DNA of 63,910 bases, filler included. It is 6 parts of 6 records of this genome, joined end to end, with 100 filler letters (N's around TTAATTAATTAA, not from the genome) between each part and the next. Parts side by side here need not be neighbours in the genome. Positions count along the whole stretch, not along the records: positions 10,094 to 33,325 come from SRR31147125_2584; 5 more parts are not named here. The stretch is one strand, 5' to 3'. Below are positions 1 through 63,910 of this stretch, piece after piece. The notes beneath the pieces were generated by a model. That model searched no databases. It saw nothing but the letters and a program-made list of their open reading frames with translations, and was not told the DNA's origin. Each line of letters begins with the position of its first letter. The first letter of the stretch is position 1. The position numbers and the translations under genes are program-made.

Positions 1-211
1 TGGTATCTACACCGGGATTTTTCTCTTTGTATCCTAAGACGTTTATTATTCGGTTGTAATAACATGAATTAGACTTTAAATATTGCACATTTCTGCATTT
101 CTGAGGTTAATATTTAAAATCTAGCTCAGTTTAATTCCGCCTGATTTATCGCCATTGTTTTTCAAGTCTAATTTCCTTAACTTGTATTATTAACCATTAA
201 ATCAGTCGATT

Positions 212-1780
212 ATGAAAACCTATTATGACGTTCACTGCCATGTATTCAACAAAAACGTTATTATCCGAAGATTAGTAAGTATTGTACAATCACTTTTGGC
301 AATTGATAATCTTATTGGAAACAATATTCCCGAGGAACATATACAATACAAACTGGAAGAGATAGACAAGGTACTAACTGAAGTTACACAAGATACGAGC
401 GAAGATGTGTATCAGGCGCTAAACAACGTGTATAAAGATAAAGTGGTTACAACTCCATTGATGTTCGACCTAACCTATGCCGATGATAATGATGGTTGGA
501 TAAATTTAGGGTATCGGTTAAGAATAAAAATTGTATTCGAGGGGCTTACCAATTTGATAATTCCCTTGCTTAGAAGAAAAATCAGGAGAAAATATAAAAA
601 TCCGAAATCGGCAGAAGCTTTAAAAAAAGTGCAAAAAAAGGTTGATGAATTTGCCGACCATTTTAAAATACTTGGCGATGGCGAAGTTGAAATTTTCGAT
701 GATGCCAATTACAAACAACAGCTTAACGATTTGGAAGACCTGTCGGAAACGTACGAACAGATAAAACCGTTTTACAGTATCGATCCGCGGCGCGAACACA
801 AAGGACTTATTAATACAATAGAAAAAGTGAAAGAGAAAATTCTGGACAAAAAGGGTCGTTTTTATGGAATTAAGCTCTATGCCCCGGCAGGTTTTTCGCC
901 TACCGATCCGGTATTAATGGGAACCAATAAAAACGGAATTTACGCTTTATGTCAGGAAAATAAAATACCAATTACAGTTCATAATTCAGATGGAGGCTTT
1001 TCTTGCTTTTCAACCGTATTAGATGTTAGGGGCGATGTACTAATTGATGATAATATTGTTCGACCCAAAAAACCACTGCGTTTTAAGCACAAATTCTTCG
1101 GACCAAATGTACAAAAAGCCATTGCCGAACGAGCCAGGAAACTAAATCATCCCCGTTTATGGGAGCTGGTTTTGGAAGAATACCCCAACCTCGTTATCAA
1201 TTTTGCACATTTTGGTGGTAGCGGACAAATAATGGAATATATTAATTACGACATTCCGAATAAAAAAATTGACAAGGACGATTTTGAAGATGCACTTGAG
1301 TTGTTAACTAAAGAGGAGCAGGAGATTATTAAAAAATATTTCACAAAGAAATGGCGAAAAATGGTTCTGAAAGAGAATTTAACGTACGACGAACGTGCAC
1401 AAATTTGGAATCTCTTATACCGGGCCGGCTTCATCGACAATTGGACGAAAGCTATTTTCGATATTATTAAAAATAAGAAGTATCCAAATACTTACACCGA
1501 CTTATCCTGTTTCTCGGAAGGAACCTTAATAGAATTACCGAAAAATAAAGGACTTACTTTTTCAATTAAAGAAGACCTTAACACCTTTAAACATAACTTT
1601 TTTGACAAATTGAAAAATCACGAGAAATCAAAAATTCTATATGGTTCTGATTTTTTTCTTACACAATTTTTTGGACCTAACATGAAACAATATTTTATTG
1701 ATTTCAAAGAAGCTTTTGGCAACGATTTTGATAGAATTGCCCACAACAATCCGAAACGTTTTTTAAACATTAAACCATAG
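212..1780 (+). CDS. Amidohydrolase-superfamily (Amidohydro_2-like) metallohydrolase
   Basis: N-terminal DVHCH (HxH), GIKLY, TVHNS, FAHFGG and LYGSDF motifs of TIM-barrel amidohydrolases, with large insertions. Confidence 0.8.
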
Positions 1781-1787
1781 CAAAACA

Positions 1788-2297
1788 ATGAACACGATAA
1801 AACTTTACAGAGGCGATATTACCCAATTAAAAGTAGATGCAATAGTTAATGCAGCCAATAAAACACTGCTAGGCGGCGGTGGTGTCGACGGTGCTATTCA
1901 TCGTGCAGCAGGCAAAGAATTACTCGGCGAATGTCGCACTCTTAATGGTTGCGAAACAGGCGATGCAAAAATTACCAAGGGCTATAAACTTCCTGCCAGG
2001 TTTGTTATTCATACAGTTGGCCCGGTATACAGCGGAGGAAAAAGAAACGAAGCCGCTTTACTTGCGTCGTGTTACGAAAAAAGCCTCGAATTAGCGGTTA
2101 CAAACCATATTACAAGTATTGCATTCCCGAACATTAGTACCGGCATTTACGGATACCCAAAACAGGAAGCTGCTGAGATTGCCATATCAACTGTAAAAGA
2201 ATTTTTGGAGAAAAACGGTTCAGAACCAGAGGTAATTTTTTGTGTGTTTGATGAAGAGAATTACGAATTGTATAACAGCATTCTGGCCCAAGACTAA
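1788..2297 (+). CDS. Macrodomain protein, O-acetyl-ADP-ribose deacetylase (YmdB/MacroD type)
   Basis: [27 protein letters not shown] and ISTGIYGYP motifs. Confidence 0.93.
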
Positions 2298-2991
2298 TTA
2301 TACGCTTTTGTTTTATACAGCTTTTTCATATTTCGGTGATAATTATTGGTAAGGCGGGTATGGAAATACGGATATATAAAATGGTCGCGTAACATCGATT
2401 CACTTTTAAAATAGCTTCGGTGAACAATTTTTGTGTACCCGCGCGGTGTTGTAAAAAAGTGAGCTGCTGCTTCCCTTTCGTAATATTATCTTCAATGTAG
2501 CTGAACTCAATTACCGCCTCATCCTCGTCAACCGTAATAATTTCGAATGCTGTGGCTATTTTTTTTAATCCTTTTAACACATTTAAGTTTAAGTATATTA
2601 CCTGTCCAGGCTCAATACCTGTAACATTTTGGTGCGGATAAATCACCTGATTTCTGTTCCTCGAAAATAACAATCCAAAGCTAAATTTCCGGGCATTCCA
2701 TGCTTCGGCGGGATTTGTAGAAACGTAATGTTCCCAAACTTGGCCTAAACTGTCTTTAACCACATATTCGCCTTCGTGGCAGCGATAACCGTCGGTACTG
2801 GAAGTTGGCGTTAACGAAGCTTTCACCTCGCTAAATTCTGTCACATCATTCTCAATCTGGTTATGCAAAAACTCTTCAACCGCCTCATGTTCAATCTTCT
2901 CAAAATCAATGTCAGACAAATACATTTGAGCCTTCGATTTGCTCGTAAGCACCAACAACAAAACAGACGTAAAAATTAACCTGACTAACAT
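2294..2991 (-). CDS. Secreted hypothetical protein, probable frameshift at T6 run 2453-2458
   Basis: Signal peptide. Adding one T to the run gives a protein-like C-terminus ([33 protein letters not shown]...AYN*) ending at 2294; the ORF track ends at 2326. Confidence 0.6.
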
Positions 2992-3010
2992 TGATTTTTC
3001 TAGATAAAAT

Positions 3011-4135
3011 TTATTTAACCGAGAACTTGTAGATTGTGGTAGATTTTAAGGTTTCGCCCGGTTTCAACAAAGTAGAAGGGAAATTTGGTTGATTCGGACT
3101 GTTAGGAAAATGTTGCGTTTCTAAACAAAAACCGGTACGCTTTGTGTAAGCTTTCCCTGCTTTTCCAATCTCGGTACCTTTTAAATGATTTCCGGTATAT
3201 AATTGCACACCAGGCTCAGTTGTAAACACTTCCATATAACGGCCACTTTCAGGCTCGTAAGCACTTGCAGCAAATGCCAACTCATTCTCGGTTTTATTAA
3301 TTACATAGTTAAAATCGTAGCCAATTCCATATTGCAACATTGGGTGTTCGTTATCAATACGTTCGCCAATTACATGAGGCGTTGTAAAATCGAGGTCGGT
3401 GCCACGAATATCAACTATTTCGCCGGTAGGAATCATTTCAGAATTCGCAACCGGAGTAGATTTATCGGCATTAATCACCACAACATGGTCGAGAATATCG
3501 CCATTTCCTTCGCCACGTAAATTAAAATAGCTGTGGTTGGTTATGTTAAAATGGCAAGCTTTATCGGTGGTAATTTCATAATCTATTTTCAGTTCATCAT
3601 CATCGGTTAAAGAGTAAGTAACCTTAACTTCTTTATTGCCGGGAAATCCAAATTCGCCATCGGCACTTTTCAGGCTGAAAACAGCAACATTTCCATCTTT
3701 TTTATAATCCCATGCTTTGCGGTACCAACTATCGGGGCCAGAGTGTAAACAGGCTTCTCCATTATTTACCGGAAAATTATACGTCTCGCCATCAATAGTA
3801 AAAGTGGCATTGGCAATTCGATTGGCAAAAGGCCCTACAACTGCACCGTGGCTTGCACCATATTGTTCGTAATCGGCTAGCGATTTAAAACCCAGAAGTA
3901 CATCGGCAAAATTTCCCTTTTTATCAGGGGCGTAAATCGAAACAATTTTTGCTCCATAATTGGTCAGGGTTACAACCATTCCGTTCTTGTTTTCCATTGT
4001 AAAAATGCGTGTTGGCTTTCCATCAACAACTCCTTCAAAATTGGCTTTAGAATAAGGCATTTCTACTTTTTTAGATTGATTTACAGAACATGCTGCCAAT
4101 AGCACTACAAGGATTAAAAGGCTTAGGTTCTTCAT
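3011..4135 (-). CDS. galM: Aldose 1-epimerase (galactose mutarotase), lipoprotein
   Basis: GPFANRI, LHSG, NITNHSYFNL, GYDFNY and FCLETQHFP motifs; lipobox LLAAC. Confidence 0.92.
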   Translation of the reverse strand: MKNLSLLILVVLLAACSVNQSKKVEMPYSKANFEGVVDGKPTRIFTMENKNGMVVTLTNYGAKIVSIYAPDKKGNFADVLLGFKSLADYEQYGASHGAVVGPFANRIANATFTIDGETYNFPVNNGEACLHSGPDSWYRKAWDYKKDGNVAVFSLKSADGEFGFPGNKEVKVTYSLTDDDELKIDYEITTDKACHFNITNHSYFNLRGEGNGDILDHVVVINADKSTPVANSEMIPTGEIVDIRGTDLDFTTPHVIGERIDNEHPMLQYGIGYDFNYVINKTENELAFAASAYEPESGRYMEVFTTEPGVQLYTGNHLKGTEIGKAGKAYTKRTGFCLETQHFPNSPNQPNFPSTLLKPGETLKSTTIYKFSVK

Positions 4136-4303
4136 AATAAAATCTATTTATGTTACCTGCTCATCATTTTATTATAAAACAGGTAATTAATCTTCTCTTT
4201 TTATTCGTGGGCCTAAAATACAAATCATTTATAGTTTTTTGAATAGAAATCATTGTTATTTCTGAAATAGAAGCTTTCATTTGTAAAAACTTATCTTGGA
4301 AGA

Positions 4304-5509
4304 ATGGAGTCGATAAAAGAAATATACAGAATTGGGCACGGACCTTCGAGTAGCCATACCATGGGACCGAAAAAAGCAGCAGAGAAATTTTTAAAGAGAA
4401 ATAAGGAAGCAAAGCGCTACGAAGCTGTATTATACGGTAGTTTGGCAGCCACGGGAAAAGGGCACCTTACCGACTTTGCCATTGAGCAAACTTTTAAAAA
4501 CAGGGAGCTCGAAATAATCTGGAGACCAACAACATTTCTACCGAAACACCCCAATGCCATGTGCTTTAAGGCTTACGACGCTGACAACCAACTTACCGAC
4601 GAATGGACATGTTACAGCATTGGCGGAGGAGCTCTTATCGACGATTTTACAGAAGCTGAAACTGTTGAAATTTATGAACACCGAAATATGGCCGACATAC
4701 TCGAATGGTGCAACATGAACGGAAAACAGTTTTGGGAATATGTTGCTGAATATGAAGACAACGACGTTTGGGATTTCCTGAAAGAAGTAATGGCGGTAAT
4801 GTTCGACAGTATAAAACGGGGTCTGAAAACCGACGGTGTTTTACCGGGAGGGTTAAAACTTCCGCGAAAAGCACAAAGCTTTAATACCAAAGGTCATAAT
4901 TTTGCCACTCCATTTAAACGCCGTTCGCAACTGTTCTCGTATGCATTGGCAGTATCGGAAGAAAATGCTGCCGGAGGATTAATTGTTGCAGCACCAACCT
5001 GTGGTGCCAGTGGCGTATTACCGGCAATTTTAAAGTACTTCAAAAAAATACATAAAAGCGAAAAAGACACCATTTTACGTGCATTGGCAACTGCCGGATT
5101 AATCGGGAATATTGTAAAAACAAATGCCTCAATTTCGGGTGCCGAAGTTGGCTGCCAGGGCGAAGTGGGCACTGCTTGTGCAATGGCATCGGGTGCTGCC
5201 ACACAAATGATGGGTGGAACCATTTACCAGATTGAATATTCGGCAGAAATGGGACTGGAACACCACCTCGGACTAACTTGCGACCCGGTTGCAGGGCTTG
5301 TACAAATTCCATGTATTGAGCGAAATGCTTTTGCTGCAGAGCGAGCTGTGGCACATAATAACTACGCACTATTAACAGATGGCCGGCACCGCATTAGTTT
5401 CGACGAGGTTGTGGAAACCATGTACAAAACCGGTATTGATTTACAAAGCAAATACCGCGAAACATCAGAAGGTGGTTTGGCTGATTTTGATGCATTGCCG
5501 AAGTGTTAG
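4304..5509 (+). CDS. sdaA: L-serine ammonia-lyase, Fe-S dependent, single chain
   Basis: IGHGPSSSHTMGP, SISGAEVGCQGEVG, GLTCDPVAGLVQIPCIERN and YRETSEGGL motifs. Confidence 0.93.
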   Translation: MESIKEIYRIGHGPSSSHTMGPKKAAEKFLKRNKEAKRYEAVLYGSLAATGKGHLTDFAIEQTFKNRELEIIWRPTTFLPKHPNAMCFKAYDADNQLTDEWTCYSIGGGALIDDFTEAETVEIYEHRNMADILEWCNMNGKQFWEYVAEYEDNDVWDFLKEVMAVMFDSIKRGLKTDGVLPGGLKLPRKAQSFNTKGHNFATPFKRRSQLFSYALAVSEENAAGGLIVAAPTCGASGVLPAILKYFKKIHKSEKDTILRALATAGLIGNIVKTNASISGAEVGCQGEVGTACAMASGAATQMMGGTIYQIEYSAEMGLEHHLGLTCDPVAGLVQIPCIERNAFAAERAVAHNNYALLTDGRHRISFDEVVETMYKTGIDLQSKYRETSEGGLADFDALPKC

Positions 5510-5548
5510 AGAGAAGTAATTAGAATTTATAAATATCTTTTAGTGTTA

Positions 5549-5610
5549 CTTCGTGCTTTTGTGTCTTTGTGGCAAAAAAAAGATACCACCAAGTCTCTAA
5601 GACACAAAAA
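5549..5610. repeat. Imperfect intergenic inverted repeat (REP-like or terminator)
   Basis: TTTTGTGTCTT (5557-5567) pairs with AAGACACAAAA (5599-5609), downstream of sdaA. Confidence 0.5.
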
Positions 5611-5656
5611 TCTCAGTATTTATAAATCAATATAAGTAACTTTCTCAAAAAACCAC

Positions 5657-5688
5657 TTGCGCCGTAACAAAATAATTCCATATCTTTG
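5657..5688 (+). promoter_or_regulatory. Bacteroidota-type primary sigma promoter
   Basis: TTG (-33), 21-nt spacer, TATCTTTG (-7 box TAnnTTTG) upstream of the leader ORF and MATE gene. Confidence 0.65.
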
Positions 5689-5714
5689 TTGCACCAAAAA
5701 GAAAGGAGAATTAC

Positions 5715-5762
5715 ATGAATATCTCAATTATGGATACCGCCGTCTATTGTCTGCCGTTCTAA
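5715..5762 (+). CDS. Putative 15-aa leader peptide MNISIMDTAVYCLPF
   Basis: AAAGGAG Shine-Dalgarno at 5702-5708; ORF embedded in hairpins and followed by a T7 run before the MATE gene. Confidence 0.55.
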   Translation: MNISIMDTAVYCLPF

Positions 5763-5819
5763 CGCAGACACCGAGAGATATTTTACGTAGTTCATTCATA
5801 TTTTTTTCACATATTTAAC

Positions 5820-7259
5820 ATGTTACAAAAAAAATTAGGTGCAATGTCGTTGCGCTTTATTAAAGATATCGATTTTAAGGAATTGTGGCTCGATGTAAAA
5901 GAAGCCATTGCAGGAACTGAGCGCAATTTTACCGAGACCAGCCTCAGTAAAGCCATTTTTATACTTGCCGTACCTATGGTTTTAGAAATGGTTATGGAAT
6001 CTATTTTCGGAATAGTTGACATATTTTTTGTTTCGAGACTGGGGGCAAACGCAGTGGCTACTGTTGGTTTAACCGAATCGGTAATGACCATTATTTACGC
6101 GGTTGGCGGCGGACTGGCAATGGCAACATCGGCACTGGTTTCCAGAAGAATTGGAGAGAAAAAACCAAAAGATGCGGGAGTTGTTACCTTTCAGGCAATT
6201 TTGGTTGGAGCCGCGGTTTCGTTGCTGGTTGCTATACCGGGATTATTATTTGCAAAAGAGTTTCTTCTACTAATGGGCGGAACTCCCGAAGTTATTGAAG
6301 AAGGTTATATGTACCCGGCAATTATGTTTGGAGGCAATTTAATTATCATGCTTCTTTTTATAATAAATGCAGTATTTCGTAGTTCGGGCGACGCAGCCAT
6401 TTCTATGCGGGTACTTTGGGTAGCGAATATTATTAATATTATTCTCGATCCGTTGTTAATCTTCGGTTACGGACCATTTCCAGAGCTTGGATTAAAAGGT
6501 GCCGCCATTGCAACAACTATCGGTCGAGGCTTGGCTGTTATTTACCAGTTTATTTTACTGGGCAGCGGAAAATACCGGATTCGATTGTACTGGAACAGCT
6601 TAAAACTAAAATTTGAGGTAATGTGGAGCCTGTTAAAAATATCGGGCGGAGGAATTTTACAGAGCCTGATTGCCACATCGAGCTGGATTTTCCTGATGCG
6701 AATTGTGGCAGTTTTTGGCCCCGATGCCATTGCAGGATATACCATTGCCATTCGAATTATCGTTTTTCCTATTCTGCTGGCATGGGGACTAAGCAATGCA
6801 GCGGCAACACTGGTTGGGCAAAACCTGGGAGCCAAACAACCGGCGCAAGCAGAACGTGCAGTTTGGATTACCGGCTACGTAAACTTAATCTTTATGGGAA
6901 TAATTGGAGCGATACTTGCGCTTACCCCTGAATTTTGGATTAACTTATTTGTGGCTGAAGGTCCTGTACTTTCCAATGGAGTTCTTTCGCTTCGAATAAT
7001 GAGCTTTGGATTTTTATTTTATGCACTTGGCATGGTTTTAATGCAGGGATTTAATGGAAGTGGCGATACAATTACACCAACAAAAATTAATTTCCTGTGC
7101 TTTTGGATGATTGAAATTCCATTGGCCTACCTGTTGGCAATTGTATTAAACATGGGATTAAGCGGAGCAACCATTGCCATTGTAAGTGCCGAAGCATTGC
7201 TAACAATCTGTGCCTTGTACCTTTTTAGAAAAGGAAAATGGAAGGAAAGAAAAGTTTAG
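5820..7259 (+). CDS. MATE family efflux transporter
   Basis: About 12 hydrophobic segments in two repeats; LAVPMVLEM, DIFFVSRLG, LDPLLIFG and TLVGQNLGA motifs. Confidence 0.92.
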   Translation: MLQKKLGAMSLRFIKDIDFKELWLDVKEAIAGTERNFTETSLSKAIFILAVPMVLEMVMESIFGIVDIFFVSRLGANAVATVGLTESVMTIIYAVGGGLAMATSALVSRRIGEKKPKDAGVVTFQAILVGAAVSLLVAIPGLLFAKEFLLLMGGTPEVIEEGYMYPAIMFGGNLIIMLLFIINAVFRSSGDAAISMRVLWVANIINIILDPLLIFGYGPFPELGLKGAAIATTIGRGLAVIYQFILLGSGKYRIRLYWNSLKLKFEVMWSLLKISGGGILQSLIATSSWIFLMRIVAVFGPDAIAGYTIAIRIIVFPILLAWGLSNAAATLVGQNLGAKQPAQAERAVWITGYVNLIFMGIIGAILALTPEFWINLFVAEGPVLSNGVLSLRIMSFGFLFYALGMVLMQGFNGSGDTITPTKINFLCFWMIEIPLAYLLAIVLNMGLSGATIAIVSAEALLTICALYLFRKGKWKERKV

Positions 7260-7407
7260 AAGGAAGTTGGAAGATAATAGGCAGTCTTCTGCAAACTGTA
7301 GGTAAACAGTTTCGTATCAATAAATAATAAATGTAAATCAACCATTATCAATAATTAAGCACAAACTAAAATAGTCTTTCTTGAAAAAAAAATAATTATA
7401 TTTTCAA

Positions 7408-7444
7408 GTCTTGTGTCTTGATTCTTGTATCTTGGTTCTAATCT
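7408..7444. repeat. Degenerate heptamer tandem repeat (TCTTGnn)n
   Basis: TCTTGTG TCTTGAT TCTTGTA TCTTGGT TCTAATC; a similar array lies in opposite orientation near 38760-38795. Confidence 0.5.
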
Positions 7445-7451
7445 TACAAAA

Positions 7452-8510
7452 ATGAAAAAATTAGGATATACAGAAAAAATAAAAACACTAATCGGCAATT
7501 CAGTTAACGAAGACGAGTTAGCGAGAGTAATTGTAGAACACAAAGAACGATATATTGTACAATCTGCCGAGGAAACTTATCAGGCTGAAATAACAGGAAA
7601 CATACGCTTTTCGGCACAATCGAGAGCTGATTTCCCTGCTGTTGGAGATTGGGTAAAAATTGCCCGAATGGATGAAGAATCTGCCATTATTTTGGAAATC
7701 TTTCCCCGCTACTCAACTTTGGAAAGACAGGAAGTTGGCAAAAAAGGAGAAAGCCAGATTATTGGAACTAACATCGATTTTGCATTTATTACGCAAGCGG
7801 TTGGTCACGATTTCAATTTAAACAGAATTGAACGTTACCTTACTATTTGTTATTCAGCCGGAATTGAACCAATTATTTTGCTTACAAAAACTGATTTAAT
7901 TGAAACTGAAGAAAAAGATGAATTAATTAGTCAAATTGAAAGCAGAGTAAAAAATACCAAAATCATTGCTCTTAGTAGCGAAAATCTAAATGGCTTCAAT
8001 GAACTTGAAAAAGTATTTGAACCGTTCAAAACCTATTGTTTTATTGGCTCTTCGGGAGTTGGAAAATCGACAATTATTAACCGCTTAAATAACGAGGAGG
8101 TTTTAAAAACACAGGAAATAAGTTCAAGTACTGATAAGGGCCGACACACGACCAGTGTCCGGCAGCTTTTTGTTTTGCAAAATGGCAGTTTGGTAATCGA
8201 TACTCCGGGAATGCGCGAATTGGGTTTAACAGAACAAAGCGAGGGCATCGAAATGACATACGATGATATTTCGGAATTGGCCACTCAATGCCGTTTTAGC
8301 GACTGTACACACACCAGTGAAACGGGATGCGCTGTTTTAGAAGCATTAGAAAATGGTGAACTTTCTGAAGAAGTTTACGAAAACTACCAAAAATTAAAAC
8401 GCGAACAGGAACATTTTTCAAGTGCAGTTCACGAAAAACGAAAAAAGGAGAAAGATTTTGGTAAGATGGTTAAAGAATACCAGAGTAAGAAGAAAAGGTT
8501 GAAGTTATGA
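7452..8510 (+). CDS. rsgA: Ribosome small subunit-dependent GTPase A
   Basis: PAVGDWV, TKTD, GSSGVGKS, GRHTT, DTPGMRE and zinc finger CRFSDCTHTSETGC; start placed at MKKLG. Confidence 0.93.
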   Translation: MKKLGYTEKIKTLIGNSVNEDELARVIVEHKERYIVQSAEETYQAEITGNIRFSAQSRADFPAVGDWVKIARMDEESAIILEIFPRYSTLERQEVGKKGESQIIGTNIDFAFITQAVGHDFNLNRIERYLTICYSAGIEPIILLTKTDLIETEEKDELISQIESRVKNTKIIALSSENLNGFNELEKVFEPFKTYCFIGSSGVGKSTIINRLNNEEVLKTQEISSSTDKGRHTTSVRQLFVLQNGSLVIDTPGMRELGLTEQSEGIEMTYDDISELATQCRFSDCTHTSETGCAVLEALENGELSEEVYENYQKLKREQEHFSSAVHEKRKKEKDFGKMVKEYQSKKKRLKL

Positions 8511-8835
8511 GCATAACAAGATTCGAGTCGCAAACATGAGATTTGAGGCTCGAACTTTTTCTTTCAATCAAGCATGCAGAGAGCTGTGCTCTATATTTTT
8601 CTTGAAAATTCAAATTTTCAAATCACTACTCGTATTCCACATCCCTCCCATCTTTCAAAACACCTTTCACCTCAAAAACAATCTCCTTACCAAATTACTC
8701 TTAAAAACTTTTGTATTCATCGGTATGACTCAGAGTCATACGATAAACAGGACACAGCGTAAGCTTTAATATTTTAACCGGATTAAATATCGGGGCTTAG
8801 AATAATTAATTATTTTTGAATTAAATCTATTTTGC

Positions 8836-9228
8836 ATGAACGAAATCCGCTGGAAATACCGATTTGACAATTTTACCCAGGCTTTTACAGTATTGGAAAG
8901 GTCCTTAACCATAGCCCAACCTTCGGAGGTTGAAATGGCAGGAGTAATACAGTTTTACGAAATGGCATTTGAACTGGCGTGGAAAACCATGAAAGATTAT
9001 TTGCAGGAGGAAGGATTCGACGTTAAAAGCCCCAGGGCTTCGATAAAACAAGCCATACAGATAGAATTGATAGAAGAGCCTCATGCCTGGCTCGATGCTT
9101 TAGAGGATAGAAATCTTACTGCTCATACCTACGACGAAGAGACAGCAAAAAAGGTTTATTCTTCTATCCGGGATACCTACTTCCATTTGTTGAAAGATTT
9201 ATATTCGAAACTGAATAATGAATTATAA
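8836..9228 (+). CDS. HEPN / nucleotidyltransferase substrate-binding protein (HI0074 family), putative toxin
   Basis: IQFYEMAFELAWKTMK and HEPN RxxxxH motif RNLTAH followed by TYDE. Confidence 0.85.
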   Translation: MNEIRWKYRFDNFTQAFTVLERSLTIAQPSEVEMAGVIQFYEMAFELAWKTMKDYLQEEGFDVKSPRASIKQAIQIELIEEPHAWLDALEDRNLTAHTYDEETAKKVYSSIRDTYFHLLKDLYSKLNNEL

Positions 9229-9541
9229 CGATTTTGGATTAAAACAAAGGGACTGGGAAAACATTCTTGATACCCTTGCGAAATATAATTCGGTTGCATC
9301 TGCCAGAATATTCGGTTCGCGGGCAAAAGGAAATTACAAGCCTGGTTCTGATATTGATTTGGTACTGATAGGTGAAAACGTAACAAGGGAAGAATTTCTT
9401 AAAATTTCATACGAATTAAATGAAGTTCGGTCAATTCCGTTTACAGTTGATGTTGTAATATTTTCGAATATTACTAAACCTGAATTAAAATTGCATATAG
9501 AAACTTTTGGGGTAGAGATATATCGCAGGTTAATAGAATAA
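9218..9541 (+). CDS. Minimal nucleotidyltransferase (MNT), putative antitoxin
   Basis: FGSRAKGNYKPGSDIDL (GS-x10-DxD); overlaps the HEPN gene by 11 nt. Confidence 0.87.
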   Translation: MNYNDFGLKQRDWENILDTLAKYNSVASARIFGSRAKGNYKPGSDIDLVLIGENVTREEFLKISYELNEVRSIPFTVDVVIFSNITKPELKLHIETFGVEIYRRLIE

Positions 9542-9784
9542 TTTCAAAAGAAATCTGACAGCTTGTATTATTTTCGCACCATAATTTTCACCCGCATACC
9601 ACAGAGCAACTTATCCTTCACCTCAAAAACTACTTTTATTCCAGCACATAGTAGAGACCATGTTTATTTTACGTAAAACATATAGTCCCGGTCTTTTCAT
9701 TTACTGTTGCTTACTATTCAATTCAAATGAACAAATCCGTTTTTAATTTATTATGTTTAAGCAGAACGACTAAAATCTTATCCT

Positions 9785-9993
9785 ATGAAAAAAATTGCTA
9801 TCGAAATTAAATGGGCCATCTTATTTATTGTTATCCACTTGGTTTGGATGATTGGCGAACGTGTGGCTGGCTTACACGACGAGAATATTGAGCACCACCA
9901 CATTGTAACCAACTTTTTTGCCATTGTAGCCATTGCTGTTTATGTTGTTGCGCTTTTAGACAAACGAAAAAATGATTACAACGGAAAGATGAC
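9785..9993 (+). CDS. Membrane protein (DUF4199-like), truncated at contig end
   Basis: Two hydrophobic helices, EIKWA...DKRKNDYNGKM pattern; runs into the N spacer. Confidence 0.6.
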
Positions 9994-10093
9994 NNNNNNN
10001 NNNNNNNNNNNNNNNNNNNNNNNNNNNNNNNNNNNNNTTAATTAATTAANNNNNNNNNNNNNNNNNNNNNNNNNNNNNNNNNNNNNNNNNNNN
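9994..10093. other. Artificial contig spacer
   Basis: 100 nt of N with central TTAATTAATTAA (stop codons in all frames). Confidence 0.97.
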
Positions 10094-10123
10094 TGGACGC
10101 GGGTTCGACTCCCGCCATCTCCA
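10094..10123 (+). ncRNA. ssrA: 3' end of tmRNA (or an att-site duplication of it)
   Basis: GGAC-GCGGG-TTCGACT-CCCGC-CATCTCC-A: T-arm plus acceptor strand with U70/A73 alanine identity; 5' part lost at contig edge; CCA not encoded (CCC follows). Confidence 0.72.
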
Positions 10124-10130
10124 CCCAACG

Positions 10131-10164
10131 GGGATTTCATCAAAAATGATGAAATCCCTTTTTT
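10131..10164 (+). terminator. Intrinsic terminator
   Basis: GGGATTTCATCA-AAAA-TGATGAAATCCC perfect 12-bp stem plus T6. Confidence 0.85.
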
Positions 10165-10319
10165 ATGACCTCCCAGAACCTTTGCTATTTCAGGGATTGG
10201 GGAGAAGAAAGAATTTATTCCAGGGGTTCGAACTTCATCAAATTCATGGTCGTAGTATATCCCCTCAGCAAATAGTAAATCTATAATCGAACTTATGTAT
10301 TACAATAGAAATTTTCTAT

Positions 10320-12185
10320 CTACTTTTTCCCGATATAAGTATAATAAGCAGTAACCGTCTCCCCCTTCTCCAACGTAAACCAACTTTGAATCCGCTGCTC
10401 CCCTTTTTGCAAATCAAGCTCAAAAACAATTTCCTTATCTGCTTTATTTACTGGATGTGTTTGGTCAAATTCACCAACTTTTAATCGTGCCGAAACGACA
10501 TCCAAAGCGACATCTTTAACCTTCATCATTTTGTGCGTTGATGGGTGCATTGGATATTTACCTGCTTTATCGCAAATTCCTAAACCCGATTCTTTTGGGA
10601 AACGGCGTAGTGTTATTTTGTATTTACCCGGTTTCTCCACATCAATATAAGTCCAGCCATTTACAGCTTTCCCCGAACGAACCACACGTTGGCTATAAGC
10701 CACATCGTCGCCTAAGAGATTTTGCGACGAAATGACTACCTCTTTTTGCTTTTCAGGATTGATTACAAAAGCACAGTTTTCATCGGCTTTTTCAGAAATA
10801 CCTGCCCACCAACTTTCATATTCGTTTTTTAGTTGCATGACAATTTCCGGGTGCTGCCCTGCAATATCATTTTTCTGACCTGGGTCGGTTTTTAAATCGT
10901 ACAATTCCTCTCCCACCAAGCGCCAGTTGTCTTTCATTACCGAAAAGTCTTTGTATTTAATTAGTGGTCCCTCTACAACCGGTTCTCCAAAACGCCCCTG
11001 GTCGTGAACCACCAAAGTACGTTCGGGAAGTTTATCGTTTTCTAAAATAGCAGATTTTAAAGATGTTCCATCAAAAGGTAATTTAGGATCATATTCCAAT
11101 CCACATAAATCAATTAAAGTTGGCAACAGGTCAATATGTGCGGTAACTCCGCCAACGTCGCGCCCACCAGTTAAACCACCATTGGGCCAAAGCATAAAAC
11201 AAGCTGCCCGGTGACCACCTTCGTAACGCGATGTTTTTATGCCGCGCATTCCGGCGTTGTAGCCTTCTACAACCCAACCATTTCTGTTTCCTTTTGGCCC
11301 GGGACCTTCAAGTTTCGCGCCGTGGTTAGAACCGTTATCGTTCATAAAAACAATCATGGTCTCGCGTTCAATTCCCTGCTCTTGCAAATACCGCCGAAGT
11401 TTACCAATGTTTTCGTCAATATTCTCAATCATTCCGTAAAACTCTGCCCGGGGCTTAGTTTCAGGATTCTCCATAAACTTTTGCCTATACTTTTCAGGAA
11501 CATGCAAAGGTCCGTGTGGAGCATTGGTTGAGAGGTAAGCAAAAAATGGTTGTTCTTTGTTTTGCTTTATAAAATCTATTGTTTCGTTAAACCAAACATC
11601 GGTACAGTACCCCTCCACTTTCTCAGGTTTATTATTTCTGAAATAAATATCGTCGTAATAGTTATTATCCCAATAATCGGGCGTTTCGCCAACTACTCCA
11701 CCACCATGAATTAAAGCCTCATCAAATCCTCGGTCGGATGGGCGAAACGGATAATTATCGCCCAAATGCCATTTCCCAAAAATCGCTGTTTTATAACCAT
11801 TTTTCTGAAATACATTAGCCATAGTTGTTTCATCTCGACGCAAATGATGACGGCTTCCGTAGGTCAACCAAACTCCGGTTCGCGCAGAATAGCGCCCGGT
11901 CATTAAAGCTGCACGGGTTGGCGCGCAGGTTGGATCAACATGATAATCGGTCAGACGAATTCCTTCATCATATAACTTATCCATTTCGGGTGTTTTTAGC
12001 CAGGGATTTCCGTGGCACGAAAGGTCGCCGTATCCCTGATCGTCGGTTATTATGACGATGACGTTGGGCTTCCCTTCAACTCCCGACGTTTCAGCCGGGA
12101 CAGGTCCGCTCAGGGTGACCTTCGAGTTAAGAGTACACCCTATAAAGAGGGCTGCAATTATTAGGATGATGCTTATTGGTTTCAT
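10320..12185 (-). CDS. Arylsulfatase-type S1 sulfatase (Cys-type) with C-terminal extra domain
   Basis: ITDDQGYGD, CAPTR (CxPxR), GKWHLG, NDNG, YEGGHR; probable lipobox FIGC. Confidence 0.92.
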   Translation of the reverse strand: MKPISIILIIAALFIGCTLNSKVTLSGPVPAETSGVEGKPNVIVIITDDQGYGDLSCHGNPWLKTPEMDKLYDEGIRLTDYHVDPTCAPTRAALMTGRYSARTGVWLTYGSRHHLRRDETTMANVFQKNGYKTAIFGKWHLGDNYPFRPSDRGFDEALIHGGGVVGETPDYWDNNYYDDIYFRNNKPEKVEGYCTDVWFNETIDFIKQNKEQPFFAYLSTNAPHGPLHVPEKYRQKFMENPETKPRAEFYGMIENIDENIGKLRRYLQEQGIERETMIVFMNDNGSNHGAKLEGPGPKGNRNGWVVEGYNAGMRGIKTSRYEGGHRAACFMLWPNGGLTGGRDVGGVTAHIDLLPTLIDLCGLEYDPKLPFDGTSLKSAILENDKLPERTLVVHDQGRFGEPVVEGPLIKYKDFSVMKDNWRLVGEELYDLKTDPGQKNDIAGQHPEIVMQLKNEYESWWAGISEKADENCAFVINPEKQKEVVISSQNLLGDDVAYSQRVVRSGKAVNGWTYIDVEKPGKYKITLRRFPKESGLGICDKAGKYPMHPSTHKMMKVKDVALDVVSARLKVGEFDQTHPVNKADKEIVFELDLQKGEQRIQSWFTLEKGETVTAYYTYIGKK

Positions 12186-12205
12186 TTTTTATGCACTTAT
12201 TTGGG

Positions 12206-12254
12206 ACTTCGACTTTCCCAGGTCGAAGAAAATATCGGACTTAGGAAAGTCCGA
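12206..12254. repeat. Two adjacent short palindromes (REP-like)
   Basis: CTTCGAC...GTCGAAG and TCGGACT...AGTCCGA in the intergenic gap. Confidence 0.45.
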
Positions 12255-12282
12255 CTCCCCTTATTGTTCTAATTTTCTATTT

Positions 12283-14634
12283 TTAAAACTCACTCTCCAA
12301 CCACTCGGCAACTTGTTTGGTTATATCAACGGGTGCAATTTTATGACCTCCAGGGTGCGAAAAGTGCTTCACTGTATTTCCTCGTTTTTCAAGCGTTGCC
12401 GTATCAATATCTTTCCATTTGTTGGCACCTTTGTCTTTTTCGCCGTTAATTATTGCTACCATCATTCCTGCCGGATATGTGGCGTCCTGGTAATCCTTGC
12501 CTCCAAGCCAGCCACCGTAGGCAATTACTCCGGCAAATTTCTCGCTGCGGCGGGCAGTAATTCCATAAGCGCGCATGGCACCTCCCGAAAATCCGGCTAA
12601 ATAAACTCTTTGATTATTGTGAGCAATTGACTTTAAGATGTCGTTCAATAAAACATCCTCTATTTCAACCTCCAGTTTTTCATCTTTCATATTGTTCCGC
12701 AACGAATCGCAGCCAACAACAATCCAACTAAGGTCTTTTACTCCATCAAATATCTTTTCTCCAATTTGTTTTCCGTTTCCGCCCGGACTAAAAGCAATTA
12801 CAATGGGTGCTGGCTTTTGCGGGTTAAACGATTCGGGAAAATAAGCATGATAAGCAACCGTATGTTTTCCCTTGGCAATTCGGGTGTTTACCTCACCTTT
12901 TTTAATAAACGACTCATCTTTTAAAGGTTTCCCGGGTTCTTCAAATACATCTTTCTGCAGTTTTTTTAAATCGAAAGTTTGTTCTTGTTCAAACAATGGT
13001 TTTTCCTTGTTATCTTCAAGATAAACAGTAATCTTTCCCTTGCATCCTTTTGTTAAACCTGCTGTATTTTCTACCTGAACAAGTACTTTTTCATGAGGTT
13101 TCAATGCCGGGATTTTCCCTTTAAGTTTTATGGTATTTCCTTCTGTTTCAAACTGAACAATTACTGAAGATGCAACCGAAGCCGATAATCCAAAATTTTG
13201 AACTTCAAACTCAACTAACTGGCTGTTATTTTCAGGAATATAAGGTTTTCTTGAAGAAAGGATTGGCGGCAAATAATCAATTCCGGGAAGACGAGCCCAG
13301 CCAAACAACAATTTTCCTTTCTTCGTTTCGCCGAGTAACTTAATCGCAAAATTATTGTCCGTTAATCCATGCTTCCCTTCGAAAGTGATGATAATATCCT
13401 TCCCATCTTTTTTGCTGTTTTTCACGGTGCAACCTCCGCCGTAATTCACTGTTTCAGAAGCTCCCAAACGAAGCTTTTTCAAATTCATATCCTTTTGAGG
13501 ATTAAAATCTTTTTCAGCCTTAATTTTCAAGATAATCTCTGAAGTAGTTGCTGTTATTCCATCAACATTTAACACCTCCATTAAACGACTTTTTGTTAAG
13601 GGAATAGAAATGTTTTTTGAATTGTGATTATCCTTTGAAAAATCGGCATGTTTCGAGGTGTCGATTACGGCAAAATTAGCCTGCACTGCGCGCCCGTATT
13701 CATCTTGTAACATACGAATACGCTCGTATTTATACCAATTGGTATTTGTACCATTTTCGTATTTCGATATGCCTGGAAAGTATGCCTGCCCCGGTTCTTC
13801 AACCCAGTGGATTCCATCTAACGAACGCTGATAATGTGCAATGCGCCCATACCAATCGTTTACAATTTTATGGTATTGAATGTGGTCTTTCCAAATTACC
13901 GGATCTTCATATTTTCCGGGCATTGGCGGATGCGTTGAACCATTGCTCACCTTTTCGTAAACAGAAATTCCATCCTTGCTAATCCACATATCGCCGGCAC
14001 GTGGCATGGCAAGGTACGAACCATCTTCGCGCTGAACAAAACTCATGTTAACCATAAAACGAAGCTTTTTACGGTCGCGTAAATCAAATTTGTATAAACC
14101 GCCCTCTTTCCAGGGGCCTTCTAAACTGTCTGAAATAAAGTAACAAATGCGGTGCCCCTCGCTTACCGAATAAATTACATAGCGACCGTCTTCCAACTGG
14201 TACAAATCAGGATTATGGCCAAGGCCAACGATTTGGTCTGTGGCTTTGTACGGTCCAACCGGATTATCGGAAATAGTTCTTACAATTTCGGAATAATGGT
14301 AGGCCCAGTGCCCCTTGGGATGGTCTTCCCGCCAACGACACATAAACATATTGTATTTTCCGTCTTCTGCCTGAAACGGTTTTCCGCCCCAATATGACCA
14401 TTCGGGGTCTTCAATTCCGTTAAGCAAGTCGCGTGGTTTAGAATCCTGAGCCCCCCAGGTATCCGATGTTAACTCACCCATAATTGGCATAGGATTAAAT
14501 AAATCGGAGAATTGCCCACCGTAAACCAAGCTGTCCCATTTGGACGGCAAGGTGCGTTCTATATCTTGTGCAAATGTTGTTACTGAAAATAAAATCAGTA
14601 GCGTTGGTAGTAATTTTTTTATCATGGTTTTCAA
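12283..14634 (-). CDS. Five-bladed beta-propeller glycoside hydrolase (GH43/GH117-like clan) fused to an Ig-like domain and a C-terminal alpha/beta-hydrolase
   Basis: Signal peptide; WSYWGG, SDNPVGPY, GHNP, EDPVIW and YERIR propeller motifs; C-terminal GFSGG, GEKD and GGH triad. Confidence 0.7.
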   Translation of the reverse strand: MKTMIKKLLPTLLILFSVTTFAQDIERTLPSKWDSLVYGGQFSDLFNPMPIMGELTSDTWGAQDSKPRDLLNGIEDPEWSYWGGKPFQAEDGKYNMFMCRWREDHPKGHWAYHYSEIVRTISDNPVGPYKATDQIVGLGHNPDLYQLEDGRYVIYSVSEGHRICYFISDSLEGPWKEGGLYKFDLRDRKKLRFMVNMSFVQREDGSYLAMPRAGDMWISKDGISVYEKVSNGSTHPPMPGKYEDPVIWKDHIQYHKIVNDWYGRIAHYQRSLDGIHWVEEPGQAYFPGISKYENGTNTNWYKYERIRMLQDEYGRAVQANFAVIDTSKHADFSKDNHNSKNISIPLTKSRLMEVLNVDGITATTSEIILKIKAEKDFNPQKDMNLKKLRLGASETVNYGGGCTVKNSKKDGKDIIITFEGKHGLTDNNFAIKLLGETKKGKLLFGWARLPGIDYLPPILSSRKPYIPENNSQLVEFEVQNFGLSASVASSVIVQFETEGNTIKLKGKIPALKPHEKVLVQVENTAGLTKGCKGKITVYLEDNKEKPLFEQEQTFDLKKLQKDVFEEPGKPLKDESFIKKGEVNTRIAKGKHTVAYHAYFPESFNPQKPAPIVIAFSPGGNGKQIGEKIFDGVKDLSWIVVGCDSLRNNMKDEKLEVEIEDVLLNDILKSIAHNNQRVYLAGFSGGAMRAYGITARRSEKFAGVIAYGGWLGGKDYQDATYPAGMMVAIINGEKDKGANKWKDIDTATLEKRGNTVKHFSHPGGHKIAPVDITKQVAEWLESEF

Positions 14635-14636
14635 AT

Positions 14637-17003
14637 TTATATCTCTTTCAAGTTTGGATTAAACCTATATTCTTTCCCTATTTTCGTTTCCAACTCAATT
14701 TCCTTGTCGCCATATTTCAATTTGCAAGGCTCGCCTTTTAGCGATTTTACGATAACCTCAACCATTTTCCCATCGCTCCATTCAATATCAATTTCAAAAG
14801 CACCACGAGCCCTCAAACCTTTGACCTTTCCATCGGGTAAAGCCGTGGGCAGCGCAGGCAAAATGTGCACACAACCGGCATGGCTTTGCAACAACATTTC
14901 GGCAATGGCCGAGGTGCAACCAAAGTTGGCATCGGTTTCCCACATTTTACGCGTAATGCCCTGTACACTTATGGCAAACAGGTTGGGATACGAACTGTTG
15001 GCAATCATATATTTTAGAATATCGTAGGCTTTATCGCCTTGTAGTAAACGTGCATAACTTTGGCAAATCCAGGCGGTATTTCCACGAAAAACAGGAGTTT
15101 GTGCGCTTCCATTTTCAACACGGTAATCCAGCGATTTTAATGCGGCATTCGCCAGTTTTGGAGTTCGCAAAGGCGTAATTATATTTCCCTCGCAGGCGCC
15201 CCATAAATGAGCCACGTGTTTGTGCCCGGGCTCCACTTCCTTAAACGGTTCCATCCATTCTTGCAAACGTCCGTTTTTATCAATTTGTAAGGGCTGCAAA
15301 CGCGCTTTCATTTGTGTTAAAATATTTCGGAAATCGTTGTCAGAATTCAACACCTTACTTGCTTCAATACAGTTGTTGAATAAGTCGGCAACAAACTGCG
15401 TATCCATTGTTGGCCCCATAGATTGTGACGATTGCTGACCATTTGGAGCAATAAAAGTATTTTCGGGCGAGGTTGCCGGTCCGGTTACCAAATACCCGGT
15501 TTTGGGATATTCAACCAAATAATCCACAAAAAACTCAGCCGCTTCTTTGATTATCGGGTACGTCTTGTTTTTCAGATAGTCTATATCGCGGGTAAACAAA
15601 TAATGTTGCCACATTTGGTGCGCTCCCCAGGCAGGTGTCATTACCCACATGCCATGCGTTGGACGCCCAACTGCTCCCGTAAAACGCCAGCCATCGGTAG
15701 CATGATGCGCCACAAAACCTTTGGCCCTATAAGTTATTTTTGCCGATTTTCTACCGGCAGGTCGCAATTCATCTATTAAATCAAAAAAAGGTGTATTACA
15801 CTCAGCCAGGTTACAAACTTGTGCCGGCCAGTAATTCATCGGAATATTTATGTTGGTGTGGTAATCGGCATTGTACCATGGATCGATAGTGTTAATCCAC
15901 TTGCCCCAAAGATTAATGGCTTGTGTTCCCGGCCGCGAACTTGAAATTAAAAGGTAACGTCCAAACTGAAAATACAGGGCAATCAACTCAGCATCGGGAA
16001 TTCCCTGACGAAAAACCTCAATGCGTTTATCGGTTGGCAATTTGGCAACTTTAGTGGGTCCCATTCGCCTTATTTTTTTGGTTTGAGGCAATTCAAGCTC
16101 TACCCGGTTAAAAAGTCTTTGGTAATCATTTACATGATCTGCCAATATTTCTTCGTACGATTTATTCGAAATTGATTGAAATTGTTGATTACACTTTTCA
16201 TGAGGATTATCGCCTCGAAAATCAGTTGCAGAAACAATACGAATTTCAACTTCTCCGGCATTTTTTATACGAATGCCATTATTAATTGCAGAAAGCTCAC
16301 CTTCTTTTACAAGAATTTGAATTTGAGCCTCGTATGAAACGCCTCCTGAATTTGGATTTCCTTTATCAGTAGCTTGTCCCGAAACAATAATCTTATTGCC
16401 GAAAACATTTACTGCTGACTGTTCGCGATTAAAAACAGCATCGAAATTCAACTGCCCTTTTTTATCACTCCCTAACCGAATAATTATCATCTGGTCAACT
16501 GCACTTGAAAATAATTCACGCTTAAAATTAACATCGTCCATTTTGTATGAAACACTGCTTATGGCTTTATCTAAATCCAATTCGCGGCGGTAATCATTAG
16601 CTTCTGCGTGTTTATTTTCATATTCGAAATATAAATGCAAATCGCCCAAAGTTTGATAGGTATGCACGCCATGAGCATGGTGCGGTAACATCATTTTATC
16701 GTTTACCAACTTTTCTGCCTTTTTATATTCGCCATTGAATAAAAGTTGCCTTATTTCATCCAGGTATTTTGCGCCCTCAGGATTGTCTTTGTTTTCGGGT
16801 TTGCCGCTCCAAATTTCATCGTTGTTTAGTTGAATAATTTCGTGATGAACGCCACCCTGATTGGTTGCGAGCAAACGGCCGTTGCCAATTGGTAAGCTTT
16901 CTACCCATTCGCGGGCTGGGTGTTCGTACCAAAGTTTTAGGCCTTGGCCCTTAGCTTGCCCTAGACAGAGGATTAGGATTGTTATTAGAAATGTTATTCT
17001 CAT
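14637..17003 (-). CDS. GH95 alpha-L-fucosidase / alpha-L-galactosidase family
   Basis: LWYEHPA..W.ESLPIGNG, YFQFGRYLLISSSRPG, DYHTNINIPMNYW, SPEN, HKHVAHLW, AEMLLQSH, GLRARG. Confidence 0.92.
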   Translation of the reverse strand: MRITFLITILILCLGQAKGQGLKLWYEHPAREWVESLPIGNGRLLATNQGGVHHEIIQLNNDEIWSGKPENKDNPEGAKYLDEIRQLLFNGEYKKAEKLVNDKMMLPHHAHGVHTYQTLGDLHLYFEYENKHAEANDYRRELDLDKAISSVSYKMDDVNFKRELFSSAVDQMIIIRLGSDKKGQLNFDAVFNREQSAVNVFGNKIIVSGQATDKGNPNSGGVSYEAQIQILVKEGELSAINNGIRIKNAGEVEIRIVSATDFRGDNPHEKCNQQFQSISNKSYEEILADHVNDYQRLFNRVELELPQTKKIRRMGPTKVAKLPTDKRIEVFRQGIPDAELIALYFQFGRYLLISSSRPGTQAINLWGKWINTIDPWYNADYHTNINIPMNYWPAQVCNLAECNTPFFDLIDELRPAGRKSAKITYRAKGFVAHHATDGWRFTGAVGRPTHGMWVMTPAWGAHQMWQHYLFTRDIDYLKNKTYPIIKEAAEFFVDYLVEYPKTGYLVTGPATSPENTFIAPNGQQSSQSMGPTMDTQFVADLFNNCIEASKVLNSDNDFRNILTQMKARLQPLQIDKNGRLQEWMEPFKEVEPGHKHVAHLWGACEGNIITPLRTPKLANAALKSLDYRVENGSAQTPVFRGNTAWICQSYARLLQGDKAYDILKYMIANSSYPNLFAISVQGITRKMWETDANFGCTSAIAEMLLQSHAGCVHILPALPTALPDGKVKGLRARGAFEIDIEWSDGKMVEVIVKSLKGEPCKLKYGDKEIELETKIGKEYRFNPNLKEI

Positions 17004-17055
17004 CGTTTCAAATTGTAAGTTACAAGCCTCTATTTCAATCTAATTCCATTTATGC

Positions 17056-17172
17056 GGCGCATGGTTACGGCAGTTTTTCAAACTATTCTTTTTGATGCGC
17101 CTTTCTTGATTCCGTTGTCGTAATCTCCGGGTTGAAACCCGGGGGTATTCATGTTAAATCCCTACAGGATTA
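17056..17172. repeat. ~117-nt intergenic repeat, copy 1 (two hairpins)
   Basis: GGCGCAT...ATGCGCC; CCGGGTTGAAACCCGG; TATTCATGTTAAATCCCTACAGGATTA; similar to 19545-19660. Confidence 0.75.
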
Positions 17173-19510
17173 CATCTTCTTCAACTTCCCATTAAATCTA
17201 TATTCTTTTCCTTTTTCAGTTTTGAATTCGATTAGCTTATCACCGTAATTTAGTTTGCAGGGTTGACCATCGGTGGATTTAATTTTTACCGATTGTAGTT
17301 TGCCTTCTTTCCAGTTCAAATCTACGTCGAAGCCACCTCGTGCTACCAGGCCTTTAACACTTCCTGTTGCAAGTTCTTTGGGTAGTGCCGGTAATAAATT
17401 GACATAGCCTGCATGACTTTGCAACAACATTTCGGCAATAGCTGATGTTACTCCGAAGTTCACATCGGTTTCGAACATTTCGCGTGTGCGGCCGCGTTCG
17501 CCAACAGCAAACAGGTTATCCCACGAACTTTTTGCCAGAATTTTATTGATTTGACTGTAGGCTTTTTCGCTTTCCAGCAAACGCACATAGCTACAAGTTA
17601 CCCAGGCGGCTATTCCCTGGTATTCGGGCGAGTCGGCAGTACCATTTTCTACACGAACATCCAGCGATTTTCGGGCAGCTTCAAATAATTCAGGTGTTTC
17701 TTCGGTAATCTGATTTCCGGGGCAAAGTCCCCACAAATGTGAAATATGACGATGCCCTTTGTGAAGTTCCTCAAATGGTTCTGCCCATTCCAGCAATCGT
17801 CCATCTTCACCAATTTGCATGGGCATTAAACGGGCCTTTAACTTTTTCAATTCAGCCCTAAAATATTCGTCTACACCCAAAACTTTACTGGCTTCAATCG
17901 TATTGCTAAATAAATCAAAAAGCAACTGATTATCCATGGTTGGTGCCATTGAAAGCGAAACCACTTTGCCGTTTGGAGTTATAAAACGATTCTCGGGCGA
18001 AGTGGATGGCCCGGTTACCAGAACCATACTTTGGATGTTCAACCAAATAATCGAAAAAGAATTCGCATGCTTCTTTCATGATTGGATAACTGGTATTTCG
18101 CAGATAATTCTTATCCCTACCGAATAAATAATGCTCCCACATGTGCTGACATCCCCAGGCTGGAGCCATTGGCCAGGTTGCGTAAGGAGGATTTCCTTGC
18201 AAAGCGGTGTAATACCAGGCATCGGTAGCATAGTGGGCAGTAAAACCACGGGCGTTGTAGGTTTCTTTTGCTGTTTTTCGCCCATTCGTTCGCAACGAAT
18301 CAATTAAATCAATAAATGGTTCCTGACATTCGCTAAGGTTGCACATTTCTGCCAACCAATAATTCATTTGAATATTTATGTTGATGTGATAATCGGCATC
18401 GTAAGCAGGAGCTAAACCCTGCACCCATTTTCCCCAAAGGCTAATTGCCATTGAACCGGGGCGCGAGGCACTCATTAATAAATATCGCCCAAACTGGAAA
18501 TAAAGCTCGATAAGTTGCGGGTCTGCGGCACCATTTGCAAAAGCTTTCAGACGTTTATCGGTTGGAAGTTTAGCATTTTCTGATGTTCCCAAATCCAAAT
18601 CAACACGTTTAAATAAACGTTGATACTCGGCAATATGCTGGGCTTTTATGTTCTTAAAACTTTTACCGTTTATGGCACCTAATCTTTCCTCACAAATATT
18701 TGAAGGGTCTTCCCCGTAGTAATTTGTTGCCCCCACCAATTTCAAGGTAACTTTTGTAGCATTTACTACACCAATTCCTTTTGGCAATTGATTTACATTA
18801 CCATCATAAGCCTGCACTTCCAACTGTCCTTCGTATTCAACTCCCGCCCAACCTGTTACTTGAGTCGAAATTGCCGTACCGTTCATCGAAATACGATTAT
18901 TGTTGATGTTCGTAACCAAAGCTCCTTTGCGTGAAAGGCTTACATTAAATGAAAGTGCTCCCGGTTTATCAGAACTTAGCTGCACTATTATGGCGTTATC
19001 AACCGGGCTTGAAAAAACTTCGCGGGTGTATGTAACATCACCTTTTTTGTAACTCACTTTTACAATCGCGGTTTCTAAATCAAGCTCGCGACAATAATCC
19101 TTTACCTCTGCCGAATTAGGGTAGGAAAACTTTAGGTCGATATTCCCCAATTCCTGATAAGTATGCACACCAATTGGAAGCCGAAAACCATTCATTTTTG
19201 CCTTAACCATTCTTTCTGCTTCCCAGTATTTTCCATTGAACATTAACTGCCTTATTTCATCCAAATTTTTCCAGGCACCGGATTTGTCGCGTTCTATATG
19301 TCCACCGGTCCAAACGGTTTCTTCGTTAATCTGAATCTTTTCCTGCTCTATTCCACCTTGTACCATTCCCATAAGTTTGCCGTTTCCAATTGGAAGCCCG
19401 GCTGTCCACTCCTTGGCAGGTTGTTCGTACCAAAGTTTTAAATTTTGGGAGAAACCGGTGAAAGAGCTTACGAGGATTAGCAGTAAAACTATTGATTTAA
19501 GTTTATTCAT
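17170..19510 (-). pseudogene. Second GH95 gene split by a frameshift near 18022 (pseudogene or sequencing error)
   Basis: ORFs 17930-19510 and 17170-18042 together give a full GH95 colinear with 14637-17003; junction HPKYG|LVTGPSTSPEN versus paralog YPKTGYLVTGPATSPEN. Confidence 0.85.
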
Positions 19511-19544
19511 GTTGTTTTGATTTTCAATTTTGGTCTGTATGTGT

Positions 19545-19660
19545 GGCGCATGCTTCTTTGGCTTTTCAATCTTGTTTTCACGATGCGCCTTGTGTTAAGT
19601 TTCAGTTTATGCCCCCGGGTTAAAACCCGGGGTTATTCATATTTAATCCCTACGGGATTA
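19545..19660. repeat. ~117-nt intergenic repeat, copy 2
   Basis: GGCGCAT...ATGCGCC; CCCCGGGTTAAAACCCGGGG; TATTCATATTTAATCCCTACGGGATTA. Confidence 0.75.
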
Positions 19661-21103
19661 TTTCTGTTTATACTTCCTGTTATAGTTCTCTGTTGGTTGA
19701 AGTTCAGCATTTTGTTTGGGCAAGTGCGCGGACAATTCTTTTTTTATTGAATTGTATTTTACATTTTCTGCCAGATTTGTAAAGTTCTTTGGGTCGGTTT
19801 GCTGATTATATAATTCTTCCGAACCGTCTTTGTATCGAATATACCTCCAATTCTCTGAACGCACAGCGTGATTTTGGAAACCTTGCGTACAAACAACCGA
19901 GCGACCTGTTTCCAATGCTGGATTATTCAGAAGTGGCATCAAACTTTCACCATCCAATTCCTGCGATGATGGAATGCCACAAATCTCGTTTAGTGTTGGA
20001 TAAATATCGAGTAAACTAACAGCTTGTGCACATTTTCCACCCACTTTATATTTTCCAGGAGAAGCTATTATCAGCGGAACACGAGTAGTCTGCTCCCATA
20101 AAGCAAATTTCTCCCAATGTTGTTTTTGTCCTAAATGGTAACCATGGTCGGTCCATAAAACAATTACTGTATTTTCGGCTAACGGTCCATTATTTAAAGC
20201 CGTTAACAAGCGTCCAACCATATCGTCGGTAAAACTTACCGATGCATAATAAGCTTGCACCGCTTCTTCCCATTTATTATTCTCCACCAGCCATTTGTGC
20301 CAGGTATGTTTTGTCATTTTTATACCTGCCGCTGGCACATCTTCCATATCGTTCTCTTTTGTCTCCGGCATTTTTAATGTTTCCAAAGGATGTTTGTCGA
20401 AATACTCTTTGGGAGTCCACCATGGAATGTGCGGACGATAAATTCCAACCGCCAAAAACAAAGGTTTTTCGTGCTCTTTCGAAAGCTGCTCTTCTGCCCA
20501 CGCAACTACTTTTGCATCGCCCATTTCGTCAGGAGAAATATCTAAAGCTGCCCAATCGAAATGACCACCATAAAATTTAGGATTGCTGTTTGCAGGAAAT
20601 TTTTCGGGACGAACTTCAGGTGCCAATTGTTTGTTTTTCGAGGGATAAAAATCATCCCACGGACGAGGGTCTAGTAGCCCCGTAAAACCACGTTTGGTTA
20701 GAGATGCTGCATGGTAAATCTTCCCTCCTCCTAAAGTTTTATAACCGTTGTTTTTAAAATGATGTGGTATGGTTTGCCAGTCTTTTAACATGTTGTTTTG
20801 GCGCCAATCCTGCCAATTCATATAAACGCCCGAAGTAGATGGAGCAATGCCGGTAATTACACTTGTTCGTGAAGGGTTACAAGCCGGCGCAGCACAATGT
20901 GCATTGGTAAAAAGCGTCCCCTGTTCGGCTAAAGAATTGATATTTGGTGTTGCAACATAGGTTTCGCCATTCATGCCTTTTAGGCAAGCATTCAGGTCGT
21001 CGATGGCGATAAAAAGCACGTTTGGTTTTTGCGGTTCTTCTTGTTTGCATGATATTAACAGTATCACAAAAACAAGTATAAAATATGTAACTGTACCCTT
21101 CAT
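19658..21103 (-). CDS. S1 sulfatase, iduronate-2-sulfatase-like (tentatively S1_7), lipoprotein
   Basis: IAIDDL, CNPSR, GKIYH, YRPHIPW, TDHGYHLGQK.HWEK; lipobox LISC. Confidence 0.9.
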   Translation of the reverse strand: MKGTVTYFILVFVILLISCKQEEPQKPNVLFIAIDDLNACLKGMNGETYVATPNINSLAEQGTLFTNAHCAAPACNPSRTSVITGIAPSTSGVYMNWQDWRQNNMLKDWQTIPHHFKNNGYKTLGGGKIYHAASLTKRGFTGLLDPRPWDDFYPSKNKQLAPEVRPEKFPANSNPKFYGGHFDWAALDISPDEMGDAKVVAWAEEQLSKEHEKPLFLAVGIYRPHIPWWTPKEYFDKHPLETLKMPETKENDMEDVPAAGIKMTKHTWHKWLVENNKWEEAVQAYYASVSFTDDMVGRLLTALNNGPLAENTVIVLWTDHGYHLGQKQHWEKFALWEQTTRVPLIIASPGKYKVGGKCAQAVSLLDIYPTLNEICGIPSSQELDGESLMPLLNNPALETGRSVVCTQGFQNHAVRSENWRYIRYKDGSEELYNQQTDPKNFTNLAENVKYNSIKKELSAHLPKQNAELQPTENYNRKYKQK

Positions 21104-21109
21104 TTTAGT

Positions 21110-22711
21110 TTATTCATTTATTCCGTAAGCCGAATACTTTTCTTTGATAGGTCCAAGTCCGTTTTTCCAATCACCCTTACATTCTTTGTATAGTAAGGCT
21201 TTTAACTTTTCTAACTTCTCTGGGTATTTTGCTGAAAGTTCATTTTCTTCAGTGTAATCGTCGGGTAAATAATACAACTGAAACACATCTCCCGGCAAAT
21301 AATAACGCATTTTCCAACCGTCTTTCGAGATTATGGCAGGTCCCATATTTTTCGATGAAATATAAGTGTAATCGCGTGGTTCAACCGTTTCTCCAAACAA
21401 AAGAGGCGCATACGATTTTCCATCTTTCTCTTCAATTTGAGCTACACCAACAATTTCAGCCAAAGTATTCAGGAAATCGTAGTTGGCAACCATTTGCGTT
21501 GAAACTTGCCCGGGTTGAATTTTGTCTTTCCAATACCAGAACAAAGGCACACGGAAACCGCCCTCCCAGTTGGCACGCTTTAATCCCGACATGCCATCGT
21601 TCCCATTGAATGTATCGCCACCGGTTTGTGTTGTAAACCTTGTTTTTATATTGTCGAACAATTCGCCTGTATGCACATTTCGGTCGCGGGTGCTCCTGCC
21701 CTCTTGTCGGGCATAATTTGCATGTCCGTTATCGGAGCTAAATACCAAAATCGTATTTTCAAGAATCCCCAGTTCTTCAAGCTTGGTATAAATCCGGCCC
21801 ACATCTGTATCCAACATTTTCACCATCGAGGCGTATTCTTTTTCAAACTCAGTAAGGTTCGGGTTATTTTTGAAATCGGCATGAACCTCGGGAGTTGAAA
21901 TTGGGCCATGCGGTAACTGGCTTGGGAAATGGATAAAAAATGGTTTATCTGTTTCTTTTGGATTGTTTTTATCCATCCACGCCAACAATTTCTCCATAAT
22001 TATATTTTCAGAATAAACCGCTTTCCCCTTCATATTCCACCGTTCAGCATAGTTTTCAGGCGAATCGAATTCGGTTGTTTTAGCACAATCGATGTGGGAA
22101 TTTCCGGGAATATCAATTTTTTCGCCGTTTTCCCATAAAAAGGGAGGGTAAAATCCGTGGCAGCGTTGGTGGTCGTAATAACCAAAATGATAATCCCAGC
22201 CGTGGCGTTTAATGCGTTCGGTTGTTGTAGAAAATCCCCATTCCAATTTCCCGAATTCGGCGGTGGTGTACCCCGCCTGTTTTGCGACCTCTGCCAAAAA
22301 CACATCGTTTTCTTTTGCCGGCTTAATTACTTTATGAATTGCATCGGTTATCTCCTGTTGGCTTAAACCGTTATCCAGTTTCATCCAAATTCCAGCTGTG
22401 TTAATATTAAACTCATCGCGGCGGCAATCGTGCATTCCCGTTAATAAACTTGCTCGTGCCGGTGCACAATAATGGCAACCATAGGCATTATCAAATCGGA
22501 TTCCGCCTTCTGCCAAACGGTCGATATTTGGTGTTTTTACAATTTGTTGCCCGTAAGTTCCTAACATTCCGCGCCCAAGGTCGTCGGCGTAAATCATAAT
22601 GACATTCGGCTTTTTCGGATTACTTGACTCTGGATTTTTGTTACTGGATTTTGAGGCACAGCCTGCAAAAACTACAAATAACATTAGTAAGATTGTAATT
22701 AAATAATTCAT
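21110..22711 (-). CDS. S1 sulfatase (Cys-type), lipoprotein
   Basis: YADDLG, CAPAR, GKLEWG, SSDNG, WEGGFRVP; lipobox FAGC. Confidence 0.9.
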   Translation of the reverse strand: MNYLITILLMLFVVFAGCASKSSNKNPESSNPKKPNVIMIYADDLGRGMLGTYGQQIVKTPNIDRLAEGGIRFDNAYGCHYCAPARASLLTGMHDCRRDEFNINTAGIWMKLDNGLSQQEITDAIHKVIKPAKENDVFLAEVAKQAGYTTAEFGKLEWGFSTTTERIKRHGWDYHFGYYDHQRCHGFYPPFLWENGEKIDIPGNSHIDCAKTTEFDSPENYAERWNMKGKAVYSENIIMEKLLAWMDKNNPKETDKPFFIHFPSQLPHGPISTPEVHADFKNNPNLTEFEKEYASMVKMLDTDVGRIYTKLEELGILENTILVFSSDNGHANYARQEGRSTRDRNVHTGELFDNIKTRFTTQTGGDTFNGNDGMSGLKRANWEGGFRVPLFWYWKDKIQPGQVSTQMVANYDFLNTLAEIVGVAQIEEKDGKSYAPLLFGETVEPRDYTYISSKNMGPAIISKDGWKMRYYLPGDVFQLYYLPDDYTEENELSAKYPEKLEKLKALLYKECKGDWKNGLGPIKEKYSAYGINE

Positions 22712-22770
22712 TCTATTTCATTTATTATTCCAACTTTCCTTTAAGGATGTATTAATTGTGCTTCGCCTAA

Positions 22771-22855
22771 TTAGTGTCTGTCTATAAAGTCTGACTTCGC
22801 AAGCCTCGAATTCGAACTAACTAGTTCAGACACCTATTTTACAGACGAACTCTAA
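22771..22855. mobile_element. Possible 85-bp MITE-like element
   Basis: Imperfect 18-nt terminal inverted repeats (14/18 match): TTAGTGTCTGTCTATAAA and TTTACAGACGAACTCTAA. Confidence 0.35.
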
Positions 22856-25516
22856 TTATTCTATTTCGTTCTCATACTCCAAATCGATAAAGCGTAATGA
22901 ACCGGCAGGAACTTTCAAATTCATTGTTCCGTTTTCGATTGAAACTTTTTCGCCACTTAAAATATCCGTAGCTTTTTTTACTGAATTATTTTGTAAGGTA
23001 ACTACAACATTGCTTTCTGCCGGGTCTATATAACCAGGGTCAACCAACACTAAACGAATGTGCTTTTCATCGATACGAATGGCACTCCACGAAGATCCTT
23101 TTACCACAACTGGTAGTTCTGAGGCACCCATTTCAGCTGTTTTTTTCATCACCTCACCAAAGTCTTTGGCAGCAACTTTTTTACCGTCTACCAAGCCCTG
23201 TTTCCAATCGCTAACTACATATGGAATGTTGCTTTTCTTCAATTGACTTTCTGTTTCAATTGGTGCAACCGGAATCATTCCATAGGGCAACGGGGGTGTA
23301 AAATTCAACCAACGATAATCTACTCCCAACATTTTTGAAAAATCGTATTCAGGCACATTTGTTCCCGCCCAGCAAAGCTTTCCATAAGCTATTACAGCAT
23401 CATCGTCGTGCTCATCGTAAATGGTTAAATCATGACCAGTGCTTACTCCTTCAACCACTTCGTGGTCAACATCTTTTATTAAGTGCCACGAACCTATGGA
23501 AAGAATATCTTCTTTTTCCACAATAGGTAATGCTCCCGATTTCATCAAAGCAAAAAGAATATTCATCCCCGGATTTTCAAGGTATCCGATTGGAAAAATT
23601 AGTCCGTAACGACCGCCGTAAGCAGCATACATTACACCACTTCGCAAATAAGGAGAAACGGAACGTTGCCCACCCGGACTGTGCGGTCTCCAACAGGTTG
23701 GATTATCATCCACAAGCCGCATGGCAAAATCATCGACATAACCTGCCGAAAACATTCCCGAACGACCACTGAAATTTAATTCCTGAGTACGAGCATTTGT
23801 ATCTTCAGCTGCCGGCACTAATACATCGCTATATTTTCCAGAAAAGAACATACGTTTCCAAGGCTCAGTATGAGAATTTGCTGCCCAAAAAATATTCTTG
23901 TAGCGGAAATAGAGCTTCGCCTTTCCATGTTTTCTGCAGGCTGCTGCTAAACGAGGCACATAATTATCTACAAAATAAATGTATCGTGGGTCGGTAGAGT
24001 TTTCCATTTCGGCATAGGTAAAACCATAGCACATGGTTGGTGCCACTTCCAAAATCTTCTCCATGGTTTCGATAGACACATAAAAGGGATCATTTCCATG
24101 ACCTGTCCAGGCCACAAAAGAAATTCCATCTTTTTCCAATTGCGCTGCTTCTTTTAAAATTTCTTCCTGTGATTGAACATATTCTCTGCGATGGTCTTTT
24201 TGAAGCGCCACGTCGCCCATCAATTCAACCAAATGGCTGCGGTCAAAATTTTCAGTAAAATTATGCTGACGGATGTATTTTACACCGGCTCCTTTAAGTT
24301 TTCCCAGCTCCGGTAATTCTTCAATATTGGTAATCATTACCCAATCTTTTTCTGCCTTTTTTTGATAAACGGGAGGTGTAAAATTGAGTGTCTGTTTATA
24401 AAGTGTCTCCAGATTTTCTTCAACATTGGCTAAACGACCTTGTAATTTGTGTTCCTTTTTCCACCAATTCTTTTCATCAAGCGAAGTAAAATAAATGCTA
24501 TTTCCACCACCTATTTGACCAATTCCAATTAGCTGATTCGATTCAGGTTCAAAAACAATATCATTAAAAATAATTCCACGGTGCTTTTCTCCTGATTTAT
24601 GGATAAGATTTCCTTGCAAATCGGTTACGTATTGAATTCCGCCATATTGCATAACAATTTGATTCTGGTTTGGCAGGAGTGTTGTTCCTATTCCATGCGC
24701 ATAACGTTGTTTGTCTTTGGAGCCTCCAACAAAATTAAGTACTTGCTTAAAGCTATCATCCATTCCATAAATAAAACCTCCGTTGGGTACATGCCCTATA
24801 AAAAGTACATCATCCAAACCATTTTTATCCAGATCTGCTATTTCGTGGTTGTTAATCATAAAACGGCTCCACGATTTAGGTAGCTTTTTATTTTGTTTGA
24901 TTACCGATTTATCCTCAGCATTCAAAAAGCCGTTAAACATCCAACGGAATTTGTCGTGTTGATAGGTCATCAGATAAATCGATTGTTTGTCTTTCTCCTG
25001 AAAATTACCGGTTTCTAAAATTCGTATCGTTCCTTCGATAGCTGTTTTACCTATCAATTTTCCATTGGTGTCAATTTCGTACAGATTAAAGTCGTTCCCT
25101 CCTGCGAGGATACTAGTCTTTTCCTCCTGTTTTAGTACAGCCAGTTCATTAAAACGAACTTTATGACCGGGATTAAACTTCCAGAGCAGTTCACCTTTCG
25201 AACTCCAGCAGTACACATTTCCATCGGCACTTGCTGCAAGTAAATCGTCGTTGCCATCGCCATTAATATCTTCTGCTTCAATTTCAAAAGGAACTGCTTT
25301 CCCCTCGGTTCGGTTCTTCCATTTTAACTTTCCACCAAGAGTATAGCACAAAACGGAGCCATTAATTTCTGAAATAAACAAAACAGTTTCCTTATCGACT
25401 TTTCCAACAACTGCATTTCTGATGCTATTGCCATCAACCGTAAAATTTTTCGCTGCTTTTGTCTGAATAAAAATAAGACATAAAGCAATAACTATGTAGG
25501 TTTTAATCTTACTCAT
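22856..25516 (-). CDS. Lambda-carrageenase-like protein (GH150), divergent paralog
   Basis: N-terminal PQQ/FG-GAP propeller (DINGDGNDDLLAASADGNVYC); GHGNDPFY, FRYKNIFW, VPAAEDT, DNP, LVDPGYIDP and RFIDLE are colinear with 28479-31397. Confidence 0.78.
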   Translation of the reverse strand: MSKIKTYIVIALCLIFIQTKAAKNFTVDGNSIRNAVVGKVDKETVLFISEINGSVLCYTLGGKLKWKNRTEGKAVPFEIEAEDINGDGNDDLLAASADGNVYCWSSKGELLWKFNPGHKVRFNELAVLKQEEKTSILAGGNDFNLYEIDTNGKLIGKTAIEGTIRILETGNFQEKDKQSIYLMTYQHDKFRWMFNGFLNAEDKSVIKQNKKLPKSWSRFMINNHEIADLDKNGLDDVLFIGHVPNGGFIYGMDDSFKQVLNFVGGSKDKQRYAHGIGTTLLPNQNQIVMQYGGIQYVTDLQGNLIHKSGEKHRGIIFNDIVFEPESNQLIGIGQIGGGNSIYFTSLDEKNWWKKEHKLQGRLANVEENLETLYKQTLNFTPPVYQKKAEKDWVMITNIEELPELGKLKGAGVKYIRQHNFTENFDRSHLVELMGDVALQKDHRREYVQSQEEILKEAAQLEKDGISFVAWTGHGNDPFYVSIETMEKILEVAPTMCYGFTYAEMENSTDPRYIYFVDNYVPRLAAACRKHGKAKLYFRYKNIFWAANSHTEPWKRMFFSGKYSDVLVPAAEDTNARTQELNFSGRSGMFSAGYVDDFAMRLVDDNPTCWRPHSPGGQRSVSPYLRSGVMYAAYGGRYGLIFPIGYLENPGMNILFALMKSGALPIVEKEDILSIGSWHLIKDVDHEVVEGVSTGHDLTIYDEHDDDAVIAYGKLCWAGTNVPEYDFSKMLGVDYRWLNFTPPLPYGMIPVAPIETESQLKKSNIPYVVSDWKQGLVDGKKVAAKDFGEVMKKTAEMGASELPVVVKGSSWSAIRIDEKHIRLVLVDPGYIDPAESNVVVTLQNNSVKKATDILSGEKVSIENGTMNLKVPAGSLRFIDLEYENEIE

Positions 25517-26939
25517 ACCTCAAATTGTATTTCGAATCCAATGTTGGTTCATTAAACTTTTTCATTCGCGATTTTAAAGCTTTCATCATTTGTTTTGAAG
25601 CTTTCTCGTATCCGGGTGCGTTATAAACATTTACAATTTCATGAGGGTCGTTTTCCAAATCGAATAACCAGGGCTCGTCGCTATCCGACACGACTAATTT
25701 GTACTTACTACTAACCGATGCAACCCAGCCATTCGCAGAGCCTGACATATGTGTAATTCTATCGCTTTTAACCACTTTCTGCTGGTTTTCAAAATCCGGT
25801 GCTGTATTTTCTCCATGAAATTTCGCATCAGATTTAATATCCATCAATCCCAATAAAGTTGGAAGCATATCTACATTACAATATGCTTTTTCCATCACCT
25901 TTCCGGCTTTTATTTTTTCGGGATAACGAATTACAAAAGGAATTTTCGTTGAAGCTTCGTAAGCATTTCCCTTATTCATACGGTTGTGTTCGTAAAACAA
26001 ATCGCCATGGTCCGAGGTAAAAATGATGATGGTATTATCAACCAGTTTATTTTCATCCAGAAAAGCAAGAATATCGCCCACTTTATCGTCGATATGTTTT
26101 ACCATTCCGAAGTATTGTTTTAACGCTTCGGGCTTAAAACCTTTGGCTTCATTTTTATCTCCTTTTCCCCAATTCGGCTTTTTTGCCACAAATGCCGGTA
26201 ACATGGATTGAGGCTTTTCCAACTCCAAATTATCGTACATCGAGCCATAAGGTTCGCGGGCATAATCGGGAGTATGTGGGTCGGGAATTGATACGATAAG
26301 AGCAAATGGTTTATTCTTATCCCGCTCCAGAATTTCAAGTGTTTTTTCAGTAAAATAATCGGTCATGTGAATAACCTCGTTTTCGGGCAATCCCTTAACC
26401 TGATTTTTATTCATTGCCTCAATTCTCTCCTCTGTAATGTGAAAATACGGATTATGACCGCGTGTCATCATGTAACGATAGTCGGCAAAACCAGCCGGAT
26501 ATTTCACATTAAATCCGTACTTCTCAGATTCTTCAAGGTGCCACTTTCCCAAATAAGATGTAGAATAGCCATTTTCGTTTAGGATAGTAGCAAGGGTCGG
26601 GATGTCTTTACGGAAATTGTCGTTGTTTTTATAAACATTGGTTGCCTGACGATACAAACCCGAAATCATTGAAGCACGCGATGGCGAACATACCGGAGTT
26701 GAAGCATAATAATTCATACAAATTGCACCTTCCTCGGCAATTCTGTCAATGTGTGGAGTTTCTACTCCATTTCCTTTCCCCCAAACATAAGCCTCGGCTT
26801 CGGGCAAGTTATTACGGTAACAACTTAATGTTCTGAAGTTGTGCTCATCGGTATGTATAATTAACAGGTTAGGTTTCTGTGCCTGCAATCCAGAGAAAGC
26901 GAAAAGCACGATAAAAAAAATGATGAAGATTGTTTTCAT
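25509..26939 (-). CDS. S1 sulfatase (Cys-type)
   Basis: IHTDEH, CSPSR, GKWHL, PDPH, TSDHG; SPI signal peptide. Confidence 0.9.
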   Translation of the reverse strand: MKTIFIIFFIVLFAFSGLQAQKPNLLIIHTDEHNFRTLSCYRNNLPEAEAYVWGKGNGVETPHIDRIAEEGAICMNYYASTPVCSPSRASMISGLYRQATNVYKNNDNFRKDIPTLATILNENGYSTSYLGKWHLEESEKYGFNVKYPAGFADYRYMMTRGHNPYFHITEERIEAMNKNQVKGLPENEVIHMTDYFTEKTLEILERDKNKPFALIVSIPDPHTPDYAREPYGSMYDNLELEKPQSMLPAFVAKKPNWGKGDKNEAKGFKPEALKQYFGMVKHIDDKVGDILAFLDENKLVDNTIIIFTSDHGDLFYEHNRMNKGNAYEASTKIPFVIRYPEKIKAGKVMEKAYCNVDMLPTLLGLMDIKSDAKFHGENTAPDFENQQKVVKSDRITHMSGSANGWVASVSSKYKLVVSDSDEPWLFDLENDPHEIVNVYNAPGYEKASKQMMKALKSRMKKFNEPTLDSKYNLRYE

Positions 26940-27048
26940 TTAAATCCGATTTAATTGGTTTCTAAATTCGTGCATGAAATTAGCTAAATACAAACCGAAC
27001 TTTGTGTTTTTTAGTTTTTGGAATGAGCTTATGCGTTTATTTCTACAT

Positions 27049-27056
27049 CAAAGTTA
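27049..27056 (-). promoter_or_regulatory. Possible internal PUL promoter (-7 box)
   Basis: TAACTTTG on the minus strand in the 380-nt gap, ~110 nt upstream of the sulfatase; no clear -33 box. Confidence 0.4.
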
Positions 27057-27323
27057 TTCTCTCGTCGAATTGAATGTTTGTTTTGTAAAGGCTAAACTTT
27101 TATGCGGTTGAAGAAAGGGGAAACAGACTATAACAAAATTATTTTCTGCACATTAACAGTAATCCGGCTCAATACAATTTGTGCCAAACAGCTATTGAAA
27201 TGTACTTTGGTTTTTATAGGTTTAGAAAGTAAAAAAATGCACGTAGCTTATTTTCAACTTTCTAAACTCAGTTTGATTCACAATTTTTCCAAAAAACCTT
27301 TAGGAAAAAATGTGGTTATTGGT

Positions 27324-28472
27324 TTATTGTTTTAATAATTTTTGCTTAATTAAATTTTGTTTCCCTTCCATTATCAATACATATAAGCCATTGGGTAAAT
27401 CCAAATTGCTTGTATTCAAAACAAATTCTTGCATTTCATTTTTTATATTTCTCTGCAAAATAATTCTTCCCCAAACATCAATTAGTATTACACTTTCAAA
27501 ACCGTAGTTTGGCGATACTGAAACTTTAAGTTCTTTGTCAAACGGATTCGGGTAAACCTTAATTTCCTGTGCATTTTTTTTAACAGGCTGAATAGATGTG
27601 ACAACATCTTCAAACGATATATCATCGATAAAAAACGTTCCTGTTCCGCCTCCAAAGGTGGTGTTATTTGGCATTTCAATTTTGATACCTGTATTAATAT
27701 TTTCAGGCAAATCAATGTTCTGACTTAACTCAATCCATGTGCCTTTTGCAAGCCCACTTATATCCCAGCGTTGCAGCTGCCAGGGTTCTTTTAAAATCGT
27801 ATTAAATGCTGAGATAGTTGTTTCCGGTTCAATCCAAACCTTCAGCTTCATTTCATATTTTCCAGCATCCAGTTCTATGGTATTATTCTCGGTGGTTTCA
27901 ATGCTGCTTATGTAAGGAATCAGAGGTTTCTCTTCTTCTACATATCCCCAAATCTCAATATCGTCGATGTAAAAAGTGCCTTGCCCGCTACTTACAACCA
28001 TCATTAATTTCGAATCTGTCACAGCCTCGTCAAGTACTATTTCCTGCGATAATTCTACCCACTTTCCTGTTTCAGCTTTTTCTAAATTCCAGATAATGTT
28101 TTTCCAGGGTGTTTTTATGGTAGTTTGAAAGTTTGAAATACTTGCTGTACTATCGAGCCAAACTTTCAGCTTCATGGTGTAGGTTCCGGGCGCTAAGTTT
28201 ATTAGCGAGCCCTCAAAATCCTCGTCTCCGGCATGCGCCTTTAAACTTGTTGATACACTTGTAGCACTCGAAAATTTAATAGAATAAGTTCCGTTTGCAG
28301 CTTTTTCGTTGGTAACGTTCCAATTATCGGGGTGCTGCATCCACCATGCATCGCCGCCTGCCTCGAAACCAAAGTATTGTTCGGGAAGTAGGTTTTTCAG
28401 AACCAATTGTGCCGACAAAACTCCAGGCAACAGAACAATAAAAATCAACAATATGAATTTAGTCTTTGCCAT
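27324..28472 (-). CDS. T9SS cargo protein with one complete and one N-terminally truncated CBM-like beta-sandwich
   Basis: Signal peptide; GFE...FYIDDI repeats; C-terminal Por sorting domain IKVYPNPF...GLYVL...QKLLKQ. Confidence 0.82.
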   Translation of the reverse strand: MAKTKFILLIFIVLLPGVLSAQLVLKNLLPEQYFGFEAGGDAWWMQHPDNWNVTNEKAANGTYSIKFSSATSVSTSLKAHAGDEDFEGSLINLAPGTYTMKLKVWLDSTASISNFQTTIKTPWKNIIWNLEKAETGKWVELSQEIVLDEAVTDSKLMMVVSSGQGTFYIDDIEIWGYVEEEKPLIPYISSIETTENNTIELDAGKYEMKLKVWIEPETTISAFNTILKEPWQLQRWDISGLAKGTWIELSQNIDLPENINTGIKIEMPNNTTFGGGTGTFFIDDISFEDVVTSIQPVKKNAQEIKVYPNPFDKELKVSVSPNYGFESVILIDVWGRIILQRNIKNEMQEFVLNTSNLDLPNGLYVLIMEGKQNLIKQKLLKQ

Positions 28473-28478
28473 TCATAT

Positions 28479-31397
28479 TTATTGTAAAGGTTCGCTTAAT
28501 TCAATATCAATAAAGCGGAACATGCCGCAGGATACTTCAATTGTTAAATCGGAGCCGGAAGCATCGAATGTTTCACCGTCGAGAACATCTTCCATTTTTA
28601 CCGGATTAATGGTATGAAAAGTAATTTTTGCTTTTCTATCGTCGGGATTTAAGTAGCCACCATCGATTAAAGTTAATCGCAAATGAGTTGGCGATGTTTG
28701 AGCAAGCACCCATGCAACTTTACCCGTAACGGTAAGCGGCAATTTGCTTGCACTGTTTTTAATGTCGTTTTCGATGGTAGTGAAGTACTCATCGGCGGCA
28801 TAAGTTTGTGTGCCATCGGCTGAATAGTAGTTTCTACCGTCGGTATAATATTCCTTTAAAATGTTTTTATAGATGGGATGAAGCCGGTCTTTTAATGCTC
28901 CACGTGGTGCATCTTTATCAGCATGAATGCCATTTTGTGGCGGGGTAATTAGTACTTTCCCGTTTTCGTAGGGTGGCAAAAAATTGGAGCGACGTTCGTT
29001 TACTCCCGCTGCATATTTCGAGAAATCCCAATCGGTAACAGGTGCGGCTGGCCACGAACCATTTAAGCGACTAAAAACAAAGGGGTTGTTTTCTTCAAAT
29101 TCCTGATCGTAAAAAGTACTCCACTTAACATTACTGGCTTCGTTCATATAGTGTTCGTCGGGTTGAAGCATACTTAGATGCACCGGTGAAAAACTCAAAA
29201 TTTCGTTGGCTTTTGGAACGTACAACGCACCTTTTGCAATTAGTTCCCACAACAGGCACATGTATTCGGGATTGGTTGCAAAATTATTGATGTATTGCGC
29301 ACCATTTGCAATGCTGTAAATACTGTGCCTCAAAAAATGATTGGGAACTATTTGATGACTAAACTGACGAGAGCGGTCGTAGCTCGGATTATCGGGGACA
29401 CTGCGCGAGCCCCAGCCATTAACTGCTCCGCTTGCCCAAATTCCTAAACGACCAACCAAACTCAGCTCCATACTTTTGTCGGTAGTTTCTTCCATCGAGG
29501 GTACAAAAACATCGGCAAATTCGCCCGACATTAATCGCGACCACATGGGCAAGTAAATATTCGACTGCCAAAACGCATGTTTAGTCCGCACATAAATATT
29601 CGCATTTTTATCTTGTGCATATTGTGCCAAAGGATAAAATAAATCATTCATTACCCAGGCAAAATCCTCGGTGTGGTCTTCCAATTCAGGATAAGTGAGA
29701 ACTGTTTTTCTGCCATCGGCAAAATCGAGCACCTGTTTTGTGGTAGATAATTGCCACATGTATGGGTCGTTTCCATGTCCTCCCCAATAGGCAATGCCGG
29801 GGTAACCCTCGTACCACGAAGTTATCAGGTCGACCGATTGTTGCTGGGTTAAAACATAATCGCGGCGCTGATCGCGTTTGTTTTTATACTTTTCGTTCTC
29901 CATTTCGGAGCGGTCCCAGTTTTCGGCATCGCCGGTGTGGGCACCGTTTAAAATTACCGGACTGTTGTAATTTTCGATAATATTATTTGCTACTGCCGAT
30001 GATTTCTGGGTGTCGTATTTTTCTGTCATTAAATAAACCGGCAAAGGTTCGCGTTCCCAGGTCGGCTTTTCAAAGCCATTTAGATTCTCCCAAACGGTTT
30101 CCGTATTTGCAAGAATTTGACTCATTTTACCTTGCGGAGCAATGTTTTTATACGACTTTTTCCACGCCTCGTTTTTGGTATCTAGAATATGAATACAACT
30201 GCCACCACTTTGCACACTTGCCAAAATAATGTTATCGTCTGAATCTTTCCATAAATCGTTAAAAGAGTGCGAGCTTTCTAATCTTTCCGCTTCACTTTCG
30301 TTAAAATCGAGTGGAACCAGAAACATACGATTACCCACCAAAAACAAATATTTTTGACTATTGCCGTCCGGAATAAGTTCGCACTGTGTTACCGAGTAGC
30401 CAAATCCCAGGTTTTCTAATTCGTACTGAGTCATTGAACCATCTTCGGAATTCATTTTCACCACAGCCATATTATTATGATGCCCCGATGTCCCCATTAA
30501 AATATCAGGTGAATTATCACCGTTTCCATCAAGAATACGAACATCGCCAATAACCGTCTTTGCATCAACCTTGGTATTTATAAACGGCAAATCGGCAAGT
30601 ACTTCAAACTGATAAATGGTACCTTTTACCTGCATGTGGTTGTTCGTTCCGTGTTGAACCAATATTTCTGTGCCATCCGATTTTTTCATGGATCGCAAAA
30701 AATTGGCAACATGTACATTGTTGGGTGGAAGAATTCCAGTTCCCCATGTTTTTTCAACGGAATAGCCTGATGATTTTATTTCCTTTACTAAAGTTCCACT
30801 TGCCGACAAATAGTAAATACTCATATCGAAACCACCACAAACAACATAAGAATCAGTACCCTTTTTTACCACACAAACCGTGTACATTGGGGCGCTGTTC
30901 TTTTTAAACTGCCACAATAATTCTCCTTTTGAATTGAGACAATAAACGGTGCCATCGGCGTTGGCGGTTAAAATCTCGTCGTTACCATCGCCGGTAATAT
31001 CGGCACACCACAAATCCTGGCTCATAAAACCCGAAAGCTTGTTTTTCCAGATAATACTTCCGTCGTAAGCAATAGCCATTACAATCCCCTCGTAGCTGCT
31101 TGCAATTACATATTTGTTCTCGTTGAATTGTGCTGTTCGGACTTTGCTTATTGTGTGTTTGGTATCAATGCTAATTAATCCGCTAGCAGCAAAATCGTTA
31201 TTCGCATTTTTATCGAGAGTAAACTTTAAGCTGTAACTGCCAGATGCAGCAAGGTCATTACTTACCGATAAATAATCTGAATGATTGGTTGTCCATCCAT
31301 TTTCGGCATTTTCGAACCCAAGAAATTCCTGGGCTTGTATGTGCTTTGAAAAAACAAATGTTGTAAGAATGAAAAGATAAATAAAAGTATGCTTCAT
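28479..31397 (-). CDS. Lambda-carrageenase (GH150, CglA-like) with an N-terminal CBM fragment
   Basis: Extensive similarity to the recalled Pseudoalteromonas CglA sequence (ISKVRT, SYEG, LSGFM, QSGGS, ENWDRSE, GHGNDPYM, MEETTDKSME, DNPSYDR, FSRLNGSWP, HLRLTL.D.GYLNP); start placed at MKHTF signal peptide. Confidence 0.88.
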   Translation of the reverse strand: MKHTFIYLFILTTFVFSKHIQAQEFLGFENAENGWTTNHSDYLSVSNDLAASGSYSLKFTLDKNANNDFAASGLISIDTKHTISKVRTAQFNENKYVIASSYEGIVMAIAYDGSIIWKNKLSGFMSQDLWCADITGDGNDEILTANADGTVYCLNSKGELLWQFKKNSAPMYTVCVVKKGTDSYVVCGGFDMSIYYLSASGTLVKEIKSSGYSVEKTWGTGILPPNNVHVANFLRSMKKSDGTEILVQHGTNNHMQVKGTIYQFEVLADLPFINTKVDAKTVIGDVRILDGNGDNSPDILMGTSGHHNNMAVVKMNSEDGSMTQYELENLGFGYSVTQCELIPDGNSQKYLFLVGNRMFLVPLDFNESEAERLESSHSFNDLWKDSDDNIILASVQSGGSCIHILDTKNEAWKKSYKNIAPQGKMSQILANTETVWENLNGFEKPTWEREPLPVYLMTEKYDTQKSSAVANNIIENYNSPVILNGAHTGDAENWDRSEMENEKYKNKRDQRRDYVLTQQQSVDLITSWYEGYPGIAYWGGHGNDPYMWQLSTTKQVLDFADGRKTVLTYPELEDHTEDFAWVMNDLFYPLAQYAQDKNANIYVRTKHAFWQSNIYLPMWSRLMSGEFADVFVPSMEETTDKSMELSLVGRLGIWASGAVNGWGSRSVPDNPSYDRSRQFSHQIVPNHFLRHSIYSIANGAQYINNFATNPEYMCLLWELIAKGALYVPKANEILSFSPVHLSMLQPDEHYMNEASNVKWSTFYDQEFEENNPFVFSRLNGSWPAAPVTDWDFSKYAAGVNERRSNFLPPYENGKVLITPPQNGIHADKDAPRGALKDRLHPIYKNILKEYYTDGRNYYSADGTQTYAADEYFTTIENDIKNSASKLPLTVTGKVAWVLAQTSPTHLRLTLIDGGYLNPDDRKAKITFHTINPVKMEDVLDGETFDASGSDLTIEVSCGMFRFIDIELSEPLQ

Positions 31398-31427
31398 TTT
31401 ATTGGCTACTAAACTCGGTTCATTTCT

Positions 31428-31460
31428 AAAAAAGCCCGACAGCAACAATTGCTGCCGGGC
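31428..31460 (-). terminator. Intrinsic terminator / stabilising hairpin inside the PUL
   Basis: Minus strand GCCCGGCAGCAATTGTTGCTGTCGGGC followed by T6. Confidence 0.75.
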
Positions 31461-31496
31461 AATAAATCAAATTTATATTTGATTAATCTAACTAAA

Positions 31497-33152
31497 CTAT
31501 TGTCTTGGTTCCAAAGGAATAAGCTGTATGTCATCCACATAAATCAAGTGGTCTCCGCTTGCATCCATATTGTCTTCCGGCGATACCCAAATTCCATATT
31601 TTTCGGTTGGCGCTTCTGCAAACTCTACTTTTTTACTTAAAGTAACCCATGTACCTTTTTCAATATTGCTAATATCCCAGGTGTTTATGTACCATGGAGT
31701 GCTCATATAAGTGCGAATTGCCTGTAAATTGCTATTTACATCAACATAAACTTTAATTTGCTCGATGTATGGCCCGGCAGGAGCAACAGCACCGGCTGCA
31801 AGGAAATTCTTCATGTAAATTTTCTTGTCTGTCACAGTTCCGGCAGAAGTATAGCTCATACTTGCAACACCACTTGCTTTTACATCTTCGGAACGTGCAT
31901 AAACAACAGGAGATTGAGCTCCAACCCAGAAACCGGTGGCATAACCATGTTTTACATTTGTACTGGCGGTTTCGAAGCCATAATTTGCATTTAATACATT
32001 GGTAGCGCTAATGTGCATTGTTACCAATTGGTCGGCAAAAGGTTGAAGTTCTCTTAAATCGAGCGATTTAATATTCGCACCGGCGTACGCTATTGAAATG
32101 CTATCGGTATTAAATATTGGTGCAGCTAATTCCAACTCAATTAGAGTTGCATCATCGTTGCTTATCTTGGTAGTTTTCACCTCAATCATTTCATCGAATC
32201 CTGCTGCCGAATTAACAACATGAACAGAAAAATTAGCCTCTTCACCCGAGAATGGAGAAACCTCGCCCGACACATTAAATCCAATATTTCCATTTTCCAG
32301 TTCTTTCGCTTTTCCCGAGAATTCAAATGGTTCCGAAGATTGAATAACTTCCACCAACAAAGGAATTACTTTTGTGGTAGAACCGGCTGGTACCAATTCT
32401 CCTGTTCTGCTTGCGGTTATGCTTCCACCAACACTTGTTCCCATTTTAAAGAATGCAATTTCGGCTACCGAGTCGCGGCTTGTGGCAGGAACACCATCTT
32501 CAATATCCCACTGAACGCGGTTAGGGCGACCAACGTTGGTCATATCTACATAGGTTAGTTTTTGCCCAACCTCTAAAGTAACTTGTGTCCAACCCGCTTG
32601 ATTTTCGGCATCCGGCTCATCATCAGCCAGCACTTCCAAAACCATTGTTTCATCCTGATAAATGCGAAAGGCTGGTTGTATTGTTGCATAAACATCAATC
32701 ATAAAAGTGGTATCTATTACCCAAAAATCTCCTTCTTTTACAGCGGTTATTGTATCTTCTTCGGAATAAAAAGTTACTTCTGAGTTGAATGTATTATAAA
32801 GGTTTATCGATTTTACTCCGGGTTCGGTAAACAACACATGCACATTGGCATCTTCTGTTGTGTTTCCGGTATTGGGGATGATAAAATCGGTATAAACCGA
32901 ATCGTCTTGTGAAAATCCAGTACTTAGCAGTAAACACCCCTGGTCGAGTGTCCATTTATGCGTTAATGTACCTTGCGATAAATCAAGAAATGAAATATAA
33001 TCGTCTTGTGCAATTTGCAACATAGAGTTCGTTGGCTCAGCGCTTAGTGTCCACTCAATATCCGATAATTCGAATGGTGCTTCATATTCATCAGTGCACG
33101 ACATAGCAATAATGAGCATTGCTAATATTGATATTATTTTTATGTTCTTCAT
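31497..33152 (-). CDS. Surface glycan-binding lipoprotein (SusE-positioned; PKD-like domains plus C-terminal CBM-like domain)
   Basis: Lipobox AMSC followed by acidic TDEYE; directly downstream of susD; C-terminal YGFE...IYVDDIQL domain. Confidence 0.75.
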   Translation of the reverse strand: MKNIKIISILAMLIIAMSCTDEYEAPFELSDIEWTLSAEPTNSMLQIAQDDYISFLDLSQGTLTHKWTLDQGCLLLSTGFSQDDSVYTDFIIPNTGNTTEDANVHVLFTEPGVKSINLYNTFNSEVTFYSEEDTITAVKEGDFWVIDTTFMIDVYATIQPAFRIYQDETMVLEVLADDEPDAENQAGWTQVTLEVGQKLTYVDMTNVGRPNRVQWDIEDGVPATSRDSVAEIAFFKMGTSVGGSITASRTGELVPAGSTTKVIPLLVEVIQSSEPFEFSGKAKELENGNIGFNVSGEVSPFSGEEANFSVHVVNSAAGFDEMIEVKTTKISNDDATLIELELAAPIFNTDSISIAYAGANIKSLDLRELQPFADQLVTMHISATNVLNANYGFETASTNVKHGYATGFWVGAQSPVVYARSEDVKASGVASMSYTSAGTVTDKKIYMKNFLAAGAVAPAGPYIEQIKVYVDVNSNLQAIRTYMSTPWYINTWDISNIEKGTWVTLSKKVEFAEAPTEKYGIWVSPEDNMDASGDHLIYVDDIQLIPLEPRQ

Positions 33153-33190
33153 TTTAATATTTTTATAATGATAAACGTGATTGAAATTAC

Positions 33191-33325
33191 CTAATTAGAG
33201 ATATTAGGATTATTCAATGTCTCTGATAATGGTATTGGGAAATAGTAATGAGCACTTTCTACAAAGTTTTGCGAAGCCACTTCGTATTCATTCAACTGAA
33301 AGCCAAACGATGCAGGTTCTTCTTT
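33191..33325 (-). CDS. SusD/RagB family lipoprotein, 3' end only
   Basis: In-frame translation ends ...AHYYFPIPLSETLNNPNISN*, the typical SusD C-terminus; not in the ORF track. Confidence 0.8.
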   Translation of the reverse strand, partial: KEEPASFGFQLNEYEVASQNFVESAHYYFPIPLSETLNNPNISN

Positions 33326-33425
33326 NNNNNNNNNNNNNNNNNNNNNNNNNNNNNNNNNNNNNNNNNNNNTTAATTAATTAANNNNNNNNNNNNNNNNNNN
33401 NNNNNNNNNNNNNNNNNNNNNNNNN
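33326..33425. other. Artificial contig spacer
   Basis: N-run with central TTAATTAATTAA. Confidence 0.97.
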
Positions 33426-34190
33426 CTTGGCTTATTGCACATGGAAATTATTCAAGAACGATTGGATCGTGAGTTTGATATGAATGTGATTACTACCGTT
33501 CCCAACGTTTCATACATAGTACATACTACCGATGGTGAAGAGATTACTGTTTACAATCCATCAGGTCTTCCTCCATCAACCAAAGTTGAAGGAATTGATG
33601 AGCCTTATATTCGCGCTCAAATTATTACCAAGGCTGATTTTATTGGGCAGGTAATGACTTTGTGTTTGGAAAAGCGTGGAACACTTTTAAAACAAGATTA
33701 CCTAACAACCGAACGTACGGAATTAACTTTTGATCTGCCATTGGGTGAGATTGTCTTCGATTTCTATGATAAGCTAAAGTCAATTTCAAAAGGGTATGCT
33801 TCATTTGATTATCATATTTCGGGTTACAAGCCTGCAAAACTTGTTCGTCTGGATATTCTTTTAAATGGTGAAATGGTGGATGCCCTTTCATCGTTAATCC
33901 ACTTTGACAATGCGTATACGCTTGGTCGCCGCATGTGTGAAAAGCTGAAGGAACTGATTCCAAGACAACAGTTTGATATTGCCATTCAGGCAGCAATTGG
34001 TGCTAAAATTATTGCCCGCGAAACGGTAAAGGCTGTGCGTAAAGATGTAACTGCCAAATGTTATGGTGGCGATATTACCCGAAAGCGTAAGCTGCTTGAA
34101 AAACAGAAAAAGGGTAAAAAACGCATGAAGCAGGTAGGTAATGTTGAGGTTCCACAAAAAGCTTTCCTTGCCGTGTTGAAACTGGATTAA
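33426..34190 (+). CDS. lepA: Elongation factor 4, 5'-truncated
   Basis: [38 protein letters not shown]. Confidence 0.96.
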
Positions 34191-34427
34191 TTCACCTTAG
34201 CAGAAGCAGGTTTGTATTCTGTTTAATTTTTATATCATTTTCATGCTAAGCATCATACCAGCATAAGGGAGCGTTGATGTTTGATAACATGGAGATATCT
34301 CCAAAGTATCACCAACAAAACGGGAAGCAATGTTGCCCCGCCATTAGTTTCCTAAGTAAACGTGGCGAGAAGACACGAGTTGTCCATGTAAAATGTGTAG
34401 GCGTGGAGGTTTCTCCAATTGGTAGAA

Positions 34428-34590
34428 TTAAAGCTTATAATACCCCATCAACAATTTTTCGAACCAGCTGGCAGGAAGGATTGCTTTTGGCATAATTAAT
34501 TCAATGGTTGAACCAACCCTGTATTTTGGCTTTAGTTTTTCTTTTTTGACATGACTCAAAATAACTTCTGCCAAAGCAACATTTTCACTA
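34428..34590 (-). pseudogene. Remnant resembling the C-terminus of an SDR oxidoreductase
   Basis: AEVIL...KLKPKYRVGS...AILPASWFEKLLMGYYKL*, with no upstream Rossmann or YxxxK motifs. Confidence 0.45.
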
Positions 34591-35081
34591 GAATAGCTGG
34601 GGCCTGTAAAGGTTCTTAACTCACAGGGCAACATACCATCAAAGGCTACGCTAAACTTTACCGCTTTCTTACCTACGTTATTGATACTTGCCAGCGGTAT
34701 CACTAACAATAGTGCTATCAACTCGTATCAGATTGTGTTTCTGCCGTTCTGTTTCTAAGTAAATAGAAGAAAACTGCTCGTAAATACATTCATATATTTG
34801 TAGAAAATAACCTGCATCAATTTATGATAGTCTTTTAGATATAGAGTTCCGCCGATTAGTCACACCCTTCTCTAAGTCAAACAACAATTTGAACACAGGA
34901 TCGTTAAAAGTATCTTCTAAAGTGCGTTGACTTAACTTCTCGTTTTCCAGTATTGTGCCCCTTAAATATTGTCATGAATTATCTTTTGATATGCATGAAG
35001 ATAATGTGTGTTACGACTGTGTGAAGGCGTACGGTTTGTATGTTAGTTTGTTATGTTGTTTTGCTGAAGGTTGTAAGGCAC

Positions 35082-35110
35082 AAAAAAAGTCGGAAGATTT
35101 TTCTTCCGAC
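35082..35110 (-). terminator. Intrinsic terminator of aspS
   Basis: Minus strand GTCGGAAGA-AAAA-TCTTCCGAC plus T7. Confidence 0.8.
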
Positions 35111-35138
35111 CATCACTGGCTATTCGCCGGTTTTTTTA

Positions 35139-36911
35139 TTATGTCTCACTGAGTTTATTTTCTTCTTTAATATCAAGTTTCAGATTTAATTCATCAAGTT
35201 GAGCTTTTGCAACTGGTGATGGTGAATCAATCATAACATCACGACCTGAGTTGTTTTTGGGAAAAGCAATTACGTCACGAATTGTTTCTAATCCAGCAAA
35301 CAATGATACCAATCGATCAAATCCAAATGCAATACCTGCATGTGGTGGTGCACCATATTTAAATGCACTCATCAGGAAGCCAAACTGAGCTTCTGCTTCT
35401 TCTTTTGTAAAGCCAAGCAAATCAAACATTTTAGCTTGTAGTTCAGAATCAAAAATACGAACAGAACCACCGCCTATTTCAACACCGTTAATAACAAGGT
35501 CATAGGCATTTGCACGAACGTCTCCAGGCTTAGTTTCAATAAGATCAGTATCCTCTGGTTTAGGTGATGTAAATGGATGATGCATGGCATGGAAACGTTT
35601 GCTTTCTTCATCCCATTCCAGCAATGGAAAGTCAACTACCCATAGAGGTTTAAAGGTATTATTGTCACGAAGTCCAAGACGCCTGCCCATTTCTAAACGT
35701 AGCTCGCCAATTGCATTTAGCATGTGTGATTTGTCTCCGGAAAGTACCAGTATTAAATCACCAGGTTTAGCACTAAATACCTCTGCCCATTGTTTCAAGT
35801 CCTCAGCTGAATAAAATTTATCAACCGATGATTTTAAGGAGCCATCTTGGTTGCACTTTAGGTAAACCATTCCTTTTGCTCCAATTTGAGGTCGTTTTAC
35901 CCAATTGGTTAACTCGTCCAGTTGCTTACGGGTATAGTTTGCACAACCTTCAGCGCAGATACCTCCAACAAATTCAGCATCATCAAATACCTTAAACCCT
36001 TTGTCTTTTGTAACACTGTTAAGATCTTTAATCAGCATCTCAAAGCGTGTGTCGGGTTTGTCAGAACCATAGTTTTTTATGGCTTCGCTGTAAGGCATGC
36101 GTGGGAAGTCTTCAACTTCAATACCTTTAATTGTTTTGAATAAATATTTGGTTAAGCCTTCAAAGTTATTGAGCACGTCTTCTTGCTCTACAAAGGCCAT
36201 CTCACAATCAATCTGTGTGAATTCGGGTTGCCTGTCTGCTCTTAAATCTTCATCGCGAAAGCATTTTACAATTTGGTAATAGCGGTCGAAGCCAGCTACC
36301 ATTAATAATTGCTTAAAAACCTGTGGAGATTGTGGTAAGGCGTAAAACTCACCTGCATTCATTCGTGAAGGAACAACAAAGTCACGTGCTCCTTCGGGAG
36401 TTGATTTAATTAAAACAGGAGTTTCGGTTTCAATGAATTCTTTTTCATTTAGATATGAACGAATGGCATGAGCCATTTTAGAACGCAACACTAAATTCTC
36501 TCTAACAGGATTACGGCGCAAGTCCAGATAGCGATACTTCATACGAATGTCATCGCCGCCATCGCTTTCATCTTCAATGGTAAAAGGAGGAATAATTGAT
36601 GGACTGAGAACTTTTAATTCTTTCACATCAATCTCGATTTCCCCGGTAGGAATATTTTTGTTTTTGCTACTGCGCTCACGAACTGTACCAGTTGCCTGAA
36701 TTACAAATTCGCGTCCCAATGTTTTCAGTGTCTCAACATCTTCATCTGTAGAGTTTTCATCAAAAACCAATTGAGTAATACCATAACGATCACGAAGGTC
36801 AACAAAAGTCATACCCCCTAATTCTCGTTTACGTTGAACCCATCCGGCTAAGGTTGTTTCAGTTTCCTGATGTTCGAGGCGCAATTCACCACAAGTGTGC
36901 GTTCTGTACAT
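35139..36911 (-). CDS. aspS: Aspartate-tRNA ligase
   Basis: [54 protein letters not shown]. Confidence 0.97.
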
Positions 36912-36939
36912 AGTGTCAATCTCTTTTTTTGTTTGCTTG

Positions 36940-36978
36940 CAAAAATAAGCAGATTTTATAATTTAAATTGTAGGTTTG
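36940..36978. promoter_or_regulatory. Divergent Bacteroidota -7 boxes for aspS and tadA
   Basis: TATTTTTG on the minus strand (36940-36947) and TAGGTTTG on the plus strand (36971-36978). Confidence 0.6.
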
Positions 36979-37003
36979 TCATTAAATCTGAAATGTTTTA
37001 ACG

Positions 37004-37444
37004 ATGGAGCCATTTAGTGATGAGTATTTTATGAAAAAGGCTTTTCAGGAAGCACGATTGGCCTATGATGAAGGCGAAGTTCCTGTTGGTGCAGTTGTGG
37101 TTGCTCAGAACCGGATTATTGCGCGTGCTCATAATTTAACCGAAACCTTAACTGATGTAACTGCTCATGCTGAAATGCAGGCAATAACAGCTGCTGCAAA
37201 CTTGGTAGGAGGCAAATACCTGAATGAGTGTGCCCTTTATGTAACACTGGAGCCTTGCGTAATGTGTGCTGGTGCAATTGGATGGTCTCAATTGGGTAAG
37301 TTAGTGTTTGGTGCAATTGATGAAAAACGAGGATTCTTAAAATTTGCCCCAAAAGCTTTGCATCCTAAAACGGAAGTAGTTTCAGGAGTTATGGCCGATG
37401 ATTGTGCCGATTTAATGACTGCCTTTTTTCAGGAGAAAAGATGA
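37004..37444 (+). CDS. tadA: tRNA adenosine deaminase
   Basis: EVPVGAV, HAE and EPCVMC zinc motifs. Confidence 0.88.
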   Translation: MEPFSDEYFMKKAFQEARLAYDEGEVPVGAVVVAQNRIIARAHNLTETLTDVTAHAEMQAITAAANLVGGKYLNECALYVTLEPCVMCAGAIGWSQLGKLVFGAIDEKRGFLKFAPKALHPKTEVVSGVMADDCADLMTAFFQEKR

Positions 37445-37455
37445 TAACTTTTTAA

Positions 37456-37521
37456 GTCACTCTGAACTAGTTCAAGCTGCGGTTAAAATTGGAAGAGATT
37501 CTGAAATGAATTCAGAATGAC
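37456..37521. repeat. REP-like palindromic element between convergent genes
   Basis: GTCACTCTGAA...TTCAGAATGAC terminal inverted repeat with internal hairpin ATTCTGAA-ATGAA-TTCAGAAT. Confidence 0.6.
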
Positions 37522-38744
37522 TATTTAACTGCAAATCCAACCTTTTTCAAGTCTTCATAATACTTCGGATACGATTTGGTAATAACCATTGGATCCTCAA
37601 TTTCTACTTTGCCAAACATGGCTGCAGGGGCAAAAGCCAATGCCATTCTATGATCGTGATACGTTGCAATGCATGGCACTTCTTGTTTTTCAAGCGGGAA
37701 TGTTCCATCCCATTTTAGTTCCCCATGTTTCGGTTCAGTAATTTGAGCTCCAAACTTTGCCAATTCATTTTGAAGGGCTGCAATCCGGTCAGTCTCTTTA
37801 ATCTTTAAGGTTTCCAATCCGGTGAAATGAAATGGTACTTTTTTCATTACACATAAAACGGCCATGGTTTGGGCAACGTCAGGATTTTCAACAAAATTCA
37901 AATTCAAATGATTGGGTTGGCTATTAGTTGTTTTTTTAATAATAACACCATCAGAAGTAGCTTTGCTTTCAACACCAAAATCCTTAAACCAGCCTGCAAT
38001 TTCACAATCGCCTTGCAGGCTCATTAAACGGAGGTTTTTCAGTTCCACCTCGGCTTCATCAGCTAAGGCAACCAGTTGGTACCAATAGGATGCTCCCGAC
38101 CAATCTGCTTCAACCACAAATTCTTTCGGACGATACGTTTGCTCATCAATGCGAATTTCATTTCCCTTCCAGGCATAGCGAATGCCAAATTGCTTCATTA
38201 TTTTTAGCGTGAGCGCGATGTAAGAGCGTGACGTGATTTTATTTTTCAACCGCAAGGTTAATCCACCTTCCATGCCCGGAGCAACCATTAATAAAGCTGA
38301 AATGTATTGACTACTAACGCTGCCGTCCAGTTCAAGTACTTTCCCTTGAAGTTTTGATCCAAATATTTTTAAAGGTGGAAAACCTTCTTCTTCCATGTAT
38401 TCTATTTTAGCTCCAAGCTCATTTAGTGCATCAACCAAAATACCGATAGGACGTTGCTTCATTCTATCCGATCCGGTGATGACCCATTCTCCTGCAATTT
38501 GTGCAAGAAAAGCAGTTAGAAAACGCATGGCAGTACCGGCATGACCAATATCAAATTTATTGGTGTTTGATGTCAATACTTTTTCCATCACTTTGGTGTC
38601 GTCGCTATCCGAAATATTTCCAATGTCGTATGGGCTATAGCTTAGGGCATTAATAATTAAAGCCCGGTTGGCAATACTTTTAGATGAAGGAAGGTTGATG
38701 CTTCCTTTTATGCTTTTATCGGATTTTGAAAGAGTGAACTTCAT
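37521..38744 (-). CDS. aroA: 3-phosphoshikimate 1-carboxyvinyltransferase
   Basis: SKSIANR, AGTAMRF, SSQYISALL, KETDRI, DHRMA, KSYP. Confidence 0.95.
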   Translation of the reverse strand: MKFTLSKSDKSIKGSINLPSSKSIANRALIINALSYSPYDIGNISDSDDTKVMEKVLTSNTNKFDIGHAGTAMRFLTAFLAQIAGEWVITGSDRMKQRPIGILVDALNELGAKIEYMEEEGFPPLKIFGSKLQGKVLELDGSVSSQYISALLMVAPGMEGGLTLRLKNKITSRSYIALTLKIMKQFGIRYAWKGNEIRIDEQTYRPKEFVVEADWSGASYWYQLVALADEAEVELKNLRLMSLQGDCEIAGWFKDFGVESKATSDGVIIKKTTNSQPNHLNLNFVENPDVAQTMAVLCVMKKVPFHFTGLETLKIKETDRIAALQNELAKFGAQITEPKHGELKWDGTFPLEKQEVPCIATYHDHRMALAFAPAAMFGKVEIEDPMVITKSYPKYYEDLKKVGFAVK

Positions 38745-38795
38745 AAGTAAGAGTCAAAATATTAGATTCAAGATTCAAGAACCAAGATGCTAGAT

Positions 38796-39866
38796 TTAAG
38801 AGCCAAGATTTTTATAGAAGTCAAGTGCCTCAAAAATTAATTCTTTTGGGCAGTCCTGGTTAATTTCTACTTCCCCTATTTCAGGAATAAGCGTAAAGTT
38901 AATGCGGCTTCCTTCGTTCTTTTTATCGTGGGTCATTAATTCATAAAGTGCTTCGTAATTGGATTCTTCAATTTCAAATTTCCCGTAGGTTTTAAGCAGC
39001 CATTTTGAGATGCTTTCTAATTCCGAATCAGCCAAGCCACAAACTATATTTGACAAATATAGCTCAACAATCATCCCGTAAACTACGGCATGACCATGCA
39101 AAATCGGACGACCATCATACAATGCAAAACTTTCAAAAGCATGTCCGGCTGTGTGACCAAAGTTTAATGCTTTGCGAATGTTTTTTTCAGTCAGGTCATT
39201 TTGTACATGCCAATCTTTAACAGCTACAGAGTGTGCAATAATCTCTTGCAATTCAATGTAGTTAATGTTAGTTAAATCGTATTCCAATAACTCACTCCAA
39301 TGCTCCGGGCTCTTAATTAGCCCATGTTTTAACATCTCAGCAAATCCTGAAAGAAAGTTTTCATGATCAATGGTTTTCAGGAAGTTGGTGTTGATGATTA
39401 CCGCATCAGGTTCGTTAAAAACACCAACCTCATTTTTTAATCCATTGAAATTAATTCCTGTTTTTCCACCAAGAGAGGCATCAACCTGCGAAAGCAAAGT
39501 GGTTGGAATATTCACAAAAGACATACCTCGTTTAAAGGTTGAAGCCACAAAACCACCTAGGTCGGTTAGCATGCCACCGCCAATATTAATAAGTAAGGAT
39601 TTGCGATCTGCGCTTTTTTCAGATAAAACTTGCCAGGCCTTTTCAACCGAACGAATTGACTTGTTTGGTTCGCCACCTGCAATTGTTATTTGCTGAATCC
39701 CTTTTTTCTGGATAAGGATTTCAATTACAGGCAAGCATACTTTAGCAGGTATTTCTTCCGTTAATAAGAACACTTTCCCTTTCGGATATTGGTCGACTAT
39801 TTTTTCAAGTTCAGTTTCAATCTGTTGGGAAAAGATAATATTAGAATGTATTTTTGATGCAGCCAT
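38796..39866 (-). CDS. aroB: 3-dehydroquinate synthase
   Basis: GGGMLTDLGG, PTTLLSQVDASLGGKTG, LNFGHT, HGHAV; a TAACTTTG promoter box at 39888-39895 supports the start at 39866. Confidence 0.95.
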   Translation of the reverse strand: MAASKIHSNIIFSQQIETELEKIVDQYPKGKVFLLTEEIPAKVCLPVIEILIQKKGIQQITIAGGEPNKSIRSVEKAWQVLSEKSADRKSLLINIGGGMLTDLGGFVASTFKRGMSFVNIPTTLLSQVDASLGGKTGINFNGLKNEVGVFNEPDAVIINTNFLKTIDHENFLSGFAEMLKHGLIKSPEHWSELLEYDLTNINYIELQEIIAHSVAVKDWHVQNDLTEKNIRKALNFGHTAGHAFESFALYDGRPILHGHAVVYGMIVELYLSNIVCGLADSELESISKWLLKTYGKFEIEESNYEALYELMTHDKKNEGSRINFTLIPEIGEVEINQDCPKELIFEALDFYKNLGS

Positions 39867-39963
39867 TTGTCTTTGATTTGATGCGTGCAAAGTTAATTTA
39901 TTTTTTGTAGAGCTTTCAATTCAAAAAGGTTTTGCCACTATTATTTACGATTCATTAAACGTT

Positions 39964-40401
39964 ATGGAATTTTCAAACAAAAAGAGGAGTAAGCGAATTA
40001 AACAAACTTTCAACCTGTTTATTGTTTTATTGTTGTTGTTGGCCTTGTTTTTTGTTTGGAAAGAAATGGATATTGCTGCATTAATTACCGGAGGTGTTCT
40101 TGTTTTAAGCATTGTTGCTGTTCAGTTTGTGAATTTGCAATATGTCTTTTATTCCTCCGAAAATGATCAGCTTATTATTCGTTATTACCCAATCATTACT
40201 TTTTTTGGAAAAGAATATAACTCCGTTGAGTTTAAAAAAGTAGCCTTTCATAAGGCTGAGATAAAGAAAATGTTGCTTTTCTCTGATTTGATTATTTCAG
40301 TAAAAACAAAGAAAGGCATTGCCAATTATCCAGAGATTAGCTTGTCGGCATTAAGTAAGACTCAAATTCAAACGATGATGGATGATCTTCAAAGTCTATA
40401 A
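39964..40401 (+). CDS. Hypothetical membrane protein
   Basis: Two N-terminal TM helices followed by a soluble domain. Confidence 0.7.
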   Translation: MEFSNKKRSKRIKQTFNLFIVLLLLLALFFVWKEMDIAALITGGVLVLSIVAVQFVNLQYVFYSSENDQLIIRYYPIITFFGKEYNSVEFKKVAFHKAEIKKMLLFSDLIISVKTKKGIANYPEISLSALSKTQIQTMMDDLQSL

Positions 40402-40530
40402 GGCTAGCATAATGGGTTAAGAATTATGTGTTAAGAGTTTGAAGTGAAAAAATAGAAGCAAGTATTTAAAAATCGAGCATCTTCTTTCCTATTGTGTGGG
40501 TTTTTCCTATTTTTACAAAAACCCCTGGCA

Positions 40531-41637
40531 ATGAAACAAAACAAACAACTTCAATATCAGATCGCCTTATCGCTAATTCCCGGGATTGGCTGTGTGAATG
40601 CCAAAACTTTAATTGCATACATTGGAAGTATTGAGGGTGTTTTTAACGAAAAGAAATCAACGCTGACAAAGATTCCAGGCATTGGCGAAGTAACTGCAAA
40701 GAGCATTGTTAATCAAAATGTGTTGTCGCGGGCTGAGCAGGAAATAGTGACCATTGAAAAGCAAAACATTCAAACTTATTTTTATTTAGATGAAGATTAT
40801 CCGTATCGGTTGAAACGTTGTGTCGATGCTCCGTTGGTTTTATTCTCGAAAGGAAATGTGAATTTAAATAAGCGGCAAATGGTTGCTATTGTAGGAACTA
40901 GAAATGCCACTTCTTATGGGAAAAACAGTTGCCAAAAGTTAATTGAAGCAATGGCCGAACGAAGCGGCTATTGCGTGGTGAGTGGATTGGCTTATGGGAT
41001 TGATATTGCAGCACACAAAGCTTGTTTAAAATCGGGTGTGCCTACTCTTGGAGTTCTTGCTCATGGTTTGGATCAAGTGTATCCAAAGCTACATGAATCA
41101 ATTGCCCGGAAAATGCTTGAAGATGGAGGTTTAGTTTCTGATTTTTTGTGTGAGCCAGAATTTAATCGAAAGAATTTCGTAAAACGAAACCGAATTATTG
41201 CAGGTTTGTGTGATGCAACCATTGTGGTTGAATCTGCCGAAAAAGGGGGCTCGTTGGTAACTGCAGATATAGCAGATTCATATAACCGAGATGTGTTTGC
41301 TTTTCCAGGACGTGCGGACGATACTTACTCAAGTGGCTGCAATAAACTGATTCGACAGAATAAAGCTAACTTGATTGAAAGTCTTGATGACCTGGAATAT
41401 TTCATGTCTTGGCAGACCGATATTGATAAACCCCGAAAGATACAGAGAAAGCTGTTTGTAGAATTATCTGCTGATGAAGAAAAAGTTGTTGAAATTCTGA
41501 AAGAAGGAGAGAAGTACATCGATCAGCTCAGTTACTTGAGTCAGTTTCCCATGAGCAGAGTTTCATCTTTATTGTTGGATTTAGAATTTAAAGGAGTTGT
41601 ACTTAGTTTGCCAGGGAAGATGTATAAGTTGTGTTGA
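40531..41637 (+). CDS. dprA: DNA-processing protein DprA
   Basis: AIVGTR, VSGLAYGID, RNRIIAGL, GGSLVTA and C-terminal winged helix. Confidence 0.95.
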   Translation: MKQNKQLQYQIALSLIPGIGCVNAKTLIAYIGSIEGVFNEKKSTLTKIPGIGEVTAKSIVNQNVLSRAEQEIVTIEKQNIQTYFYLDEDYPYRLKRCVDAPLVLFSKGNVNLNKRQMVAIVGTRNATSYGKNSCQKLIEAMAERSGYCVVSGLAYGIDIAAHKACLKSGVPTLGVLAHGLDQVYPKLHESIARKMLEDGGLVSDFLCEPEFNRKNFVKRNRIIAGLCDATIVVESAEKGGSLVTADIADSYNRDVFAFPGRADDTYSSGCNKLIRQNKANLIESLDDLEYFMSWQTDIDKPRKIQRKLFVELSADEEKVVEILKEGEKYIDQLSYLSQFPMSRVSSLLLDLEFKGVVLSLPGKMYKLC

Positions 41638-41710
41638 GTTGTAACGCTTATTGCATAAGGACTTTAGCACTTATGTTGTTGTGAATTTTAAATTTATACC
41701 ATGATGTGAA

Positions 41711-41739
41711 AGGACGGTGTTCCGATAAAACACCGTCTT
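41711..41739. terminator. Hairpin between convergent dprA and speA
   Basis: GACGGTGTT...AACACCGTC. Confidence 0.6.
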
Positions 41740-41761
41740 GCGTAATTGGAATGAACTATGG

Positions 41762-42904
41762 TTACTCAAGGTATGTATATCCGTATAGTCCTGAACGGTA
41801 GTTTGATAGGAATTCTTTTCCCTCGGTTAAGGAAATTTTTCCATTTTTAACCGATGATGTTACCCATGTTTCTACTGCACGCACTAATTTTTTAGGGCTG
41901 TACTGTACATATTCTAACACTTCTGCAACTGTTTCTCCGTCAATAACTTTATCGATGCTATAGCCATTTTTGTCAGCAGAGATATGTACTGCATTTGTGT
42001 CTCCAAATAGGTTGTGAAGATCTCCCAGAATCTCTTGATAAGCCCCGACTAAAAAAACTCCAATATAATACGGCTCATTTTCTTTTACGGTATGAGCCGG
42101 TAGGTGGTGCGATAAGTTTCTTGTTGCAATAAATCGATCAATTTTACCATCACTGTCACAAGTGATATCCTGAAGTGTAGCATGGTGTGTTGGCTTTTCA
42201 TTATGACGATGAATTGGGATAATTGGAAATATTTGATCAATAGCCCATGAATCCGGTAAGGATTGAAATAGCGAGAAATTGCAAAAATATTTATCCGACA
42301 ATAACTTTGGAAGATTGTTGAATTCATCAGGAACGTGCTTTAAACTTTGCGTCATTTTATAAATATCCGACGCAATAGACCAAAATAGGCGCTCTATTTG
42401 TGCACGGGTTTTTAAATCTAACAATCCTAAGCTAAATCGATCCAAAGCTTCCTCACGAACCGATTGTGCATCATGCCATACCTCTAACATTTTGGTTTGA
42501 TTTAAAACCTCTCGCGAATAATACAATTCTTTTACCAGTTCATGATCATCATTGTTTATTTCATCTTCATCGGACCATTGAGGTACTGAGGTGGATTCTA
42601 GTACCTCAAAAACTAACAAGGAATGATGTGCTGTTAATGAACGCCCCGATTCTGTAATAACATTGGGGTGTGGAATATTATTTTTATTACTAGCATCTAC
42701 CATGCTGGAAATGGCATCGTTAACATATTCTTGAATAGAATAATTTACGCTACTTTCGCTATTTGCAGATTTAGTACCATCATAGTCAACCCCAAGACCA
42801 CCGCCAATATCAACAAAGTTGACTTTAAAACCAAGGTTGTGTAGTTGAACGTAAAACTGAGCTGCTTCACGCAACGCAATTTTTATGCGGCGTATTTTTG
42901 TTAC
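41762..42904 (-). CDS. speA: Biosynthetic arginine decarboxylase, 5'-truncated
   Basis: DIGGGLGVDYDG, ESGR, NFSLFQSLPD, DITCDSDG, GAYQEILGDLHNLFGD. Confidence 0.95.
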   Translation of the reverse strand, partial: VTKIRRIKIALREAAQFYVQLHNLGFKVNFVDIGGGLGVDYDGTKSANSESSVNYSIQEYVNDAISSMVDASNKNNIPHPNVITESGRSLTAHHSLLVFEVLESTSVPQWSDEDEINNDDHELVKELYYSREVLNQTKMLEVWHDAQSVREEALDRFSLGLLDLKTRAQIERLFWSIASDIYKMTQSLKHVPDEFNNLPKLLSDKYFCNFSLFQSLPDSWAIDQIFPIIPIHRHNEKPTHHATLQDITCDSDGKIDRFIATRNLSHHLPAHTVKENEPYYIGVFLVGAYQEILGDLHNLFGDTNAVHISADKNGYSIDKVIDGETVAEVLEYVQYSPKKLVRAVETWVTSSVKNGKISLTEGKEFLSNYRSGLYGYTYLE

Positions 42905-42906
42905 CT

Positions 42907-43006
42907 NNNNNNNNNNNNNNNNNNNNNNNNNNNNNNNNNNNNNNNNNNNNTTAATTAATTAANNNNNNNNNNNNNNNNNNNNNNNNNNNNNNNNNNNNNN
43001 NNNNNN
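42907..43006. other. Artificial contig spacer
   Basis: N-run with central TTAATTAATTAA. Confidence 0.97.
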
Positions 43007-43007
43007 G

Positions 43008-43724
43008 GAAAGCGATGTTGAGTGGCAGGCAGTTGAAGTAGAAGATCAGCTCACACTCAATGAAAACCCTGCTCCTCCAGTCCTACCTGTTCAAGAGGAG
43101 ATAAAGGAAGAGGTCACAGATATTCAGGAAGAAGATATGTTGGATGATGAACTACCAGAATATCTACATGAAGAACCAGTTGAAGAAGCTGCTGAACCAA
43201 CAGAAGAAGTCGAGAATAATAGTATAACGAGTAGCCCTGCAATCCCACTTGCCACTCCAGACAAGAATCAGGAGCTACCCGGTTATTTACACCCTCAACA
43301 GAATACATCTCAGCAGGCAAGCGAATCAATCCAGAAGAGCGATTCACTACCAGATTACCTGCAGAAATCAATGCCAACGGAAAACCACAAACAGACTTTC
43401 CCAAGCTATATTAAAGAGCATGGATCTGAGAATGCTTCTGCTGACGCTGCAACAACTCAGCCAGAAATACCAGCAGAAATGCCTGCTCCACAACCCGAGC
43501 AGGAGACAAAAGTAAATACTGAACCCAAACCCCAGCCAGCTCCTGCTCCTGAGGTCAACCAACCAGAACTACCAGAAGAACAACCAGCACCAGCAACAAT
43601 CAAAAAGGTTAGGTTTGTCTGTCCAAAATGTAAGACTCACGGCAGTCTGCCTATCGATAAAATTGGTAGCATTATATCATGCAGCAACTGTGGTAGAGCG
43701 ATGAAACTCAATATAAAAAAATAA
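43008..43724 (+). CDS. Acidic Pro/Glu-rich protein with C-terminal zinc ribbon, 5'-truncated
   Basis: Frame open from the contig edge; repeated LPxYL motifs; C-terminal CPKC-x16-CSNC. Confidence 0.75.
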   Translation, partial: ESDVEWQAVEVEDQLTLNENPAPPVLPVQEEIKEEVTDIQEEDMLDDELPEYLHEEPVEEAAEPTEEVENNSITSSPAIPLATPDKNQELPGYLHPQQNTSQQASESIQKSDSLPDYLQKSMPTENHKQTFPSYIKEHGSENASADAATTQPEIPAEMPAPQPEQETKVNTEPKPQPAPAPEVNQPELPEEQPAPATIKKVRFVCPKCKTHGSLPIDKIGSIISCSNCGRAMKLNIKK

Positions 43725-43741
43725 CAGGTTGATTGTTTATT

Positions 43742-46700
43742 ATGAGTACGAAATTTAACACTAATAACCTGTCTAAATTCGGCAGAGTTGCTCTAGACTT
43801 GAAATTTGTCAATTTAAAACAACTTGAAGAATGTCTGCAGATTCAATTTCGTTTTGAAAAGGCTGGTAAAGAAGTTCCTAAGCTTGGTCAGATCCTACTA
43901 GCTAAGAAATATATTACATCCGACCAACTCAAAACTATTCTTGAAAAGCAGAAAGACAGCAAATACAACAATGCCAGCGAATCAAGTACTGATCTGCTTA
44001 AAAGCTTTTCAGCAGGCGAAGTTGTCTATCATCCAGCTACTCAACAGGAAGCCAACCTATTTCTGCTACACGAAGGAACTATTGAAATACTTCGTAATAA
44101 TACTGTGGTCGAGACTATAGATAAAAAAGGAGAATTCTTTGGTATTGTTCCCTTTTTAATAAATACACCTTATACTGAAACCGCTAGAACAAAGACAGAT
44201 TGCAAGATCTTTATTATTCCTGGAAGAGATGTAAATAAGTTTTTATACACTAAACCTGAAATGTCACTCAAAATTGCCAAAATTCTAGCCCACAAAATTC
44301 ATGACAGTCAGCAAATTAGTAATATTATTGAGAATGATGAGTTAGAATTATCCCATGATATAAGGGATGATGCTACTTCAGATATTACATATACCCCAAG
44401 TGAGCCTGACGAGTTCGTGCAGGATAATTCAGATGAAACAGAGGATGTAAAATTTGCAGATAATGGAGTTGCGCCCCCAAAGCTCACCCCAACTCCAACT
44501 GTTGATTCTATTGCTAATGGCCAAACTGAAGAAGAACTCCTACAGGAAATTACCAAAGATCAAAACCTCACACAATCAGAAGAGGCTGAGACGACAGCAG
44601 GTGCTGACATCAGCAGTGATTTACCAATAACACCTGAAACTCCGTCACAGCCTATGTCATTGAGTTTTTCAAATATTGTCAATGCATATGAGGAAGCACC
44701 AGCTATTATTCACCCCCAGCAGGATATTTCTGACTTACTACATACAATACAGGAAACACCCGCCACTCAATTCCATAAACAGATTATTGCTGTAGTAAAA
44801 CAACAGATCAATATATATATGGAAATTGAGAACTTGGATAAAGACCGCACTGCAATACTTGAATCATATGAGACAGTACCCGAAAATATTAAAAATGAAA
44901 TCAATAAACAGCGCCGTGAAATAACAAAAATTCCTCCAGTTGAATCACTTATCAACATAAAGAATAAACTTGAAAACAAAGTCAACCCTCCTGCTCAGGC
45001 AACTGAAGAAGAAGATGAGAATCCGCAGCCACCAGTCGTAATTGAAAAAAAGCTCAGAGAGCTGCTGAATATTTCAATCAAACAGAAAGAACTACTTATT
45101 CAGCGGGCTCATGCTCAGCCTGAAGTCATTGCCACTTGTGCAACTGCTGCAACCAACGAGCCACTGTTCAAGGTTCTCCAAAAACACGATATTGACCCAA
45201 CAGCTGTATTTGGCTGGGGTATCTATGCAATGGCTATCAAAGAATATGGCAATGTGCAACTTAATAAGATAAAGAATGTCAGAAACCAGCTGTCAGGATT
45301 TGATAATGGAAACAACTCATTCGGCAAGCTTTTGAAAATGAATAAGAAGACTACAGATAACGCAGAAGAAGAATTACTCAAACTCAAAGAGAAAGAAGAG
45401 AAGCATAAACTTATTCAACTCAATACCAATCGTGAATTCAACAATATTGAAAAAGAAATGGTTAATGAATTCTGGAGCACTTACAACAAAGCGGCACATT
45501 TACTGGCTACAAATAACACCTCAGGCACAGAACTGGTACTACTCAAAGCACTATTAAGAACAGGGCTTCTCGGTCATACATCAAAATGGATTTCATACGA
45601 ACAGTGCAAACTGATACTTGAGGAGTGTGCCACACCACTCGCTAAACCAAATTACTCCACCAAATCTACATTTATATATTATGCTGATGAGGTTATCTCC
45701 TTATCTTCTTGCGGACTCCTCCCTCCTTCTCCAAATGAGGATCTAGAGTTAAATCATAGAAATTCTCCTGAATGGCGGGCAGATAGAGCCTACAGAAAGC
45801 ATATTTACCTTACAATTCATAAAAACATAATCAGTGAAATTCAGGAACTGCAACAGCATGAACTACTGACGTTACGCAAGCAGCAGGCTGAAACTGAAGA
45901 TAATTATGACAAAATACGTGGTCTGCGCTCTAACAACTCAAACACCAAGAATGAAGCCAATATACTTCGCCAACGCATACAGAAGTATAAGGTACGTAGT
46001 GCACGTCTTGAGAAACTCATAGAAAAAATTGAATTTGATATTTCCGATCGCATCAATGAAGAGATTGAAATGACTATAAAAAATCTCAGAAATAGCGGGG
46101 TGGAAATAACGCCAGAAGAGATCATAAATCACGAAGTCAAAACCCTTAGAAGAAATTCACGCCTAGTTGCCAAATTAAAGGAATCATACCCGCCATTTAT
46201 TTTGAAAGATTATTATAAACCTGAAACAGATAACACAAACAGTCGGAGTTCCCTGCTCGAATTACTCGAAGATATTCAGAAGAATGATCCTCTTATCTTC
46301 TCAGATAAGCTAATCCCATCTGCCAAGAAAATACATAGAGTTCTGGTCAGGAAGTCACCTATTATAATAATCACTCCGGTAAGGGGAATTATGGGATTTG
46401 TTATAGAGCCGAGAAACGGTGCAGAAACAGGAAGGTTTGTTCTTCCCGGCTATTATGAAAGAGCGACAATGAAGAATGAAGTGCTCTACGATTCTCTTGC
46501 AGACTTCAGGTTTGACAACAGCAAAGCCGAAGCAGGTGTCGATATAATGACTAGTGACACATTAGTGGCTGCCTACGCGACCTACAGATGGAACATGCGC
46601 AAAAAAGACAAAGAGACCAGACAGAAAGCTGGTATTTATACCGAAGAAAACGAACGTACCAACTGGCGCAAGCACTACGCAATTTACATGAAATCCGCAC

Positions 46701-46804
46701 TTGATAATGGACGCCAACTCTTTTATAAGAGTCCCGACCTTTACGAAATGATAATCAATAAGTTTATTGACTTGCCAGAAGGCTGCATTGCCTTGAAACG
46801 CTAG
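43742..46804 (+). CDS. Large protein: tandem MshEN-like motifs, cyclic-nucleotide-binding domain, acidic linker, coiled coils and unknown C-terminal domain
   Basis: KFGRVALDLKFV...LQIQ and KLGQILLAKKYITSDQL..ILEKQ; FSAGEVVY...EGTIEI...GEFFG...TARTKTDC. Confidence 0.72.
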   Translation: MSTKFNTNNLSKFGRVALDLKFVNLKQLEECLQIQFRFEKAGKEVPKLGQILLAKKYITSDQLKTILEKQKDSKYNNASESSTDLLKSFSAGEVVYHPATQQEANLFLLHEGTIEILRNNTVVETIDKKGEFFGIVPFLINTPYTETARTKTDCKIFIIPGRDVNKFLYTKPEMSLKIAKILAHKIHDSQQISNIIENDELELSHDIRDDATSDITYTPSEPDEFVQDNSDETEDVKFADNGVAPPKLTPTPTVDSIANGQTEEELLQEITKDQNLTQSEEAETTAGADISSDLPITPETPSQPMSLSFSNIVNAYEEAPAIIHPQQDISDLLHTIQETPATQFHKQIIAVVKQQINIYMEIENLDKDRTAILESYETVPENIKNEINKQRREITKIPPVESLINIKNKLENKVNPPAQATEEEDENPQPPVVIEKKLRELLNISIKQKELLIQRAHAQPEVIATCATAATNEPLFKVLQKHDIDPTAVFGWGIYAMAIKEYGNVQLNKIKNVRNQLSGFDNGNNSFGKLLKMNKKTTDNAEEELLKLKEKEEKHKLIQLNTNREFNNIEKEMVNEFWSTYNKAAHLLATNNTSGTELVLLKALLRTGLLGHTSKWISYEQCKLILEECATPLAKPNYSTKSTFIYYADEVISLSSCGLLPPSPNEDLELNHRNSPEWRADRAYRKHIYLTIHKNIISEIQELQQHELLTLRKQQAETEDNYDKIRGLRSNNSNTKNEANILRQRIQKYKVRSARLEKLIEKIEFDISDRINEEIEMTIKNLRNSGVEITPEEIINHEVKTLRRNSRLVAKLKESYPPFILKDYYKPETDNTNSRSSLLELLEDIQKNDPLIFSDKLIPSAKKIHRVLVRKSPIIIITPVRGIMGFVIEPRNGAETGRFVLPGYYERATMKNEVLYDSLADFRFDNSKAEAGVDIMTSDTLVAAYATYRWNMRKKDKETRQKAGIYTEENERTNWRKHYAIYMKSALDNGRQLFYKSPDLYEMIINKFIDLPEGCIALKR

Positions 46805-47823
46805 AACTTCCCTAAGAGATAACCCCAAATACCAGCTTGTGATATAACAAAGAATAAAGCTGTATATGCAAATAGAGCCGCGATTCTCCCTGACTGCAAT
46901 TCTTTTCTGGCGTAGTACGCATACATAATAACAAATAGTCCCGCAGATAATGCAGGCGCTCTAAGTCCGCGTGCCTCAATAATCCAAGGCACAATAAGCA
47001 TTGCCCATCCTAAAACTGAAAACCCAGTCAAACTTCTTCTGAAAAAATAGTATAACCTGCCACTAATGATTTTTTTATTCTTATGCGGATACTCCTGTGA
47101 AACATAGGGGTAAAGCATATATAGAATCAATGCAGGAGCATACCAGACAATAAACTGAAGGTTATGCCTGTGATGAAGATCGAATATTCCAGCTAGAGCA
47201 AGATAACCAGTAAATACACAGAGAGCAAATATCAATTGATTACGTGTAGGTAACCAGCGTATTCTCCTACTCAACCATATTCCGAGACACCCTGCCAGCA
47301 GCCCCACTATCGCTCCGGCAATAACATCACTCGGATAGTGCATACCATAAAAAATTCTTGAAAAGGCAACGCCGGTTGCAAGTATTGAAGAACCAACAAC
47401 TGTAGCTGTAGAAGCACTCATTATCTCAGGAAGGATAAATGCAGTCGCAGTATCCCCACTGGGAAAAGAGCTGTGCGAAGAATGGTTGGGTCGTTCCCTG
47501 CCAACAATACTTTTAACAGGATGCACCAGAATGCCCACGATTATCAGTGAGAGAATAATCTGTTTGCAAATTCTCCTGTTACCAGCTATTCCAAGACAGA
47601 TTGCCAGTAAAATCAGAACATCAGCCTTGCCAAACAGACGGACAATCTGAAATAATTCCCCAAGCCTACTCTCTTCATTTTTAGCCAGAGCTGAATAAAG
47701 CAGAGCCTGCTCACTCAAGCGACTATCAAAAATAAAGAATATCGCCATAGCTACAAGAAGAATTATAATACTTATCAGAGTCACACCGATAGACTTTCTA
47801 CTGCTATCAAACAAAAATTTCAT
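46801..47823 (-). CDS. PAP2-family membrane phosphatase
   Basis: K-x6-RP (KSIVGRERP), SFPSGD, SRIFYGMHYPSD; multiple TM helices. Confidence 0.82.
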   Translation of the reverse strand: MKFLFDSSRKSIGVTLISIIILLVAMAIFFIFDSRLSEQALLYSALAKNEESRLGELFQIVRLFGKADVLILLAICLGIAGNRRICKQIILSLIIVGILVHPVKSIVGRERPNHSSHSSFPSGDTATAFILPEIMSASTATVVGSSILATGVAFSRIFYGMHYPSDVIAGAIVGLLAGCLGIWLSRRIRWLPTRNQLIFALCVFTGYLALAGIFDLHHRHNLQFIVWYAPALILYMLYPYVSQEYPHKNKKIISGRLYYFFRRSLTGFSVLGWAMLIVPWIIEARGLRAPALSAGLFVIMYAYYARKELQSGRIAALFAYTALFFVISQAGIWGYLLGKF

Positions 47824-47828
47824 CCCTG

Positions 47829-50800
47829 CTACTCCTCACTTTCTATAACTTCTATATACTGATCATTTTTGGAATTTTCTTTTTTATCATCATCTTCCAG
47901 AGATTTAATAAGTTTAAACGGCGCTTTGATAATACTCTTACCAATCTTACCAACACCTTTGACTGTCGCTCCAACCACGCCTACCGCTCCCCCAACTCCA
48001 CCTACCACCCCAGCCGTGACCTTACCAATACCGGCAAAAATCTTACCAAAAGCAGATGTAAAGGTTGAGCCTGCATTCGCTCCACCTATATTCTGCAGAT
48101 GTATATCAAGTGGAATCGGCAAAGAAACCTTACCGGCAAGAAGACCAGCACTCAACCTAACCTGACTGTCTGTTATATAAATATCATGAATAAGAACTTC
48201 TCGTGACATCCCGTTGGAGACGGAGTCACCCGAACTGAAAACATCTTTGAGGTTATCCTCTAAAGCAGAAATATTACTTTTCTTGAGAGCCGACATCTCG
48301 TAATATGCCTCCATTTTATTGACTCCAATTCTGTTAATAATTATTTTATCACTGAAAAGAGAACGGAGATCTGGAGCAATACTTACAGTCTGCGCAAGTA
48401 TTGCCGGACGGTCTGAGTATCCTGCTGGACTCACAACCTTGACATCATCAAAAATTATTGATCTCTCAAGGCTATTCCCTCTTCCCCCAGCTACAGAGAA
48501 CGCAATTACCGCAGACGAATCACTGGATGCCAACCTAATATCTGCCCCGCCAAGCTCGATATCATTCTCCGGATTCCTGCTTATTTCGATATTAGAATTG
48601 AAAGGCGCAAAATAACGCCAGTAACTGTCATTAATTTTTATGGTACCACCATTGATTGAGCCGGAAATATTAATAGGGAAATTAATATTAAGATTACTCT
48701 GAAGTTCAGCAAGATTGAGATAACCAAGTTGAATTTCACCTTTGAGAATATCTGCAGAGCTATTTAATAACAAGTCCCTGACCTCAACATTCAACGGTTT
48801 GCCGATATTTATACTGTCAACACTCAATTTATAACGAGGCCAAGGGTCTTATGCTTCATACCATTAAGCTCTACTTCAAGGGCCTCCGATAATTTTTGCT
48901 TCTTTTACTGTAGCATCCCCACTATCATGCAATACTCCATAAAATAACAACTCCATTTTCCCTAAATACTTTTTGTTATAATGATATGGTGAAAGTGCAT
49001 TGAACTCAATCTTTGAATTCGTAAAATCAAATCCGCCTTTGGCAGCAATAGAATCCGGATTGATCTTCAAGACAATCCCCTGCTCTGAATTCTTGATACT
49101 GCCGGACATCGCCAGAACAGGCCATTTTGAGGATCTGGAAAAAAATGACATCTTCCCTGTTGCATTTCCTCGTATACTCAGGTAGTCATTTCCTGTAGTA
49201 TGCTTCAGTTTTATACTATCAAAAAGAAGATGCTCGCCCTGCAATGCTCTTATCGTAGAGCCTGGGTTGTTACCAGCAAGAAGCTTGAGCTGATTGACTG
49301 CTAGTTTGAGAGTGTCGACATTGAGGTTATTATCAATTGATGAGGCAAATTTTGAAAAGGTAAAATGCTGCAGAATATCAAAAAAGTTTAACAAAGAACC
49401 TGAAAACGCCAGTTCAGGCACAACACTAACCCGCTCCGGAGTACCTTCGGTTTCAAAACTCCTCACCTGCAGCCTGTCATTATCCTGATAATACTTCGCA
49501 TTGAATTTATATTTACCGATGAAATCAGTAGCAACCTCTGGAATAATCCCTTTCCATTCATTCATATCTGCACCAACCAAAAGATCGACATCGGATAACG
49601 ATTTATGAATACTGAAATAATCTTTTGCTATAATAATTTCAGTCATAGCAAGCGGATCAATAGTAAATTGATTCTGTGACTCAACCGAAAGCAGTGGAGC
49701 AGTATATCTAAAGGAGGAGAACTTTGACTTCGTAGCACCAGCTGAAGAGAATACTCCTTTGACAGTTGCCCCTTCAAGATACTTATTGGCAATTCTATTG
49801 CCGATAGATCCACCGATAGTTGTCAGTATTTTTTTACCGACATCAACTTCAGCACTTACAGCAGGAAATGCTTTCAATACTTTTCGCCAGTCTCCGGTCT
49901 TGATAATATTCAGATCATATGCATCCGCATTAAAACTTACTCTTGACTCACCAGTACTCAATGTAAAGTTATCAATTTTGAGTAACCTACTACTGTCATC
50001 CATATTAAGAGAAAAAGAGGAACTGCATTTAAGAACATCCTCTTCAATAGGATACTTATTCACAACAGTCGAGAAATTATTTATATTGATGCGATTGCTT
50101 ATTCCCAGAGAAATTTTGTTATCACTTATCTTTGCTGATGCATTGACAGCTTCAGTAACTTTTCCATGCAATACCAGCGGCAGCTTCCTGTCAGCAAAAA
50201 ACACCTGATATCTTTCATACAATTTATAAAAGCTGTCAAAATCCAGCACACCGCTCTGGGAAAGCTCTACTCCCCAGCCTTTATCTAATCTAGTAATTTT
50301 TGAATCCGCTTTTAAATCAATTGTCTTCTGCTTATCATGAAAATCAGCCTTGAGCAGATATACATTCTCACCTGAGAGAGAGAGTGAACCAGTAAACTCA
50401 AACGGATCCTTAACTTTATTGTGCTTTGAATATAATTCTGCCTGCCATGTTAAATTTTGCTTATCATCAATGTCAATCTTGCCGGCAACGACTTCACTAA
50501 TATCATGAATCCCCATCTTCTTAAACATATTTCTAAAACTGCTATAAAAGAATTCAAGATCTACCGAAAAATCAAGACTTGTTCTGGCTGGCAAAGCTAA
50601 TTTTTTAAAATTCAAATTTACCGGAGCACTTGTCCTCAGAGTAAGAAACGGCACAGCAAGATCAAAGTTAAAGATCCCACTCTCAACATCAAACCTACTA
50701 TTGTGCTCTAGAACACCATCCAGATTACACCGCACTTTTGAAGATAGCCTCTCGCCATCTATAACAGTTGCCACATCCTTACCAAGTAAGGAATAATTTA

Positions 50801-52064
50801 GTTTCCATGGCTTACTGATACTCCAGTTAAAAGCAGCTGTATGATCTAGTTCACCATACAGTTCGACCTCAAAAAACTTACCCAACCTTGATTTTGAAAT
50901 TTCAGAGAGGTTTGTATTACTATTCACAGTCAAAATAATACTATCCCCAAAACTCCCATTACCCTGTGCATTGAAAGAACATACCTCAGAATCGAGATAT
51001 TTCAGCTGAACTTTTATCCCAAGATTTGAGAACTCTGTCCACTCCTTCAAGAAGTTGAAGTTCCCTGCAATATCCATAGTAATTGCAGGGACATCTGGCA
51101 ATACTTCTTTATCATAATATAGAGCGAGTATCTTTTTTGATGAAAAATTTGCCTTGAAATCAACATTTTCCATAGTAGCTGACTTAAAACTAAAGTTCGC
51201 ATTCAAAGGGTCAGTAAGTTCGATTTTCAGATTGTCAAAAATCTTACTCCCAAGTCCATAATACTTCAATAGATAAGGCAGATCAAGATTTATGATATCA
51301 CCATTAATAGTAATATCCTTTATGAAGGAAAGGTGTGCACTACTGGAGAATATTTTATTTACACTATTTATTTTTTCAGAGTTGAGCTTTGCTTCCAGAC
51401 CTAACCCAACACTACCTGACTTCGAATCAGGTGATGTGCTATCACAAGAAAACTGAAATTTGAAATCATCCCCATAACTGCTCATATCAATATTAATATC
51501 AGAGACTGTACAGTCAGCCAGCTCTCCAAGTGTATCAGTTACAGTAATATTACCATTTATAATACTGACTTCGCCACTTGCTGTGTGCCAGTTAATATTC
51601 CCAAGCCATTCTTTCCAAGGCAAGTCGATAAGGTTTTCCAGCAACTGTGAAATACTTGTACTATATTCTTTCTTTCCGGTCAGGATATTTTTAATTAAAA
51701 TTCGCTCAACTTTAACGTCATAACCATCAACAGCGACCTTTAATTCCAAAGCTTTAGTTTGCAGTGTCTTCCATAAATCAACATCTACAGTAATATCACT
51801 TATATGTATAAGCTCATCATCTTTACCAGATTTAGCTGTAAAAAAATTAAACCCTTTTATATAAAATGCAGTATTAATCCACGACGTCTCAAATTCCTCA
51901 ATTTTGATAACTATATTGGAGCTCTCTGTCAAAGTTTTAATAATACTGTTTTTTATATAATCATCATTATACCTTACTTTGAGATAGCCAATACCAGCGA
52001 CAAACAAAAGCAGAAGCGTCGCAAATATATATAACAAAACTCTAAGTTTTGATTTTATTTTCAT
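47829..52064 (-). CDS. Giant AsmA-like protein (~1410 aa), interrupted near 48840-48880 by apparent compensating indels
   Basis: N-terminal TM plus AsmA-like start, beta-rich body, C-terminal AsmA/DUF748-like segment; both ORFs share a frame and are bridged by an open alternative frame (LEVELNGMKH). Confidence 0.6.
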
Positions 52065-52084
52065 GTTATATTCCGTGAAGTATT

Positions 52085-52110
52085 AAAACTTCCTGCCTAA
52101 GCAGGAAGTT
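52085..52110 (-). terminator. Hairpin / terminator
   Basis: AACTTCCTGC-CTAA-GCAGGAAGTT with adjacent A-run. Confidence 0.6.
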
Positions 52111-52144
52111 CGGTGTCAAAAGTCTAGAATCAGAAATCAAGAAA

Positions 52145-52248
52145 TCACCCATTCAGCTCTTCTTCAAATTCCATATAACTACATGCAGCATAAGGAATCG
52201 CTTTAAACAGGCTCATAGCTCCAGCCGGACAGAACCCCATGCAGCGCA
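52145..52248 (-). CDS. 3' end of a probable 4Fe-4S (ferredoxin-type) protein
   Basis: RCMGFCPAGAM...EEELNG* (CxxxCP), truncated at contig edge. Confidence 0.5.
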
Positions 52249-52348
52249 NNNNNNNNNNNNNNNNNNNNNNNNNNNNNNNNNNNNNNNNNNNNTTAATTAA
52301 TTAANNNNNNNNNNNNNNNNNNNNNNNNNNNNNNNNNNNNNNNNNNNN
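52249..52348. other. Artificial contig spacer
   Basis: N-run with central TTAATTAATTAA. Confidence 0.97.
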
Positions 52349-52431
52349 AATAGCTTTCTCTTCACTAAAAATTGAAGACCCACCAATGTTTAGTTTGATA
52401 AACCTTTAAAACTAAAAAAGTATTTTTTTAA

Positions 52432-52465
52432 TAAAATAAGCCGCATACCAAATAGGTATGCGGCT
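52432..52465 (-). terminator. Terminator of the TPP riboswitch expression platform
   Basis: Minus strand GCCGCATACC-TATTT-GGTATGCGGC followed by TTATTTT. Confidence 0.8.
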
Positions 52466-52524
52466 AGTAATTTTCTACAAATTCTGTTTTTAGTTGCACT
52501 ATTCTGCACAATCAAAAACAAGAC

Positions 52525-52610
52525 GCCGCTTCCCTACGCTGGTATTATCCAGATCAGGTTCAAAGGGTCGGAATTCTCCTCTCAGCCATTTATATGACTC
52601 CCCTAGCAAT
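52525..52610 (-). promoter_or_regulatory. TPP riboswitch (THI element)
   Basis: Minus strand CTAGGGGAGTC...GGCTGAGAGG...GACCCTTTGAACCTGATCTGGATAATACCAGCGTAGGGAAGC matches the THI consensus. Confidence 0.95.
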
Positions 52611-53219
52611 GTAAATCTAATAAATTTTACATTATCGAATAAAATCGTTAGTGCTACTTTAACTATTTTGTTTGATAATGTTTTAGATTTATAATTTACA
52701 AATCGATTATTTAATTTTATGATACTAATTTATAACTTTTGGAATGTTAAGAAATACTTAACATCTTGTGATGATTATATACTTAGTTATTTATGCTTGT
52801 CAAGAAAATAATTTTGACAACATTAAAATAATTGCCCTGAAAAACGCTGAAAATTACCATTTTACTTTAATAAACAAACAAAAGTTATTTTATAAATTTT
52901 TATCAAATACAGGATTGAAAAAGCAATTAGAGGAATTGAAAGGAACTAAAAACATATTTGATGTTTCGTACTCAAATATTGTTAATTGATTGGTTAGTTA
53001 ATCATACGATGAAAGAGGATAAACATCTTGAAAAAATTTTAAATTATCAGATTTAAAAAGGTTAGTAGGTTTTTATTTTATTTGTGACATTTTCCTTTTT
53101 TTAAATCAACAAATAATGAAGCGCAAAAAACCGATTATAAAACAAAATAGATACTTTATATAGTTTATGAACAGAATAAAGGGTAATTATATTTATAACG
53201 TAGAAAAATCTGCATCTAC

Positions 53220-53255
53220 CGTGTTCTATTTTGACACTAGTCAAAATAGAACACG
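53220..53255. repeat. Perfect 16-bp inverted repeat
   Basis: CGTGTTCTATTTTGAC-ACTA-GTCAAAATAGAACACG. Confidence 0.85.
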
Positions 53256-53302
53256 AACAAATTCTATAAAAAGTGTTTTTTTGCCGTAATAAAATTCGAT
53301 TA

Positions 53303-53331
53303 TTGACAGCTCGATCAGTTTAATGTATAAT
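53303..53331 (+). promoter_or_regulatory. Consensus sigma70/sigmaA promoter
   Basis: TTGACA-17 nt-TATAAT, then GGAGG (53339-53343) before ATG 53351. Confidence 0.85.
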
Positions 53332-53350
53332 GGCATTTGGAGGCGGGCGA

Positions 53351-54658
53351 ATGAATAAATTGATGGAATTATCGTTAAAGATTAACAATAATGATTATAT
53401 TATGGCAATAAGAGATGGTTTATTTAAAGTTATGCCAATAATAATTTTAAATGCCCTATTTTCGTTTTTTGTAAATTTGCTACAAAATGGTGGATTAACA
53501 GTGGAGTCTTCGAACGTGTTAGTTGCACTAATGAAGTTGAATACTTCTCTAAAGATAGCCGTTCCATATTTTTTCATATTTTTATTTTCGAAGAGTATTT
53601 ACTATATAAAGTATGATGAAAATAATACCGAAATAAGTTTTTTTGCAGTTATAGCTTTGTTATTGTTTTATGTGATGATAGAGAATGAGAATATACACTC
53701 AACAGGAACAGTTGGATTTTCAACATTGGTAATAGGGTATTTAAACTATAAAAGTTATGTTTTTATAAAAGGCTTAATACCTAAACTGTTAAGTGAAAGA
53801 ATGAACAACTTAGTTGAGTCCTCTTTTATTTTAGATTACTTATTGGTTGGAGTATTTCATTTTTTAATTTTAACAATGACTATGTTTATTTTTATATATT
53901 CGCATCGAGAATTTAGTATGGACTTGACAAGTAAGATGAAATTTGGAAATTCGCTAAAAGCTCCTCTGGAGTATAACTTAATGTTATTACTTCCTTGGCT
54001 ATTTGGGATAAATGGCTCACATTTAGTTAATTCTTCATATTTAAAGCTTTATTCAAATACTAGACAAAATATTGAGGCGTTTACAACTGGAATTGGAAGC
54101 TTCAACGTCATTGATGAAAGTTTTTATCATCTTTATGTTAATATTGGAGGAAGTGGTTCTACTCTTTGTCTTTTGATTGCAGTATTGTTTTGCAATGGAA
54201 ACAAGACGAGGAACCGAGAGTTTGCAAAACTATCCACTATTCCAGCAATATTTAATTTAAATGAAATTGTTATTTTTGGGCTCCCTATTATTGGAAATGT
54301 GTACTTGATTATTCCATTTATACTTGTTCCTATGCTGTTCACTGTTTTAACTTTTTTAGCTTTGCAGATTGAGCTAATTCCTACAGCGATAAATTATACA
54401 TCTTGGGTAACTCCTGTATTTATTAATGGAATCTTAAGTAGCAATGGAAACGTTAGAGTATTTTTATGGCAACTATTTTTAGTGGTAATTGGAAGTTATA
54501 TTTACTTTATTTTCATTAGGAAATATGAACTTGAGAGTTCTAATAGTTTACAGGTAGATGGTGATTATGATTTTAGAGATGAATTTTCACCAAGGTTTAA
54601 TCTAGGAACCGCTCATTTTAACCACATTGTTGATGTTTATGAAGCTAGAAAAAAATGA
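53351..54658 (+). CDS. PTS EIIC-like (cellobiose/lactose family) membrane domain
   Basis: MAIRDG, PWLFGING, VNIGGSGSTL, IPAIFNLNEIVIFGLPII.N, WVTPVF. Confidence 0.85.
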   Translation: MNKLMELSLKINNNDYIMAIRDGLFKVMPIIILNALFSFFVNLLQNGGLTVESSNVLVALMKLNTSLKIAVPYFFIFLFSKSIYYIKYDENNTEISFFAVIALLLFYVMIENENIHSTGTVGFSTLVIGYLNYKSYVFIKGLIPKLLSERMNNLVESSFILDYLLVGVFHFLILTMTMFIFIYSHREFSMDLTSKMKFGNSLKAPLEYNLMLLLPWLFGINGSHLVNSSYLKLYSNTRQNIEAFTTGIGSFNVIDESFYHLYVNIGGSGSTLCLLIAVLFCNGNKTRNREFAKLSTIPAIFNLNEIVIFGLPIIGNVYLIIPFILVPMLFTVLTFLALQIELIPTAINYTSWVTPVFINGILSSNGNVRVFLWQLFLVVIGSYIYFIFIRKYELESSNSLQVDGDYDFRDEFSPRFNLGTAHFNHIVDVYEARKK

Positions 54659-55392
54659 ATAACCTTATAAAAAAAGGAAACTTTATTTTATATTTTCAAC
54701 CTATAGTAGACATTGATAATAACAAGATATTGAAGCTGGAAACACTTGTAAGGATCGAACATTCGGAGTTAGGTATAGTTCCACCATTTTTTCTTGATTA
54801 TATGAAAAAACTAAATAAAATTAAAGAGATGGATTATTGGATAATTGATGAAGCGTTTAAATGTGGAGAGGAATTAACTGAGCAGAAGAGACCTTTTGAT
54901 TTGAGCATAAATGTTTCTGCAGAGACTTTTTTGGATGAAACATTTTATTTGAAAGTTGTAAAATTAATAAATAAATATAGCATTAGACCTGAAAATTTTA
55001 CTTTAGAATTAGTAGAAGAGATATGTTTGAATGATTTGGGACATGTAAAAGAGAAAATAAGAAATCTTCAAAACTATGGTTTTAAAGTTGCAATAGATGA
55101 TTTTGGAACAGGATATTCCAGTTTAAGTTATCTATTGGATCTGGAGGCAGATTATATAAAAATAGATAGAAAATTTGTTGAGAATTTGAAGTATGAAAAA
55201 GGAAAAAAAATAATGAAGAAAATTATAGATTTATGTAAATCACTTGATTGTAAAGTTATTGTTGAGGGTGTTGAAACTAAGGAAGAGCTTGAGATAGTCA
55301 GGGGCTTTGGAGCTTCCTTTATCCAAGGTTATTACTTCTTTAGACCAAGTGACATAAAAAAGACCTTAAATGCAATATCTGAAAAGATATAA
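54655..55392 (+). CDS. EAL-domain c-di-GMP phosphodiesterase
   Basis: FQPIVD, ETLVR (ExLxR), SINVS, DDFGTGYSS, IKIDR, EGVET, QGYYF. Confidence 0.9.
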   Translation: MNNLIKKGNFILYFQPIVDIDNNKILKLETLVRIEHSELGIVPPFFLDYMKKLNKIKEMDYWIIDEAFKCGEELTEQKRPFDLSINVSAETFLDETFYLKVVKLINKYSIRPENFTLELVEEICLNDLGHVKEKIRNLQNYGFKVAIDDFGTGYSSLSYLLDLEADYIKIDRKFVENLKYEKGKKIMKKIIDLCKSLDCKVIVEGVETKEELEIVRGFGASFIQGYYFFRPSDIKKTLNAISEKI

Positions 55393-55415
55393 ATCGATTA
55401 TATAAAATTTTAATA

Positions 55416-55453
55416 AGCTGGCTAAGTTACTTTTTAGTCAGCTATTTTCTTTT
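55416..55453 (+). terminator. Intrinsic terminator
   Basis: AGCTGGCTAA...TTAGTCAGCT plus T-rich tail. Confidence 0.65.
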
Positions 55454-55526
55454 TAATTTGTAGCTGATAAAAAAAATATTGTATAATAGATTAAGAATAA
55501 AGAACTAAGAATAAGGGGAGAGAAAT

Positions 55527-56537
55527 ATGGGGAGGAAAAGAGATGGTAAAGGATTTTATTCTATCAAGTGTGTGCTGCTATTTTTGTTTTGCTCACTTCT
55601 AACTATGGCACAAGACTACTCAACTCCAAAAGATGGAAATTTATATGTTGGATCTTTAGATGGATTTAAACCAAACAAGTTAAAAGTATATGAAGATAAT
55701 AAGGTTTTGCAAACTAAAAGCTTAAGTTTGCAAAATAATCGTATTCATAGCAACTATTTGAGATATGATGGAGTATCGAATGAGAATAAAACTCCCAATA
55801 CAGATATTGCTTGGGTAAATAATAAAATTTATGTAGTGCTAACAGGTGAAACAACCTCTTATGCTCATGGAATTTTAGGTGATGAAATCGAGTCAACTGG
55901 TTTTGAAGTATATAGCAACAAGCAATTAATAGCTAGGTATAGATTGCCAAAGGGAAGAGTGTTTGAAACACTTAGACCAACTATAGCTGATATAATTCCA
56001 TCAAACAAAGGTAAAGAGATAATCTTAACCTCTAGTAACCTAAGAGAAGGTTCGAGAGTAGAGGCTTACTCACTAAGTGGAGAGCTTTTAGGTGTTTCTA
56101 AACCAATTGGAAATGGATATCGGTGGTTGCATGTATTAGGAGTTGCACCGTTTGGAGAATCAGTTCAGGACTATTTAGCAATAGTTAAGACTCCGCATAT
56201 TGGAGGTACACTTGAATTATTAAAGTGGAATGGTGAATATCTAAGAACTGAGTTTGCGCTTGAGGGTGTTTCGAGCCACAAACTGGGATCGGATAATTTG
56301 AATATGGGATTATTAGTTAATGCAGATGGTTACCCCGATGCAGAGGTGATAGTACCATCATCGGATTATAGTCAGCTACTAGTGATAAAATATTTGGAGC
56401 AGGATGAGAGGCTAGAGGTAATCAATAGGATTAAACTACCAAGCATATTGACCACAAATTTATACTATGAAGCTGGAAATTCTCCTTCGTTGTGGCTTTC
56501 ATTGTTAAATGGTGATTTAGTGCAGGTTTATGAATAA
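55527..56537 (+). CDS. Secreted hypothetical protein with FG-GAP/VCBS-like repeats
   Basis: Signal peptide; HGILGD.IE, ADI.....KEIILT, TPHIGG and NADGYPDAEVIVP motifs; GGGGAG RBS. Confidence 0.65.
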   Translation: MGRKRDGKGFYSIKCVLLFLFCSLLTMAQDYSTPKDGNLYVGSLDGFKPNKLKVYEDNKVLQTKSLSLQNNRIHSNYLRYDGVSNENKTPNTDIAWVNNKIYVVLTGETTSYAHGILGDEIESTGFEVYSNKQLIARYRLPKGRVFETLRPTIADIIPSNKGKEIILTSSNLREGSRVEAYSLSGELLGVSKPIGNGYRWLHVLGVAPFGESVQDYLAIVKTPHIGGTLELLKWNGEYLRTEFALEGVSSHKLGSDNLNMGLLVNADGYPDAEVIVPSSDYSQLLVIKYLEQDERLEVINRIKLPSILTTNLYYEAGNSPSLWLSLLNGDLVQVYE

Positions 56538-56539
56538 AG

Positions 56540-56571
56540 AAAGGCGAGAATCAAATGTGATTCTCGCCTTT
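56540..56571. terminator. Bidirectional terminator
   Basis: AAAGGCGAGAATCA-AATG-TGATTCTCGCCTTT between convergent genes. Confidence 0.85.
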
Positions 56572-56574
56572 AGT

Positions 56575-57396
56575 TTATTTAGTGTCAATTCTTTCTCCGC
56601 AATGCGGGCAAACTTTTACTTTGTTTTCGTCATTTTCATCTTTTTTTGATAATGCTTCAATAAAACCTGAGCTAATAATACCAGTTGGAAGTGCAACGAT
56701 TCCTATTCCTAGTAAAGCGATAATACTTGCAGAGAGCTTACCAACTATTGTAATAGGATATACATCACCATAACCTACAGTTGTTAGAGTAGCAATTGCC
56801 CACCAAAGTGATGCAGCGATGTTTGGAAAAGCTTCGGGTTGAGCCTCTGATTCGAAGTAATACATGATAGTAGAGGACATTAGTAACATTAAACCAATAA
56901 CGAAAATGGTCGCAATTAACTCATCTTTTTTCTCACGTATGATGTCAACGATTAAGCCCAATGCTTTTGTATATCTATTTATTTTAAGAATTCTTAACAA
57001 TCTAAAAACTCTGAACAATCTAAGAAACCTTAAATCAACAACAATGAGCATTGGTAAATAAAATGGAAGTATCGCAAGCAGGTCAATTAATGCCATTGGG
57101 GAAAAAATATATTTCTGTATTGATTTTATTTTGCTAAATTTGCTATTAAATAATAAGTCAGAAGTCCATGCTCGGCTTAAATATTCTAAAGAGAAAATAA
57201 CAACTGAAAATACCTCAAAGGCTCTAAAAATAATATACCAATCTTGATATAGTGAGTTAAATGACTCAAGAACAATTGCTATCGAGTTTAGAACTATTAG
57301 AATCAACATGAAAGAATCAAAGTATTTACTAGCTTTATCTAAATTACTTGCTTTTTCTATTATTTCAAAAATTCTCTTCTTCGAAACAGTTGCCAT
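56575..57396 (-). CDS. Voltage-gated potassium channel-type ion transporter
   Basis: S4 helix RFLRLFRVFRLLRILK; filter TTVGYGD; C-terminal CPHCG. Confidence 0.92.
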   Translation of the reverse strand: MATVSKKRIFEIIEKASNLDKASKYFDSFMLILIVLNSIAIVLESFNSLYQDWYIIFRAFEVFSVVIFSLEYLSRAWTSDLLFNSKFSKIKSIQKYIFSPMALIDLLAILPFYLPMLIVVDLRFLRLFRVFRLLRILKINRYTKALGLIVDIIREKKDELIATIFVIGLMLLMSSTIMYYFESEAQPEAFPNIAASLWWAIATLTTVGYGDVYPITIVGKLSASIIALLGIGIVALPTGIISSGFIEALSKKDENDENKVKVCPHCGERIDTK

Positions 57397-57426
57397 GGTT
57401 CCCTCCTGATTTAGTTATTTCTATTT

Positions 57427-57870
57427 TTAAAATTCTTTTTTTAAATAGATCATATCAATGAGTTGCTTGCCATATTCAAAAATAGGGTGGTTATAATTAT
57501 CAACAAAGAAGTTTTTAACTTTATGCGATAGTTGGAAACCACATTTTTTATAGAATGACAAAATGATAGGGCTATCCCCTGTACCAACATACATAGTTTT
57601 ACATCTATCCTGATAATGATCGAATATGTGTTCTACTAGCTTTTGTCCGTAACCTCTACCTTGATATTTTTCATAAACAGCTATACTTTTTAATTCGTAA
57701 ACGCCTTCTTCTTCACGAGTAACAACGCAAGTACCAATTAATTCATCGTCATACAAAGCGAATAGGTCACCGTGTTCTAGGTATCTGTCTATCATATCTT
57801 CTTGTTCGTCGGCGAGTAAAAGGAGGTCTATGAATTTTTTCTTATTTGTTAAGATTAGTTTAATTTGCAT
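57427..57870 (-). CDS. GNAT family N-acetyltransferase
   Basis: LLLLADE, IAV.EKYQGRGYG, VGTG, FYKKCGF. Confidence 0.9.
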   Translation of the reverse strand: MQIKLILTNKKKFIDLLLLADEQEDMIDRYLEHGDLFALYDDELIGTCVVTREEEGVYELKSIAVYEKYQGRGYGQKLVEHIFDHYQDRCKTMYVGTGDSPIILSFYKKCGFQLSHKVKNFFVDNYNHPIFEYGKQLIDMIYLKKEF

Positions 57871-57895
57871 AAATTACTCCTCAATTAACTTTATA

Positions 57896-58441
57896 TTATT
57901 TAATCAAATCAGAGATTGTCTTTAAAGATTCAGCAGGAAAGGAAGTTTTTATTCCTACCATTTCTACTTGAATATTTCTTTTGTCCAGCTCCTCTTTTAG
58001 CATCTGCATGAAGACACCTTTACCGTTAACCTCTTCATTGTTAGCTGAGGTTGTATTTACTCCACAACTTGGAGAACGATTGATACCAATTATTCCTTCT
58101 ATCTTGAAATCATATTTTAAATACTCTTCAATTTGATAAATAGTGTTATTTACCAAGTTCACGATTTTCTCTGTTGTATTGGCTTTACTTAACTCTTCTC
58201 GAATTCTAGTGTTTTCGACTACAACATCTCTTGTACTACCTTCACTATCACCACGGTTAAGTCCTAGGCACATTAATTCAGGACATGGTAGTTGGATTAA
58301 ACCAACTTTTTCTTCGACTAATCTATTTACAACAGTTTCGAATGTTGCGAGAAAATCTGCTGTTCCGTCAGAAATTGCATTTTGATTAAGTATGCAATGT
58401 GAAATCAGAACGATTTTTTTACTTCTAGCATCTTTAAACAT
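57896..58441 (-). CDS. TudS/DUF523-related Fe-S desulfidase-like protein (CD3072-like)
   Basis: SHCILNQN, QLPCPE, RSPSCG and G.GVF motifs. Confidence 0.75.
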   Translation of the reverse strand: MFKDARSKKIVLISHCILNQNAISDGTADFLATFETVVNRLVEEKVGLIQLPCPELMCLGLNRGDSEGSTRDVVVENTRIREELSKANTTEKIVNLVNNTIYQIEEYLKYDFKIEGIIGINRSPSCGVNTTSANNEEVNGKGVFMQMLKEELDKRNIQVEMVGIKTSFPAESLKTISDLIK

Positions 58442-58572
58442 AATTCACCTCTTAGTTTGTTTCTTAATATTTTTTCCCGAATCAAGTAGTCTTTTCAAAT
58501 TTTTATCAAAATCGGATTCGATAGGTTATTTTTATTATACCGTAGTAAAGTATAGATTTTGTAAGTTTTTAA

Positions 58573-58672
58573 NNNNNNNNNNNNNNNNNNNNNNNNNNNN
58601 NNNNNNNNNNNNNNNNTTAATTAATTAANNNNNNNNNNNNNNNNNNNNNNNNNNNNNNNNNNNNNNNNNNNN
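58573..58672. other. Artificial contig spacer
   Basis: N-run with central TTAATTAATTAA. Confidence 0.97.
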
Positions 58673-58674
58673 GG

Positions 58675-59058
58675 AACCTTACTAAGGATTCTCAAACTAG
58701 AGTACGCTACGGCACTTCAAGTGAAAGCTCTGAGTGGCACCCTCATGATTCTCCATGGGAGAAGATACTGTATGAGGCATTACTTAAAAGAGGCGTAGAA
58801 GCAGAACCCCAACTCAAGGTCTCATCTAGAAGGCTTGATTTAGGGCTACAAAAGGGTAGTTGTAAAATAGACATCGAGGTAGATGGAAACTGTCATAGAA
58901 ATAGTGATGGTACTAGAAAAGAAGACGACATATACAGAGATATCCAGCTTCAAGGTTTAGGATGGAAGGTCATGAGGTATTGGGTCTATCAATTACGAGA
59001 AGATTTAGACAAATGTGTAGATGAAATAATAGAAGCTTGGAGGAATAATGGCAGATAA
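58675..59058 (+). CDS. C-terminal Vsr/DUF559-like endonuclease domain, 5'-truncated (often fused to SF1 helicases)
   Basis: Manual translation DSPWEKILYEAL...RLDLGL...IDIEVDGNCHR...RDIQLQGLGWKVMRYW; missed by the ORF track; stop overlaps the next gene. Confidence 0.82.
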   Translation, partial: NLTKDSQTRVRYGTSSESSEWHPHDSPWEKILYEALLKRGVEAEPQLKVSSRRLDLGLQKGSCKIDIEVDGNCHRNSDGTRKEDDIYRDIQLQGLGWKVMRYWVYQLREDLDKCVDEIIEAWRNNGR

Positions 59059-60694
59059 ACAAAGCAAACAGGACGCTAAAAAGGACAACAATGATTCAGT
59101 TTTATACAACCCTGATGAATACCCTGATAACGCCATAAACGACACATGGTTTCCACCGTTTTGGTTATATGGTATACTTATAATAATCATTATTATGCTG
59201 ATAGCTATTACCAGTGTAAAAGTAATAAATTTTGAAAAAGAAAGAGTCAGACTTGAAGAAGCACACCTGAAACTTGAAGAGAAAATTGATCTTTATGACG
59301 AATTGCTCAAAGAGTTACCAAAGCTTGAACAGGAAAAGAAGAATCGCACGGTAGCTCTTGCCGACTTGACAGGCCGGTGCAATGCAAAAGAAGCGACTCA
59401 TGAGACCCTTGCGATAAAACTCACCATTGAGGAAAAAAGATTGGAGAGTAACATTGCCAAGAGCAACAAACTCAAGAGTAGGCTGGAGGTGGCAAGAGAA
59501 GAGCTTTCGGCTATAAATACAACAGCAAGGAATAATCAAGAAAAACTTAGTCACCTCAAACAGCAGGTAAGCGACTCACAGGTACTGAAAGAAAGCTTGA
59601 TTGAAAGGGTTGATTTTCTTCGAGTTGAAAAGAGTAAACGACTAGCTGAGCTTGCAGGAATAAAAGAGATGATAAAGGGCAAGCAAGAGGTATTGGAAGC
59701 GATGAGTAACGATCACGGTATCTTCGGGTCGCTCGCAGAGAACTTTGAGGTGTTATTGACCAAATTTGCCATTCTGAAAGATAATATTACTCAGACCAAT
59801 AGTGATTTTAAAAGTAACATCACCGATATTACAGGACTTGCCAAAGATTATAAAGAGAGTATTAAAGAAACAGCTAATGCCAGTAGGCTCTCAGTAGCGG
59901 CCTCAAAGAGTATAGAAAGTAGTAGTATTGATGTCTCTGACTCAGCAAGTATGATCGCTAGCACAAATAAAATTACAGTGAAAGAGCTTTCGAGACTAAA
60001 CCAAGTCCTTATTGACGCTGGAGAAAAAGTTTCATCTCTAAATACAATTATCGAGAATATAACTTTGAAGGTAAATAATGATATCGAGCAACTGACCATT
60101 TCAGGCAGCAATCTCAAAGAGCTGGCAGGCGCCCTCACCGAGAGTAATGCCCTGATCGCTGAAGAGTTCAAAACCTTCAAGGATTATGTCAACTCTTTTG
60201 CTAGCGCAGTTCAGGGTGTAGATAATGAAAAGAACAGGATGGGAAGGATCATAAATGATCTAAGTAAAGTGGAATTGATGCTACAAAAGAATAACAATAT
60301 CATTGCAGATTTGAAAAAGTCCACAGGAAAGGTTGACAACATAGCCAAAGATTTTGATACCTCGCTAAAAAAGGTGAGCAATACTCTAGAGGAGTATACA
60401 AACTTCAATACTCAATTATTTGATATCGTAAAAGTAAGTAAGCGTAATAGTGGAGAATTAACGCATGCAGCGAATATGCAGAGTAATCTCGTCACTGAAA
60501 TGAGAGAACAACAAGTAGATTTCCAAAGTAATGAGCAGCAACAAATTCAAAATTTTAAGAACATATTAAAGGAGTTGCGTGAGACAGTAAAAGACATTGC
60601 TTTGATAAAAGATGATATACAAAAAATGCACACTGATTCTGAAACACCGAATAAACAGGTCGCAGCTTCTGACAATGTAAGAGAGGGAGAATAA
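59048..60694 (+). CDS. Single-TM long coiled-coil protein
   Basis: TM helix FWLYGILIIIIIMLIAI followed by ~480 aa of heptad-rich helix; overlaps both neighbours. Confidence 0.8.
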   Translation: MADKQSKQDAKKDNNDSVLYNPDEYPDNAINDTWFPPFWLYGILIIIIIMLIAITSVKVINFEKERVRLEEAHLKLEEKIDLYDELLKELPKLEQEKKNRTVALADLTGRCNAKEATHETLAIKLTIEEKRLESNIAKSNKLKSRLEVAREELSAINTTARNNQEKLSHLKQQVSDSQVLKESLIERVDFLRVEKSKRLAELAGIKEMIKGKQEVLEAMSNDHGIFGSLAENFEVLLTKFAILKDNITQTNSDFKSNITDITGLAKDYKESIKETANASRLSVAASKSIESSSIDVSDSASMIASTNKITVKELSRLNQVLIDAGEKVSSLNTIIENITLKVNNDIEQLTISGSNLKELAGALTESNALIAEEFKTFKDYVNSFASAVQGVDNEKNRMGRIINDLSKVELMLQKNNNIIADLKKSTGKVDNIAKDFDTSLKKVSNTLEEYTNFNTQLFDIVKVSKRNSGELTHAANMQSNLVTEMREQQVDFQSNEQQQIQNFKNILKELRETVKDIALIKDDIQKMHTDSETPNKQVAASDNVREGE

Positions 60695-62676
60695 TGGATA
60701 GTTTTAATAACTTGATGGCTTATATTGACAACGCACAGGTTAACAGCACCATATGGCTGATAATGGCTGGGACAATAATTGTCGTACTTTTTTGTATACT
60801 TGCACTTTGTAATTATCAAAGAAAGCGGTTTAGTAATGCTCTTAAAGATGAAACAAAAGTTAATACCTTAGGTGCAAAATACCAACAGTTAAAGACAGAA
60901 TGTGACCATGAATTTAAACACCTTAAAAGTATTCAGGCTGAGTTGACAAGGCTTGAGCCAGAAACAAAGGAACTTGAGGATATTCGTCTAGATTTGGATG
61001 AAAAGGAGAAAAAGCTAGCTGAAGCGAATAAAAGGATTGAGGAAGTTTACGAAGAAAACAACAAGCTTCGTGATGAAGCGAGAAATCTTGAAAACGAAAT
61101 AGCAGACAAAAAGTCCGAAATAGCAAGAATAAAGACTCAAGTAGGTGATCCTGATAAGATTAAACAGGAAGTAACAAAATTAAATAATGAACTAATGCCG
61201 CTGAGGATAGAATATGATAAGGTTAACTCAAAATTAAAAAAAGTTGCAGATGCTGAAGTGAAACTTACATCAATAGAAAGCAAGTGCCGCAGTGTAGAAG
61301 ATCAAGTTAGCAAATTAACCACTAATCGGGACAGCATAAACAAGGATTGTACATTGCTTGAGAAGAAGCGTGACAAACTAAAAGAAGAAACGGAAAAACT
61401 TCAAACCCAGAGAGACGATGCTCTACAACTATTAGAAAAGAATGCAAATGCCGATGCTGAAACAGGTCAAACAGATATAAAACAGGTATTTGGAGACCTC
61501 TTATCTGAGCCATCATGTTGTCGCAAAAATCAGTTTAAAGAATCTCGTGAAAATATTTCAGAAGCAGAACTGCTCAAGAAATTTAAAGAGAGTATGGATA
61601 GCAGAGGAACGATCTTCAATGAACGGGTAATAAATGCTTTCCACACCTCTTTAAAGTGTCAGGATATAAATCCTCTCACTGTCCTCGCTGGGGTGTCGGG
61701 TACAGGCAAGACCCTCCTGCCGATCCAGTATACAAAGTATATCGGGATGCATTCTCTAGTCATGCCAGTTCAACCTCGCTGGGACTCATCGCAGGATCTA
61801 TTCGGCTTTTATGACTACTTGCAAAAAAAGTACAATGCTACTGACCTTGCACGATGCTTACTTAGCTTTGATCCATATAATTCACAGAAACAGGAATGGA
61901 CAGAGAACAGAATGCTGCTTGTCCTATTAGATGAGATGAATTTGGCACGCACAGAATACTATTTCAGTGAATTCCTATCGAAACTAGAGTTGAGACGCAC
62001 TATAAGTAAATATGATCTAAAGAATAATGAATTAAGGGCAAGTGCAGAGATAGAGCTCGATGTTGGCGCAAACACAGGGGTCGACTTCAATAAAATTTGG
62101 GTTCATAAAAATATCCTTTTTGTCGGAACAATGAATGAAGACGAATCAACCCAGACCTTATCAGACAAAGTCCTCGATAGAGCTAATGTTCTGAGATTTA
62201 GCCGCCCAAGCACCAAAAGTTTTGCGCAAGCTTCAATATCTGAAGCAAGTAGCCTATTAAGTAGCGAGCAATACCTGGAGTTTGAAACATGGAGTAGTTG
62301 GCTAAGAAACCCAACAACTAATGATAAGTGGGATAATGATGTCAACGACTGGATAAATAAAATAAATGATGCACTCACAACGATAGGTCGCCCATTCGGT
62401 TACAGAGTAGGTAATGCAATAAAACAGTATGTTGCAAATTACCCGGGTGTAAACAGTCATGAAAACTACAAATATGCCTTCGCTGACCAATTAGAGCAGA
62501 AGATAATTCCAAAGCTTAGAGGAATAGAACTGGATGACACATCAAGTACTCAGTGTTTGAACACTATAGCAGATATTATTGAGAAATTAGATGATAACAA
62601 GTTGAGTCAGAGTTTCGAGGATGCAAAAGAGAGTAACGACCTTGGGTTATTTAATTGGCATGGTGTAACTAGATAG
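60694..62676 (+). CDS. McrB-family AAA+ GTPase with N-terminal TM helix and coiled coil
   Basis: Walker A GVSGTGKT, VQPRW, Walker B LVLLDEMNLAR.EYYFSEFLS, signature GTMNEDEST, KVLDRAN. Confidence 0.88.
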   Translation: MDSFNNLMAYIDNAQVNSTIWLIMAGTIIVVLFCILALCNYQRKRFSNALKDETKVNTLGAKYQQLKTECDHEFKHLKSIQAELTRLEPETKELEDIRLDLDEKEKKLAEANKRIEEVYEENNKLRDEARNLENEIADKKSEIARIKTQVGDPDKIKQEVTKLNNELMPLRIEYDKVNSKLKKVADAEVKLTSIESKCRSVEDQVSKLTTNRDSINKDCTLLEKKRDKLKEETEKLQTQRDDALQLLEKNANADAETGQTDIKQVFGDLLSEPSCCRKNQFKESRENISEAELLKKFKESMDSRGTIFNERVINAFHTSLKCQDINPLTVLAGVSGTGKTLLPIQYTKYIGMHSLVMPVQPRWDSSQDLFGFYDYLQKKYNATDLARCLLSFDPYNSQKQEWTENRMLLVLLDEMNLARTEYYFSEFLSKLELRRTISKYDLKNNELRASAEIELDVGANTGVDFNKIWVHKNILFVGTMNEDESTQTLSDKVLDRANVLRFSRPSTKSFAQASISEASSLLSSEQYLEFETWSSWLRNPTTNDKWDNDVNDWINKINDALTTIGRPFGYRVGNAIKQYVANYPGVNSHENYKYAFADQLEQKIIPKLRGIELDDTSSTQCLNTIADIIEKLDDNKLSQSFEDAKESNDLGLFNWHGVTR

Positions 62677-62691
62677 AATGGCTTTAGAATT

Positions 62692-63910
62692 ATGCATAAC
62701 AAATTCATTATACTTCACCAGTTACCGTGGGCAACAAGAAACGGAGAGGTTATAGAGATACAATCCAGTACTACTGAGATACGCTATCAATATTTCGGCA
62801 GTCCATTGCTATCAGTACCTGCTGAGTGGACGGTGATTATCTCCAAGCGTTACGAAAAGCTATCCGCTACTGGTGTTACCTACTACAAGAGAGGCGTAAA
62901 GTACATCCTGTACAGACTTCCACACGGCGAAACTTCTCATAAAAAGAGGGACTCGAAGCAGAACTTTCAAACCTTTCTAATAAAGACAAATAATAATCAT
63001 AAACAATTAACCCTTGAAGTTAATGGTGCAGTAGAAGCACCGGAATACATCAATAATGAACGTCAAAAAAATGCACAATCCCGCATAATGCTCTCATGGA
63101 CAGATGTCTTTGACCGCTGTATACGTTCAGTTCAACATACTGGAGACAGACAGGAGGAGTACTATAAAATTGACTGGAAAAGGATCTTTAAAATACTTAC
63201 GGAGGTAAATGAGAGCGAAAGCACCCCACGAAGATCTTTGATTACCGAAATTTCCAAATCTATGCATAAATACATACATGAATTAGTAAATAACCCAAGA
63301 AAGATTCTGTCTCGGGAAAGGCGATTAGTCCCAGCAGGAAAGATCAAAGAAACCGATACAGCATGCCTCCATTGGTATGTGCGCCAACCCGGAAAAGATG
63401 CGGCTGAGAAGGCTGCAAGAAATTCCCAAAGGCTGCTGGGTGTTTCCCGTTATGAGGCTTATGACACCCTTGAGAATAGAGTGTTAAAGGATTTTTTAAG
63501 AAGATGCAGACTAGAAGCAAACAAATATATCAAGGAGAATAGAGAATTTACTAAAAGTGATGACTATAAAAGTGTTCAAAGCTTTGGCAATAACGCAGAA
63601 GCATTGCTTCACTCTCCCACCCTCACCTCTGTGAAAAAAATGACAGAAAGAGTCAAGCCAAATTATGTCCTACTCCACGATAAGCGTTATCGTAAAATCT
63701 GGAAATTATACAAAAAGCTAATAAAGCAGGATTTAGAAGAGGACATCCTCTGGGATTGGCAGGCAAATACATGGGCAGACCTAGCCTCTATCTTTGTAAA
63801 CCTTAGTTTAAAAAAGCTTACAGCGAGTACAGAAAGATTCACTTTAGAAGAGATACTAAATTCAACCCTAGGGATATACAGAGAACAGAAACAAGGGGTG
63901 AGAATACGGC
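62692..63910 (+). CDS. DUF2357 McrC-like protein, 3'-truncated
   Basis: Manual translation MHNKFIILHQLPW...PRKILSRERR...YDTLENRVLKDFL...PNYVLLHDKRYRKIWKLY; open to window end; missed by the ORF track. Confidence 0.8.
   Translation, partial: MHNKFIILHQLPWATRNGEVIEIQSSTTEIRYQYFGSPLLSVPAEWTVIISKRYEKLSATGVTYYKRGVKYILYRLPHGETSHKKRDSKQNFQTFLIKTNNNHKQLTLEVNGAVEAPEYINNERQKNAQSRIMLSWTDVFDRCIRSVQHTGDRQEEYYKIDWKRIFKILTEVNESESTPRRSLITEISKSMHKYIHELVNNPRKILSRERRLVPAGKIKETDTACLHWYVRQPGKDAAEKAARNSQRLLGVSRYEAYDTLENRVLKDFLRRCRLEANKYIKENREFTKSDDYKSVQSFGNNAEALLHSPTLTSVKKMTERVKPNYVLLHDKRYRKIWKLYKKLIKQDLEEDILWDWQANTWADLASIFVNLSLKKLTASTERFTLEEILNSTLGIYREQKQGVRIR

Follow-up and report, generated by a model that had tools for sequence, protein, structure and literature searches.

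A carbohydrate-binding domain divided between a GH150 enzyme and its T9SS-tagged neighbour: a candidate for split-domain docking

In ordinary T9SS glycoside hydrolases the catalytic module, the CBM and the C-terminal sorting domain (CTD) are fused. Cellulosomes rely on cohesin–dockerin assembly, i.e. on two complete and independently folded domains through which enzymes dock non-covalently on a CBM-bearing, surface-anchored scaffold. In donor-strand complementation, as in chaperone–usher pili and in type V pili of Bacteroidota (e.g. FimA/Mfa1), an incomplete beta-sandwich is completed in the Gram-negative periplasm or at the surface by another polypeptide, with one strand being donated and the subunits polymerizing. 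Finally, in Tat hitchhiker co-export, as reviewed for hydrogenase small and large subunits, a signal-less folded protein crosses the membrane together with a signal-bearing partner (PMC9251779).

The locus described here lies in a window of 63,910 nucleotides (filler included), which is the whole stretch of DNA that was analysed, and comprises the gene of a GH150 enzyme, i.e. a predicted lambda-carrageenase, and that of a T9SS-tagged neighbour, referred to below as the adaptor (table 1). Catalytic, carbohydrate-binding and T9SS-tag functions would be brought to bear on one polysaccharide just as by the ordinary T9SS glycoside hydrolases (long CBM–CTD proteins, e.g. P0179 and L108 5015-8143, are also present in the data set), but these functions reside on two polypeptides, with the break inside the CBM itself. 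Docking would be non-covalent as in the cellulosome, yet a single domain would provide both of the parts that dock. In contrast to the pili, about a third of the domain, corresponding to three to four strands, would come from the enzyme, and the recipient would be a non-pilin adaptor, bound one to one. Compared with the Tat hitchhikers, the system would use another machine, the T9SS, and would cross the outer membrane; a C-terminal domain would serve as the signal, and the partners would be held together by a reassembled domain instead of an ordinary subunit interface.

Table 1. Features of the split gene pair and of the gene upstream of it; positions count along the whole window.
Feature	Position	Strand	Description
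Adaptor gene (T9SS-tagged neighbour)	27324..28472	(-)	382 aa, stop included in coordinates; signal peptide, complete CBM, N-truncated CBM, T9SS CTD
T9SS type A C-terminal sorting domain	27327..27557	(-)	adaptor residues 306-382 (of 382)
N-truncated CBM of adaptor	27597..27929	(-)	residues 182-292
Complete CBM of adaptor	27936..28406	(-)	residues 23-179; CBM profile positions 2-156
Spacer	28473..28478	(-)	6 nt, enzyme stop codon TAA to adaptor ATG
GH150 lambda-carrageenase gene (predicted activity)	28479..31397	(-)	972 aa, stop included in coordinates; ATG at 31397
CBM fragment of enzyme	31182..31331	(-)	residues 23-72; N-terminal third of CBM fold
Enzyme signal peptide	31332..31397	(-)	residues 1-22, ...HIQA/QE; read from translation, cleavage site inferred
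551-aa lipoprotein gene	31497..33152	(-)	upstream of enzyme; context, outside split pair

The enzyme belongs to GH150 by virtue of three Pfam domains, Beta-prop_CGLA (residues 96-405), CGLA_M (493-862) and CGLA_C (889-966), which score 444.5, 667.5 and 118.4 bits and all exceed their gathering thresholds (26.8, 27 and 27), and it is 52-65% identical to GH150 homologues (120 matches listed, some of them called lambda-carrageenase by their sources). Other GH150 members are known to hydrolyse lambda-carrageenan at its beta-1,4 bonds in endo fashion (PMC12549532; PMC11202985), and the same cleavage is predicted for this enzyme by family membership. Its signal peptide, modelled by AlphaFold2 as a helix (residues 2-17), has no cysteine and is thus read as a type I signal rather than a lipoprotein signal. 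At its C-terminus the protein carries the family's own CGLA_C domain, and searches of Pfam and NCBIfam gave no match to the T9SS domains PF18962 or TIGR04183 at E <= 0.1. The adaptor, by contrast, has such a domain (PF18962, Por_Secre_tail, 37.8 bits at a cut-off of 27; TIGR04183, 37.7 bits at a cut-off of 23) and a hydrophobic N-terminus that reads in translation as a signal peptide. It thus combines a predicted sorting domain at the very C-terminus with a signal peptide, as is characteristic of T9SS type A cargo. An earlier sequence-only reading had described just this asymmetry between two genes 6 nt apart, and the spacer, read directly from TAA to ATG, has that length. Similarly short spacers of 0-11 nt separate 14 of 18 enzyme-then-adaptor pairs in other genomes, with start codons assigned by a rule of thumb.

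The same reading had placed a CBM segment of 37 residues directly behind the enzyme's signal peptide. The segment is indeed found there, but it extends over about 50 residues, and these cover only positions 6-56 of a local CBM profile (156 positions, made from 201 domain copies). Enzyme residues 23-60 align with residues 31-68 of the adaptor's complete CBM, as claimed without gaps, with 15 of 38 positions identical (E = 2e-9 in this single comparison), and the split point falls between the strand 'SYSLKF' and the following strand of the CBM fold. The adaptor's second CBM matches positions 60-154 only, includes the conserved leader IPxxSxIxT and lacks exactly the portion found on the enzyme, as had also been proposed.

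That this portion matters for the fold can be seen from the complete CBM of the adaptor. Its model (residues 23-177) superposes on residues 1-146 of the CBM16 module 2zew_A with a Z of 14.0 and an rmsd of 2.9 (135 of 146 residues aligned), and similar values were obtained with CBM61, CBM4-2 and CBM22 modules. Since the complete domain superposes on the whole of CBM16, the part absent from the truncated CBM is integral to the fold. The model thus identifies the complete domain as a beta-jelly roll shared with CBM16, CBM61, CBM4 and CBM22 modules (2zew, 2xom, 2y64, 4xup). The likeness is at the level of the fold only: by sequence, adaptor residues 35-173 score below the Pfam cut-offs (CBM_4_9, 19.5 bits against 25.9; CBM_4_9_1, 22.9 bits against 27), no PDB chain is similar in sequence at E <= 0.1, and a carbohydrate ligand is putative. 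The 551-aa lipoprotein, too, ends in a complete member of this CBM family (profile positions 3-151; BLASTP against the adaptor, E = 7e-11).

Fragment and truncated CBM complement each other in sequence, each lacking exactly what the other has, and this holds for other pairs as well, with profile positions 2-53 and 61-154 in locus L001 and 5-55 and 60-153 in locus L010. The split site is discrete: of 138 representative proteins that carry CBMs, 50 have a domain starting at profile positions 45-68 (one of the 50 being a scrap that starts at position 103), and the other 88 have complete CBMs, save a few weaker repeats. From 76 loci and the window, 99 GH150 matches were collected, of which 97 remained as full-length ORFs after two partial ones had been dropped. 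Nineteen of these carry the fragment, 16 of them with a truncated-CBM/CTD gene directly downstream, whereas none of the 78 fragment-less ORFs adjoins such a gene. Genome searches added five more fragment-bearing genes, all with an adjacent adaptor, in three cases upstream. Both gene orders are therefore found, and altogether 21 of 24 fragment-bearing GH150 genes have an adaptor next to them (18 downstream, 3 upstream); the exceptions, the enzymes of L002, L003 and L046, each have one elsewhere in the genome or gene cluster. Across eight genomes of one genus, adaptors number 1, 2, 1, 1, 0, 0, 0 and 0, exactly as do the fragment-bearing enzymes, and five further genomes with one fragment-less GH150 each have no truncated adaptor (0/5). 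The expectation that fragment and truncated repeat co-occur in homologues is thus borne out, and many marine bacteria share this conserved pairing, which is no accident of one locus. The suggested search for gene pairs or fused ORFs, however, yielded pairs only: no fused GH150–CBM–CTD form was seen among the 120 GH150 homologues listed, the 97 locus ORFs and 156 relatives of the adaptor.

Across 39 fragment-bearing enzymes, F28, E29, W35 and G53 show little or no variation and, together with S56 and K58, correspond to F36, E37, W44, G61, S64 and K66, which are conserved in complete CBMs. Mean pairwise identity is 0.36 for residues 23-62, as compared with 0.21 for signal peptide and linker and 0.54-0.68 for the catalytic core. 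Identity above that of signal peptide and linker, and retained positions that match those of complete CBMs, show the fragment to be under selection. In the AlphaFold2 model of the enzyme (mean pLDDT 92.5) it is the sole low-confidence stretch of the mature protein, with only two short strands modelled despite 83 aligned sequences and with block values of 45, 54, 69, 72 and 47 across residues 21-70, followed by values of at least 87 from residue 71. As modelled, the fragment is thus not integrated into the enzyme. Adjacency, equal copy numbers, occurrence in both orders, tiny gaps and the fold-defining residues retained by the fragment together support the view that, in evolutionary terms, fragment and truncated repeat belong together.

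We consider it somewhat more probable than not that fragment and truncated CBM together reconstitute a single beta-sandwich in trans. The enzyme, which has no tag of its own, would thereby be tethered to a T9SS cargo and probably be exported with it. A carbohydrate-binding beta-sandwich would then be encoded across two genes, with the enzyme contributing the first strands directly behind its Sec signal peptide, and the co-translated neighbour supplying the other two thirds, followed by the sorting domain. Sec would take both proteins to the periplasm, where the N-terminal strands of the enzyme would slot into the adaptor's incomplete sandwich. The resulting non-covalent enzyme–CBM–CTD unit would most likely be carried by the T9SS and be displayed or released outside, where polymeric lambda-carrageenan is found. 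Mutual binding of the pieces, their meeting in the periplasm and co-export of the complex are steps that we infer. The strongest form of the proposal, i.e. that split-domain docking lets the T9SS export CTD-less cargo, with the sandwich being completed in the periplasm and the complex crossing the translocon as one folded unit, is put forward more tentatively.

Folding in trans, with piggy-back secretion or surface assembly as its outcome, had already been suggested by the sequence-only reading, and on the folding itself the evidence points in two directions. Co-occurrence is in its favour, and so is a complex prediction with ESMFold2 (no alignments), in which fragment and half scored 0.57, 0.35 and 0.36, with a median of 0.36, against 0.02 for the best of three controls; at least 72% of contacts agreed between runs and partner pLDDT was at least 51. 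The median falls into a weak band, however. When this test was calibrated, 51 of 78 solved complexes reached the mark, as did 2 of 108 mismatched pairs, and values of 0.60 or under comprised 5 of the 78 solved complexes and all four passing mismatches (of 180); a weak-band pass is thus wrong more often than it is right, save for guesses that had been likely from the outset. ESMFold2 may also have memorized the CBM fold as a single chain, which could by itself produce such a pass. On the other side, AlphaFold2 models the adaptor with a mean pLDDT of 92.6 and the truncated CBM alone with block values of 88-98, which suggests that the latter may be a self-sufficient smaller domain; complete folding of this CBM alone had been named beforehand as an observation that would speak against trans folding. 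A confident AlphaFold2 model of a cut domain, it should be said, does not prove stability.

In the strongest alternative, to which we give a lower but substantial probability, the arrangement would be left over from a single rearrangement, such as the landing of a GH150 gene inside a CBM–CTD gene or the splitting of a domain-insertion protein, and its pieces would not interact today. The fragment would then be a tolerated N-terminal tail and the truncated CBM a stable smaller domain in a lone T9SS-exported binding protein, with adjacency being kept because of a shared operon. Such a history is compatible with the tree, in which fragment-bearing enzymes form two clades, since a tree uniting both is not rejected (AU p = 0.216), so that the fragment may have had a single origin and the co-occurrence rests on few independent events. 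With just three independent contrasts, fewer than a sign test needs, much of it could be inheritance from that one rearrangement. Distances of fragment and truncated half do correlate (partial r = 0.28, p = 0.003), but those of fragment and CTD do so about equally (0.26), which means that the correlation is not specific. Conservation of the fragment below that of the core and the weak complex score also fit a relic. What a relic accounts for less readily is that the fragment, in enzymes only 52-65% identical overall, has kept those residues of complete CBMs that are specific to the fold, that all five fragment-less enzymes nested within the fragment-bearing clades also lack the adaptor, that inversion of gene order leaves adjacency intact, that copy numbers stay equal within a genus, and that truncated adaptors are seen beside fragment-bearing enzymes only. 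Fission of an ancestral domain-insertion protein, the other explanation offered by the sequence-only reading, is possible as the origin of the split; no fused form was found, however, and fission alone leaves the long retention of both pieces unexplained.

Distinctly less probable is that the pieces bind without co-export, the enzyme exiting otherwise and docking on a surface-anchored adaptor, or the complex working in the periplasm. The two parts of the split domain would then dock for assembly at the surface, much as cohesin and dockerin do, and would not be a ticket for secretion. The evidence for binding, i.e. complementarity, adjacency, copy numbers and complex score, serves this alternative equally well; moreover, within the same phylum GH150 enzymes devoid of the fragment are CTD-less too, and for them another route or a periplasmic role must therefore exist, and the literature searched contained no description of T9SS co-export. 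Against it, the enzyme has a plain Sec signal only, without a lipobox cysteine, the coupled genes would make both proteins for joint entry into the periplasm, and a complex formed in the periplasm with a partner that bears a CTD would presumably meet the T9SS regardless. Finally, it is highly improbable that the fragment acts within the enzyme as a cap, pro-segment or linker packed on the beta-propeller, its CBM likeness being historical only: although fused directly to the propeller's first conserved strand, it is the one stretch modelled with low confidence despite the sequences aligned, it is absent from about 80 of the 120 GH150 homologues listed and from 78 of 97 in the loci, and such a role would leave the link with the truncated adaptor unexplained.

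According to current accounts known to us, T9SS cargo requires its own C-terminal sorting domain, and the literature searched yielded no case in which this system co-exports a partner lacking the tag. With a two-gene arrangement, one CTD and a shared broken fold, co-export of a non-covalent complex becomes a testable idea. If true, this would be the first description of a hitchhiker route through the T9SS, and it would account for a CTD-less, non-lipoprotein endo-carrageenase reaching a polymer that is excluded from the periplasm. It would also provide a compact, portable tag of about 50 residues for sending foreign proteins to the cell surface of Bacteroidota, which together with the matching adaptor would be a simple surface-display tool in marine members of this phylum. 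Even without co-export, a domain kept split over two proteins in several bacterial families would represent an unusual case of protein evolution.

The sequence-only reading had proposed that a CBM domain is divided between the GH150 lambda-carrageenase and the T9SS-tagged protein encoded next to it, and the coverage of a family profile bears this out. Against a profile of 156 positions, built on 201 copies of the domain in the retrieved proteins, the N-terminal fragment of the enzyme covers positions 6-56 and the second repeat of the neighbouring protein (the adaptor) positions 60-154, with the adaptor's first repeat extending from 2 to 156; thus, the two pieces do not overlap and jointly span the domain. 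Residues 23-60 of the enzyme and 31-68 of the adaptor, in its first CBM, form an ungapped alignment with 15 of 38 positions identical (E = 2e-9 in a single comparison). The fragment itself is present as had been read from the sequence, but its length was underestimated at about 37 aa, since it measures about 50 aa (residues 23-72).

Both genes are part of a minus-strand series of five, arranged head to tail in the order lipoprotein, GH150, adaptor, sulfatase and distant GH150-like protein, and further sulfatase and GH95 genes extend this cluster. Only 6 nt separate the stop codon of the enzyme from the start codon of the adaptor. In the adaptor, the signal peptide is followed by a complete CBM at residues 23-179, a second, CBM-like stretch at 182-292 and, at 306-382, a type A sorting domain of the T9SS (CTD); on the enzyme, searches of Pfam and NCBIfam found no T9SS C-terminal domain at E <= 0.1.

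Features of the carrageenan gene cluster and its surroundings
Feature	Position	Strand	Remarks
lepA, 3' part only	33435-34190	+	251 aa; EFG_C + LepA_C
Lipoprotein gene with complete CBM at its end	31497-33152	-	551 aa
GH150 lambda-carrageenase	28479-31397	-	972 aa; three family Pfam domains, far above cut-offs
Adaptor	27324-28472	-	382 aa
Sulfatase	25509-26939	-	3' of adaptor gene
Second, distant GH150-like protein	22856-25516	-	886 aa; CGLA_M 202.8 bits
GH95 gene, divided	17170-19510	-	two overlapping ORFs
GH95 ORF	17930-19510	-	N-terminal domain + catalytic profile positions 1-215 of 408
GH95 ORF	17170-18042	-	catalytic profile positions 214-408 + C-terminal domain
Intact GH95 next to divided GH95	14637-17003

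Several other features of this region deserve mention. The lipoprotein, which has no Pfam match, carries a lipobox (AMSC) followed by an acidic TDEYE, and its CBM is of the adaptor's family; its probable role in the carrageenan cluster is that of a surface glycan-binding protein. The gene for the distant GH150-like protein overlaps the upstream sulfatase gene by 8 nt, and this paralogue also accompanies GH150 genes at five of the other loci (L003, L004, L022, L023 and L053). The divided GH95 gene is either a frameshifted pseudogene or the product of a sequencing error. The partial lepA directly adjoins the 5' end of the cluster, GC content drops to 0.33 near 32500-34000, and an inserted island may have its edge at this junction.

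An important question is whether the truncated CBM is a local accident. When the adaptor was compared with 1.84 billion representative proteins, 346 matches were obtained at E <= 0.001. The new representatives among the best 150 of these, together with 11 matches of another search, gave 156 proteins for scanning, 138 of which had a CBM match. In 50 of the 138 the CBM domain starts at profile position 45-68 (one of the 50 being a scrap from position 103), and the other 88 have complete domains starting at position 2-15, bar a few weaker repeats. Many members of the truncated set are short (200-245 aa) and have nothing but the truncated CBM between signal peptide and CTD; these are referred to here as half-only adaptors. 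With such a uniform point of truncation, the split site is discrete and widespread and does not reflect random decay. Three representatives (P0211, P0253 and P0273) form a divergent group with the same half-only layout and without the usual IPxxSxIxT leader; for this group, a metagenome scan with alignment A6 gave one match only, to the CTD, and among 401 genomes of the class only the W. aestuarii adaptor, already known, was recovered.

The genomic neighbourhoods of GH150 genes tie this truncated domain closely to the fragment. We fetched 76 GH150 loci (from the best 80 of 220 matches) and scanned all their six-frame ORFs with profiles, which gave 99 GH150 matches or, with two partial ones set aside, 97. 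The fragment is present on 19 of these and absent from 78, including seven distant paralogues. A gene for an N-truncated CBM plus CTD lies directly downstream of 16 of the 19 fragment-bearing enzymes, and on neither side of any of the 78 fragment-less ones (0/78). Ten of the 16 adjacent adaptors combine a complete with a truncated CBM, and six carry the truncated CBM alone. Where the start codons are assigned by rule of thumb, the spacer is 0-11 nt in 14 of 18 pairs with the order enzyme, then adaptor.

In three cases, no adaptor directly adjoins the fragment-bearing enzyme. In the genome of the first (L002), an adaptor is located directly upstream of another fragment-bearing GH150; in that of the second (L003), the adaptor is split across two contig ends; and the third (L046) lies 15 kb from the enzyme–adaptor pair of locus L017, in a common gene cluster. 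Two further genomes each contain two pairs, in the order adaptor–enzyme in Saccharicrinis aurantiacus and enzyme–adaptor in Wenyingzhuangia fucanilytica; the Saccharicrinis pairs were the sole yield of a profile search with half-only adaptors in five genomes, in which CTD matches dominated. Overall, a truncated adaptor adjoins 21 of the 24 fragment-bearing enzymes seen, downstream in 18 cases and upstream in three. At the level of whole genomes, eight members of the W. aestuarii genus have 1, 2, 1, 1, 0, 0, 0 and 0 adaptors and, in the same order, 1, 2, 1, 1, 0, 0, 0 and 0 fragment-bearing GH150 enzymes, with one of the zero-count genomes having a fragment-less GH150. A single fragment-less GH150 and no truncated adaptor were found in each of five other genomes, complete CBMs being their only matches, and in three genomes inspected for other CBM–CTD genes the CBMs are all complete.

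Could the two genes nevertheless yield one polypeptide by read-through or frameshifting? This explanation was rejected, because the adaptor starts with a conserved signal peptide of its own and, in three pairs, is encoded upstream of the enzyme. Neither a fused GH150–half-CBM–CTD protein nor an adaptor containing GH150 was found among 120 listed of 325 homologues, 97 ORFs read from stop to stop and 156 adaptor relatives.

Unsplit CBM proteins occur near GH150 genes as well. In clusters of Wenyingzhuangia and Ochrovirga, genes for complete-CBM proteins precede a fragment-less GH150 (L010 5413-9890, L014 3263-8333, L029 4102-8394 and L048 4000-8350), so that split and unsplit CBM proteins come together in one cluster. 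At L014, L029 and L048 one product is about 450 aa long and contains two complete CBMs, and the related cluster representative P0008 has a CTD; at L010 and L014 there is a product of about 185 aa with a single complete CBM. At two other loci (L006 9235-9738 and L055 9231-9740), the gene upstream of a fragment-less GH150 encodes a protein of 168-170 aa in which a complete CBM follows the signal peptide; the distance between the two genes, from stop to stop, is 74-93 nt. From a gene order of this kind, an enzyme with a CBM piece at its N-terminus could in principle have arisen by deletion.

The fragment also appears to be under selection. The GH150 homologues examined (120 listed of 325; 534-1701 aa) fall into two length classes, about 40 with an N-terminal extra stretch and about 80 without. 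This stretch carries the motif [YF]xFE...W...W...K..G..SLK[YF] ahead of the common core 'LYSIETGHTIxKVRTA'; 31 of the roughly 40 were caught by a strict pattern and nine more, with a late start of the core, by eye. In 39 fragment-bearing enzymes, which are 52-65% identical to the one in the window, mean pairwise identity is 0.36 for residues 23-62, 0.21 for both the signal peptide and the linker (63-75) and 0.54-0.68 for the catalytic domains. E29 and G53 are invariant and F28 and W35 nearly so; together with S56 and K58, these residues match the conserved F36, E37, W44, G61, S64 and K66 of the adaptors' complete CBMs. A useless tail would be unlikely to retain precisely those residues that define the fold. 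On other enzyme families, a word-based search of low sensitivity with enzyme residues 21-75 returned five candidates, none at E <= 0.01.

How often this association arose independently is a matter of few events. In a FastTree phylogeny of 90 GH150 cores with the fragment columns excluded, the fragment-bearing enzymes fall into two clades, A (14 with the fragment and four nested without) and B (five with and one without); a fast IQ-TREE analysis of 44 rows gave the same two clades, each with an SH-aLRT of 99. At least five changes of state are needed for the fragment, of which only three are forced by well-supported branches. Since a tree in which both clades were constrained together was not rejected (AU p = 0.216), the fragment may have arisen once and been lost three or four times. 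Independent contrasts number only three, which puts significance out of reach; the adaptor follows the fragment in two to three of them and does the opposite in none. All five nested fragment-less enzymes are also without an adaptor. Half-only adaptors occupy the base of clade A and are spread over the whole of clade B, and thus the minimal two-piece form is probably ancestral, with the complete first CBM added later. Mirror-tree distances of fragment and truncated CBM are correlated (r = 0.47; partial r = 0.28 given the enzyme core; p = 0.003), but those of fragment and CTD are about equally so (partial r = 0.26), i.e. this signal is not specific and adds little.

Structure predictions give a mixed picture. 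The AlphaFold2 model of the enzyme (83 sequences) has a mean pLDDT of 92.5, with values of 45, 54, 69, 72 and 47 in the 10-residue blocks of residues 21-70 and of at least 87 in the blocks from residue 71 on. The modelled fragment contains only two short strands (43-46 and 56-59), and by its low pLDDT it is not a confident part of the lone enzyme. The adaptor model (41 sequences; mean pLDDT 92.6) reaches 94-98 in the complete and 88-98 in the truncated CBM. The latter values argue against an inability of the truncated CBM to fold alone; they are not decisive, however, as high confidence in the model of a cut domain is a poor guide to its stability. By sequence, the complete CBM matches no PDB chain at E <= 0.1, but its model (residues 23-177) superimposes on the whole CBM16 domain 2zew_A (Z 14.0, rmsd 2.9, 135 of 146 aligned), with similar values for CBM61, CBM4-2 and CBM22, so that the part missing from the truncated copy is integral to the fold. 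When adaptor residues 178-300 and enzyme residues 23-75 were modelled together by ESMFold2 without alignments, scores of 0.57, 0.35 and 0.36 were obtained (median 0.36; best of three controls 0.02), with a contact agreement between runs of at least 72% and a partner pLDDT of at least 51. The tool grades this as weak support: its mark is reached by 51 of 78 solved complexes and 2 of 108 mismatched pairs, and at scores up to 0.60 by only 5 of the 78 solved complexes and by all four passing mismatches (of 180). Since the two chains belong to one and the same fold, the model may have passed the pair in part because it remembers that fold.

A full-text literature search, with subscription journals largely outside its reach, returned no report of a split CBM or of T9SS co-export of an untagged partner. 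In the parts available to us, one study of GH150 presents three-domain AlphaFold2 models, reports no crystal structure and makes no mention of an N-terminal piece of CBM (PMC12549532), and another deals with a fragment-less GH150 from Maribacter vaceletii (PMC11202985).

Overall, sequence comparison confirms the split CBM and shows it to be a two-gene system conserved in Flavobacteriaceae, Marinilabiliaceae, Cyclobacteriaceae and a MAG with a record titled Bacteroidaceae. A functional link between the fragment and the truncated CBM is well supported, and their physical complementation is plausible. One step further, we infer that the enzyme may be co-exported with its adaptor. Both proteins would reach the periplasm via Sec, the signal peptide of the enzyme being without a lipobox cysteine. 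There, the N-terminal strands of the enzyme would fill the open sandwich of the adaptor, whose CTD would then bring the complex to the T9SS, a system that, according to a review, moves folded proteins (PMC9251779). Outside the cell, the CBM or CBMs of the adaptor would keep the enzyme on lambda-carrageenan.
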